Assembly (NCBI GenBank): GCA_051294905.1
Contig: CM119383.1
Span: 7,998,001-8,062,000 of the forward strand
Length of the DNA stretch: 64,000 bases
From: Botryllus schlosseri
Lineage: Eukaryota
Direction of reading: 5' to 3'
The notes beneath the pieces are model-generated. The model saw nothing but the letters and a program-made list of their open reading frames with translations, was not told the DNA's origin and did not search any database. Made by a program: the position numbers and the translations under genes. This document shows, piece by piece, positions 1-64,000 of the stretch (position 1 is its first letter; each line of letters starts with the position of its first letter).

Positions 1-101
1 GGGAAAAATTCACCGATTTTTGAGAATTCTTCTCCGGTTTTGCAACTCCCAAATTTCTGAAAAAGTGTCCTCTTTTTAGATTTCCAAATATGGTAAGCCT
101 A
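1..101 (-). mobile_element. Truncated end of a hAT (Tip100/Arthur-like) MITE, same family as 10479..10730
   Basis: 1..101 (gggaaaaattcaccgatttttgagaattc...aaaagtgtcctctttttagatttccaaatatggtaagccta) matches the reverse complement of 10479..10580 and ends in a TAGG-type terminus. Confidence 0.75.
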
Positions 102-324
102 ATATATAGTCGATCACTGTATGAACTTCGCACTTCCAGCAGATCAGTGGTTCTACCGTGTGGTACACGAGATGTTTCCAGGTGGTACTGGAAACAATTT
201 CTGGTGACATATTCATCAAACTATACAGTCAAATGCCACCTTTAATTCATTAAACTACATCGCAAATGGCATTCTCTCTGGCGCATATGTATAAGCAGGA
301 ACGGACTACATGGTTGGTTCGATT

Positions 325-448
325 ATGTTCACAATAAGAACAGTTTTGTTCAAAATAAGAACAGTGTCATGTTCACAATAAGAACAGTCATGTTTACAAC
401 AGGAACAGTCTCATGTTCAAAATAAGAACAGTCGTTATATTCACAATA
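325..448. repeat. Minisatellite, ~20-bp unit (atgttcacaataagaacagt), about 5-6 copies
   Basis: Repeated aataagaacag...tgttca units are visible directly. Confidence 0.85.
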
Positions 449-469
449 ACTTCAGTCGCAGCACCAACA

Positions 470-705
470 TATCCCCCAGACACGATGTCCGGGTGGCAAC
501 ATAGTCCGAACACACCCCAGACATGATGTCCGATTACTCCCCAGACACGATGTCCGAGTGCCAACGCAGTCCGAACAAACCCCAGACACGATGTCCGAGT
601 GGCAACGTAGTCCGAACACGCCCCAGACATGATGTCCAAACACTCCCCAGACATGATGTCCGATTACTCCCCAGACACGATGTCCGAGTGCCAAAGCTAC
701 GATCA
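470..705. repeat. Minisatellite of mixed ~24/40-bp units built on ccccagaca(c)gatgtccga
   Basis: The core ccccagacacgatgtccgag recurs at least 6 times. It explains the repetitive spurious ORFs at 394..741. Confidence 0.85.
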
Positions 706-984
706 ATGATGTTCATTCTAGAATTGGGGAATTCCCTTTAGCAAAAAAAAGAAAAAGGGTTCACAAGTAGATGTTGCCGAGTTCACAGGAGTTTTCGCGA
801 TTTCTGCTGCAATTCGTATAAGATAGATGTAGAATTTTATTCTTGCGTACAGAATTCTAGTAACATATGGAATAGCCCAATATTGATATATTGATAACCA
901 CTTACACTAGAAAGCGGATTTGGGATTTTGGGCTTGAAAGATGCAGAAGCAACAAGCTTCTGTCTCACTTCTTCGGAACGTTGT

Positions 985-1255
985 CTTAAGAGAGAGAGAG
1001 AGAGATATGATATTCTTTCTCGCCTGCACCATCGAGATGGTTTGGCGACGGAGTTGCGATACGGCCCCATGAGGTCATCTAGTCTGCGCCCCCGTTTTTT
1101 TTTTTTTCTCCTCCATGCTATCCGTGATTGCTGAGCGCCTAGCAGGATAGCTGCGGATACCATTTTTCGAGTCTTTGGTATGACCCGGCCGGGGATCGAA
1201 CCCACGACCTACCGCTCGAGAAGCCGGACGCATAACCATTACACTATCTCGCTGA
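985..1255 (-). mobile_element. tRNA-derived SINE, probably carrying a Meta-type core domain
   Basis: The minus strand has an A box TAGTGTAATGG and a B box GGTTCGATCCC. These are followed by gtcataccaaagactcgaaaaatggta...gctaggcgctcagca (recalled as MetaSINE-like) and a (TC)n tail. There is no tRNA acceptor stem. Confidence 0.7.
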
Positions 1256-2092
1256 ACAGAAAAAAGTTAGGAATAAATTATTGATTTGTAGACCGACAAG
1301 ATTTTGAAGTTTGTGCAGACTAATACTCTGGTAGTGAAACCATCTTTCCAATATTTCTTTTTTTTTCAATATAGGCTAGAATTGATGTTTTTGTGTTTTC
1401 AATATGGATATGCAATTAATGTGCTTTCACAATTGATTTGTCAGTCACAAGATCAGTCACTACACGCTTTTGGCATCGTACCCACTGCTTCAGTGCCTAA
1501 TTTTACCTAAAACGATATAAAAACAATAATTGGCTTGTAACTTTTTTCCTGTTCATTTTTAAGACAAAGTTCTGTGGAAAAGAGGGATGTCGGATGGATT
1601 CTTGTTGCTTCTGCATCTTTTTAGCCAAAAATCAGCTTTCTAGTGTAAGTATATAGCAAAATTAGCTATTTTTGGCTCGTTTGGTGAAATTGCACGACCA
1701 CTAGAGGTACACGAGCCCAAAATCATTATAGAAATTTTATATTTTTTTATTTTGCACCACAAATGAAGTGTCTGTTAGAAATTCAAAATTTCCGGTAGTT
1801 CACTCCACCCTTACAATACAATATGATACAATTTAACACCAGCATGAGATATTGAGTTTAGAGCCAGAGATGTCAGTTACTTTAGAATTATAGTTGTATA
1901 TATTGTTCGAGGTAGTCAAAACCCCAAAATCTGTTGTATGGCCACACGGTCACAATATATGCTGATGTAGTCAGGTATTGATGTAAATATGCTTTACTAA
2001 TACTGTACTTACTAACGTATTTTTCATAACGTTTGCAGTCTTGCATTAAATAATATTATAATCATATTATGATCAATTGAAATCTTGGAGCC

Positions 2093-4789
2093 ATGACTGA
2101 AATACCTGGCATTTCTTATGATGAATTGTTTACATCAAAAGACAATGAATGCTACCTGGGAGAGGGATCCTTTGGTCTGGTCTACAGGTGCTACCACCAA
2201 ACTATTGGAGATGTTGCTGTCAAGATATTGAATTCAGCAACTTCTAAACCTGTCCAGTCGTTCAACAAAGAAGGTCAGATGCATTTGCGTGCAAATATGT
2301 GTGAGCATATCTTAACCTTACATGGCATCACGCAGAAAGATAATTTTGTGGGTCTTGTTCTTGAGTACATGCCATATGGTTCTCTGTCGGGTATGGTCCT
2401 GAATGAGGATATCAAACTGCCTTGGCGTTTCCGATTACGAACATTGTGCGAAATAGCATCAGGAATTCATTATCTTCACCATCTACCACATGGAAGAAGA
2501 CTTGTACATTGCGATATAAAATTGGAAAATATCCTCTTGAATGGTGATCTTCATGCCAAGATTGGAGACTTTGGCGGTGCTAACTTGTCAACTTACACTG
2601 GACACACCATGACCACTACAAGCAGAGGCACCAGAGGTGTGGAATGTGATGAGAGAAAACTGCAATATACTTTGAGTTACACTGCACCCGAAGTGCTTTC
2701 TTGCATAGACATTGATCGGACCCCAGCAATGGATGTATATAGCATGGGCATAGTCATGTATGTAATTACAGTACGGAGAAATGCCTTTGACACACTAGAA
2801 AAAGACGTGATCATACATGGAGTGAAAAGTGGGCAACGTCCAAAAAAATATATCAAGGATGTCGAAGACGACCTGGTTGAAGATGGAGATGATGTAGGTT
2901 TACAAATTTTCAGACTTCTTGGCCACCTACGACCTCAATGTTGGCATCAAGACCCCTTACAGCGTATGAAAATAGAGAATATTCGTAATAGCTTGGTGAA
3001 CAAATTCAACAGTTTCTCATTGGATTCGGTGGAAAGGGACTTAGCGATTGTTAAGGCACAACTACAACGCGGTAATCCCACTGTGCCTTCGGATTGTGTA
3101 CCAATAATTCAAAAATACAAAGAATTGTTGCAAGGTGGTAAACTCGTTGTTCCGAATTCATCAAGAACGGGGACCAAAGATAAGCCCCATCAACGAGCGT
3201 TTGTGCAAGGTAACCGTAGAGCACCTGACACATCACAGTCGAATGTCCAACAGAGCCCTGTACGTCAACCACAGGCAGAATCACCAACCCTACCATATCT
3301 GGCTGGCGCATTGGGCTCGCCGCGGTCACAAAGCACTTCTGGAATGAGGGCAACTCAGCACGCACCTCAGCCGGTAAGAAGCTTTTCAACCCCTAACCCG
3401 TCACTGACCAAGCCTCATATCATTCAAAGATCACCCAGCCCCAGCACTGCTTTACCAGAAGAAATATCTCAAGTCAATATATCTTCTTCACCACAGCAAC
3501 AGGGTGTGATAGAACTAGAAGCAAGCTTTCGAGATCCCTATTTGCGTCAAGGAAATGCGGTGACCATGATAACAGATTTAGCGGCGATCAAAAATGCCCA
3601 GGTTGGCCACGGTGGTTGGCACGACAAATTATTGAATGTGAGGGATGTTCAAGGTATTGTACGGTCAGTGGAGCCCAATGGTGATGTCACTGTTTCATTT
3701 TCAGGCGTTGAAAGCCATCGATTCAATCCGATCTCGTTAACTAAATTGCCATCTTCAAATGATTTGAGTGTGGGAGATTTCGTTAAGATTGCTCTGGAAA
3801 AGGACATCGTTAGTGCAATGCAGGAAGGACACGGGGGTTGGGTGGATGATATGTATAAATATTTCAAAGAAGATGGTCTTGTTTTTCGCTTTCTTTCCGA
3901 GGGAGATGTCCTCGTGGTGTATAAAACAGGGAAATACTTCAGGTACAACCCAGAAGTACTCACCAAGGTCAGAAATACACAGGAAGGTGTCCGGTTGAAC
4001 GATAACCCAGACATCGAAATCGGAGATTACGTTTACTACGATATGGACCGAGAGTTGCTGAAAGAATTGCAAGAACATTGCGGCGGGTGGAACGACGCTA
4101 TGGCTGATTTACAGGGAAAAGCTGGAAAATTTGTGTACGCCGATTATCACGGACGCGCTTTTATCGCTTACAGCAGCAAACAATGTTTTGTGTTCAATGC
4201 CGCAGTTATGAACAAAATTTCAACGGAAGAAGCCGTGCGGCGTTTCAAGCAGTCGAAAGAGGAAGCGAAAAAGGTTTCCAAGGAAAAAACAGAGAAACAG
4301 TTCAAAAAAAATAGGTTTGCGGTCGGCGACAAGGTTCGTGTATGCCTTCCTCTGGATATAGTAGTTGAGTTGCAAAAAGGTAACGGCGGCTGGTGCTACC
4401 AGATGCTTGAAGTTTACGGAATATCCGGCGTGGTTAAAGAATTCGATGAAGGTGAAAACGCTCAAGTGCTCTTTGACACCGGTAATAAATGGACCTTCAA
4501 TCCAGCGTCGTTGGAGAGAGTTCCGCTTGACGGCAATGCCGCCCCTCCCGATTATACCCCACCGTTTAAAATCGGCGATAAAGTACGAGTGAGTTTGAGA
4601 GAACTGAATAATGCGTCTCTAAATCAGATGCGGATAGCTTTCAAGCAGTTGGAGATTCCCGAGGATAAAGTGGAGATTTTGATGAAGACAGGCACGGTGC
4701 TCGGTATCGATGACGATATAGACGTCATAGTGTCGTTTGGTGACGAGAAAAACTACGGTTTGAAGCCGGAGCAACTTCAAAAAATATAA
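2093..4789 (+). CDS. Intronless RIPK-like (TKL) protein kinase with five C-terminal Mind-bomb REP (SH3_15-like) repeats, 898 aa
   Basis: Kinase motifs are GEGSFG, VAVK, HCDIKLENILL, DFG and YTAPE. A P/S/Q-rich linker follows, then repeats of the form GDxVxx...QxGHGGW...GxV..GDVxV.F....FNPxxLxK. A tttgcag acceptor lies ~55 nt upstream of the ATG. Confidence 0.9.
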   Translation: MTEIPGISYDELFTSKDNECYLGEGSFGLVYRCYHQTIGDVAVKILNSATSKPVQSFNKEGQMHLRANMCEHILTLHGITQKDNFVGLVLEYMPYGSLSGMVLNEDIKLPWRFRLRTLCEIASGIHYLHHLPHGRRLVHCDIKLENILLNGDLHAKIGDFGGANLSTYTGHTMTTTSRGTRGVECDERKLQYTLSYTAPEVLSCIDIDRTPAMDVYSMGIVMYVITVRRNAFDTLEKDVIIHGVKSGQRPKKYIKDVEDDLVEDGDDVGLQIFRLLGHLRPQCWHQDPLQRMKIENIRNSLVNKFNSFSLDSVERDLAIVKAQLQRGNPTVPSDCVPIIQKYKELLQGGKLVVPNSSRTGTKDKPHQRAFVQGNRRAPDTSQSNVQQSPVRQPQAESPTLPYLAGALGSPRSQSTSGMRATQHAPQPVRSFSTPNPSLTKPHIIQRSPSPSTALPEEISQVNISSSPQQQGVIELEASFRDPYLRQGNAVTMITDLAAIKNAQVGHGGWHDKLLNVRDVQGIVRSVEPNGDVTVSFSGVESHRFNPISLTKLPSSNDLSVGDFVKIALEKDIVSAMQEGHGGWVDDMYKYFKEDGLVFRFLSEGDVLVVYKTGKYFRYNPEVLTKVRNTQEGVRLNDNPDIEIGDYVYYDMDRELLKELQEHCGGWNDAMADLQGKAGKFVYADYHGRAFIAYSSKQCFVFNAAVMNKISTEEAVRRFKQSKEEAKKVSKEKTEKQFKKNRFAVGDKVRVCLPLDIVVELQKGNGGWCYQMLEVYGISGVVKEFDEGENAQVLFDTGNKWTFNPASLERVPLDGNAAPPDYTPPFKIGDKVRVSLRELNNASLNQMRIAFKQLEIPEDKVEILMKTGTVLGIDDDIDVIVSFGDEKNYGLKPEQLQKI

Positions 4790-4869
4790 CCGCATGTATC
4801 ATCATTTCAACTTAATTCTGCATTTCGTATTTTAGACAGACAAGAGCCTATTCCAGTGATTGCCTTATA

Positions 4870-5131
4870 CGCTGTAATGTAAAAACATGCCGTCCCTTTA
4901 TTATCTTTCGTTTTACCGCATTGTAATGGATTCTGCAAGAATAGTGTGATCAGCAAAATAAAATCATGCTGTTGATCCACGCTGTATTAGCTTCAGCCAA
5001 TTCCCAGTTTCACTAGTTGACGTCTGCCTGCGCTGTAATGTAAAAATATGCCTTCCCTTTATTATCTTTCATTTTACATCATTGTAACGTCTCATGCAAG
5101 ATCAGCGAAATAAAATTATGCTTTTTAATCC
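4870..5131 (+). repeat. Direct duplication of a ~100-110-bp 3'UTR segment, each copy containing AATAAA
   Basis: cgctgtaatgtaaaaa(c/t)atgcc(g/t)tccctttattatctttc...aaataaaat(c/t)atgct occurs at ~4870 and ~5031. AATAAA is at ~4957 and ~5109. Confidence 0.8.
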
Positions 5132-6229
5132 ATTTGTATTGCTTTCAAACCCTGTATATCCTTGAGTATGAACTTATCTTTCATGTCAGGACGATCAGTT
5201 TCCCTTTGTAATCACTCACCCGCCACCAAATGAAGTGTGAGAAGCAAGCATTCGGCGATAAATCCTTTCCAAGTTCCAAACCCTATTTTTGAGAAGTCCT
5301 ACATGTTTCTTGTTCAATTTATTATAAATACAATGAAAGAAAAGTACAAGAGTGTGAAGTTGATTTGTTCGAATTGGACGGAAAACAGTAGGTTAGTAAT
5401 GATCACATACTTGGAGTGCTCAATTAGATTTGCCCACTGGCACCGACTACTCAAGCGGTCATGATTTTAGACTACTTCCACTCATCAGTCGTTTAGAACA
5501 AACTACTTGCTCATTAGACTTTGTAGTTGTACAGTAGAAGGTAGTTTTGGGTATCTCGGCTTCACCTTTATAATTGTCATAATAACTGGGCAAACAGTCC
5601 CAGTGCCACGGTATCTGAATTTATTTCGGAAAAATGCATCCACATGTAGAGTCATTAATCTTTTGGCATTATTTCCGAAGATTCATCAAAAGCACTCACC
5701 TCTGATTATTATCTGCTAAAGTATGCAACATTTCCAACAAATCTACTTTTTGACAGTAGGACTACACAAGTATATTTCACGGCCACTTGCAGTAGCTTTG
5801 AAAATAGTTATTTCTACTTGAGTAGGAATTTACAGCATTACTTCTATTCGAGTAGCAATGATGATAACTTCAACCACCTCTGACAAATGCAACATAGAAA
5901 GAAATGTATTCACACACAAGATTGAAAATGAAAGGTTCTTCGCACAATACATTACCTTATCAATGTGAGATCACATTAAATGTTCCGGAAAGTATGTGCG
6001 ACGGTGTAAATTTGTGTCAAATGACTGCATTGGATAATAACAAACAATCAAATTGCAATTCGAACGTAAAAATGCACCAAAGATGAGGAACAATTGCAGC
6101 TATCAATTCCACCATGACTACTTGCCCATCGGAAACACTTCAAGGACTAGTTCAATACTGCTACTGAAATTTTTTTCATTCATTCACCAATGACAAAATA
6201 TATCAAAGTTGTTAAGGTGTCAATTAGGA

Positions 6230-9091
6230 TCACGTTCTCGACGATAATTTTCCATCCTCTTCGATTTTCCATAACATCAATTTCATACACGCAGACGCAT
6301 CCTCCGCGCTGTCGTGACCTTCAGACGCACCCGATTGAATGACGATACCAAGATTTTCCGATGTTATATTTCTCAACGCACGCTTGTATGGAAAACCTTG
6401 TTTATGAGGGAACACAATCGAAGTGTCAATAACTGTTTCGTGGATTAATCTCAAAGCAACAAGGTCACTTTCGAGGCTGTGTCCCATCAAAATAGTATCG
6501 GCCGAAAATTTACACAAAAAAGTTGCTTGGACATCTCTCAATGTGGTCTTGACGCCTACCATATCCTGCTCTGTGATGCCACTCCAACGTGTGTTATAAT
6601 CCAGTACTCTGCCCGATGGCCGTACAAAAGTATCATACACGAGTTTGCATTTGTGGTCAAGCACACTGACTCTGGTCAGCTCGAGACCGTTTGTAGTGTA
6701 GGACATCTCACAATCGAGGGTGTAAATGCCGCAATTTCCATCAGGAGGCGGAGATTTGGCTAAGGTTCTCATATACCCAGATCGGTCTAATTTATTGTCA
6801 GCATGAACATGAGTGTCGCAAATAGCACAGCCTTCGGTGCCTTGGCGTTCTTGACAGCACGAATATCGCTTTTCCCATCCCTTACCTACCCTTGTCATGT
6901 ACGCTCTGCCCCAGTGATACGTACACTCCTCTTCTTTCGCGAATTTGCCTTTTCTGCTCAAAAAGAATTCCTTACCGCAGCGTACACAGATTTTCTTTTC
7001 ACTGGCGTTGAATGGTTTCATCGATTTTTCAGTTCTGAATTCGGCCTTGCCAGGGATATCACCGGGTCTCGGATACCCGTTCGCATCAAGTTGATCGTGC
7101 GTCATTATGTAAGTGCACATCTTCTCATACAAATCAGGAAGAGAGAGCTTAGCTCTTTCTTCCTTTTTCTGTATTGTGTATCCTCCTTTGCATGTTTTCG
7201 TATTGGTAATTAAGAGCTGATTGTGGGACATGGTTTTCTTTGTTCCGTTTGTAACTTTGGACTTTGCAGGTTTAGCGATGCAGGACTTATTTTGTGAGGT
7301 AGAACCCAAGGCCGGTTTATCTCTGAGTTTTCGTAGTGCGTTCGCCGCCAAACTGTTGTATATCACTTTGGAGCTACTTCGCTTTTTGCACTGTTCTTCT
7401 TCCATCAACGCCATAGAATAGGCTTTTTCATGATTTTGATTGCATATGCGCAAACATTCATCGATAAAAACTGTCAAGTATCGATGCCGCGAGTTGGATG
7501 GGACTTTACTGTGACGATCAATCGCAATACGAGGTCGTGGCGGAATGGACGATCCACTTTTGATGGCAATAACGTCCTTGGACTCGTGTGCAACACGGCG
7601 TACGCCTTTTGCAACTGTGCCGCACACGGTTGGTGCGTCCTCCACTTTGGGATACCAGGGGTTTGATGAATACTTTTCATCCAGTTCGCGAATATGTTTT
7701 CGGGATACGGAATTTTTCGCACGGACATCGGCCATTTTGTCGCTCACTTGATGAGCGACACGTTTTGTAAATTGTCCGGAAAGGACTCGTTGAGCTTCTT
7801 CCTCCTCGATGATATCGAGTCTTGCCATCATCATCTGTGCTGGTGTGGATCGTCGGTGTTTGATCTTAGAGGTAGTTGGTCGTTTCAGATTTTCTGCAGA
7901 TGAGGTAGCGTTTACGTGGGCTACTCTACGTTTTCCTATTGTGGGTGGTGCTTTCGGTTCTGGGCTGGATGGGTTCACAACAGTTGGTGTTTTGATGGGA
8001 TTGCTGGTCTTGCATTTCTTCTTGGAAGCTTCTTGAAAGATTTTCAAACATTCTTGGTAGGCGTCAGCTTTCGACAAGTCCTCGTTCAATTGTTTGATTT
8101 CATCCCGATCAACATATTTTGTAATATTCGCAGTGTCCATGTCTCTGGGGCGAATTTTTTTCAATTTAGTAGTCGATATTTTTGGTTTCACTTTGGTGTT
8201 CTTATCCACTTTTCTCGATTTCGATGGCTGGTCTTCTTCACTTCCATGTTTACGTTTCTTACCGGCTCCGTGTTCCAACTTTTGTTTTGATAAATCTTTC
8301 AACTTGGACTTGTCCTTAGTTTTCAATCTAATTTCTTTTGATTTTTTGGATTTGCTTTTCTTTGCGGCTTGATTTTCATCTCTGGTCAAATCGATAACTT
8401 CAGATTGGGATGTTGCAGAGCTTGGCACAGCAGCATCAGATTCAAAGTTGCTATCTTTTTCTTTGTCACTCTCATCTCCGAATATTTCTGATAGAGTGGT
8501 GACAGAACCAGTAGTTTTAGCATCCTCATCTTCAACAATAACAAATTTCTCCTCATCAATATCTTCCTGAGCACTGACGCCAAAATATTCATCGCAACTC
8601 ACTTCGTCGTCTGATACTTGATCTTGCGAGTAACTGGTACTTGGACTAGGCCCATTTGATTCATTTGAGGAATCCCTAATATTGTTTGATTTTGAATTGC
8701 GAATAGGATTGTAACTTCGACTAGACGTACTGTAATTAACAACTGGATCATATTCCATGTCAGTAGAAGGGTGGGTAAGTGAATGACTTCTGTAAATGTT
8801 CTTTTGTTTGGGCTTAGAGGGTCCTCTTGCATATGGCAGGACAGATGAAGATTTATCACTGCTCGATGCAGAGGACTCATAAGGGATAGGTTCGTAGCTT
8901 TCATTTTGTATAGGAAGCCCCCGTAATTCGTTCTTGATTTTCTCGATAGTATTTTCGATACTAGCGACGTGTGTTGAAGATGCGTTGTCCCTTTGTCTAG
9001 ATTTGTGACGGAATGGACAGTAAGGTCTCCGACAGCCGGATGCTTCTGCGGGACACGGCACGCCAGAGAAATATCCCGCGGATCGAAGCAT
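6230..9091 (-). CDS. REXO1: RNA exonuclease 1 homolog (Elongin A-binding protein 1), intronless, 953 aa
   Basis: N-terminal CRRPYCPFRH, CVRCGKEF and HWGR motifs, and a DEDDh exonuclease (LDCEM, GHSLESDL, HDSAEDA). Confidence 0.95.
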   Translation of the reverse strand: MLRSAGYFSGVPCPAEASGCRRPYCPFRHKSRQRDNASSTHVASIENTIEKIKNELRGLPIQNESYEPIPYESSASSSDKSSSVLPYARGPSKPKQKNIYRSHSLTHPSTDMEYDPVVNYSTSSRSYNPIRNSKSNNIRDSSNESNGPSPSTSYSQDQVSDDEVSCDEYFGVSAQEDIDEEKFVIVEDEDAKTTGSVTTLSEIFGDESDKEKDSNFESDAAVPSSATSQSEVIDLTRDENQAAKKSKSKKSKEIRLKTKDKSKLKDLSKQKLEHGAGKKRKHGSEEDQPSKSRKVDKNTKVKPKISTTKLKKIRPRDMDTANITKYVDRDEIKQLNEDLSKADAYQECLKIFQEASKKKCKTSNPIKTPTVVNPSSPEPKAPPTIGKRRVAHVNATSSAENLKRPTTSKIKHRRSTPAQMMMARLDIIEEEEAQRVLSGQFTKRVAHQVSDKMADVRAKNSVSRKHIRELDEKYSSNPWYPKVEDAPTVCGTVAKGVRRVAHESKDVIAIKSGSSIPPRPRIAIDRHSKVPSNSRHRYLTVFIDECLRICNQNHEKAYSMALMEEEQCKKRSSSKVIYNSLAANALRKLRDKPALGSTSQNKSCIAKPAKSKVTNGTKKTMSHNQLLITNTKTCKGGYTIQKKEERAKLSLPDLYEKMCTYIMTHDQLDANGYPRPGDIPGKAEFRTEKSMKPFNASEKKICVRCGKEFFLSRKGKFAKEEECTYHWGRAYMTRVGKGWEKRYSCCQERQGTEGCAICDTHVHADNKLDRSGYMRTLAKSPPPDGNCGIYTLDCEMSYTTNGLELTRVSVLDHKCKLVYDTFVRPSGRVLDYNTRWSGITEQDMVGVKTTLRDVQATFLCKFSADTILMGHSLESDLVALRLIHETVIDTSIVFPHKQGFPYKRALRNITSENLGIVIQSGASEGHDSAEDASACMKLMLWKIEEDGKLSSRT

Positions 9092-9324
9092 GTCCGAACT
9101 CGTGAACTGCGGAGGCTGCTAGAATGAACACGGCTGGTCTTTCATCGCGGAACGGCCCGTGTGTTTTCTTCTGGACTAATCTGCTGTGGTTCTGCTTGAG
9201 AGAACAAGTAAATCAAAGTTCAGCGAAGCGTTTTACATTTCAGCTGGGTTCGCCGTCTTCATGGTCCAATGTAGACAGATAGTATTCGAGTTCGAGATTG
9301 GAGGGTTTTGAATTCGCCAAATTT
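9092..9324. promoter_or_regulatory. 233-bp head-to-head region between REXO1 and TMEM60, with oppositely oriented 3' splice acceptors
   Basis: The ATGs diverge at 9091 (-) and 9325 (+). Pyrimidine-rich acceptors occur at 9242-9243 (+, ttttacatttcag) and 9193-9192 (-, tttacttgttctctcaagcag). Confidence 0.55.
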
Positions 9325-12300
9325 ATGCCTATGATTCTTGTTCAATATGTTGGCATGGCCTGGGCCTGCACCTGCGTTTTGTTCATAATGATGTCATTAA
9401 AGCTGGAAAATCAAGTATCCGTAAGTATGCAGGAATTGTTGTTTTCAATTTGTCGTGTTGAATGTGATATGGTGCTGGTTTTACGTCTGGTCATTGCAAA
9501 AAAAACCTTCAGAGAATGACTCGATAAAGGACGAATACAATGAAGATAAATTGATGTCACCTAATTTCGTATGTTAGCATAGCTATAGCACAAATCTTCC
9601 ATTGTGTTCGGCCCGGAAAAGCTTACAAATGGTGTAACCCGTGCAATATATATGAGTGTGACAAGATTACTCTTCTTTTTTCAGTACAGCTGGTTTGTTA
9701 CGTTCATTCCTCGCTTCTTTTTATGTGTTTTCGACATGGTATGGGTCATCGCTAGACTCGTCTATCACAAGAGAAGCTATGGGGTAAGTCAAAATTACAT
9801 CAAGTAGTAATTTACTACTAGTACACTAGCAAACCAAGCCCACCTGTTTTCAGCAGAGCAGGATTTTTACAAGTATAAGCCAGACATGGGGTAATCGTGA
9901 TTAGTAATCGTAATCGATTACGACGATTACAGCATTTTCAAGTCATCGTAATCGCAATCGATTACTTTCGAAAAAAATGCAAAGTAATCGTAATCGTGAT
10001 CGATTGCTTCACATATCTAATCGATTTCTTTGTGAAAGCACGATTACTTTTCATTTGTACTAGGACTATGCAACTAGGGTTGGATTATCCGGATAACGGT
10101 TAACCGCGGTTTTTTTTATTATCTGATATCCGGATATAATTATGCCGGTTAACCGGATAAAATAGTATTGTTGATAATGCGTTTTACACTTTTTAGTAAG
10201 CTCAATAAGTTGTATTATCAGTGTTGCGCGCGGCCAATTAACGAGAAGCGTGTTGCCAATTAGCGAGATACGTCTGTGCACAATGTAACGCGATGCAATC
10301 TCCCGCTGAGAAGATCGCCAAATTAGGTGCTCGGCTATCGTTACTGGCCTGATTTATCGAGTCTTCAACAAGCCTATAGTTCCGCTGGCAGAATCGCATC
10401 TGCAATAGGCCCTATGGACACTATAACACCACTGGTCTGCACAATCGCATCTTCATTGACTTTGTGTTCACGATATTATAGGGTTATCATGTTTGGGAAA
10501 TCTGAAAAGAGGACACTTTTTCATAATTTTCAGACTTGCAAAACCGGAGTAGAATTCTCAAAAAATGGTAAATTTTTCCCACTTCGTGGTCGGTTGGCTA
10601 AAAAAAATATTAAAGGTCAACTTTCCACTCGGCTCCTGGAATACCCGCCGGACCGTCACTTCGGTGCTAATTTACGACATCTCAGTCGAATTTTGCTATA
10701 AATATGACCAAAATTCGTATGGTAACCCTACGATATTATCGTTGGCCTACACAATCGCATCAGCAATAGGCATGGCACGAAAGATATCATCGCTGGCGTA
10801 ACAATCGCGTCTCTGGCCTGGAATGCGTTGGCTCCTATTTCTTGGGCGCTTGGAGGCAATATGCTGCTTGGAGTATTCTGATCAGCGATTGTGATTAAAT
10901 AATGACATCGCGAAACTGAATGACATCGAATGTTCGCATTTTGCAAACATTTTTGTGCGTGCACTCCGGTCCCGGCTACAGGATGCCACAATTAATGCAG
11001 TGTGCTTTGTAAGGAGGGCGTTGCAGAAGCAGTGAACATTAAATTTGCGTGATTTTTGTGGTATTCGCTCGTACTGCGCGTGTACGTATAGCTCTACAAT
11101 AACACTGTGTAATGATTTTGCGATCCATTTTTCATGCAGACCTCGTGAAATCGATTGTCTCACTTAGCAGTTATTATCCGGTTCACCGGTTAGCTAAATT
11201 CCAAATATACGGATATATCCGTTATCCGGATAGTGAAAATTATTGATATCCGAACTAACCCTATATGCAACTATGTCATGAACTCAACATTCCTGAACAA
11301 GTAAGAGTGCTATATTATACCACGTTATTGATAGCAAATACGTCAAAGACGCCACTGCTCATTATTACCTCACAACACACATGTATTAGCTTTGCTCGTC
11401 ATTGCGCTACGAATTATCCTCACGTAGTAAATAGTATTCGATGAACACTGCATAATGTACATGTAGTAGTGTTATTGTCCAATAGGAACCACCGGCAGCA
11501 TGCCATATATATCAGGTTATCAATTCACTCCTGACATCACTACCGCGCAGCGCAGTAATGATCACCACTCAGCCTAGTTTCGTTTCAAATAGTAAGATTG
11601 TATTGCTGTATGGTTATTGGTTGTGGTTAGCTGAACGCAGTTTGAACGTTACTGCTTGGCAAGGTGTAGCCCTAAGCGTAGGTACACCAGACAATGATTT
11701 GTCATTTTGTACTCGTCAAATGAAACATTGCGATTTCCACATTGAAGCATTAAAAATCCAAGAATGCTGATAGAAATCATAACTGAGCAGTTGTTTGACG
11801 CTATTCCTAACGGCATCTCGCAATATAACTGGCACGAATCGTTTTTCGCAATTCTTTACTCAACATTTTGATCTGCCGCCATAGCCATTGCTTATAAACC
11901 ATGATAGCGTAGGATGTAGCTAGAATCAGAACTGAAACAGGACTTCGTCACCCCCAGACTCCCACTTTACGACCGGTCTTTTCACATCAACTTGAAGACA
12001 CGTTTGATGCGATGTGGCTTCACTGTGTAATTGTTGTTATCGCGCGAATAGCGAAAATATCGTCGAATTCATGGCTGAATTTCGTCAGTAATGATGGTAA
12101 TTGCATAAACATATCTATTTTGTTTCTCTCTCAGCCTGCGTGGTCAGATTTACCGGTAGAGCTGAGAGAGCTGATGTCTTCGACAATGTAGGCACGCGAT
12201 TACTAATTATAACATATTCGGTAGCTCCCGTTGTTAATATTACTTTGTTCGTTGGATGTTGCTCATTCGTGACCATAGTCAAAAGATATTAGAATCACCC

Positions 12301-13833
12301 AAACATAGCAGACTAAACAAACGAAAAACGTATGTTTCGTGAGATGCACACACGCGTTGTCATCTCTTCACATTTCTCCTTCATATTTGTCGACATTAAA
12401 TCGCTAAGAAATATTTTAGCCCATAGGGCCTAATTTCTCCACAAAATTTGATGATTTACGAAATAATTTTGGGTCCCCTTCGTGCTCGCCATACATCCAA
12501 TTGGGGGTTCAGGGTGCGCCCTGACTAGAATGGAAATCGCTGGGTGCAAGAAATCTTTAGCTATAAATTTGGCCAATGGGTATATTGTGATGTAACAAGC
12601 AAATGGCATCACATTATAAGTCGAAAAATGTACTCTCATGACGCCTTTCATCATACCGTAATATCGCCATCCAATATGTCTCGAAATATAAGTTCTAAGA
12701 AGCAAAATGAATGTAATCGTGATTACTTTTCCAATGTAATCGTAATCCTAATCGACTACTTTGAGATTTTGCTGTAATCGTAATCGCGTGATATAGAAGT
12801 AATCGCAATCGATTACATTCATGAAGTAATCACCCCATGTCTGGTATAAGCCTAGCCAATTTTATATATATTTAAGGAGATTATACTCATAAGGCGTAAG
12901 CATATCTTTTCAAATTCTTTGTTATTTTCATAAGTATGATAACTCGGCTTCAGTCACTCAATAGAAAATGATTTATGGTAACTAAAACTTCTAACATAGT
13001 TCTGTCTTGTGCTTGAAAGCAGAGAGTCAGTGTTGGCATCTGCTTACTTTTCTTGGTTTTCAACACGTAATGCATTTCATTTGCAGTTATTTGATTAATG
13101 AGAACTAGTAGCCAGTAGGATCATTCTGTACTTCACTTCACTTTTGTGATCAAATTAAATTCTTGTTGGCTACTGTGACAAACTAAAGCCCATAAATTTC
13201 TATGTCTCTCTGACACTTGATATTACTTGAAAGTAAGTAGGCCTAAATCATAAAATATAACGAAGTAGCAGAAGATTATATTTGCTTGATGAAGTACTGC
13301 AAATAGAGGAAAACTACTTTTTCAAAAAACCAGAAGTACTGTGTTCCAGATCACCTCTGGTACCAGTAGGTTTACGATTAGTCTATGACAAAAAAGTAAA
13401 TGGATATCAGTTAAGTCAGACATGATCCTCGGTCTGATTGTAAAAAATAATATAGTCTGCCAAACGATGATAAAATATAAGTAAAATCGTTACTATGTCT
13501 AAAACAATTTTGATTCTCTACTTTTGATCACATTTTCGGATTGAGAGTTGAAATTCAAATCTGGATATTCGACAGTGATATTGGTAAACGAATACGGAAT
13601 CAGAATTGAATGGTGATCTCTTTTTACAGGACCCTCAAAGTGTCAGCATGAAACGGAAAGGCTTCCTCTTGGCTTCCTGTATTCTTGAACTGTTATTCGA
13701 AATATTGCTCTGTCTGCGGCTGGATCACATTGTAGAGATTTCCATGTACTATGTTCTTATTCCGCTATGGATACTTCTCGCTGGTTATGTTGTGAACTTT
13801 TTCCATTTCCAAATTGTTGTGATTCAGAGCTGA
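9325..13833 (+). CDS. TMEM60: Transmembrane protein 60, 3 exons (9325..9420, 9685..9783, 13630..13833), 132 aa
   Basis: Canonical GTAAGT/AG phase-0 junctions. The product MPMILVQYVGMAW...LKLENQVS/YSWFVTFIP.../DPQSVSMKRKGFLL...VLIPLWILLAG aligns by eye with recalled TMEM60 (LVLKLDEKAPWNWFLIFIP...DPRHGSHNIKKKAW...VFIPLWALLAG). Confidence 0.85.
10075..11263. mobile_element. Non-autonomous hAT element (middle layer)
   Basis: TAGGGTT...AACCCTA termini, subterminal ttatccggata repeats, and a perfect TSD TATGCAAC. Confidence 0.88.
10479..10730. mobile_element. hAT MITE (inner layer, Tip100/Arthur-like), 252 bp
   Basis: TAGGGTTATCAT...ATGGTAACCCTA TIRs, an aaaagaggaca motif, and a perfect TSD CGATATTA. 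Confidence 0.9.
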
Positions 13834-15030
13834 CCAAACTAGATTCACATCGGGTGGGAATTCTTGACCATGTGACGGATATGAATTGCCGTCGACATGT
13901 GTAATCAATGCGCCTCGTTCCATATGAATTTGGAACTACATGCATAGATTTGTGGCAGACACGGCTAACCTGGCCAGAGGTGACAACTGTGACAGTCTTC
14001 ACCAAACTAGTCTATTACTCGACCATGATTTATTTATTCCAGTTGATTGCTGCACCTTCGTACTGCTAGTTTAAAACACTATACGATTTATGCAGTAGTC
14101 TAACTGATTGATAAGATGATAACTATCGATTTTTTCAAGATCGGTATCATGAGTTACGGTATTGTCATTTGTGTACTGGTTTCAACTGATGTCTATAACC
14201 ACATTGTCTCATCATTACGATTCTTAGAGACACTCATAGGGCAGAGGCAGCAAAGTAATGGTGTGACCTCCACTATGATCCCAAAGCTATGCATATTCTT
14301 GTCATGGAATTGGAATATCTGCCTATGGAATATTGATTTGGTTTTGCACCAGATTGTTGCATTTTCATCTACACACTGTGCAATTGAATCGTGTTGCATC
14401 ACGGATATTTTTGTAGAACGTGAATTATACATGAAGTGAAGGAAAATTAGCAAACATCATTAATAAATACAAAAACTTCGTATCTTGTCGATAGGCTCAA
14501 GAGACAGCTGACATTTGTAGAACTGTGTATGAAATCATTTATTCCATAACCATTAGAAAAATTCACCCAAGGAACTTGATTTACAATTTCAAATTCAAGA
14601 AAGTAACAGCTACTCTAGTCCTTTACTTGAATCAGACAAAATAAAATGATATAACATAGAACGTATATGATAGATTTTTGATATTTCACAGTTTGGATAT
14701 ACCAGTGATAGACAGAATTGAAAATATTTTAAAACGTTACTAAATGCAATAAGCTATGGACATCACTAATTTGCACATATACTCGAGCTATGATTCAAAG
14801 TACAACTACAAATATATCACAGTAGGACAACGCAGCTGAAAAAGAAAACATTGAAGGTCTTCATTATAAAATGAGGTGTCTGTGGAATCACGGTATTGCT
14901 TCGAACAATGTCTGAAATATTGGTTGGCTGGTAGTGGTGTTTTTGCTTTCTGCGCACAGTACAAATGTTTTTTTTCTACTCGAATGGCTTCTGGATTGAT
15001 ACGGCAATAGCAAAACCCTGACATGTATCA

Positions 15031-18000
15031 CTAGCTGACTTTGTTTAGAACTAGTGAGAAGTCTTTGAAAGAATAATAACCATCTTCCTCATCACTGATG
15101 GTGTTAGACTCCGGGTCTGAACATTCACCGACACGTTTAGAGATTTTGTGCTTGGTTGGCACTGATGAGACATGCAGTTGGGATTCATGTTGCACAAGGT
15201 TTGCTTTACTTGGTCGGAAATAGTCCATTTCTACTTCATCGTCGAGAAACAAGGGCTTTCTCTTATCATAAGTCTTGTCCGTGTATTGCGATGTAAAGAA
15301 GAAAGTGGGACGTCTCCTACACCTTATGATTGCTAATGATAAGAAAGATACCAATCCGACCAGGCCTATTAGAATAGGAGCAAGAACTTGACCGATAGCT
15401 GCCGACTTGCCTTGTGATAGTGGGGCTGGTATTTCTCGGTCGAGTTTCACTTTGAACCCGAGTTCAGGAGCAATCGTGACGTTATTGCTGCTGACTATGA
15501 TTTCAGGCAGCATTGAGAGGAAAAATTCAAAGTTTGTGTCCGAAGTACGATTTTTGAAAATCAAGTGCCTTATAGTATTGTTGAAAGCGATTAAATCCAT
15601 CTCATCGATAGACCAACGGACACCAACACTATAGGTAGTGCTACGGCGTCTTCTCCGCCTAGTTATAGAATCAAAATTATGAATGTTGATTGAAGAATTG
15701 TTGATTGCACTGTGAAACGATGATAGATAAGAAGACAATTTTCTGATGAAAGTAACGGGATATAAGGAATATACATCATCCTCAGTGATTGAACTGATAG
15801 CTTTTATATCAATTGCAGTAGAGACAGTGTAGTCCTGTGATTTAGAACTTGGAAGCGGATATACTGACACATGCAACGTGAGAATTTCCGAAGTTCGCAT
15901 ATTACCCGTGGTAATATAGATATGGTACGTTTGGGTCTGTGAGACATCACCGGAATGATTGGCGACTGGAACTCCACATAACGATTTGGATTCTTTGCAA
16001 TACATCAGCCATTGGTCGGTCAGTAATGGCGCTGGGATATTGTGTACAGTTGTTGTTGCTGTCAAATCCACATTCACATAATGCATGCCGTGTTTCAGTT
16101 CAGATGAAAGGAATTCTGGAATTGTGTGCTGAAACATCTTGCCAACGACTGCCGAAACAACATCCGTGACGCTCACTGCTGGAAAACGGATATGGTTCAT
16201 TATATGAGTGGAGTGTTGAGTTATACCTAATTGCATAGCCCAAGATTTTTTTATGATGGATAATAGTTACCTGCTACCAATGACCAAGCTCTGTCGGCCA
16301 CAAATTTAAATATATCTACTGGGAATTGCCATCCTTTCCTACAAAATACCACTGCGAAAAGTATCTTAAGACAAAAGAGTTCAACCCCATACCAGGGTTT
16401 GGTCACTAGTTTTTGACTGCAGACAAAAGAAAAAACAAAGAAAAACTACAAATATAACATACAGGGGTGCTAGTGAAGGTGGAGTAAAATACGCTACATG
16501 TTAGTCATGCTACAAGACATTTTGAGTAGGTATTTTGAAGCTTACCCGGATCAACATTGCCTGAAGTTGTCAGTTTCGTAGCAGTTGGTAGCAATATCGG
16601 TGTAGATGGGGTGGATTTTATCGTTGATGTTGGCGGAATGTCATGAAACAGAGTTGTTGATGGAGTCAGGACTTTATTATCAGTCCATGTAGATGTCTCT
16701 TTGACAATAGAAGTCGATTGTACTGGGGTTGCTAAAATCGAAGTCGTCACACTGTCGGGAGTTGTTGACACAAGATAACCTTGCTCAGTTGTAACACCAC
16801 TGGAAGGACTTCCATCGTTTGAAATGTACCGTGTAGCATGTGGTCCTGTTTTTGTAGTGGAATACAATGAGGTAGTGTCCGTGGTGACCAAATTACTAGA
16901 CGCTTTAGGTGCAGTGAAATGATCATCGGTATGTAGCATTTCACGAGTGCTTTCAATGGTAACAGTAGTCTCATGAATTGAAGAAGGTATGCTTGTGGAA
17001 GATACGCCAATCAGATTGGTGGTGGTAATGCCAGCATCACCTGATTTATCGCTTGGTATACTTTCAGCACCCTGGGCAGTAGTTGATGTAGAAAGAATCC
17101 CTGGCGTAGTACCGATAGTGCTTGAGACATCTTGATTAGTAGATACAATGGGTGTGTGCACAGAGCTGTAATGTTTCATTCTAGTAGTACCAGTTGGATC
17201 GGTAGCAGCAATTGTGGGTGATAACACCAGGCCGTCCTCTTTGGTGGTGAAATGTCTATCGATGAATGGTACAGAAGTAGATGACACAAATGGGGATTCA
17301 TTTGGTGACTTAATACCAGTGCTTGAGTATGAAGATGTGGGTAATCCAGGTGCTGAAGTAGAGGTTTGATATAAAGATTCAATAGTTGAATGAACTGAAG
17401 TCTTCACAGTGACAGCTTCTTCTGTAATAGTGTATGGCAGTTTCGGTTGGTGGGTAAATGCAATTGTTTTAATTTCGCCATTCGCACCAGTATTTGTCAT
17501 TGAGTGAACAGTTGCATGCACTCCCGATGCTTCAGTAAATGTTTGCCGTATGTGATCTGATGTTGAATGTGTTGCGGTCTCCATGGTGATAGCTTCTTCT
17601 CTGACGGCATTTGACTGTACCGTTTTTAAAGTGGAAGAGACTGTTGAAATTTCATCAACTATACCAGTATTTGTCATCAGATCAAATGTTGAGGTTGCAA
17701 TAGCTGATGTTGGATGCATGGATTCATATGTTGAATGAATTGTACTACCCACACTGACAATATCTTCTTCAGTAGCAGTTACCGCCAAATCATTGTCAGT
17801 AGAAGTTTCATCGGCCCCCAGGGTAATGCTAGGTTGGGATAGCAGAACTGTGGAAACACTAGGCCAACCTTCTGAACTTTGCTGAATTGTGGAGTAAATA
17901 GGTGTTATATGAGCCTGGTGATTGGTGATAGATGTTGATGACGAATGTAGTGTAGTGTCCCTTGCAGTGCTGCCAAACTGAGGAATATTTGACTCCGTCA

Positions 18001-21000
18001 GTGTCGACCCTGACCCAGCAAATGCGTTTTGCAACGTAGTAGCCACGGCAGGATGTGACTCATCTACAGTACTCACAGTAGAAATGGTTGGTGGGATATT
18101 TGAGGCACTACCAGACTCATGATCCACCGGCGAATGGCTAGAGACGGTGGGAATGGAAGTATAGTCAGAAGTCGCCGATGAAAGCACTGTTTTTGTCTCG
18201 TCTGGAAATGTCGAAAAGTTCCAACCAGGATTATCTACACCGTTTCCACTCCATACCGGGTCTGTCACAACCAAATATCCAGAAGTACCAGCAATTGTTT
18301 GTGGGTTTGATTGTTCTTTTTCAGTGCCGGTGGCTGTGACGTGTACTAAGGTACCAGTATGTGTTGGATTATAGCCCGTATCTGGATCCATTCCTGACAA
18401 AGTACTATGAGCAACACCATCACCAGACGTCAGAGTTTGACTAGGTAACGTATGCCCGATAGGGGTGGTTTGTGTAGGCATTGGTTCCAAAGTTTCATCA
18501 CTTTGCACACTGCTGTCTGCGGTGGTCCAGTACTGGATGGCAGTTGGCACCGCTGACTGCCTCTCTACATCAGTGTCAGACATCTGAGTTTGACTAGACA
18601 ACGTCTGCCCGCTAAGTGTGGCTTCTGTAGGCGTTGGTTGCAACGTCCCATCGTTTTGCACACCGTTGTATGTGGTGCTCCAGTACTGGAAAGCAGTTGG
18701 CATCAATGACTGCATTTCAGCCGACGTGATCACAGAAGTAGATGGCACATCTTCCTGTTTTGTAGTCGCGATTTCACTTTTTGCATTGCCCACAGTAGAA
18801 CCACTGCCAGAAAAATCCGTGGAACCGACATCGCCAGAGAATGCAATCATAGCCGAGGTATGTGCTATGTTGTTGTGCCGTGTAGTTACTGAAATTATGT
18901 CTTGTTGATTTATATTGGACGTTGACGAAAAAGAGTTGGATTTCCAGGCAGTATAACGTGTGGTGGTTTCAGCACCACTTTGAACGAGGTCACTTCCGAC
19001 GGATGAACTCCTTGCATATGTACCTTCACCACTTTCATCAGAATTTGTTGTTAAAGTGTTGGCATAAACTCTAGTTGCGATCGACGGCAATAATTCTGTG
19101 ACGCCTTGTTGCAGATGATTTGTTAAGCTGTCGGTAGCACTACCGATGTCCGTACCGTAAAGGTTTTCAGTCGTTGCTTCATGACCAGACACTGCGCTTG
19201 AATAGGTAATCGCAAAATCGCCAGACTCTTGTATGGTCACCGGGTAGTCGACAGCAGAAATAGCTTCTAAAGTATCACTGTAGGTAGTTGATATTTCAGG
19301 CGTCAGAATGTCTGGCAAAGGTGACAATGTTACTGAGACAGGAATACTGTGCCTTGTCGACGATACTATGCCGGGTATGTCTGGGTGAGGTAATTTAGTA
19401 TATGCTTCCTCTGAAGTAGGTTTGCTGCTTTGTGTCGCTACTGAACTATCGACATTGTGGTCGGTAGTTATCGCATTTGTGGCAAATTCATTCGAAAAAG
19501 TTCCTGTACTGCTCAAGTTAGTGTGTGGATCTGGGTTTGTAGTCCACATTCCGGAGCCCATTCCAACTGTTGTAGTAGTGGAAGATCCTTTTTCAGCGTT
19601 AGTGGTAAATACAGATTCAAGGCTGTCGGCCATCGCTGTACTTCCGTCTGCAAAGGATTCAGTTTCCATGGTAGAAAATATCAATGCAGTACCGTCATAT
19701 GCATCATGATCTTCTGCAGGTGTTGATGTTTGCACTGTAGTGGTAGATTCATCCTGATATGCAAGATCAGTCGAAGTTTGCATAACTCTCTTGATATTGT
19801 CACTGATTTCACCCTCTGTAATAACATCTTCAAGTGAGTCAGAAGTAGACAAAAAATCGACATTACTGTCTGGCCGAGTTGTGATTTGAACAGTTGTCTT
19901 TGTATCATCATCCGGCAGCGTTATTTCGTGTATAACGATTGGTGTTGAAGTTGAAGCTTGTTTTGTATTGAAACCTTCTTTCGCGAAAGACTCAATTGTG
20001 TACTCAGGAGTGGTTGTTATCAAATTTCTTTTTGGAGCAGTTGATGGCAGTGTAGTGAAGACAGCGGTTACTTCTTGAAGAGTTGCCGTGGAATCTTTCC
20101 TATCTGGAAAAGGTCTTTTGCTGAGATTTTCAGTGGTAACAGCATTAGTAAGGCTCGTGACATCTTGTGATGTACTTACTTGTACACCAGTGACAATGCC
20201 TGGACTGAACTGAGTTACAGAATCAGTGCTTACAGACATTGATGAAGTATCCGGTTTGTCAGTGATATCTTGCCTGGTATCTATGTCACTACCGGATTCA
20301 TACAGACTTGTATTTTCTGTAATTTTGAATGTGACATTTTCCACATCAGATGAAGTCAACTTATCATCAGTAACATATCCACTACTACTTTGAGTTATTC
20401 CCACATGAACCCTTGAAGAAATAGTATCAGAGAGCCCCGTTGTATGCAGCTGTGTATCAGTCAACGTAGAAAATGAAATCTGCGTTGTATGTGATGGTCT
20501 TCCATCTTTCTCTTCAACCGGCATACTTTCGGATGCCAAAGTAATCCCAGCATCGGTACCAAGTTTTGGATATTCTGTAGGTTTGGTGGCTAAAATGGAA
20601 TCATATTCCGACGTAGAAGCAACAGTGTTGTCGGAACGTAACGAAGAAATCGTTTTGCTGGAACTAGATGGAAATATTGTACTGCGGGATTCTCGAGTCA
20701 TTGATGACTTGTCAGATTGTAGAATCGCGGGATCAGATCGGATATCTAGAGGTGACAATGTCGTGGATGCATCTATTTCTTGAATGTTTGCTTGAGGTAC
20801 TTGAGAACGTGTTCGGTACTCTGTACTCTGATCTTGAAAAGATGAAGTTCTAGTCTGCCTGGTACCGAAAGAAGCAGTGCTGACAACGTCATCTGTTTTT
20901 TCGAACGCTAGATCTTGGTCAGTTGGTCTTTCTACAAATTCAACATCTCCAAATGTGCTTGAATCAGTAATCGTTGCACCCTCATCGTTAGAATTGGGAT

Positions 21001-22921
21001 TTTCTGTTGTGTCAAATTTCATATTCAAAATTTCAACATCAGACGGTGTGGAGGAGCTGTCTCCAGGTAATATACGGTTGACTGGTTCATCGAATTCGTA
21101 TATCTCACCAGATCCATAATCTGCATTCACAGTTTGTACTTCATGCTGACGTGATGTTGATACGACCTTGGTCGTACCAGTGTGGTTACTTGTCGACATT
21201 ACGTTGTCAGTGATAGTGATAGGCTGAGAAACTTGCCGATCGGTTTGATACGGTAAACTTTCGTCACGGGACGGTGTGGAAATGGATGATATATCTTCTT
21301 GTACCGAAATTGTAGTTTGCAAATGTGCAGCAGGTCCATCTCCACTGTAGATCTCATCCTCAAGATCAAAGGAGTCATCACTAGATGTTATATCAGTGTT
21401 GATGGGAGTTACAGCAGAAATTGTTTCCATATTGTATTCTTCAGAAGTGGCAGCCCGGCTTCTGGGATTTTCCGTGACTCCAACTGTAGAAACCGTCAAA
21501 TACACGTTCGGCGCGGAAATAGAGGATTCCACGTTATCACCGTTACGGTACACTTCTGGCAAAGTCACGTGGGTATGATCCGTCGCGTTGTGCATATCTG
21601 ACAATAGCGAGTTCAGAGGTTGCGGAAAATTATTCACCAGGATGCCGTAAATCTTGTAAAGCAGCTCACGCAAAGAGAACAGGTCTCTCATCGCGTCGTT
21701 AGTAGAAGTGGTGACATCTTTCACAGATTTGGAAGTGAGTACGTCGGACGTGGCGTCTTCAGTTGCTATGCCTGGTGTCGAACCATTCAAATTGTAGAGA
21801 TTCATTGCTTCTGTATTGCTCACCGTAGCCGATGGGTCAGATATTTCGGAATTATCAGCGAAAAATTCTTGGTATATCCTTCTCACCATCTCCATGTAAT
21901 ATTCTTGGTCGTACGTGGAAGTTTCTTCGCTGGTGCTTTCAGACGTGACCAATTTTACTTCAGTACCCGTGATCCCAACAGTGACGTAATCTGATGTTGG
22001 AATATGGTGATGACTCGGGCGCTCTAGTGTCGAGGATGTGTCCTGTGTAGTTGTCGGAGTCGGATTTAGCCGATTATTATTATTTGAGGTCGCAGTATCA
22101 TGTACTGTTTTACCCTGATCTGTGGTTTTCGTAGTTTGCACGACCAACGGTCCAGTTGTTTTTATCAATTCGAAGCCTGCCTGTATCAAACCTTCATCGT
22201 ATTCAACAACAAGCCCCAAAACTTGCCAAGCGTTGATCTCATGTCCTATGATTTTAGAAATTCGATCCTTCATCAAATCATCATCCAACAGCCTCGCGGA
22301 TTGCAACCACTTCGATACGTCGCCCGAGTCTTCAGACGTACACCGGGTAATATCTCCGAGAGGCCAAGCAGCTGCTAAATTCGGCCTACAATGCCGATCG
22401 ATATTGGCAAAGTTAGTCAAGGTCAGCTGTTTCACGACGTCGTGATGTAGCTTACAAAATTTCCACGAATTGTTCAAACTTTTCTCCTGGCACGTGTCAT
22501 ATAATACTTCCCGGTTTTGGCTGTCGAATCCCCAAACATAACCGCATTCTCCATTAGACTCCGCCGATCCGCGAATATAAAAGGATTGCCTTTGCATCGA
22601 CTGTGGGAGTCCGTTATGCGTTATTTTGTCGTCCATAAAAAAGTAGTCTCTCGAAGTGTTTGTGTAATCGGCGAGTCTGTTCTTGATATCCATCCGCGAC
22701 GAATTGGATATGAATATTTCATTCGGCACGCGGAAATGTAGCACCAAAAACAAGGCGACGCATGTCTTAGCTGGCGCAGAATCACGCTTCACCCGTAGGT
22801 GATTTTCCTGGCGCCATACCTTCACAAGTACTTGGATTACCAGTAGCAATAGCAGTGCGACGATGATTGCATGTTGAGCACGTATTCTCCTTCTCCTTAG
22901 GTAAAGGTAGACGGGTAACAT
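15031..22921 (-). CDS. Dystroglycan-like type I membrane protein with a very large mucin region; 2 coding exons (22921..16546, 16226..15031), ~2,523 aa
   Basis: A phase-1 GT-AG intron at 16545..16227 (CCGG|GTAAG ... caattag|GT) joins the two long ORFs in frame. The N-terminal S6-like motif (AWPLG...MKDRISKIIGHEINAWQV) resembles alpha-DG (SWKLGC...LGYPVVGWHI). Exon 2 encodes a cadherin-like domain, a SEA/DAG1-like module, a TM helix followed by CRRRP, and KRKPLFLDDEVE (compare KKGVPIIFADELD). Confidence 0.8.
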
Positions 22922-23382
22922 CTTTCACTGAATAGAAAATAAAATTAGATATACCAGATTCTAGGTAGGAGTAAAGAATGTAATATGCAGTGAATTTTTT
23001 GGGGTATTGGCAATGTTTTCTTGAAGTTCAAGCAAAAAAATATAATTTATGCATAGCTGATAAAATTATTAATTCTGATGCGTACGGTTCGACGTCAGTC
23101 ACACATGAATAATTGAAAAATATTTGTCGATAGCGTGTACTTGTAATGCATGCATGCTACTCACTGTCCAAATTAAGTGAGTCGGATTCTTATGATTTCT
23201 GTCACATCTCCAACCTATCGCCAGGCAGTTGAATCTGGAAAATTTGAAAAATACTCCTTCAATTACACAGGAAATAAATAAATAATCAACTCAGCGGACT
23301 GCCTGCAGGCCTACTTTCATGGGATATTTCGCTATGTCACCATTCATTTAAATTATCCTATTCACTTATAGACGTTATATTA

Positions 23383-24904
23383 CAGTGGTTCCCAACCTTT
23401 TTCATCTCGTCCCTCCCTTGGCCGAAATTTAAGCCAAAATTCCCCCCTTTGGATAAATCTGGCCGATGATTAAAAATGTCATTTTTTACCGCGGAAACAC
23501 TTGTTGACTGAGATAATAAGACGGGTGGTATCGAGTGTTTGTTTCTAGCAGTGCTGTAATAACACTTTGTAGACCTCCAAAAACAATGGTCCTGGTCCCA
23601 ATCAAACAACGTCTGGAAGACTTGACTCAACAGACCCCCACACTTCCATTTGTGTTTTTGGCGTACCATGCACCAATCAGTAATATAGGCTAACTGTTGT
23701 GAAAAATCAGTATGCATAAATTTACTGCTCTCGCGATTTTTTTCTCAAGTTTGCGTATGCATTTGGACAATAATTTTGGTACTTTCATATATAGGAGGGT
23801 TGACCAGACTCGAGTCACCATTTTCTAATGACTCTGCTTTACTCGAGTCATTTTCTCAAAATACGGAAACGACTCGACTCGACTCGAGACAATCTGGGTA
23901 TTGACTCGACCTGGACTCGAGTCATTGTGCATGACTCGAACCAAGCCATATGAATCGAGACTATAAGACGGCCAAGACCGACATTTGATTGTAATTTCGA
24001 AGAACAGTAAAGTGACCAACCTATTGGAATCTCGTCTGTTGATCCTGGTAATTCACAATGCGACATGAAACTGCTCAAAGTGAGGAAAATTAGTTTATCA
24101 TAAATCCAAATCATTCAATATCACCAAACAGTGTTGACTGGAGTGTGACTTGGACTCGGACTCGAGTCACAATACCATGACTTGGACTCGACCCTCTTCT
24201 CGGGGACTTGGACTCGGACTTGACTCAATGACGAATTGAAAATGACTCGACTTGACTCGAGTCAAAACTATGAAAGTGAGATTGACTTATGACTCGGAGC
24301 CTCGTGATTTGGTTACAGCCCTGATATATAACATACACGTGATCAGATTCCCTGCTGGAGCTCATTGGAATTTGGGACACCAATTACGTTTCGGCAACAT
24401 TGCACCAAGTTTAACATGTCTTTTTTCGATCGGGTTGTTCACTAAAAATAAAGCAAGGCTAGCCACCTCTTTGACTTGAATTGATGACGTGAGAATATTT
24501 TGTCACTGTCTGAAAATGTTTACTTGAAAATATAAGATAAATACTTTCACTAGAGGCCTTGTTGTGATAGATTCGGCACGACATTTCCTCGCTTAGGGTA
24601 TATTTGATTGAGACGCCGTCGCTGGCCTACAAAATTGTCTTGCAAACTGCAGCACATCTGAACTAGTTTTAAAAAAGGGGGTAATTTGTATGTGAAAAAG
24701 AGATTTCAAATAGCATTTGAACATACTTTCAGCAAACAAAAAAACAGTCATAAGGAGCATACGTTCGAATATAACTGGTTGTCTACATGACAGTTCGGAC
24801 ATGAACAATTTGGGAAATCAGTTACAATTCTAAAGTGGAATTCCTCCCTAAATATTGCAAAATTCCCCCCAAGGGGGGAATTCCTCCCCGGTTGGGAACC
24901 ACTG
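23383..24904. mobile_element. hAT-Charlie-like non-autonomous element hosting a nested MITE
   Basis: 15-bp TIRs CAGTGGTTCCCAACC / GGTTGGGAACCACTG and a perfect TSD TTATATTA. Confidence 0.9.
23795..24323 (+). mobile_element. GACTCGAGTC-rich hAT MITE (family A), nested
   Basis: (c/g)agggttg...ttacagccctg termini, many gactcgagtc repeats, and a TSD ATATATA(G/A) matching 7/8. Confidence 0.85.
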
Positions 24905-25069
24905 TTATATTATGTCAAAGCAATTTATGTACTCAGATAATGTAACATGTAGTGCATATGAAGAGCTGCAGTAAGTTCTGTTTATTAATTTTAGCGACAA
25001 ATAACAATTTAAATAGTTTATTTGAATAAATCGTCACTTAAGTAGTTTTCGCATGCTATTTACCTAGAT

Positions 25070-25261
25070 CAGTGGTCTCCAAAGGGGGCGGTATCACCCC
25101 CTGGGGAAAATTCGGAGATAGAAGGGGACGAAAATAATGAATGGGTCGATTGTGGGGTGAAAATGTTAGAACGTTCATTCAAGTTTATTGATAGAAAAGC
25201 GACTCAATGCTTGACTTATTCCAGCACGAGGAAAAGGGAAAAGGAAGGTTGGGAACTACTG
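25070..25261. mobile_element. hAT-Charlie-like MITE, 192 bp
   Basis: CAGTGGTCTCCAA...TTGGGAACTACTG termini and a perfect TSD ACCTAGAT with a CTAG core. Confidence 0.85.
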
Positions 25262-25542
25262 ACCTAGATCTTCATCTTAGTGCGCAATATGCTAATGATT
25301 TATACAGGTAGGGCTATCACAGAAACGATGACACAAATTCGTCAATTCTGTTTGGTGTTGGAACAGCAATAATTTCTAGCGATTGCTTCAATTACTCAAA
25401 TACCGCAACTGATCAATAGGGAACAACAACATTATTTGTATTGTATCCTTCATTCAGCAAGTGCAACCGAGGCGCAGAGTCGCTCACTCAGTAGTTGTCG
25501 ATTAGCCTTCATTGTCGCTAACTTACTCTTAGAATTGATCAC

Positions 25543-26010
25543 TAGGGCTGGGCAAAATCGAGTTCCTGAGTGATTCGATTCTGAATCACGTAATATGCTT
25601 CGAGTCGAGTAATCGAGTACCATTCATTATGACATCTTAGCAGAATGTAATATGTCAAAGTTCAAATATGTACCTTTTATGCAACCACAAAGAATATAAT
25701 GCCTATTATCCATTACATTAAAGATACTTTGGTATTTTTTCGACCATACCGATTTCATTGCACCTGGATATGAGGACTTCGGAAATGTGTTATTTCCAGA
25801 AACGTTTGTATAGCTTTGTACTATATGTTTCGTATGCTACGATAAGGCCAATCAAGGTTTCAAGGCTTCAACAGTGAAAATTAGTATCAAAACTATAATT
25901 CTCGTTGATAAATTAAATTTCAGTGGCGAGGAGCGTCTAATTTCAGTACTCGAAAAAAATCGTGTTTTACTACCCTGTCTACACGACTCGAATCATTATG
26001 CCCAGCCCTA
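25543..26010 (+). mobile_element. hAT MITE (family B; second copy at 62813..63382)
   Basis: TAGGGCTGGGCA...TGCCCAGCCCTA TIRs, TSD matching 6/8, and internal sequence shared with 62813..63382. Confidence 0.85.
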
Positions 26011-26743
26011 CTGATCATCCATAATCCAGAGCACAAACTCAAAATCAATTATCAAAAGAATGTATAAATCACCTATAATATTTTTATCATTGCCATCATA
26101 AGGTCTGTCTCTATATCCCCCCCCCCCCCCATGGCCATACCATTGACATGATTTGGTAAATTCAAGAAAACAAATAAATTGACTCCAATAAAACGCAAAG
26201 GATGTTACAGCAATTCATAATAAATGCCTATGATGATTATGATTAATCACAGGCACTGACATTTAGTCTAAATAAGTTTTTATATATAGTATACCATTGA
26301 AAGAAAATAAATTAAATTCATGTACAACGAACGCATGATCGAAAGGAATGTTTACAATCTATGCATTGCATATATACTCTATCCTCTATGAATAAAACTC
26401 CCAATGACACAGTTTACATCTGTTAATTGTATGGCAATCTTGTTAAGTTTTGAAGGGACAATTTTTTAACAGTAAACTGGATGCATTTGATATTGATACA
26501 AATTGAAGACGACAATTGCATGTTCAATGGTTGCAATGCAACACATTAAATACTTACATGCCTCAGCCTATGATGATAAATATAAGCCCACGGCAAATTA
26601 CATACCTATCAGTTATAAGTTGATGGCGAGTATCCGTACATAACTGTGGTGGTGTGGCTCTGACGCGCCGTATCCGCTCTCCTCTCCACCGTACCGACTG
26701 TACGAAGATCGATAAACAACAACACAACACGGCACCACGCAAC

Positions 26744-26996
26744 AGGGGTTAAACCCGCTCAGAGGCCAAACGCCAGACGCCAAACGCCGCGCGGCGGCCG
26801 AATGTCTATTCGGCGTTTGGCGTCTGGTTTTCTGAGACGCCGAGTAGCTATACGGCGTTTGGCGTCTGTTATGTTCAGACGCCGAGTAGCTATACGGCGT
26901 TTGGTGTCTGTTCAGACGCCGAGTAGCTATATACGGCGTTTGGTGTCTGTTCAGACGCCGAGTAGCTATACGGCGTTCGGCATCTGGTATGTTGAG
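26744..26996 (+). repeat. Hairpin-unit tandem array (ACGCCG-agtagctata-CGGCGT) x4, unclassified repeat element
   Basis: It starts aggggttaaacccgctcagaggccaaacgcc. Units are separated by short variable linkers. An inverted copy lies at 30234..30528. Confidence 0.85.
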
Positions 26997-27899
26997 GATA
27001 GGGTTTGATTTGAAGGTTGAGGCTTGAACAGGAGTTTTCTGCAGCTAAATCTAAGCAAAGCATGTCATATCATGATTTGATGGTTGTTTCGTGTGTACCT
27101 GTACAGGTACACTAACTGTACCGTACACGCTACTAAGTGACGACATCGTGTGTGCTTGGGTGCTGGGTCGACACTGAAGATCTGGCTGCTTGAGAACATA
27201 CACTTTTCGTATTAGACAGATCGTCAGTCACGTTACTACAGATACTGCATGATTTGTTGCTGGGAACTTAACTACCGCAAGAAGATTACAGTATGTGACG
27301 TGTAGTAACAAGATATTTTATTGTTTTCTAGTAGGCCTATAGTTAGTTAGTGATTGATTCTAGACTAGACTGAAACAGCTGCAAAATCCATTGTATCTCC
27401 ACTTCACGTATGCTGTGGTAAATCAACAGTTCGCGTCACTGAGATTGTATTCAAGACACACCTAAAATTTCGTTTCCGTATTACTCCGCAAAATTCTACA
27501 CAAGTATACTCCAAATGATCTTCGGTTGTGAGAAGATCAAGGTTAAAGACCAGGATTGATGTTCAAAAAGATGGATGAAATTGTGGAGTACTTGCTTTGA
27601 AGGTTTGTGGTGCGTTCACGTATTGGGATTTGAGAAAATTGATTTACAATCTACTTTCACGTAATAGGCCGCCGAACTCTACCCGATGCAAACCTGGATT
27701 TCGATCATTCTCGACGAGCTTGCGAAAGCGACCGCCAGCAGTTTGGTCAAATCTTGCTTGATGTGACGGGTATGTTAGTCAATGTTGGATTAAAACCATT
27801 TTAAGTACGTAGTATGTTTTGCATGCAGATGAATAAGAATTGGGAGATTATTGCATTGAATGCAGTGGTCCAAACCCAATAAAAAAAACATGAAATGGG

Positions 27900-29019
27900 T
27901 AGGGGAGATGTGGTACCGATGAGACAATGGGACCGAAAATACTTTAAAAATTATCTGAGATAATCCTATGATTACAGTACGCGAATTTGTCTGCACATGC
28001 ATGCTGGCAGAATCTTTCACACTAACAAACCAACCATTATTTTTAATGTGAAGTGTAGGGCTTGTATCAGGGTATATAATGCCACATCTTTTTTAATTCA
28101 GTACCATCTTCGAGTTGACTATTTTCAATTCAATTACAATATTTATAGGGTGGGGTCCTATGGTACCATAACCAAATCAAGCAAAATGTTTGAATCAACT
28201 AATCACTTAACAACAGAAGCACGCCTACACATATAGAGGCTGCAAATCATAGTTTCCTGTGGTTCTTTATCGCTATAACGAGGTAATTGAAAGTTAAATT
28301 GTCGATTTACGGGTAATATGTATGTGCCAATAATTTTGTTGTTTTGGGCGTAAATCGAAACGTGATTTTACTCCAACATCTGAGTTGATATAATCAAATA
28401 ATCTATTTTATTCTTGAAGGTGGTCCCAGGTCCCATGGTTGTGTCACTCGTGTGCCTTTGGACCTACCGAGTGGGGACCAATGATGCGTTCGAGCAACAA
28501 GTTTTGAACGGTCATGAATATTTTTTGAGTCAAGTCCGAGTCCAAGTCATCGAGCAGAGGTTCGAGTCTGAGTCATGGTGTTATGACTCGAGTCCAAGTC
28601 ATTGTGTTGACTGCTCACTTTCCAGTTAAGGTCATGTTAAACCCACTTTTATAACTCTATTTGGTGATATCGAATGGTTCGCATTTATATTATACTAATT
28701 TTCCTCACATTTAGCCGTTTCTGGTCGCATTTTCAAATACCAGTACTAATATACAAAATCCCAATAAGGTGGTTACTTTACTATTCTTCGAAATTACAAT
28801 GAAATGGCGGTCTTTGCCGTCTGAGTCTCGAGTCATATGACTTGGTTCGAGTCATGAGCAATGACTCGAGTCCAAGTCGAGTCAATACACAGATTGACTC
28901 GAGTCGAGTCGAGTCATTTCCGTATTTTAGGAAAATGACTCGAGTCAAGTCGAGTCATCAAAACATCGTCATGACTCGAGTCATTACAACCCTGATCCAT
29001 CGGTACCACATCTTTCCTA
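27900..29019. mobile_element. Non-autonomous TIR element with TA ends (Tc1/mariner-pogo-like) containing a family-A MITE
   Basis: taggggagatgtggtaccgatg (27900..27921) matches the reverse complement of catcggtaccacatctttccta (28998..29019) at 20/22. Confidence 0.7.
28520..28994 (-). mobile_element. Family-A GACTCGAGTC MITE, reverse orientation, one end truncated
   Basis: It ends gactcgagtcattacaaccctg, and the internal sequence is the reverse complement of 41037..41560. Confidence 0.8.
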
Positions 29020-29202
29020 TGCAATTACGAGATTACATTTGTCAGGTATATTGATTCTAACTTGTTTCCAGGATGCGTGTGACGGCTGTGGTCGATGGAC
29101 GCACGAGCACTGTTGCCCGGGACAGCAGATACCTGATCCTGATTTTTATTGCATGCTATGTACCCAGATGTAAATTCTGATGTTTATATATTTATTGGGG
29201 AC

Positions 29203-29478
29203 ATTTTACTGTGGTTTCGTTGCGTATTTAATAATGACTTTTACTGTGGTATCGTTGCTTGTTTCATAATGATTTTTACTGTGGTTTGATTGCTTATATC
29301 TCTGTCACTTTTACTGTGGTACCACTGCTGGTTTCTCAATGTTTGCTGTGGTTCCATTGCTTATTTCTTTGTGACTTTTTCTGTGGTTTCGTTGCTTGTT
29401 TCTAAATGACTTTTACTGTGGTTTTGTTGCTTGTTTCTTGATAATTTTCACTGTGGTATTCGTTGCATATTTCTTATT
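29203..29478. repeat. Degenerate ~35-bp minisatellite (ttttactgtggtttcgttgcttgtttc...), about 8 copies
   Basis: The actgtggt core recurs at ~35-bp period. Confidence 0.85.
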
Positions 29479-29544
29479 CTGGTTTCATTACATACTGTAT
29501 CTACACAGACTTGGGTCTGAAATTCATTGCGAGTGTACAAATAA

Positions 29545-30060
29545 TGGGTTGGGTTCAAGTCACTACCTTCGAGTCACGAGTCATTGCACATTTTGACTCA
29601 CTCGAGTCATGTCATTTTAGCAAAGTGACTTGAGTCGAGTCATACGAAAAAGGTGACTTGAGTCAAGTCATGACTCGAGTCATCCCAACACTGATATGGG
29701 GTGGTGACAGGGTTGTAACCAAGTCAATTTGACTCGAGTCATTTTCAATTCACCACCGAGTCAATTCTGAGAGCACTGGGTTGAGTCCAAGTCATGGTGT
29801 TTAATGTTCCCCCATCCAGGTCAGCTTTAGGTCACTTCTGTGGAACTCTCGGGGGTGATATCGAAGGCCTCGCATAATTCATATGTTCATTTTTTCCCAC
29901 TCTGAACATGTTTATTGTAACAGATAAAAGGCAGGTTTAGGGCCTATTTTTCATTTATCAGTCCTGATATACTATTCTTGAATAAGCCATAGAATGAGTA
30001 AATCCATTTTAAAGAAAATAACTCAGCTCAGAAAAAAAATTGTGAGTCGAGTTAGTAGTA
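29545..30060 (-). mobile_element. Two adjacent GACTCGAGTC-type MITE remnants (one ending catcccaacactg at 29693; one starting cagggttgtaacc at 29708)
   Basis: TIR ends and gactcgagtc repeats are present; the opposite ends are decayed. Confidence 0.65.
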
Positions 30061-30233
30061 TAACGACAGGTGATCAAGTAGGTCTTTTTTGAATCTGAGC
30101 ATACAATCATTTGGGATTCTGCCAACGCTTATTATGAAAAAAATGTAACAATATGCAATCTTCGGTATCATATAGTTGCGAGAACTCAATAGTCGCGCCA
30201 TGAAAGGATTTAGCTTAGCCTCTGCTCAGTTTA

Positions 30234-30528
30234 CCGAGACACCAAACGCCGTATAGCTACTCGGCGTCTCAACATACCAGACGCCGAACGCCGTATAGCT
30301 ACTCGGCGTCTCTCCATATCAGACGCCAAACGCCGTATAGCTACTCGGCGTCTGAACAAAACAGACGCCAAACGCCGTATAGCTACTCGGCGTCTGAACA
30401 TATCAGACGCCAAACGCCGTATAGCTACTTGGCGTCTCGGAAAACCAGACGCCAAACGCCGTATAGACATTCGGCCGCCGCTCGGCGTTTGGCGTCTGGC
30501 GTTTGGCCTCTGAGCGGGTTTAACCCCT
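30234..30528 (-). repeat. Inverted copy of the hairpin-unit array, 5 units
   Basis: It is the reverse complement of 26744..26996 and ends ggcctctgagcgggtttaacccct. Confidence 0.85.
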
Positions 30529-30899
30529 ACTCGCACCACGACCACGTTCACATTATAGTTTACATCGTAAATCGAGCGGTTCTACACAACATTTGATGAA
30601 AGTTCTCGCGAACAGGAGGTTGATGTGATAAAATATTATTTCAAATATTAGTTTTAACTGGAGTATGACGCTATTCTATCAAATTTTACGAATATTCCAT
30701 GATTTTCCTTGTGCAAAGTAACAAACAGATGATTGCGATTTGACATATGCGCGCCATGGAATTTAAAGCAGCTTCTGATTGCAACATTAATTACTTGCTT
30801 CGATAACTCCATTGTCCTCTTCTGCAAATGCAAAGTGTGTTGTTCGCCTGCAATCTGCAACCTACCGATTCCTCGACTGGAGAACTGACAACTTTCTAA

Positions 30900-32246
30900 A
30901 TGGAATCTGCAAATGACTGGATGGACTGGTTTATTCAGGTCAACAACCCTACCATTGGCGAAATGTGGAATGACAACCCGACCTACCTGGTCGCCAACAT
31001 CCTCTTCATAACGATGGCATGTCTTTCGTTGTTGTTTGGTCTACGTCGGGGAATAGGCAGCCGATATGTATACTTATGGATCGCTGCCGTGTTGCATGGC
31101 GTGGTCACGGAAATGGTCTCGTACAATTTACCGGATATCAACAATTTCTGGCATTCTCAAACGTTTATGATGTTTGCAGGAAGAAGGTTCCCACTGTATA
31201 TTGTCATATTCTACCCGGCTACTGTTGTTCACGCGTACGTTGCCGCGAGTAGATTGCGTTTGCCCTGGTGGGCTGAACCGTTTGCTGTCGGACTTTTTGA
31301 TGTTCTGATTGACTTTCCATACGATATTTTGGGTATAAAGATGGTGTGGTGGACATGGCACGACACTGATCCAAATATTTATGATCGCACTTACTGGGTG
31401 CCTTGGACTAGCTACATTTTTCATATGGCTTTTCATAGCTCGTTGGCGTTTTTAATCAACGGCACTAGACGCGTCATCACTGGAAATTCCGATAAAGACA
31501 AATCTTATGGTTTTTTCAAAGAGATGCTATGTGTGTTGATAACTTCCGGGCTTTCAATGGGTTTAGCGGTTCTGACGCAATTCATACCTATTTATCATGG
31601 GTTGAAAGATGGGTTTGGCATTCATAGTGAGATTATCGTACTGATCGTTATAGGTCTGTACGTTTCTATTGTGTGGTATGCCGACAGAATGCCTAAGGAA
31701 GAATCACGTTCTCAAATTGAGTCTAAAGGCACAGGCTGGTGTAACGAAACTGGAATCGCAATTTTACTGCATTATATCACGTTCATGGTATTGGTGTATG
31801 TTGCTAAACCAAACAACGTTATTTCAAACGGTTTACACGAGCCGTTAGGTCTTAAGCACCAAACCATGGAACAGTATTCGGCAGCTGGAGTAACATATAC
31901 AAAGCAACGTTACTTTGACCCATCCTCGTATGATGAAGGGTACATTGATTTTCATTGCGATCCAGCAGGCACTCCAAATGTGACTTCGAATCCTAATTTG
32001 ATAGGAAAAAATTGGTATACCATATGTGGAACGCCGTTTGATAATCATTACGAGTATATTGTGATTATATGGTCCTTTTGTGTTCTTGGATTGTATGCAT
32101 ATTATGTAGCTTTGTCAAGATCTTCAACTCAAGCTGATGTTGATAGACCCGTTGGGTACAAGAAACTTCGCGGCTTGAAGGATGGGGATGGCAAACCTTC
32201 TTTTGGTAAAGTAAAAGGAAAGAAGCTGAAAAATAAGAAAGAATGA
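30900..32246 (+). CDS. Uncharacterised multi-pass membrane protein (~9 TM), intronless, 448 aa
   Basis: Long ORF with about nine hydrophobic segments, a W/H/D-rich loop (DFPYDILGIKMVWWTWHDTDPNIYDR...WVPW) and a Lys-rich C-terminus ending KNKKE. Confidence 0.8.
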   Translation: MESANDWMDWFIQVNNPTIGEMWNDNPTYLVANILFITMACLSLLFGLRRGIGSRYVYLWIAAVLHGVVTEMVSYNLPDINNFWHSQTFMMFAGRRFPLYIVIFYPATVVHAYVAASRLRLPWWAEPFAVGLFDVLIDFPYDILGIKMVWWTWHDTDPNIYDRTYWVPWTSYIFHMAFHSSLAFLINGTRRVITGNSDKDKSYGFFKEMLCVLITSGLSMGLAVLTQFIPIYHGLKDGFGIHSEIIVLIVIGLYVSIVWYADRMPKEESRSQIESKGTGWCNETGIAILLHYITFMVLVYVAKPNNVISNGLHEPLGLKHQTMEQYSAAGVTYTKQRYFDPSSYDEGYIDFHCDPAGTPNVTSNPNLIGKNWYTICGTPFDNHYEYIVIIWSFCVLGLYAYYVALSRSSTQADVDRPVGYKKLRGLKDGDGKPSFGKVKGKKLKNKKE

Positions 32247-32857
32247 ACTTCTGCAGATCTAGAGATTACAATTTTACTGATCATAGATTATTGTAGGCCT
32301 AGGTTACATATGACCATGTTTTAATCGTCATGGATATCATTATACTGAGTATTTTTTTCTCTTCAAATTTTACAAGAGTGCTTGATAACATTTTTGGTTG
32401 GCTTAAAAAATGCTTCACACAAGTTTCATGTTCGTGATGTCATATTTGGTGGTACGATTGTTGATATGCAACGTTCTGTCGCATTCTCTACTAGATGTTG
32501 AAGATCAGCCGAAAATATTCGGGTGTATTTCAATATGAATATAATATTCCATTTTGGATTTGACAAAGATCGTAGGCCTATTTATGATTGGAAATAATAG
32601 AATTACCCGCTGTAAATACTTTTTTTTCGAATCCAACATGTATATTTTTTATAATAAATCTAAAATTCTCTACTGCTGTAGCTACGTTTCTATAGGTGGG
32701 AATTCAGCGAGGTAAATTTGATGTGCTGCGTCTTTTTAGCCAACCTAAAAATTTCAGCAACTAGCTAGTAAACTTTGAAAAATAATTAAATTGTTGAGTC
32801 TTTCGTTCCAGCGGTCTCTCACTTCTGCTAATTAAAATCATTGTCTATGACTTGAGC

Positions 32858-34218
32858 ATGGAGTCTACCGACGAAAAGAAAACTCACAAAAGAAAAAGCC
32901 TCCGAGACAGCGTCCTGCGACAACCAGGAAATAGAGTGCCTTCATCTGAGGGACAATTGCAAAACTTCACAAACGAAAATGAAGATTCCGTAACAATACC
33001 GAGAAGAGACTTTTTTGGCGGAATGCGCGATTTTTTAGGCGATCGAAAAAACAGAGATACGTTTCCCAATTTTGGATTCGGCGCTTTCCACGATATGGAA
33101 CGTATGGAAGAGCATTTCAGTCAGATGGCAAGTGTAAATGCACAATAGTTATGTTCGCTGAAGCTATATTCTTACTGTAATGTTGCAGATGGACAGATTT
33201 TTTTCGGATTTTCAACCTGAATCTTTTGCGGACAGCCAATATTATCACGAAGATAGAGGTAAATTTTTGTAGCGCATGCTATCATTTCCTTTCAATTACT
33301 CGTCTATAGTAACGTGAAGTCGTAAGGAAATTACTGGCTCCCTTGGAATTTTGCAGCCCTCTCCGCAATGCATTTCTCATTCAGTCTTGATGTTGATGTC
33401 ATTACCGTTTTATCATCATGAGCACAATGGTTACTGCTAGAGGACCAATTGGTGCAACTAAAAATAGTTAGTGTTAATCGCTATTTGCTACCATTATTCC
33501 TTTTGCCTACACAGTATATGTCCTTTAACTGTAAAAGTGTGAATCTTTTCTGAAAAAATTTAATGTTTGTTACAGACTTGGACGAAGATATCAGGAGAAA
33601 AGGTCTTGACCAGGCGCTGGATTCGATACCGCAACGTCGCAGTGCCGACCGGTTTTTCAGTGGATTTTCGTATTCCGAGTCCACCGTAACTAGACCCGAC
33701 GGGGTGAGTCACTACTGCTTTCCACGAGCGCTGGGATCAAGTCACTAACTTGTACTCAAATGTCAAAGGGTACAGCACCTACAGTGACTATTTTGACCAC
33801 CTGTCAATTTGAGTCACTGACATTTTACAAGTGACCCGAGTAGTTTTCCCGAATTGGAGTTGAATAATATTAGTTTAATATATTGTGCAGATGCAGACTA
33901 TGCTGGCTAGAGGACTTGGTTCCGTCGATCTCAAACTGCCTGTACTGCTTTAGACCATCGAGAAAAGGGTTACGCAGCAAGGCCCAGACGGGAAGGAATG
34001 CCAGACCATCACAATCATTCATCCCGACGGGACGAGGGAGACGCTTGCCGACGAATGCGATTCTCAACTTTCCATACCTCAGCCAGGTATGGTATTAGCA
34101 AGCGCTTCAATGCGGAAAATATCTTAACCTCTTTCTCTTCGCAGATTACAATTTCCGAGACGATGGGACAGACGGCCTTTTTCATTCAATTTTTGATAAT
34201 ATAAAGAGATTTTTCTGA
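32858..34218 (+). CDS. HAX1: HAX1-like (HCLS1-associated protein X-1) gene, 5 exons (32858..~33132, 33189..33258, 33576..33703, 33954..34086, 34145..34218)
   Basis: Exons 2-5 join with consistent phases (1,0,1); the exon 1 donor is ambiguous. Motifs RKSLRDSVL, DLDEDI and SESTVTRPDG/TIEKRVT...PDG resemble HAX1 (LRDSML, DLDSQV, ITKPDGIVEERRTV). Confidence 0.7.
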
Positions 34219-34688
34219 TATTGCGCACAACTTCAACTCCACAAAAATATATACAGATTGTTAAACGAACTGATTTATTAAGTGAATGGGTGGCACAAAT
34301 TATGGCGACCCGGCAGCAGCAGTCGTGTAGCTTAAAAGCAGTCAAATCTAATCCCAAGCCGTTCCCAATTTGGCAGCTCATCTGGCAACAACTGTTTGCG
34401 TGGGATCCCCATATCGTTCAGTACAAGCAGTTAAACGTCAATATCACCAGACATAAAGAGTAAGAAAGTATATGTGACATAAAATACCAATGTAATAACG
34501 TACAGCGTAGAATAAGACCCGACACCCAAAGAGACAGGGCAAAGAAAGACCAGACACTAGAAGATACCGGTGTCGGCGAAGATAAATACACGAATCAAGC
34601 TTTGGACCTCACTGTCGTTTTCGATAAGCACTGGCACACGAGAAATGAAAGAAGCGATGAGGCTAAGGCGCTTTCGCGGAATCAAATT

Positions 34689-37600
34689 TCACACGTTGGT
34701 CGGTTGACAATGCTCGGTGAAACTGATGTGGCCTATGTCCCGGATCGGAGAGTTCCACACGGCGGAACTGGTGCGCTTGAAATATCGAGCCTTCGTGCCC
34801 CTGAACACGTCCGCCAGGTCCAGGGGCTCGCCAAGCAGGCCGACGAATATCTCGCTCAGTTTCGGCACGTGGTAGTACTGCTTGATTAGCGAGTTACGCA
34901 GCGGGCCGCCTGAAAAAGACGACGGTGCCGTTACCTGAACCTTACCCGAGGGTGGGCTATGATTACCAGCTACACGAGAGGGTTCTCAACAGGTGGGTCA
35001 CACAGAGCTATTTAAAATATCATGAAGGTGGTGATAAGTTGAAGTTCTAGGCAGTTGATTTTTTTAGGCAAAGCTAGATGCAGAATGGTTATTACTAGTG
35101 TTGTTAGTCACTATGCGTTGGTCGCAAAGATGCATCTCTCAATTTCTAGAGTAGCCACATCTGATCAACTGCTGAAACTTTGCGACACATCGGCAAAAAT
35201 CCAGGGTTGTAATGACCCGAGTTACGATTTTTTTTGGTGACTCGACTTGAGTCATTTTGTCAAATGCGTAAAATGACTAGACTCGAGTCAATTTGTGTTT
35301 TGACTCGACTTGTACTCGAGTCATTGTGCATGACTCGTGACGAGGACGGCCAAGACAAAGATTTCATTGTAACTTCGAACAGTAAAGTCACCACATTATT
35401 TGTATTTCATCTATCAGTCCTGATACTAGGAAAATGATACGATATTATGAATGCGACCCATTCTATATCACTTGAGCAAAGTTTTAAAAAAATGGCATGA
35501 ACGGGATTGAACTCAAAACTGAATAGTGAACACAATGACTTGGACTAGAGTCGCAACACTATGACTCGACCCTCTAATCACTGACTCGGACTTGACTCGG
35601 TTGCGAATCGAAAACGACTCGAGTCAAAACTATAAAAGTGAGATTGAGTTATGACTCGGACTTAGTTCCAACCCTGGCAAATCCACTTTTTGAACTCACA
35701 TACTTTCCATACATTACACTTTCTACTAAACTTAGTTTTGACATGGCATGGGAATTGCTTCTTCTACTGGAAATTCAAATCGTTATTCTTCTGCTACGGT
35801 ATTCAAGCGGCAGCGCTGACTATTTTGATAATGTCTCTGGTGAATTTTCGTAAATATCAAAGCATTACTTCTTTGCTCTGAATAACTCAGCCAACGCTGG
35901 TCGATTATACTAGCCAAAGATCAGCAGCCAACACCAAACTTGACCAACATCATAAAAACACTACCTTTCGCCCATTTAGGGACGGTCTTCCGCGGCTGCT
36001 CGTCATCGTCAGTGCTGTCGCCGCTGGAGATGTCGGCGATGTTGTAGTTTTCCTCGGTGGAAGGTTCAAATTGCTTAGGAACGTGAGGCGTCATATCGTA
36101 CGACTGGAAATATGGAGGAAAACAAATGAAATAATACGAAGAGATGGTCAAACTAGTCAGTGCTGCTAATCAAGTTAGCATCGAAACTACAATTCTCGTT
36201 GACAAATAAACTCACACTACAAAATAATTACGTATTTTCTGGACCACAAATAATAATCCGCTTCAATCACTAACGGACAGAAATATTGCTCCCTGAATAT
36301 TAGTACAGCTCGATAACGCCTACCGACCCGAGAAAGTGTACTCACGGAGACGTTGTACGTCCCGTTAAGGTTTGGCGAAGTCTGGCCCATCTCTATCAGG
36401 AGCTGCTTCTGTTTTTGCTGCTCCTCTTTCAGCAGCTTCAGTTTCTCGTTGGCCGCCTGCGTCGATCGTAAATTCAAAGGAAAAAAGCCATGTTGTATTC
36501 GTGAGGATCGAAAATAGCACCGTGCGCGAGTAATGCCGCGATTCGTATAAACACGATGGAACACTTTTTTCCGCACCAAACTAGTAGCGCATTTTGATTT
36601 GCAACATACCGGCGTCACGTATATAGTTTTTCGCATATTCTTCAGAAATGCGACTAAATCCGACAATATTTCGGATTTCAACATAATTTCGATATGAGCG
36701 TATTGCTGCAATGTAAATTAAAATCAAGGGCGGTCAGCAACAAAGTACTTTTATCTTTTTAGACTACTCAGGCAAGTGATGCTTTTGGATAACTTCCACT
36801 TCTACTCGACAGTTTCGAGGCAAAATTACTTGCATTTTATTACAATTTCGATTGCGAAAAGTAAAAAGCAGTTTTGGGACAAGCGAAAACCCATGAAATA
36901 GTTAGTAATATTTCACCGATTCGTAGGGTCATAGACATTTCGCGCTGGTCGCTAAAATCCATTTAGACATCGCGTAAGTACTGATAAAGTATGCGCACTC
37001 TAGGCTAAATTTACATTGCGAAACTATGTACCGAGTACTTTCAACCTCATCATTTCTACTTGAACTAGAAACGCCATCACCTGAGTACCCACCTTCGGTT
37101 AACAGCTAACATATGCGACCCCTCGATCAAATCAATTTTTTTAGGCCTTCCATTGCCTACTCGCGCTAGAATCAGTGTCGACATGTCTCACATGTTGCTA
37201 CTTCGGTTTGCAATTCACATTTACGACGTTGCTTCTACTTCTACACAAGTAACAACGCCGACCTCTTTGACCGGCCCCGATTAAAACCCCAAAGCCGCAA
37301 ATCGACAGACCTGAATCTTCGCCTGATTCTCCTCTTCCCTTTTCTGTTTTTCCTCCTCCCGTTTCCGTTTCTCTTCCATCCTCTCCTCCTCGCGCCTCTT
37401 CTCCGCCTCCTTGCGCATGGCCTCCTTTTTCTTGCGCAGCTCCTCCGTCCTCTTGGCTTCCTCCTCCTGCCGCCGCCGGGTTCTCTCCTCCTGTTCGGCT
37501 TTGGCCTTCTCTTGCTTTTTACGGCGCGCCTCCTCGCGCTCTTTGCGCTGCTTAGCTTCCTCCTGGCGGCGTTCAGATTCGTCCTCCTGTTTTCGGAGAG

Positions 37601-40600
37601 CTTCTTTCTCTCTTTCCGTGGTTTCCTGTTCTATTGCGGCCGCCTCTGCGTTTTTCTTGTCGATTTCAGCCTGAATATTGGACTATTATTGAGTTACTCG
37701 TATGTAGAGAGAGCATGAACGATTCTATCATCGTCTCGCTTATAATATCGAGTCCACATCACATTTCCAGTAGTAGAATTATCATCTGCAATTGCTGGAC
37801 TGAACATATTGACATCCTTCTCATACAGGTGACCAGATGCAGCCATTTAGTTTATTTCATGTCCAAGCATAGCTATGGATGTAAAGCTGTTCGAAGAAAT
37901 GCTTCGAAGTTTTGAAAATGCGTCCTAAGTCAGATACCACTGTTTGTAATAGCACAAGCCAATTTTTCAAACGCGTAAAATGACTCGAGTCATGTGCATG
38001 ACCCGAACCAAGTCGTATGACTCGAGACTAGGACGGCCAAGACAGACATTTCATTGTAACGTCGAGGAATAGTAAAGTTACCATATTGTTGGTATTTCGT
38101 CTATCAGTGCTGATACTTGGAAAATAGGGCCAGAAACTGTTAAGACTGAGGAACATTACGATATTATGAATGCGAGACATTCATTATCACTCGAGTAGAA
38201 TTGAAAAAAGTGGGTTGAACCGGAATGAACTCAAAACTGGATGGCGAACATAATGAATTGGACTCAATTCAAAACACTACGACTCGGTGAATTGAAAACT
38301 CGACTCGAGTCAAACCTATAAAAGTGAGAGTAACTTGTGACCCGGAACCTTGCGACTTGGTTACAACCCTGCTAGATACCTTGTCTTTTGAATATTGGGG
38401 TAAATATCTCGGAGTTATCGCTGAAGGTGCAAGATACTATTGGTTTCATCGGTACCAGCTAAAAATGCAATATTGGTCGGGCTCCAGTCAAAGGTCAACG
38501 AGACCGGACAAATGCAAAGGTGGGTAAATTGCCTCAGAAGCAGGGATGTGGGATCTTTGTTAAATTATAGTCGATGAAGTCGTAGTCGCATCCTGATCGG
38601 AGTCAAAGTTTGGTAAAATGCTCCCACTCTGACACCGACTCCAACTACTTCAATACCGAACCGAATGTTTACAAGTGTCACTAAGAAAGTGTTGTTGTAG
38701 TTACAGAAGTTACCAAGTTTTTCACGTGGGCTGCACATAGGCGCACCCTCACAAACTTAAATCTAGGTCAAAACTACATCGGGGTTAGGTAGAAAACTTG
38801 AGTACACTAATCCCCAACTTTATATTGTTAAATATTTGTTCAACATTGTTCATAAGAGTCAACTAATTACTGGATAAGCCACCGTTAGATAAGTTGTTGC
38901 ATTTGTTCCGCAAACCACAACATTAGCTATACACGATGCTGTATATCAACACCACATATCCATACCAAGTTTTAGATATGCTCGTATGATTGATGATAAT
39001 TGAGCGGGAAAATAGCAAATTTACATACCTGCACCTTTCTCTTCTTCTCGTTCTCTTCCTTTTTCTTCCTCTCATTCTCTTCCTTCTCGAGCCGAGCTTG
39101 TCTCAGACGATCAGCCTCGGCCGCTTTCTTCAATTTCTTCTTCCTGTCCTCCTCGGCCTGCTCTTTCTCGGCCTGCTTGCGGGCCCGGTCAGCCTCCTCG
39201 CGCCGTGTCCTGAGAGAAACGAGGTGCAAAGACTCGTTCTCACCATCGCAACTTTACAGACTCACTTTTCCGCAGCTTTCTCCGCAGCCTCCTGTTCTTT
39301 CTGCTGCTTCTGCTCCTCGAGACGTTTCTCTTTTTCTTGCTCCTGCGGCCGAAATACATGTGGTGGTGATTACAATTGGTTGTGGTTAGATGGTTGCCAG
39401 TGAATTCGGCACATGATGAATTAGAAATGCATTAGAAATGTAACCATTATCATTATGAAAGGAATGCATCAATATTGTATTAATACTTTCAAAAATGGAT
39501 ATTTAACTTGGCATGAATTGTGATATACGGTAATCGGTAAATTTAGCATGTTCAACTTGACATTAAAAATATATATTATTATGAAAATGATACATCAATA
39601 TCGTAGCAAAACATTAGAAAAAAAATGAAAATTCAACTCAATGCCGAATTCACTGCTGACTGTTCAAAGTAGTCGTTACTCGAGTAGCGGCAATTCCGAG
39701 TAACTAAAAAAGTGAGCATTCTGAGCCTTCTTTTGTGGAGTAGAAGAAAATTTTTACCGCTTGGGTATTACACCAAGTACTATATCTTGGCACAGACAAC
39801 TCGAGTAAACTTCTACTCAATTGTGAGATGAAATATCGCTTTTTGAGACCGTAAAATCTACTTTGAGTGCAACTAACTAGGCCCGCAATTAACTAGTTAA
39901 GTAGTTCGTAAAAGATTTTGGTCAATGTATTAAACACATTTTCCAATTGATTGGAGGTGGCTAGTTCCGATAGTGCAAGATGCGTCTTCGCATAATGAGC
40001 AGAAACACACTGAAACTCAATCCGCAAACATACCCCAATACTACTCATCCTATTCTAAAGCGTCAAAAGCAAATAGTGCCTCCCGACAACTATCAAAGTA
40101 TTCGTGGAAGTAGTCTAAAACAGTGTTCATCTAACGTTTTGACCTCGAGGACCGGTAAAACTAAAATACAAAGGCTGCGGACCGGCAAACCTACAAAAAT
40201 CCGAATTAACCCCCTTATGTAACTCAAATATAATATTGGAAACTTCAATTAATGCTGTATTTTTGTTATTAGATATTTTTACGCTGCAAGGCGAAGCTCA
40301 CGAAGTCATGAAGACCATAAACTTGACTGCGAATGTATGCCGATGAAAGAAATGCGACTTTGCTGTTTGCTATAGCCTCTCTTACACTGCCAAAGTGCAC
40401 TGTTAGAATTTAACCAAGGTTGTTCGAAAGTCATCGTAACTTTGACAATATAAGAAACAAGCTGTAGGTTACTTTTAAACAGTTTCGCACAACACTTCGT
40501 ACGCCCAAAGAAGACCATGCATTCTATGTCCCGACGCCATGCGCAAAAGTACCTTCCAAACATCAAAGTAAATCTAAAATTTGATGTTCTACGTTTGCAA

Positions 40601-43600
40601 TTAATGGCCAACTTTTTGCATTTTGAAATCGAGACAGGTTAGGTAAAAAAATTGTCAAAATTGTCTACAGAGTCAAAATTTTTTTGCAACCTGCGTCTCG
40701 TTTGTATCGTAGATGTTTGCGCTGTCAGTTAACTCATCATTTGTCATTGTACAGCTTCTAGCCTGCTTTATAGGCCTACCGGTTGTAGAAGGCACATTGT
40801 CTGCTAATCGTGAATCATAAACGGTCAAATGAAGCTAATAGTGTTGTCAGTGTTGTCAGTCAACAACTGCTGCTGTTGTTGAACGTTCTTTCTCCGTTCT
40901 TGGCAAGGTACTTTGTAAGGACCGACACTTTCTACCCGAGAATGCAGGGAATTGTCTTTCGTTGTACTACAAAATTTTTCAATCATTCCTGACATAACGC
41001 GTTATGTAACTATTGGGATTTTTCATGGGTCCAGATCAGGGTTGTAATGACTCGAGTCACGATTTTCTGATGACTCGACTTGACTCGAGTCATTTTCTCA
41101 AAATACTGAAATGACTCGACTCGAGTCATTGCGCATGACTCGCACCAAGTCATATGACTCGAGACTCAGACGGCCAAGACCAACATTTCATTGTAATTTC
41201 GAAGCATAGGAAAGTAACGACCCTATTGGGATTTTGTCTATTGATACTGGTACTTGAAAATGCAACCGGATACTGTTGAAAGTGAGGAAAATTTGTGTAT
41301 TATAAATGCGAGCCATTCGATATCACCAAACAGAGTTATAAAAGTGGGTTTAACAAAACTTTGAATGGAAACTGAGCAGTCAACACAATGACTTGGACTC
41401 GGACTCGCTTCATAATACCATGACTCGAACCCCTGCTCGATGACTTGGACTCGGACTTGACTCGGTGGTGAATTGAAAATGACTCGAATTGACTTGAGTC
41501 AAAATTATAAAAGTGATAGTGACTTGTGACTCGGAACCTTGTAACTTGGTTACAACCCAGGTCCAGATTTCGTTAAAACAAAGTAAAATAAAAACCCACC
41601 TGCTCCTTTATCTTCTTGGTACGCTCCTCTTCGCCCTTGCGCGCGGTCTCGGCCGTGTCCATCTGCTTTTTCTTCAAAATCTTTCCTTCCGCCTCCTTCT
41701 CTTTCTTGCGCAGCACTTTGACGTTGTCGGCGTTCTCCACTTTCTTTTCCCACTGCTCGATCTTTTTCACTTTCTGGCGCTGCTTCTCTTCCTCGCGCTG
41801 CAGGCGTTGCGCGGCGGCGCGCAGACGTTTCTCTTCCTTTTTCCTGAGACGAGACGCACAGACGTTTGCCAATCTCATGAATCAATTCTGACCAGAGGCT
41901 GTTGGTAATAAAGTACTTCAAGAAGATTTTTCCTGCTTGAACTATTTACTCAAGTGGCTATGAGTTAAGATTACTTCATCTTGACAGTTTTCTAGACAAA
42001 ACTAGGTCTGGAATGCTTACTTGTAAATCGCTACTTCTTTTGGAGTATTTGATCACCTTGTTTGATTCTGAATTTGATATATTTTTCATTTTCAATTAAG
42101 AATTCAATTTCCAAGTATTTGCGAATGCAGTAAATTCAATTGTGATCTAATTTGGCAAAAAGCTGAAAACTTTCCAATTCTTAAACTCGGTTTGAGACAA
42201 CAGCTCAATAAAACTCGTGTTCAGACCAGACATTTTTAATGCACATCGCTGGTTCGCAGATTATTAGTCATCATCACACGTGCATCACACAAAACTTTTC
42301 GATTTTCAGATTAGAAATCAAAGTCATTTTAAAAGCAGCAAAAGAAATCCTACGACTCCAGTGCAATTCCGTATGAACTTGCCGACACCCGGGACAATCG
42401 TGCCAGTCAGCCCAACGCGCATATTGAAACAATATCAGAGCAACTAACAGCATTGTGACCAGGCTGAAAAGCAAAGACAGCAGAGACATACAATCACTAT
42501 TTCAAATCATACTGGGTGGTATACAACTAATTCAAGTGATCGGTCAAATGGAACGAATTTGTAATCTGCTGTGCAATGTTGCTAGAGGACATCCAACGGG
42601 AGAGGTCAAATTATCATTCCTTCACGGCAGGGACGTTGGACTATCTATCGAGCAACTGCTGACCGTAGTGAATTCTTGTACATTATATATTTGGACTGTT
42701 CGAAATACCACATTTTTTAAAATTTCACTGGCTACTTGATCAAATTGTTAAGGTTGCCAGAGCAAAGATTTGGATATAATAAATAAAATTAAAGACTTTT
42801 CAAATTTTACCGACTATCCCATGAAATTGTTAGGTTGTCTAGAATAACGATGCATATAAAATTTGGCTCAATTCAAACCACTCCAACCAGTCTAATTAGA
42901 ATTATCTAGTATTCTAGTTAGACAGCTTCTTGGAGGTACAGAATCTCCACACAATTGAAGAGTATACTCATATTGAAATAAACCCAAATATTTTCGGCTG
43001 AAACTCGTCAGGGGTAATTGGCAGCAACTAGTAGAGAATTCAACAGAACATCGTGTATCCACAATCGTAGCACAAAATACGACGTCACCAGCATGAAATG
43101 TCGAATACGAGAGCGTTCAATGTACTATTTTTAGATAATATACGAACTCTTTTTGTTAACACAGCCTCGGCTGGTGTATTAAGATAAAAGTCGCCTCCAA
43201 GGCACACAACATTATTATCCAACAAGTGTTAGCCAATTGCAGAATTTATGGCCTTTGATTGTTTCGCATCAATCATTTCATGCTGGTGACGTCATATTTA
43301 GTGATACGATTGTTGACATACGATGTTCTTTATAATTCTATACTAGTTGCTGACGATTACCCCTGACGAGTGTCAGCCGAAAATATTCGGGTTTATTTTA
43401 ATATGAATATACTATTCAATTGTAAATTATCAAGAGACAAAACACCCACTGTTTCCGCTCCTGCAGCTCCTTCTGCTTTTCCTCTTCCTTTTTCTTTTTC
43501 GCTTCTTTCTCCCTTGCCTCTTTCTCGCGTAACTGTTCCTCCCTCTCAGCCTGTTGTTCCTGAGCGAGAAAAACACGCAAAACGTCATAAAAAACAAACC

Positions 43601-46600
43601 ACTCGCAACAAACCCAACACCCTTACCGCGAACGTCTTCGGTTTCTGCGGGGTGTGCCGTTTCAGGAAGGACTGAATCCCTGTGGGCAGGTTGTTAGGCC
43701 GCGACGGGGTCAGACGGTTCATGCTGACCGCGGGGTTGAACTGGAACAGGCCCGGGCGCGTCCTGGACACGCTGGGCGACGCGGTGCCCGGGGTGCGCCT
43801 CGAACGGCTCGCCGCGGTGGACCGGTTAAGAAATGTGTTGCGACTCTGAAACGCATAGTATTATTGAAGAATTCCCTGCCTGTTTTCGACGGGTTAACGG
43901 TGAATTCGGCATTGGAAATGTAATGAATGTGAATTGCGATATATGGCACTTCATGAATTCGACAATAGAATTGTATTAACTATTATTATTACGGAAGTGA
44001 TGCATCGATGTTGTATTGATATATGTGACAACGAATGTTTAAATGAATATGAATGCAAATTATGACATAAGGCAATTGGTATTCAAGTATTATTGATTGA
44101 TTAGGGGTGGCCAACATATGGCCGTCTACACTTAATTGAATTGTTGGCGGCCGTCAACATACAATTGGAAATCAAGACTAGAATTAAAATCTGATAAATT
44201 TGGGACCTAGCTTCAAAGTTTGCTTATCTGTTTCTGATGTATAAGTGTCAATCTGAGCCCCATGGTACAGATGCGAATCGCTTAGGAAAATGATGAACTA
44301 CCAATTCAGAATCACATTTGCGGCACGAATATGTTACGTTTGGGCGATTACGATATATATTTTGACAATACCGGCAATCCTGATGGGAGATAAGGAAATA
44401 GCTACACACAACAAAGTGATTAATAACAACCCAAAGATGAACCATCATTAATTTTCGAAGACAACCCCTATCGTCAGCTCAACGGTAAATCTGATCACGT
44501 GGGTTGAGAAAGCATAAATCAGTGATATTAATAGGTGGAACTACCGATATTATCGATGAAATTCATTCATGAATACAAATAACTTTTCATAGCATTAATA
44601 CTCGCGATATCCATGCGTGTAGCACGCCTGCGGGCGCGTTCTGCTTCCAGAATTACAAACTTTTACGGCAAGGTATTTCACACAAAAACAGGGATTGCCA
44701 GAAACACCACAAGGGCTCTGCGCGGTACAAAGTCCCCCAGGTAGTCAATTTAACATGTATATACGGAGTGAAGATAGGACATTACCACCGTCAGCTGAAC
44801 ACCCCTGGTTTAGGGATAGGATAGGGTCGATGTAGGTTACGAATAGTATTAGGGGCCGCCTAGTGCCGAATTCACTGGTAACCCTGGCAACAACTGATTA
44901 AAACAAAAATCTCAAACTCAAACCATGCACAAACATGCAAAATAACGTCGGGCACAAATCGGGTTACCTTGCGCTGTGGCGCTTTCCTCTTCGCCTTCTG
45001 TTGGCACAACGGGCTAGCGCACTTGATCAACTGTGACCACAAAATAGACAGTCTGACTATGCGCCATGCAAAGACTCCCAGACAACGCACGTCGGGAAGT
45101 GCATTTCGAGACGGGCCACAGAGTTATAAGGAAAATCGCACAAAGTCGGTGAAAACGATATTTATATTCAAGAAATTTTTAAAACATAGAACAATCTCGT
45201 ATCGTCTCATTCAGGGGTTACCATACTTTTTTACACCGTGGGCCACCTTTCAAAAATTTCAAAAATCAATAGTACCCTATTGAATATGTTAAATGTATTA
45301 TAGATATAATACAAATAAATACGGCAGCACATTAATTGGTTATTACATATTCAGTTAATGTGATCGCTAATCTTGTTTTTGCTTTGATAATACCTTAATA
45401 ACATGTTTGTTGGTTGTGTTGAGAATATAAACACAGGATCCAGAAGTAGCTTATTGCTTTAATGATATTTGCATTAAATTTCAATTCATTTTTTGTTTTG
45501 TTATAGTCGAGCAACTTGAAGATGATATATCTAGTCTAATTTTTCACGGTTACCTATAAAAGGGCTCGTGGCCCCGTAGGCCAACCTCCATGGTCAAATC
45601 CAGACAATCTACCAATTTAGTGAGTGAACTGGTTTTTGAGTGGCTTCAGTTCGCACTTCCCACCCATGACACAATTATCTGTTGTGGGTAGAATAGTTAT
45701 GTTCTGCGGTTTTCCGGCGTTAGCAAAAGACCATCGATTCAATATGTACCGGATATTCACTGGTGTGACAAAATAAGGGCATCTATCTGTCGATCCATCT
45801 ACATATTAGATAGCTCGGTCAGTAACATGATAATAATGTTAGTTAATACGAAAACCCACCTTCTTCGGTCGCCCTGGCGACATAAATCCACTGCTTTCCA
45901 CCTGATCGATTGCTCTTTTATGGCGTCCTACATTCGGAGTCGGTTTCGTGACTCCTAAACAATCAACAAAGACATAGAGACGGCGTCTAGTCACAAGGCG
46001 TACAACTACTCACTTAAACGACTCGCGGAGTTTAACGGACGAATCGGTTTCACAATTTTGGGACGTTTCGTCGCCGCTGTCTCGCTGCTGTCATCTGTGT
46101 CCGAGGTTTTGTCTGCAGAAGAAACAAAGTAAATGAACAAAATCAACGCCAGCGATTTGATAGTTGTGACCGCCAGGTGAAGCAGAGATGGGGCTTCGAA
46201 AATGGCAAAATATTTTTCAGCATCAGCATAATTTGATTCAGAAAAAGCTTTTCCTTGCGGCCTCTTGAGGGTTGATAAAGGCCGTTGTTTTCAGGGCTTG
46301 GCAAACTAAAAACGGTGTAGAAGTAGAGCCCGTCTAAGATCATAAGCACTCAAGTAAAACAAAGAGCAGAAGAAGCGATTTCCAAATGAGAAAGTATTTC
46401 CAGTATTTCAGGCCTAGTTTTGCCTAGGAGACTGAAAATTCTGCAGAATTAAGCTAAAATAATAAGCACACGAGTCAGTAGTGCAAGTATGAGAGTAGAG
46501 TGCCAGCTCGAAAAGCTTTGGGTTTTAATATACTTACGTCATGAAAATACTATGAAAATGCACAATAAAGTTCAGTACTCCAAAGTCTCATGAAATAATA

Positions 46601-49600
46601 CAAGTATTTCATCACTGACCACCTCTGGTCACAAAGCACGACGTTCAAGCGGGCACAACATACGAAAACGCCAAACCTCCTTTCGCTTTTGACGCACGAG
46701 CGCTGAGCACGCTCCGACGCTGCCTGGTACTTCTACGAGGAACGTCGCGTACTCGCTGGAAAAAGGATCGTTGTCGGTCTTACTGGAACCAACCTCGAAC
46801 AGTGAATTCGTGAAGAAATCTAATTAGAAGCCTAACTATAATTATATAGTTTAAACCACTAACGAAACGCTGTAGTTCTGTTGCAGCCAAAACCTACCTG
46901 CGTCGTAAATAAATGAGTACTTATATAGAACCGTTTATGCCAAGTTGCGGGTAGCTTGTTACAGAAAGCTCAGTGTTTGCTGCCAAATCATTATGGGGCA
47001 AAACTTGCAAGAGCATGATTCATCTCCATTCACAGAGTTTCGTTAATCCCGAGCTTGTGACATTATGCACATCGAGCTTACTATGTATATTTAAACTCAC
47101 TGGATCTGCATCGGCCATCGCGTCCATGACATCCTCCATCAATATGGTGGCGGCGGATGAGGAGCAAACCGTGCTGGTCTCTGGAAAGTAGAAAGCTCTT
47201 TGGAACGGAGAAAAAAAACTTTTTAAACAAAGGATCAATACAGTCGTAGACACCAAATCGCTACAAAAAGTTTCGTGTGCATTCAGAATAGATCAAACTG
47301 CCACGGTATTCTACTTCTACTTACCAGTGAAGCTCATAGAGCTTCACATCACCACATCAAGATTACTTGGATGACTCGGGTGTGGCGTAATGTATCCTTT
47401 GTGACTCTCGAACGAACATGACATCGGAATAATCAAGTTAAAATCATTTCGAAGGGGTAAGGCCAACACTATTTAGAACTGAACTGATAATTTGTATCTT
47501 ACCGGTTTTATCATCTGCAAGACTGTCTTCTTCCATCGTCAGATTATCGTCCGAACGTTCGTTGTTGCTTTCTGAAACAACACGCTGTCAAACTACCAAT
47601 ATACGTCACTGCAACGAATACCTTTCATATCCGATAAAATTGAGTCTTGCGTTTGATTGGGAGACGGTGTCAAGTGCAGGTTCAGGCTACGTCTTACCGC
47701 TGAAACAATGATAAATGTAATGCGCCCGTAATGCAGGGCTTGTAATGATCGTCGCGACTCGACTTTGTGTGATGACTCGACCGAGACATATGACTCAAGA
47801 ATGGGAAGGCCAAGACAGGTTTTCTGTTATAACTTTGAAGAATAGTTGCTTATTCATCTATCAGCACTGGTGTTTGTAAAATAGGGCCAGAAACTGTGTA
47901 AAGTGTGGGAAATTACTATTTTGTGAGTGTGAGGAATTCAATATCACACAGAGTTGTACAAAAATAAGTTGGAGCAGGATTGAACTCAAAAAGGAACACT
48001 GTGAATCGAACTTGAACCGTGACTCCGCGATGAATTTAAAATGACTCGGTTTGACTCGAGTCAAAACTATAAAATTAGAATCGACTTGTGACTCGGTTAC
48101 AGCGCTGCTGTAATGTACCAAGCCCGATGAAAGTACACAGAATAGCGATCCACACAGGAATAAATAAGGTTCAGAAAACTAATTTAACTTGTGAAAGTAG
48201 CCAGAATAGTGATCCACATAAATTAAGGTCAAGTAAAATCATTGTTTTATTAGTCTTGGGACAATTTCAGGATAAAGTCTAGGTTCCATTATGATGTGAA
48301 AGCCGTGTTTATAGTTCAACTTGCATGATTCAATTCCAATGGGATCTACTAGTTTTGGGGCTGACAGAAGGACAGAAAAAAAGACGATAGCGGATATTCG
48401 CCACTAATACTAGTATAACACATTAGTGTAGATGTGGTCAGTGACAAGGTAGTTTTTCACTACTTATCCAAGCGTTTTTTTCTTGAAAACGATGATTTTC
48501 ATATCAATCGAGATATTTTTCAACTCTACTAGCATTTGAAATATTCTGAAACTTTGATAGCTAACCATTAGTCTCCCAGTACAAGTGTCGATGACTCATT
48601 TTGGAAAGTGTTCTGGGTATGTTCAAGAAAATGTTTTTGATACTCGGGTATAATTAGTTTTAATCTGACTGCTCTCGTGGTAGTATCAGATCTCGATCGC
48701 TGTACGAACAGGTTCGCTGTAATATACTCTGCTATTATCAAGCACAAGATAGGATATGAATCCGCAGATAGAACGGTAGATTCAGAATTTCGACTATTTC
48801 GATTTTCGGCTACTTCCATTTCCGCTGCAGTTGTTTTACGCAAAACTATGCCTAGAATATTCAATTTTTCACTTGGGCTACTTGAAAACTGCTACTTCTA
48901 CATGAGTACCAACAATATCACTACTTTGACCACGTCTGCTGTTGCAAAAACTTGAAGAGAACTTCAAATTTTCCAGGCAAGATAATGCCAGGGCGACGTA
49001 TAGTCTGGTACCACAGAGTTATAACAATCAATAATCTTACGCTGAAATATAGCCCCGGTGGGGGTGGCCTGGAGAGCCTTGTCTGGGCCAGCTGGTTTTG
49101 ATTTTTCAATGAAATCCGAATCGCTGAAACGTGAGGAACAGCGTAAAAAGCGCAAATAATCGGATGAAATTTTAAAAAACAGTACTCGTCGTCGGAGGTG
49201 AACGCCTCCATCGTGAGAGTTATCGGTCGATCAGGCGTTGACAGCTCCTTCAATTTGAAAAGCTGGATAGTCGGCTTTTTTCTCATGCACGAATTCACCA
49301 TGTCCGCCATGCTACGGCCTGTTGCAGTATCGACAGTCGGTGATGAGTCACAGAGAGTATTCAAGGAATCGACAATAGGAATACGACATTATCTATTTTC
49401 GACCTCGAGGTTTTTGCGACATGTACACCAATTCATGATATATACATACACAATATGTGCATATCAGCATGGACAAGGTGCGGAAATAACCTTGCAAGAC
49501 ATTCTAAGTTTTGCACCATACAGTCAGGTATGGTTATCAAGGACTTATCCACAACAATCAGTCGTGAAGCCGGTCCAAATTAGGCTTGAATTACCTGCAT

Positions 49601-52600
49601 GTTTACTGCCCACAGCGTCGTCCGATCTGGAAAGAAACGCAAAGTGAAATAGGTGCATCGAAACCACTGTTTTGCACAACCACTAACGTTTCGCAATGGT
49701 CCGAGTGGTGTTGCTCGATGAAAGCTTCGTGTCTTGTGATCAGCTCTCGAACAGGCAGGGGCACTCCTGCTTCACCCTGAACACAGATAGTGATAGGACT
49801 GCATGCTATAGAAAAGGTGCAGACGAGCAGCTTTATAAAACATGACCCTCTACAACACATCTTTGATAAGTGAGGCTTATGTCGTATGATATTTCTCCGT
49901 CATAGTAATAATAAAACATATTAGGTGATCGTTCTAATGCGGTCGCGACCCAAATTTATACCCACACGTGGGTCACGACCTGAATCCACACTTTATGAAC
50001 CCCTGCCTTACATTGGTAGAGGCGGCTTCGGGCGATCCAACCGCCATGTCGTCACGGGCTCCTTCAGTACCATCTGTCTGCTCTAAAGATTTCCCATTAT
50101 TATCACACACAAGTCCAGTGTTCGTCTCTGCCGATTCTTCGCTGTGAGACGTGTCTTCATTCAAAGAATGGCCGGCGTCAGCCCTTTCGACATTGTTGGA
50201 TTTCCTATTTGCTACTGGGGAACTTGTAGATTCAACACTCTCATCCACGGATACGGTATCTCTGTAACGTAAACGAAACAGCGTGAGATCTCATTCAAAA
50301 TTGGCAACGGTTCTCTCAACCAACGCAAGCGTACTTACCCTACTGCTCTTTTCGGCGAGCCAGTTTCATCTCTTTCCTCTCCACGACTGTTGACATCAGC
50401 GGCTTCCTCGTCTGCACTTGCTCGATTATTTCTGTCACACGAAAATAACCACAATCACTAGTGTCACGCCTTGATAGTCAAACCCTATTCTACTTCTACT
50501 TCTACTCAAAGTAGTTGTATACTGATTCTGAAGAGCTTCATAAAGGTACAGAACTTCAATATACATTTAAATAGTATATCCATATAATCATATTGATATG
50601 AACCTGAATATTTTTGGCTGACACTCATCAGCAACTAGTAGAGAATCGTAAAGAACATTGTATACCAACAATTCTGCTTATAAAAGCACTACTTCTACCC
50701 GTGCTTAAGTAGCTTTTGTGATTACTCTGGCCATTTTGCTTATAGCCCTCAATGCCACCAATTCAATTCCATACCATCCGATATTCCAATCATCCTTCAC
50801 ATCATATGTGGCGATATGACAACGTATACTTACGTTATATCTGCGCAATCAGGGACGCGTCTCAACTTTTCACGAATTAGTACATAATTTCACAGCGTAG
50901 AACACAATCAGCCAGACTTGGACAAGAAAATATTCAGCTTTTCCAAATTCGATTAGAATTAGAACTGATAAGTTTTTTTTCTGCATGACAGTAGAATTAG
51001 AATCATAGCATCACAGTTATTCCCAAACGAGATTAGAATCAGAATTACCGAATCGGTGGATGAATATCACCAAATCGATCGTGGTTAACTCAAGCAACAA
51101 TCCAATTTTACTTACCGCGTGGCCTTACTGTTTGTCGATATGGATTTGGAAGGTCGCTCCACTTCGGCGTCTTGCACGTGCTGCGAGGAAATCTGTCTAG
51201 ACGCCCTTGTAAATCTGAATTCAAGCGACACAAAGTGTGATATTCCCAGCACTGATTGTTACATTCGGAGGGAATAACATGACATATGTATGACCAGTAG
51301 GGCTGTTCAAATGTAACTTTTTTTTCAAATTTAACTGGCCTACGCCATGAAATTGTTAGGTTGTCTGAAAAAACGATGTGCAGCAAAAATTTGGCGCGAT
51401 TCCAGCCAGTAGAAGCAAAGTTATCGGAGCATAAAATTCTGGATTTGGAAGAATACCGTGAATACTATGATTTGACATCATAAATTTTGAACATCAATAA
51501 CTTCACTTCTACGGGTTGGAATTGAGCCAAATATGTGTGTGTTTTTTTTTTCAGACAGCTGGTAAGATTTGATTTTTTTCAATTTCATGTAACCTAGCAA
51601 TTGAAAAACAAAAGTTATTTTTGAACAGCTCTAATGGTCATCTACTTCTACTTTTGACACAAATTAATAATTTTTTAAATGAGTTTTTACACTTTGCAAA
51701 TTTGTATTCAATTACACGATGCACAATCAACGTTTATTAACTAATTTAAGTTAAACATTGAACATCGGTGGATGAATAGAACAAAACTCATCTTGTATTA
51801 TATCCAAGTGATCAGAGGCGCCGAGGTAGCCATGGGGTGATTAAAAACGGCGCCTATGCAAGAGATAGTCCAATCAATTATTGTTGCCTACCGAGTCGTT
51901 GTCGCGTTATTCCTTGCTGCTCTGGATTTGGAAGGTCTCTTCTCTTCGGTGTACGGTGAACAAATCTGTTTTGACGCTCTGGTAACTCTGAATTCAATGC
52001 ACAGAAAACTTAATGATGTGATATTCGGAACCCTGAACTTTTACGTCCGATATGAAGACGTCATATGCAAATCGCATCATTGAAAATCAGTTGGAACAAA
52101 CATATGAACTACAGACAATAGCACAAATTAATTCAATACCACTCGATATCTCAATAACCGCAAGACAACATAATATGCGCAACCATTGTTTCTTTCACAA
52201 CGCTACCAATTAAAGTTCAATGCTGGACTTCATATAGCGCAAGTTTTTAACAATGGATTCGGGTTATTCTGTACTTTGGCTGCAAACTTTCGGAAGCCAA
52301 AGTCAAATTTGCTTTAGAACAGGCGCGGGCAATCAGTGGCAATTCTGAGCGTGTCGTCTCCACCATGTGTATTCGCGTCTGCACTCACAAAAAGATCGTC
52401 GGCAATGAAACCTTAGCACATAATGATAGACGCATGTTAACAGAAATCTTCGATATTGATAGGACCAAGCGCCGAATAACCCTGTCCTTGCCAAATGAGC
52501 CCGGCAGTATACAGGGGCGACCCGCAAGAAATGCAAGCAACATCATTATTGACCGAATTCATTCATTAACTACTTCAGGCGTCTAAGACATCACTGCACA

Positions 52601-54439
52601 CTCAGTTTTCATGGCGTAATTGTTATCGATTTTGATGTGTAGTAATAAAAGTCTTGTTTACACCGTTACCTAATCTGTTTCGCTCGTACCGGACGACCAA
52701 AGAAGGTAATCAACATTCAAGTCGCCCACGCAATGGTTCGTAAATCGCATGTGACCCGAGGGCTGAAAAGGTTGGCCACCCCTTCTATAGAACATTGAAC
52801 TTCACTGTTATGCAGTTGACACAGGTTTACGCATAACAATTATACCTGATTAGTGTAATGTGAAATCCCAAATCAATTGAAAACACTCAATCACACATTT
52901 TCAAACATACCGTTTCGGTCGATTAGATGTAGGCGGTTTTTTCTTGGGCAGGTTCTTTGTTTTTTTCACAACTTTTTTATTACTACTGTCTTCCGAGACG
53001 TTATGTTTAGACGAACCAACGGACGTATCTTCACACCTGCACATAGCCAATCGTTACCCACTTGTAAATAGAGGCAACGGAGCAAAGAAATTATTGAGAT
53101 ACCGTATACCTGGTGTTTTCCGAAATAGATTCCTCGATTTCCATGCGACTCGATTCTTCGTCAGAACAGTCGTTAAGTGAACTGAATTGGAGATACACAT
53201 CAAGTTAAAATCTATCAGATGTAACCTATCAAACCATTTAGTGGAAATACTTGATAGACATGCGACATGCTGCTCTTAACACCAACATTCGTGAAGCTAA
53301 AACTATTTAATAAACCTGGAATACACATTCCAATGCAGCCCTACTACAAAACAATTTCACGGAGTGTCAGTGAATTTTCACATTTATACTTTAAATTATT
53401 AAAGTATCCATGGTGACTGGCGAGAAGGGAAAAAACAATAATACTGTCTGAAAGTATTAAGTGTTGCCACAGGCTCCTGTTCAGAGTGTCTTGATTTACG
53501 CCAGTTATTTACAGCACGCCAAACATAATGTTGATACAAACTCTCAGCAATCCTAACGAATTCCAATTATAACTTGCGTATGCATGCATTTAAATAATGT
53601 TACACAACGCACACCGTAGGGTCAAGTGAATCATATTGTTATGAGCGCTTACCTCATCGTTGGAACATGACCATCCTTGGACACTGGACGAAATCTGTTT
53701 GTTTTCTTTGTGCCAGGTGTCTTCGGGAATGCCGCAGGAACCACTAAAGACCTTCGCTTTCGTCTGTTTTAAAAGCAAACATATGATAGAGCTTCTTGGA
53801 GGTACAGAATTTCAATATACAATTGGATATTCATATTGAAATGAGAACGAATATTTTCAGCTAACACTCGTCAGGGGTAATCATCAGCAACTAGTAGAGA
53901 ATTGGAAAAAAAACATTGTATATCAACAATCGTATCCCGGAATATGACGTCACCAGCATGAAATGAGATCTCAAATAAGAGAGCGTTCAATTCAATGTAC
54001 CATTTTAAGATTTTGGGCTAGTGACCATAAAAGGTTGGGAACCCCTGTTTGAGGATGCTTCACCAACAACGATACGTGACAAGTACTCACAATTCCATGA
54101 TGGCTTTTTTCGCATTTGAGAGAGACTCTGAACGGAAGTCTGCAGACTTGTTAGAGATTTGACGGATATTAGCCTGAAGCAGCAAGACTGCAGATATGTC
54201 TTCCTCCGTACCAGGAAGCACGGCATCTCTATAGAATTCAAAGAATATACAAATCTTTATCAGCAAATAAACAAGCTCACTCACTGAGAATCGCCACGTA
54301 AAGGCGCCCTGAACTTTTCAAGCTCGGCCAAGTCTTTTGTTTTAGTTTGAGCAAACTGCGGGATACAAGAACCGTCATCCTGTTCAAACCAAGCTAATCC
54401 AAAAGCGTATTGCGATTCATTCTTCTTTCTCCGGGCCAT
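34689..54439 (-). CDS. INCENP: Inner centromere protein, multi-exon (>20 exons; the middle exons at ~44600-49800 are only partly resolved)
   Basis: IN-box exons: 36103..35965 (DISSGDSTDDDEQPRKTVPKWAKG) and 34909..34689 (RYFKRTSSAVWNSP). GIQSFLKRHTP in 43845..43627. E/K/R-rich SAH exons: 43559..43450, 41843..41600, 39342..39266, 39209..39029, 37670..37311, 36456..36346. The 5' exons start 54439..54285, with FPKTP in 53763..53653. Splice phases are consistent for the listed exons. Confidence 0.9.
35202..35676 (+). mobile_element. Family-A GACTCGAGTC MITE in INCENP last intron
   Basis: cagggttgtaatgacccgagt...gttccaaccctg. Confidence 0.8.
37938..38371 (+). mobile_element. Family-A GACTCGAGTC MITE, degenerate left end
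   Basis: Right end ggttacaaccctg, with flanks tcagatac/ctagatac. Confidence 0.75.
40842..40997 (+). pseudogene. Decayed hAT-type transposase C-terminal dimerisation fragment in an INCENP intron
   Basis: An off-track frame reads CCQCCQSTTAAVVERSFSVLGKVLCKDRHFLPENAGNCLSLYY, matching the hATC S.A.VERSFS.L..LL.KDR pattern. Confidence 0.6.
41037..41560 (+). mobile_element. Family-A GACTCGAGTC hAT MITE, best-preserved copy, 524 bp
   Basis: CAGGGTTGTAA / TTACAACCCAG TIRs and a perfect 8-bp TSD GTCCAGAT. Confidence 0.92.
42921..43423. repeat. Foldback: ~150-bp inverted arms (42950..43100 / 43275..43423) of a dispersed repeat family
   Basis: The arms share gaatattttcggctga.actcgtcaggggtaat..gcagcaactagta...gacgtcaccagcatgaaatg. 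Single copies occur at ~32430-32550, ~50510-50680 and ~53790-53990. Confidence 0.8.
47734..48107 (+). mobile_element. Family-A-related MITE, shortened
   Basis: cagggcttgtaa...ggttacagcgctg termini and a TSD c(c/t)gtaatg matching 7/8. Confidence 0.75.
51290..51641. mobile_element. Palindromic MITE between the duplicated INCENP exons
   Basis: atgaccagtagggctgttcaaatgtaactttt matches the reverse complement of aaaagttatttttgaacagctctaatggtcat. The internal part is shared with ~42800-42900. Confidence 0.65.
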
Positions 54440-56559
54440 AGCGCCCAAATGTCAGATTTTCAATAACCGCTATTTCATTAACCTCGGTATATAGTTTCTG
54501 TGCAGTCAAATGATGGGACATCATTATTGTCACAGTTAAAATCATGCAAACTTCATCCGCAAATCTCAGAGTAGAACATGAGCATGAATCTCTCCCATAT
54601 TTCACAAATGCGTGTGACGAAGCGATAATCATGTTAGGACATACTCTTTCATTTTATAAAATATCACTAATCAACACGAAAACAATCCGCACATCATACT
54701 CAACAAGCTGCTCTTCTAGCTATTGATCAACCATAATCTGCACATTTTTATATATATGCCTACATATTACGTTGACTGGTGATATTCTAGGTTAGTCACT
54801 GATCAACCGATTCAGTGATTCACAGCCAAAGTTGATATCAATCTGGATACAAAATGACCATGAATATATTCCCCAGCAGTTATTTACTGTTTGCGTGCAC
54901 TGAACACAGATTCCACAACGACTTAAAACATAAAAAACTATCACAATAATGCTCTGAACTACTTCAGTACTTCAGTTCAGAACACAGTGTTGGAACTGAT
55001 ACACCACAGACGCAACTTTAGGTTCATCGTTACATGCACCACAATGCCACATTCTATTGTACGCCATGGCCAACAAAGTCTCTATTCATCAGTGCTTCCC
55101 ATGACACTCGATCGATTTGAATCGCTAACTTGGATACGGGTTACATCTGAAAGTGAGTTTGAGCAGCTGATTAATGCCACTATCATCATGGTGTCTGGGT
55201 AGCCCTACTGGAATCTCCGTACGTTTGCCTGATGTAACAGGTGAGCAGCGATGATTTTTTAGGTCAAGTAATTCAATAAAAAAGAAGTAAAAAAACAAAG
55301 CATAGTGTGAGGATAGGACACCGATTCCATACAGGTTGGGAAGCATCACGTTTCAAAGAAAAAGACCCGATGAATTCACCATTCCAAACCGACAAGGGAG
55401 AGGGCGATATTTCTGAGACAAAAGGTAAAGGTCGTACAATGATATTTTATGATACTTTTCGATTGAAGATGAAAGAAATTGTGAGCCAAAACGAATTGCT
55501 GAAATTAATCAATCCCATCGTACATCTTGGCCAACAATTATATACGATATGGTAGCGAATGACATATGAAACAGCTGTAGATATAATCACAGGGCCAAAG
55601 AAAAGAGGCGATTGCACTTAATGAGAAACACTTAGCCTACAGAATCATCAACAAACGGATTTAATTCAAGCAATAGAGACTACGGTATATGTTAGTGCGA
55701 TCACTGCGGTGTATACATGCAAAGTCAACATACCGTCAATCTCAACATGAACACTTTTATTTAGACTTAAAGGTGGTCATACAACTCGTTGGTCATTGGT
55801 CAAGGTGGTGGCAGACGGGTTAGTTGTTTCGACATATTTCCATTTTATCTCAATCTCGTGATGCTTTGTAATGATATAGATATATGTAGATTGTAAGTGG
55901 ATGAACCAAATGTCCACATATACCGGTAATACATTTGGCGCACACTAGAAAAGAAACCAGCAATCACTTGACCACAATGACCATGACCACTGACGCTAAG
56001 TCTACACAAATACCGTATGAATCAATCAGTCAATTTGTATAATTATCTGTATATTCGGCCATTCTATTATCTTCATGCGTTCATAAGACACACCTCGTTT
56101 TGCGCTCGCTCATTTACAATATTTCAAGGCTAAAGCACTGCCTAAATTATTTTAATTACACATACCCAAAGAACTTTACGCATCACGGTTAACGAAGCTT
56201 GTATTTGGCGGGCGCCCGCAATTTTTTCGTATTGAAGAAAATGTGGTCAACCGTGTCGAATGACACAATAGCGACATCAGTGGTTTAGCTGATTTTCGGC
56301 ATTGAGCAAAACCAATCACTGACGGCAACGCTTAAAAACTATAGCTAATTTTAAATATTGGCGATCACTCAACCACGGCTCATAATCAGCGGTTAATCAA
56401 CTAGTATTTCCATCCGCTCAAGAGCACGCAATGTACGATGCGACACAATATGATTGGTGTCTGATTCCACAGACTACTCCAAGCCTTCCTGTCTTTTCAT
56501 TGTATCGCATTTTTGTGGTGTATTCAACCGATAAAAATTGCTATTAAACCAATGATATT

Positions 56560-56894
56560 GGATGTTATCAACATACAAGATGACGTCGGAAGTCGAGTGC
56601 GGTCTATACATCAAACCAAACACCCAACTCGGCCTACTGGCATTACTAGCATTTATTGCTAGATTGTACAGCTCTCTTCCTTCTTACACTGCCCTTGCTC
56701 TTTTAAATCTCTTCTCTGCATCACGTCCGTCATCGTGTCTATCTCTGGACTCTTTTCTAAAGACGCCATAAGAACAGCGACACAGGGGAGGAGCCCAGAT
56801 AAACCTTATCGAAACGGGCTACAGGCGAGACTCGAACTGCAGACCATCGTACCGTGGTAGTGTCTTGACGAACTACACCACGCAAAGGCCAGCC
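56560..56894 (-). mobile_element. Probable tRNA-derived SINE (second family)
   Basis: The minus-strand head ggctggcctttgcgTGGTGTAGTTCG...caGTTCGAGTC has A/B-box spacing. The 3' boundary is uncertain. Confidence 0.45.
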
Positions 56895-57343
56895 ATCAAC
56901 CAGCGGTTTTGATGTTATAATAACTTAGGCTAGGCCTTGGGTTCTGTGATTTGTTAATGCCTTAGTCCATCGTTGTTCACCGTGTTAGCCCCGGCCTCCT
57001 AACAGGTGAATACTGCATAATGTTCTCAAATACGAACAGATCATCGAACTGTAGATAACTAAAATCGAGCATTTTGCCGGTGCCAAGAACTGGATTCTCG
57101 GTATGCGTTGTAGGTACATCATTGATATATCAAGTTCTGATTAACTCTACCCTCGTAACAATTCAATCTACAAAAAAATAATGCAGAGATCGTTCCTGGT
57201 AGATTTATATTTCGCAGCACAAATCGAAAGGCAGTACCAAAAGATGCCAATCTGGCTTTCATCACAAACCAGGTCTCCACCATCAGATATATCAAATGGC
57301 AAGTGCTGGCGCAATTCACAACTCTTCACAGTCAAGAAATGTG

Positions 57344-59344
57344 TTAGCAACCGGCTTTGGGCTTCGATTTTCTCCTCCAACGTGTTTCACAGGGGTCAAA
57401 TCCCCTTTCCTCCGACCCAATGACGGCCCACGGCGGCGTGGGCGCCATGTAATCGACCGCGGTAAAAGAGCAACCGTCGGCTACATGTCTCTGGTGCAGC
57501 TCGTGAAATTTACCATAGTCAATCCAGGTGTGCCACTGGTTGTTGATTTTGAATTTGGTGTTTGCAATCAGTACACAATTAGAATGCTCATGCTCGCACG
57601 CAACTTCATACTCCGGCAAGGAATCGGCCAACATCTGCACAAAATACAGAACTTCCTCATGCCAGGGAACGTTCTTCATCGTCAATCCGCCCGCAGTGGA
57701 GGTATCCCCGCAATAAGTAACCCCCTTGACTTCGATAAAATCCGGCCGACCGTGCTTCACCAAATCCGCGTACGATTCGATCTCTTCCACATTCCACGCC
57801 TTCACCAAAGTCAAGCGGTAAACGGTGCGCTGACCCTTTTCCGCCAAAGCCTTCAAGCTGTCGACAAACCTCGGCCAATAGTCTTTGAACAGAGGTCGGT
57901 CGATTTTTTTCAGGCTTTCCGGTGTCGCGGCGTCTACGCTAACGTACAGCTGAGTGATCGGTTCTAGATTTTTGATAGCGTCCGGAAATTGGGCATTGGT
58001 AACAAGAAACGTCGAGATGCCGCGGCCGTGCAGTAACTTTACAAAGTCGTTAATTTTAGGGTACATAATCGGCTCGCCGACTAGCGACAACGCGCAGTGT
58101 CTGATCGAAAAGCCTTCTGCGAATCTTTCCGGCTTCACGCCGGGCACACCTTTGAACTGTTTGATCATACTGTAATGGTTTTCCACGGCACCCTTCACAA
58201 TCATATCAGGTTCGTCCATTTTCCATTTCCACTCGGTGCCCACCGGGTTCGTATGATGCCGCCAGCAAAACACGCATTTGTTCGCACACGCCAGACTAGG
58301 CGTCGTTTCCATACACCTATGACTCTCTATGCCGTAGAAGGTGTGTTTGTAGCACCCGCCGCGACCGCGTAGCATAGATTTCGTCCAGCGGCATAATTTC
58401 ACTCCCGAGTGACTGCCTACTAGTTTGTAACCTTGTTTTGTGAGGGCTTCTCTCAGAGCGGGCGTAACCATTTCTTTAATTTCCCGTTTTTTCACCTTGC
58501 GCTTCACTTGTACTTTATTGGGGGACGATACCGTCATACTTGACATCTTGGTACCGATATCTTCAACATCCACCATCTCGTCGCTGTCATCGTTTTCACT
58601 GCTACTGCTGGATTCCGTGCAAGCACCACTGTCCATTTTTTCCGATTTGGTATCATTACCAGACACCGCGGTGGGGTTTCCGCCCTTCACGAGATCGGTA
58701 ATCACAGACAATATATCGTTAGCCCACTCATCAAAATCGAGTTCTTGGCTCCCGTATTTACTGTTCGCGACATTTTCATCGCCCTCTCCAAGCGGGAAAC
58801 ATCTCGTCGCGCTCAGTTTGTGCAGAAACTCGTCAATGCCTTTCGCAGCTTTGATATAGTTTCCGTCGTACAGAGAGTTCCCGCATCCGAACACGGCATA
58901 GTTCAAGCCGTGCAGTATCGATTTGCCGACTCGGAAATCGTGGGAAGCTTCCTCCAACCATTGATAAAACCATTTCGCGCTGTCGGGAGGTGTACCGTCG
59001 GTGTACGTGGAGATGAAAATCACCAGAATGCAATTCGACGATGCATCGTTGACCAGATGATCATCGGGATTATAATTTCTGACGTCGTACAAGTCGAAGT
59101 CGAGATTACGGTTTTGCGCGCGTCTGCCGAGCTCGAGACAGAATCTTTTGCATTTACCAGATTGCGTGCCGTACACAAACTTCACCCTTGGTTCTGCAGA
59201 TTTCTCCTCCGCAGTTTTATCCTTATTCTTATTCGATTTTTTCTTTCTTTTCCCAGACCGATCGGAAAACTGCTGTATAATAAGCGACGTGACGATGCCC
59301 ACGATCGCAAAAGTGAAGAATATGGTCAGAATAGATGTGTCCAT
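57344..59344 (-). CDS. TYW1: S-adenosyl-L-methionine-dependent tRNA 4-demethylwyosine synthase, intronless, 666 aa from the likely ATG
   Basis: N-terminal TM anchor, flavodoxin domain (YGTQSGKC, FGCGNSLY), radical SAM CANKCVFC, HSGVKLCRWTK and KGVTYCG. The ATG at 59344 follows tandem tttgcag acceptors. Confidence 0.95.
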   Translation of the reverse strand: MDTSILTIFFTFAIVGIVTSLIIQQFSDRSGKRKKKSNKNKDKTAEEKSAEPRVKFVYGTQSGKCKRFCLELGRRAQNRNLDFDLYDVRNYNPDDHLVNDASSNCILVIFISTYTDGTPPDSAKWFYQWLEEASHDFRVGKSILHGLNYAVFGCGNSLYDGNYIKAAKGIDEFLHKLSATRCFPLGEGDENVANSKYGSQELDFDEWANDILSVITDLVKGGNPTAVSGNDTKSEKMDSGACTESSSSSENDDSDEMVDVEDIGTKMSSMTVSSPNKVQVKRKVKKREIKEMVTPALREALTKQGYKLVGSHSGVKLCRWTKSMLRGRGGCYKHTFYGIESHRCMETTPSLACANKCVFCWRHHTNPVGTEWKWKMDEPDMIVKGAVENHYSMIKQFKGVPGVKPERFAEGFSIRHCALSLVGEPIMYPKINDFVKLLHGRGISTFLVTNAQFPDAIKNLEPITQLYVSVDAATPESLKKIDRPLFKDYWPRFVDSLKALAEKGQRTVYRLTLVKAWNVEEIESYADLVKHGRPDFIEVKGVTYCGDTSTAGGLTMKNVPWHEEVLYFVQMLADSLPEYEVACEHEHSNCVLIANTKFKINNQWHTWIDYGKFHELHQRHVADGCSFTAVDYMAPTPPWAVIGSEERGFDPCETRWRRKSKPKAGC

Positions 59345-59651
59345 ATCCAGAAACTGCAAATCAACTGCAAAAACAATATTCATAATAGATTTATGACCAT
59401 TTACAAGATAATATGCAAGTAATTTCAATTAAAAGCCTCGTATATCCATCCATATCATTGCACACACCACTGACGAAGATCAATAACAGATAAATACTCA
59501 AGGAACACATCTTTAAAAGCAAAACACCAACAATGTCCTCCAAAAATTTACGCTTGAAGCATCGATGCCCGATATCACAAGTATATACGAGCCTCTATTG
59601 TATCACGAACGAAGTGCAAACACCCGGTAAAACAGCAATACAAGAATCTGT

Positions 59652-62033
59652 TCACTGATCGTCGGCTTTTTTCTTCACGGAAACGGCCAACGATCGAATT
59701 TTAGGCAACTCTCCGGCGATGGCTCCCGCAACGTCCCCCTTTTCCACCACGCTTTTGATAACCAGAGTTTGATAATTCGATAGCTGCTTGTAGACATCGT
59801 CGTTTACGAGTCCTCGTAAAAACAAAATCACTTGCGGCACACACTTGCCCGGCATGTGAAGCATTTTCCCGGTCAAATTTTGAAACATGACCGCCGCACA
59901 AAGATGCAGGGCTGTAGCGGGATCCGTCTCTCCCTCTAACTGTTTAATCAGCCCCATCTTATACCCGTGCAGAACTTGCCTATCTTTTTTCTTATCTGTC
60001 TTTTTCAGCATGACACTGCAAACGTCCGGAGCCACCGCGTCGGTGAAGGCCTCTTTGAAATCGTCAATGCTTTTCCCTGATAATGACTGCTGCAGCGTTT
60101 TCAGAGGGGAGTGATACACTTCTGGTAGCCTAGTCAAGATTTTAATTCGAATATCGTGTGTGACTTCTTTATTCTCTTCGATCCCTGTAAGATATTCAGA
60201 TCCCACCATGTTAAAAAGCACGTTGGTGATATCGGTGCAGAGCGATTTCAGCAAATGTTTCCGGAAGATTACAGCACTTTCGTCGCTAAAACTATCATAA
60301 GCCTCGTTAAACAGTTTTATATTAACCCAAGTACTGTTGATCTCTTCCTCGTAATATTTTCTAGACTTTTTGCTTTGAGGTTGGCCAGACGATGATTGCC
60401 CGCCTTCCGACTGTTTTTTTCTTTCCGAAACCGCAATTTGGAAGACCGAATTCGAAAGCTCTTTGTAAGCGGAATTCAACGGCCTGTGAAGCCTTTCTGA
60501 TATCTCTCTGAGTAAGATTGGAGGGCAGTCGTCACCTATTTCTCCAACCAGGACTTCATGCAGCTCTTCTATATTCATGAATTCCATTTCTTTCGTCGCT
60601 GACGCCTTATTCTTCTTGTTCTGCTCTTCCTCTTCGTAAGCAGCCTCTGCCTCCCTTTGTTTTTTCAAGCGCTTTTTGTCTTTTCCTCTTGTTTTCATCT
60701 CTCTCCCTCCAATACCGGACCCGGCAGCCCCTCGTTTCTTTTTAGGCTCATTTGAAACAGAAGTCTGGACCACGTCTTCCTTTGTTTCAGGTTCCGCTTT
60801 CTTTTTATTAGTCACCATATGTGTGGAATACAATTCCATTTCCTCCTCGGTGAGAGCGAACACGGTGGCGTCCTTTGCCGCGACCTGCGCCCGTTCTTTC
60901 ATTATGGGATCAAAGATTTCCCGACATTTTTGTTGAAATTCAACGCTGGCAAACACCGAACCGACAACGATACCTATCTCTTTTTTACGGCCTTGACGCT
61001 CTTTGAGAGCGTGATTCAGAATCATTTCCGAATCTACATCTGAGAAAGGCGAGGGTAGGATAGGTTGCATGTCTGTCCAACCGCCAGACGCTAAAGTTTC
61101 ATCAATCGTCGCTCCGACAAGGTTTACAATGGTGGGACCAACGGCGACACTTTTCAGCAAAATCGTGTCGTTGTAGCGTCCTCTGATGTACGATTTACCG
61201 CTATCAATACCAAGCCTTGACAGCATTTCAAATTCAACAAAACCGTTCTGTTGATAGAAATTGTCGACCGACTGATTTTGGGTTCGTACATACATTTGTG
61301 GTAAAAACGTAGATTTATCGGATCTTTTGCCGATGATATCACCTTTAATCCTGTTTTCGGCAATAAGTTCTTCCACAATATGAAAGAAAAGCTTATTCGA
61401 CATTCCACATTCTCCCAATATCGGTTGGAGAACAGTAGGCCTGGTGACAGCGCTAAGCATACCACGAACTGTAGCCTTGTGCTGCGCAATAAAGGCTTCC
61501 GTGAAAATCGCATCTTTATTAGTCTCATCAAGTCTGCCATCGATTAAACTCCCGATACGTGACACAAGCTCCGACACAAGAAAATCTCCCGGTAAATCGT
61601 TCGACTTACACAAGTCAGCGATTCTGACTTGACCAACACTTTGCAGAGTATCGTTTATCTCCTCTGCCAAATGATCCAAATAAGTTTTATCCACAAGCTG
61701 ACCTAACACTAAAAATACTGCATTACTCGATGATGCGATTTCATTCGCCTTCGTCTCGATGTGAGAGTAATCCACATTGAGAATATTCTGCAGCTCCACA
61801 AGACTGACGCGACCTCCGTGGATATAAAGCTCATCCTTGATTTCTCGAGCGAGCTGTCCAGGGGTAAGATACTCCTTTCCGTCCATAGTGTGTATGACTT
61901 CGAGAAGTTTCATTTTCTGCAATTTCAAAAGAATTTCGATGCAGTTTCTCTCGGAGAGCTTTTGCGTCGTCGTGGAATCCTGCGCTCGTTTCAAGTCGAG
62001 CATAAGTTGCTCGATGTCATTCCAATCCGACAT
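59652..62033 (-). CDS. UFL1: E3 UFM1-protein ligase 1, intronless, 793 aa
   Basis: LKRAQ...KLSERNCIEIL, DGKEYLTP...EIKDELYIHGGRVSLVEL and a basic GGREMKT region. Confidence 0.95.
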   Translation of the reverse strand: MSDWNDIEQLMLDLKRAQDSTTTQKLSERNCIEILLKLQKMKLLEVIHTMDGKEYLTPGQLAREIKDELYIHGGRVSLVELQNILNVDYSHIETKANEIASSSNAVFLVLGQLVDKTYLDHLAEEINDTLQSVGQVRIADLCKSNDLPGDFLVSELVSRIGSLIDGRLDETNKDAIFTEAFIAQHKATVRGMLSAVTRPTVLQPILGECGMSNKLFFHIVEELIAENRIKGDIIGKRSDKSTFLPQMYVRTQNQSVDNFYQQNGFVEFEMLSRLGIDSGKSYIRGRYNDTILLKSVAVGPTIVNLVGATIDETLASGGWTDMQPILPSPFSDVDSEMILNHALKERQGRKKEIGIVVGSVFASVEFQQKCREIFDPIMKERAQVAAKDATVFALTEEEMELYSTHMVTNKKKAEPETKEDVVQTSVSNEPKKKRGAAGSGIGGREMKTRGKDKKRLKKQREAEAAYEEEEQNKKNKASATKEMEFMNIEELHEVLVGEIGDDCPPILLREISERLHRPLNSAYKELSNSVFQIAVSERKKQSEGGQSSSGQPQSKKSRKYYEEEINSTWVNIKLFNEAYDSFSDESAVIFRKHLLKSLCTDITNVLFNMVGSEYLTGIEENKEVTHDIRIKILTRLPEVYHSPLKTLQQSLSGKSIDDFKEAFTDAVAPDVCSVMLKKTDKKKDRQVLHGYKMGLIKQLEGETDPATALHLCAAVMFQNLTGKMLHMPGKCVPQVILFLRGLVNDDVYKQLSNYQTLVIKSVVEKGDVAGAIAGELPKIRSLAVSVKKKADDQ

Positions 62034-62812
62034 GGTAAGTGCGTTTGACTACAACACTAGTACAGTAGATACAATATACATGCGATCTGGTAACAAAAGT
62101 AAAAAATAAGACGTAGGCTAAGAAATGAATCCATTCCATTGTAAGTGAAATCTCACAATTTACATGCATGAAAAAACAGACAGAGATCACTAACACGGAC
62201 ATTAATGCGAAGAAAAACTACAACAAGGAGATTTCAGAAGGAATGACATTACAATTTTTTTCAATCAACCTGCATCTGCGGACGTAAAAATTTCCTGGTA
62301 GAAATTTCTGTACTACAAGCAAGTTATTCATATATTGAATATGAGCAGAACAGAGAGCACTTGCATCTTGTCGGAATTCAAGTGAAATTATTCGTTTTGT
62401 GTTGAGACAACAAATATGGGGCTGATACGAAATTACGACAGGCCACCGACTGACTATTCACTACATCTTAAACATAACATAACTAACCTATATTGTCAGA
62501 AACCACAAAACTCAAAACAATATAACACCGTTTGCAGGACATGACAAAAAATTCTCATCCAGTTTGCAAACAAGGATTCACTGAATATGTGCAAGGACTA
62601 AATGAGACAACATATACAAGAAAAAGTGTCGTAAATAATGCACTAGCATCTTTCTAATGTATTTTGTTGATTCTTACATCGAATCTAAGGTATCTTTACA
62701 TCCCAAACCAAATTATCAATATGATTGACGGTGCCACAAATATCGAAAGACAGGTTGCTGTCATACAAAGTCTACAACTATTTTAATTGCTTAACAAGCA
62801 TCACCAAATAAG

Positions 62813-63382
62813 TAGGGCTGGGCAAAATCGAGTACCTGAGTGATTCGATTCTGAATCACGTATTACGCTTCAAGTCGAGTATTAGAGTATCACTCATTAT
62901 GAGGTCACAACAGAATATACTATGTCAAAGTTCAAATGTAACTTTTATGCCACCACAAAGGATTAAATGCTTGTTATCCGTCACCTTGAAGATACTTTGG
63001 TATTTTTTCAACCATACCGATTTCATTGCACTTCTTGATAAAGTGGGATGACCACGACTTCGGAAATGTGTTATTTCCAGTAACGTTCGTAGCTTTGTAC
63101 TATGTCTCGTATGCTGCGACGCGGCCAATCACGGTTTCAAGGCTTCCTCAGTGGACATTAGTATCAAAACTATAATTTTCGTTGGTAAATTAACTTTTAG
63201 TTGCGAGCGTATAATATCCGTGATTCTGAAGTTGATGCTATTTTGTTATTTTGCGATGATGAATAAAAAATTCTCGCTCCCTCTATCAGTACTCGGAAAA
63301 ATCGACTTTTACTACTCGACTCGAATCAATAAAATTAATACTCGATTCAGACTCGAGCCATAGTGCCCACTGCCCAGCCCTA
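62813..63382 (+). mobile_element. hAT MITE (family B), 570 bp
   Basis: TAGGGCTGGGCA / TGCCCAGCCCTA TIRs and a perfect TSD CAAATAAG. Confidence 0.92.
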
Positions 63383-63574
63383 CAAATAAGTAGGCCGCCT
63401 ATATGTCCAGAAGTAGTAGATTATGAGGCAAGCTTGTTAACTTAATAGAATGACGATTTATCAACAGCCTATATCTATTTAGCAGCGACAATATAGTGCG
63501 GAGCTGCGAAGTAACAGTATGATTGACTCGGGTCATCTCAGAGATCCTCAAAACAGTTCATTCACTACAATAAA

Positions 63575-64000
63575 AAATTAGACAAATTTGGTCTCAAATC
63601 GATTTTTTACAAAAAAATAGTCTTAAAGACCAATTAGTCTTACCAAGTACTTTATGTCTCAAAAGTAAGCCAGAAATTGATCAAAAATAGTAGGAGTGCC
63701 TTGGGGGTATCCTTTTCAATGTTAGGGTCTGAGCGAAGGGTAAGCATGAGAGAGACCAGAATTTGCAGTGTTAGGACGATAGTGCACTAAGGATTTACAA
63801 GATATTCACTACATATAGTTATCAAGGTGCATGCCACTTACTACTCATACGTACTATTCAGATCAATATATATATGGTTGTCTGAGTCGAAAATAGCATT
63901 TATGGTGAGTGGGTGGTAAAATGAGACCAAATCATCCTCATTTCTTAAATTTGAGACCAAATTTGTCTAATTTTGAGACCAAATTTGTCTAATTTGTCTA
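63575..64000. repeat. Inverted repeat pair whose right copy is tandemly reiterated (23-bp unit), truncated by window end
   Basis: aaattagacaaatttggtctcaaat (63575..63599) is the exact reverse complement of 63949..63973, which repeats to the end of the window. Confidence 0.75.

Follow-up and report, generated by a model that had tools for sequence, protein, structure and literature searches.

An intronless, single-copy gene of Botryllus schlosseri joins a RIPK-like protein kinase to an array of five Mind-bomb-type REP (SH3_15) repeats, and it is a real, expressed and conserved gene of ascidian tunicates. It adjoins a REXO1-like (EloA-BP1/REXO1-like) gene in the 64,000-nucleotide stretch of DNA that was analysed here (the window; all positions are counted from its first letter). 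According to the list of open reading frames, the gene is one unbroken frame that starts with ATG, has no internal stop codon and encodes 898 amino acids, with an N-terminal kinase followed by a Ser/Pro/Gln-rich linker of about 150 residues and the five REP units (Table 1). Upstream of the ATG, the frame stays open for just four codons, and a candidate acceptor for spliced-leader trans-splicing lies near position 2036. The original prediction, made from the sequence alone, was that an intact TKL/RIPK-type kinase, a low-complexity linker and a Mind-bomb REP array lie in one ORF. Pfam, the matches in the PDB and unspliced RNA reads agree with it. Rfam and tRNA scans of positions 1-6200 of the window gave no matches.

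Table 1. Features of the kinase-REP gene, in window coordinates.
Feature	Position	Residues	Strand	Evidence
Complete single-exon CDS of the kinase-REP gene	2093..4789		+	898 codons and stop; orthologues begin at the matching position; RNA reads without splice joints
Protein kinase domain, RIPK-like, catalytic residues intact	2153..2989	21-299	+	Pfam Pkinase, E 2.5e-36
Short conserved post-kinase motif (P332 and K341 invariant)	3086..3127	332-345	+	Alignment of six orthologues
Low-complexity Ser/Pro/Gln-rich linker, poorly conserved	3128..3511	346-473	+	Composition
REP/SH3_15 unit R1 (GHGGW)	3539..3751	483-553	+	Unit HMM, E 8.7e-28; orthologous clade, support 99
REP/SH3_15 unit R2 (GHGGW)	3761..3973	557-627	+	Unit HMM, E 6.8e-31
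REP/SH3_15 unit R3 (CGGW)	4010..4222	640-710	+	Unit HMM, E 3.2e-30; orthologous clade, support 98
Long charged helix between R3 and R4	4223..4303	711-737	+	DSSP on AlphaFold2 model: helix, array residues 238-264
REP/SH3_15 unit R4 (NGGW)	4313..4525	741-811	+	Pfam best stretch, 742-807
Divergent unit R5, without GGW	4562..4786	824-898	+	Secondary structure of the model
Transcribed 3' flank, probable 3' UTR	4790..5660		+	RNA-seq depth persists to ~5270-5660 and is zero at 5856-6049; end not mapped

Transcription of the gene was found at a low level in a bulk RNA-seq run. The transcription is unspliced, with reads over both halves of the gene and no joints, and RNA contigs span the kinase, the linker and R1. 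One continuous transcript for the kinase and REP halves is therefore supported, though not proven, since expression in the bulk run is low and coverage in the middle of the gene is thin. The orthologue P0001 lies on a 3.3-kb contig, neither end of which shows a poly(A) tail.

Two Pfam models recognize the kinase domain. The match to Pkinase spans profile positions 6-259 of 263, and PK_Tyr_Ser-Thr also matches (E 2.1e-29). Among solved structures in the PDB, the top matches are RIPK3 (3.3e-27) and RIPK1 (1e-24), followed by IRAK4 and RIPK2. All elements by which an active kinase is recognized can be read in the sequence, namely the Gly-rich loop, the VAIK Lys, the αC Glu, the HxD Asp with its Lys/Asn, DFG and APE. 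The corresponding residues (G23/G25, K44, E60, H139-x-D141, K143, N146, D159-F-G161 and A198-P-E200) are unchanged in 6/6 aligned orthologues, and the domain is apparently an active Ser/Thr kinase of RIPK-like type, competent for catalysis. Two positions depart from the usual pattern: in 5/6 orthologues Ser takes the place of the third glycine in the Gly-rich loop, and the Arg of HRD is replaced by Cys or Asn, giving HCD or HND as the catalytic loop. Both kinds of change are tolerated in many active kinases. They could nevertheless be taken, together with the low expression, as signs of a pseudokinase scaffold or of a decaying lineage-specific chimera that has no enzymatic role. This is very improbable, because the residues required for catalysis never vary among six sequences with an overall identity of no more than 43-59%, synteny is kept, no species has a broken ORF and one sample even contains two copies.

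Proteins of the same architecture are rare. Only five were found among the billions searched, all apparently ascidian: Styela clava LOC120339224 (P0003) and the assembly proteins P0001, P0002, P0004 and P0005, the last two being paralogues from one sample. Each has the kinase, the linker and five REP units in the same order, is 41-59% identical over 100% of the length and is encoded by an intronless CDS; the Styela clava gene also shares the REXO1-like neighbour, which constitutes microsynteny. At least five organisms have conserved the architecture. A single orthologue bears a name, 'uncharacterized protein LOC120339224 [Styela clava]' at NCBI, and the expectation that no characterised protein has exactly this architecture was borne out. 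To look for REP-only or fragment orthologues, the array alone was used as a query, and its best match reached 89 bits at 28% identity, so that no orthologues appear to be hidden as fragments. A word search with the kinase region, which proved insensitive, found nothing beyond P0001, one RIPK3 and plant RLKs.

Constraint is unevenly spread along the protein. Mean pairwise identity is higher in the REP array (59.5%) than in the kinase (51%). The best-conserved segment of the whole protein is R4 (71%, with 52% of columns invariant); R5 stands at 64% and the helix between R3 and R4 at 36%. In the linker proper (residues 346-473), identity falls to 22% and invariant columns to 2%. Ser, Pro and Gln make up 60/154 of the wider linker (residues 321-473). 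Residues 301-345 have a mean identity of 28.6%, and within these weakly conserved surroundings the post-kinase motif stands out. The original prediction had also seen no ankyrin, death, CARD or RHIM element, and the searches agree: Pfam gave no match at E <= 1 in the 898-residue protein to ankyrin, death, CARD, RING or Mib_herc2/ZZ (PF06701, PF00569), and none of the six orthologues contains the relaxed RHIM tetrad [IVL]Q[IVLCF][GNS].

The Pfam model SH3_15 (PF18346) recognizes five stretches of the array, with E 2.3e-51 and a score of 172 bits where the cut-off is 24. Boundaries of R1-R4 were set by a custom unit HMM, and R5 was placed by the secondary-structure pattern of an AlphaFold2 model. 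Four clear repeats and one divergent repeat had been proposed at ~3533..4786; the unit HMM recovers the former as R1-R4, and the latter is the GGW-less R5. From the placement of R1, the repeat region begins at about nucleotide 3539, or at 3512 if a conserved helix before R1 is included. The strand-helix-helix-four-strand pattern of the other units recurs in the model of R5, which predicts the same SH3-like fold. A profile of the array matched only the MIB1 REP in the PDB (E 2.4e-27). R2 is the best match to the first MIB1 repeat and R4 to the second, aligning with residues 11-80 and 96-171 of 4tse, respectively. For the AlphaFold2 model of the array (pLDDT 77), the top Foldseek matches are the MIB1 MZM-REP and REP structures, with further matches to MIB1, MIB2 and Arabidopsis KEG (KEEP ON GOING; Q9FY48). 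At the points where the original prediction could have failed, the repeats match the Mib REP HMM, the family is neither widespread nor annotated, and the RNA data leave the two halves unsplit.

Each of R1-R5 forms its own orthologous clade in a repeat tree (support 98-99), and therefore the array already had five units before these lineages diverged. As to where the array came from (MIB, amphioxus or a family in the same genome), the tree is built on 71 columns and its deep nodes are unresolved. The best non-orthologous matches of an R5 HMM belong to an intronless SH3_15 gene family of the Botryllus genome itself (E 2.6e-7). This hints that the array may descend from such a family rather than directly from MIB. 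One member of the intronless family was looked up in the ESM Atlas, with no usable match.

In the kinase phylogeny, the kinase-REP clade lies within (support 99) a clade of 75 rows, in which every named protein is an ascidian 'RIPK1-like' or 'RIPK2-like' protein. This larger clade groups (SH-aLRT 94) with RIPK3, a kinase-death-domain gene of the Botryllus genome and amphioxus kinases, apart from plant TKL and IRAK-like outgroups. Both the ranking of PDB matches and the tree put the kinase closer to RIPKs than to other TKL kinases; the term 'RIPK-like' denotes best matches and a tree with few anchors, since the vertebrate reference set was thin (one RIPK3, without RIPK1, RIPK2 or RIPK4). Within the Botryllus genome, the nearest paralogue is the gene with a kinase and a death domain, and elsewhere in the clade the C-termini include Kelch, Ras/Roc and tandem kinase domains. 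By its position in the tree, the kinase belongs to a tunicate-only RIPK-like expansion with varied C-termini.

A comparable pairing is found in another non-vertebrate chordate. Amphioxus P0113, P0117, P0119 and P0134, automatically named RIPK4, ANKK1 or RING-type E3, have an SH3_15 array and a RIPK-like kinase in the arrangement (NHR)-REPx3-7-kinase. In contrast to the ascidian protein, the kinase is C-terminal (the order is reversed), there are more units and a Neuralized NHR domain is present in many of the proteins. In the tree, the amphioxus kinase domains fall with RIPK3 in a clade distinct from the ascidian kinase-REP clade. Forcing the two groups together made the tree 52 log-likelihood units worse (AU p 0.0058), and a shared origin is rejected by this test. 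'SH3' has been listed among the domains of amphioxus RIPK homologues (PMC9573974).

RIPK1 and RIPK3 share with the ascidian protein an N-terminal kinase, a long disordered intermediate region and a C-terminal recruitment module, and are its best matches of solved structure. RIPK-type kinases are defined functionally by that module, which in vertebrates is a death domain, CARD, RHIM or ankyrin repeats. The ascidian protein lacks the RHIM of RIPK1/RIPK3 as well as the death domain, CARD and ankyrin repeats of RIPK1/RIPK2/RIPK4, and its kinase, lying in a tunicate-specific clade, is an orthologue of no vertebrate RIPK. The REP array would be a fifth solution, which has become fixed in one lineage of ascidians and is highly conserved there. 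Canonical RIPK1 is reported to be absent from tunicates (PMC12119088), and the gene adds to the view that they have rebuilt their RIPK repertoire.

With modest confidence, we regard the most likely function as that of an active RIPK-like kinase brought to partner motifs by its REP array. The array would be a targeting module standing in for the vertebrate recruitment module, with R4-R5 as its presumably most constrained part. It may dock short linear motifs or partner proteins, as the MIB1 REP does with the C-box of JAG1/Delta and the KEG repeats with EDR1. Such docking would place the kinase next to its substrates and might, through clustering, also switch it on, which is how RIPK and IRAK kinases usually work. 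As for the pathway, the candidates are innate immunity or cell death, regulation of Notch ligands, or something else. Alternatively, the array may self-associate, or clamp the linker or kinase intramolecularly, so that it regulates activity and not the choice of substrate. The HERC2-like repeats of KEG are reported to have a possible role in its dimerisation (PMC3697954), oligomerisation is what activates RIPK-type kinases, as with oligomeric RIPK1 (PMC5912950), and the conserved motif just after the kinase domain would suit this idea. We consider it unlikely, since the high conservation of R4-R5 against a fast-evolving linker suits an external conserved partner at least equally well.

Mind bomb 1/2 (PDB 4tse, 4xi6) have REP/SH3_15 units that match those of the ascidian protein in sequence and fold. 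They possess two REP units, whereas the ascidian protein has five, the fifth without GGW. The latter also lacks MZM (Mib_herc2-ZZ-Mib_herc2), ankyrin and RING, and thus it is neither an E3 ligase nor a member of the MIB family; it offers a compact, RING-free protein for studying the ligand specificity of REP units. The fusion was also considered as a 'Rosetta stone' of the MIB2-RIPK1 interaction. This was rejected, because MIB2 contacts the RIPK1 linker through MZM and not through REP (Feltham et al., PMC5912950).

From the likeness to Mind bomb it had been proposed that the array reads Delta/Jagged tails or other Mind-bomb clients, and that the kinase phosphorylates Notch-ligand tails, so that ligand endocytosis would be under kinase-based and not ubiquitin-based control. 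Three DSL-ligand loci are present in the genome, at G000:C8:1227822, C11:14246686 and C7:4389012, and the NHR carried by amphioxus REP-kinase arrays is the ligand-binding module of Neuralized, the second E3 ligase of Notch ligands. The two REP repeats of MIB1, to which R2 and R4 align closely, bind the C-box of JAG1 and Delta (PMC11887331). However, REP is a weaker, secondary ligand site in MIB1 and MZM, missing here, binds most (PMC11887331). SH3_15 arrays are found in many unrelated architectures, including those of protists and plants that are not known to have a Notch pathway, so that the SH3_15 fold is to be seen as a general interaction module. A Notch-ligand kinase is quite unlikely on these grounds. 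In a complex prediction, the array (3512-4786) and the 110-residue cytoplasmic tail of a Delta-like gene of the same genome (L042:5011-5340, minus strand) scored 0.02 against a mark of 0.34, the partner being disordered, and this score speaks neither for binding nor against it. A broader idea, similarly improbable, is that REP arrays are general readers of membrane ligand or receptor tails, which were wired to RIPK-like kinases instead of RING ligases in ascidians and, independently, in amphioxus (there with NHR). If true, the tails of Notch ligands or immune receptors would be regulated through a branch that works by phosphorylation and is absent from vertebrates.

A characterised protein with a partly similar layout is Arabidopsis KEG, in which a kinase likewise precedes a long repeat array of the same structural class; Foldseek aligned the array model with KEG residues 1304-1621 (E 1.3e-16). 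KEG consists of RING, kinase and ankyrin followed by HERC2-like repeats, which are involved in protein interactions (PMC3697954) such as the recruitment of EDR1 (PMC3697954; PMC4022593). Since RING and ankyrin are missing from the ascidian protein, it is not a KEG-like member. The KEG kinase is a plant TKL, whereas that of the ascidian protein falls among the RIPK-like kinases of tunicates, and for this reason the two pairings are presumed to be of independent origin. Counting the ascidian gene, the amphioxus proteins and KEG, the fusion of a TKL kinase to a Mib-type SH3 array has occurred on three or more occasions. The domain pairing as such is not unique, and the kinase-REP gene is not a new kind of system. 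The repeated joining suggests a general logic in which REP-type arrays are docking platforms for kinases. A sunflower RING-ankyrin kinase, presumably a KEG orthologue, scores SH3_15 x6 in Pfam (PMC11646777).

The ORF, Pfam, unit HMM and RHIM analyses show that the original prediction, an intact RIPK-like kinase followed by a low-complexity linker and five Mind-bomb (REP) repeats, was correct in its description and coordinates. The gene is one ATG-initiated ORF of 898 codons. Only four codons are open upstream of the ATG and the start coincides with that of the orthologues, thus the N-terminus is complete. Pfam detects Pkinase (E 2.5e-36), also PK_Tyr_Ser-Thr (E 2.1e-29), and SH3_15 (PF18346, "Mind bomb SH3 repeat domain") in five stretches (E 2.3e-51, 172 bits against a cut-off of 24). 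R1 to R4 were located with a unit HMM derived from the orthologous sequences. No ankyrin, death domain, CARD, RING, Mib_herc2 or ZZ was found by Pfam at E <= 1, and no RHIM-like tetrad occurs in the linker of this protein or of any orthologue.

Coordinates of the kinase-REP gene, its parts, other window genes and related intronless genes (G000, the B. schlosseri genome)
Feature	Location	Strand	Remark
Kinase-REP ORF	window 2093..4789	+	898 codons
Pkinase	residues 21-299	+	Pfam
Linker	residues about 321-473	+	Ser, Pro, Gln-rich
R1	residues 483-553	+	unit HMM
R2	residues 557-627	+	unit HMM
R3	residues 640-710	+	unit HMM
R4	residues 741-811	+	unit HMM
R5	residues 824-898	+	without GGW signature
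REXO1-like (EloA-BP1)	window 6230-9091	-	single long ORF
DUF7802	window 30900-32246	+	single long ORF
TYW1-like (flavodoxin, radical SAM, wyosine)	window 57344-59428	-	single long ORF
UFL1	window 59652-62033	-	single long ORF
Intronless SH3_15 family	G000:C1:41489854, C3:18332468, C3:20729078, C3:20787345, C7:3748551, C7:3864722, C7:9741985, C11:6975865, C16:4277959		loci L004, L006-L008, L010, L015-L031

Among solved structures, the kinase domain is closest to RIPK3 (E 3.3e-27) and RIPK1 (1e-24), then to IRAK4 and RIPK2. Its catalytic residues (K44, E60, H139/D141, K143, N146, DFG 159-161 and APE 198-200) are all invariant in six of six kinase-REP sequences; the HRD arginine is replaced by Cys or Asn, and five of the six have Ser in place of the third glycine of the Gly-rich loop. 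It is highly improbable that the gene encodes a pseudokinase or is decaying. In a maximum likelihood kinase tree of 86 rows, the six proteins form one clade (SH-aLRT 99), nested within a 75-row clade (support 99) whose named members are all ascidian (Clavelina, Ciona, Styela) and auto-annotated "RIPK1-like" or "RIPK2-like". This larger clade joins mammalian RIPK3, amphioxus kinases and a RIPK1-like B. schlosseri gene with a C-terminal death domain (support 94), the nearest paralogue in that genome, and stands apart from plant TKL and IRAK-like outgroups. An IRAK-like gene with a death domain before the kinase is also present in B. schlosseri. In the tunicate clade the kinase stands at the N-terminus, and the C-termini vary between members, with Kelch repeats, Ras/Roc and a second kinase among them. 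Because of its nested position and these varied C-termini, the kinase-REP gene is regarded as one product of a tunicate-specific RIPK-like diversification, which fits the absence of canonical RIPK1 in tunicates (PMC12119088). Such broad C-terminal diversification does not seem to have been described in the papers on RIPK evolution that were consulted. Five tunicate RIPK-like kinases (P0114, P0277, P0112, P0120 and P0124), from Clavelina among others, are examples; their additional domains are Kelch repeats, a Ras/Roc GTPase or a second kinase.

Among about 5.8 billion protein clusters searched, five full-length proteins share this architecture (59-41% identity, 100% coverage). They include "uncharacterized protein LOC120339224 [Styela clava]" and two proteins (P0004 and P0005) that came out of one sequencing run. 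When 1.84 billion representatives were scanned exhaustively with HMMER, the score dropped from 1182 bits within the family to 273 bits, and no orthologue fragments were found with the REP array alone as query; therefore, the family is small. As far as the databases searched show, the architecture is restricted to a small ascidian group. The gene is single-copy in the 495-Mb B. schlosseri genome. The CDS is likewise uninterrupted in S. clava, where an EloA-BP1/REXO1-like gene adjoins it as in the window, and continuous in the remaining orthologues.

Each of R1-R5 forms a separate orthologous clade in a repeat tree (support 98-99), so the array was already fixed at five units when these lineages diverged. 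Mean pairwise identity is 59.5% for the array against 51% for the kinase; R4 is the most constrained unit (71% identity, 52% invariant columns) and R5 comes next (64%), while the linker reaches 22%. The only PDB match to the array profile is MIB1 (4tse, E 2.4e-27), with R2 aligned to its first repeat and R4 to its second. Residues 474-898 were modelled with AlphaFold2 (six-sequence alignment, mean pLDDT 77, pTM 0.62). In the model, all five units, R5 included, share a strand-helix-helix-four-strand pattern, and a long helix (residues 711-737) lies between R3 and R4. The best Foldseek matches of this model are MIB1 MZM-REP and MIB1 REP in the PDB (MZM being the Mib_herc2-ZZ-Mib_herc2 module) and MIB1, MIB2 and Arabidopsis KEG in AFDB/Swiss-Prot, the latter three scoring well above generic SH3-barrel arrays such as SPT5 KOW domains.

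Besides the kinase-REP gene, the B. schlosseri genome has two MIB-like loci, both multi-exon, and about ten intronless genes that contain SH3_15-type units. The intronless genes have ORFs of 565-821 aa, each including a GGW-less unit that resembles R5, and their N- and C-terminal regions have no match in Pfam or Atlas. Members of this family are the top non-orthologue matches of an R5 HMM (E 2.6e-7 in a small database), and they align with R3-R5. This similarity hints modestly at a common ancestry of the array, or of its C-terminal part, with the intronless family rather than a direct origin from MIB; the family may be the source of the array.

The gene encodes a RIPK-like kinase whose putative recruitment module had not been described before. 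The pairing is not unique: independent analogues exist in amphioxus and in plants. Two amphioxus proteins (P0113, P0119) have seven SH3_15 units and a C-terminal RIPK-like kinase, and two others (P0117, P0134) have a Neuralized NHR domain, three to seven units and a kinase. They carry the database names RIPK4, ANKK1 or "RING-type E3", and "SH3" is listed among the domains of amphioxus RIPK homologues (PMC9573974). By their kinase domains they group with RIPK3 in a clade apart from the ascidian one, and a constraint uniting all REP-associated kinases is 52 log-likelihood units worse (AU p 0.0058). Thus, the ascidian and amphioxus fusions are independent, a tidy case of convergent domain pairing. 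Across Branchiostoma P0117, P0134, P0113, P0119 and P0111, NHR, 3-11 SH3_15 units and a RIPK-like kinase or ARM repeats are combined in single proteins; this combination unites the ligand-binding modules of both Notch-ligand E3 ligases with a kinase. In plants, KEG combines RING, kinase and ankyrin domains with HERC2-like repeats. Its residues 1304-1621 rank fourth among the Swiss-Prot structures that match the array model (Foldseek, E 1.3e-16), so that the order of kinase, then Mib-type repeats, already has a studied precedent. A sunflower RING-ankyrin kinase with six SH3_15 units in Pfam (PMC11646777) is probably a KEG orthologue. The KEG repeats bind partners (EDR1 recruitment) and perhaps mediate dimerisation. 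That the ascidian array serves self-association or autoregulation is unlikely.

The polypeptide joins an intact kinase to a highly constrained five-unit array through a fast-evolving disordered linker. On balance we favor, by a small degree, an array that recruits the kinase, as C-terminal modules do in other RIPKs. Its docking sites would be short motifs or partner proteins, in the way that MIB1 REP binds the C-box of JAG1 and Delta (PMC11887331) and the KEG repeats bind their partners. Docking would bring the kinase to its substrates and might also activate it through clustering. The observation behind the original prediction is confirmed and its interpretation in part supported. Its suggestion that the array targets Notch-ligand tails is doubtful, slightly more so than self-association: co-occurrence of NHR and REP in amphioxus kinases is suggestive, but REP is only a secondary site in MIB1, the MZM is absent here, and organisms that lack a Notch pathway have SH3_15 arrays too. 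The fusion as a simple echo of the MIB2-RIPK1 contact was ruled out, since this contact uses the MZM, not REP (PMC5912950). The protein offers a tractable subject for studies of REP specificity.

In raw bulk RNA-seq of this species, with about 6% of the run read, coverage extends over 1976-5660; its depth is low, increases towards the 3' end and is zero in the flanking intergenic bins 1782-1975 and 5856-6049. No splice joints were seen within the ORF in the reads examined. Contig sets of three other studies tile 2230-5267 and themselves have zero depth in the intergenic bins, which suggests that they represent RNA; in one set, overlapping pieces (2898-3255, 3205-3372, 3343-3546) bridge kinase, linker and R1. 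These data support, but do not prove, a single unspliced transcript. At about 2020-2092, a polypyrimidine tract is followed by CAG (...tttttcataacgtttgcag) about 55 nt 5' of the start codon; this site could be a spliced-leader trans-splice acceptor or a 5'-UTR-intron acceptor. An upstream ORF of 3 codons lies at 2069-2080. The window is an unusually intron-poor neighbourhood: every large gene in it is a single long ORF. Elsewhere in the genome, the Delta-like and MIB-like genes have several exons. At about 1180-1253 on the minus strand lies a tRNA-derived SINE-like element with a T-arm-like GGTTCGATCCCCGGCCGGGTCA, to which ARAGORN and Rfam gave no match. RNA-seq depth there is several hundred-fold, and reads enter template-switch or adapter sequence at 1249-1253.
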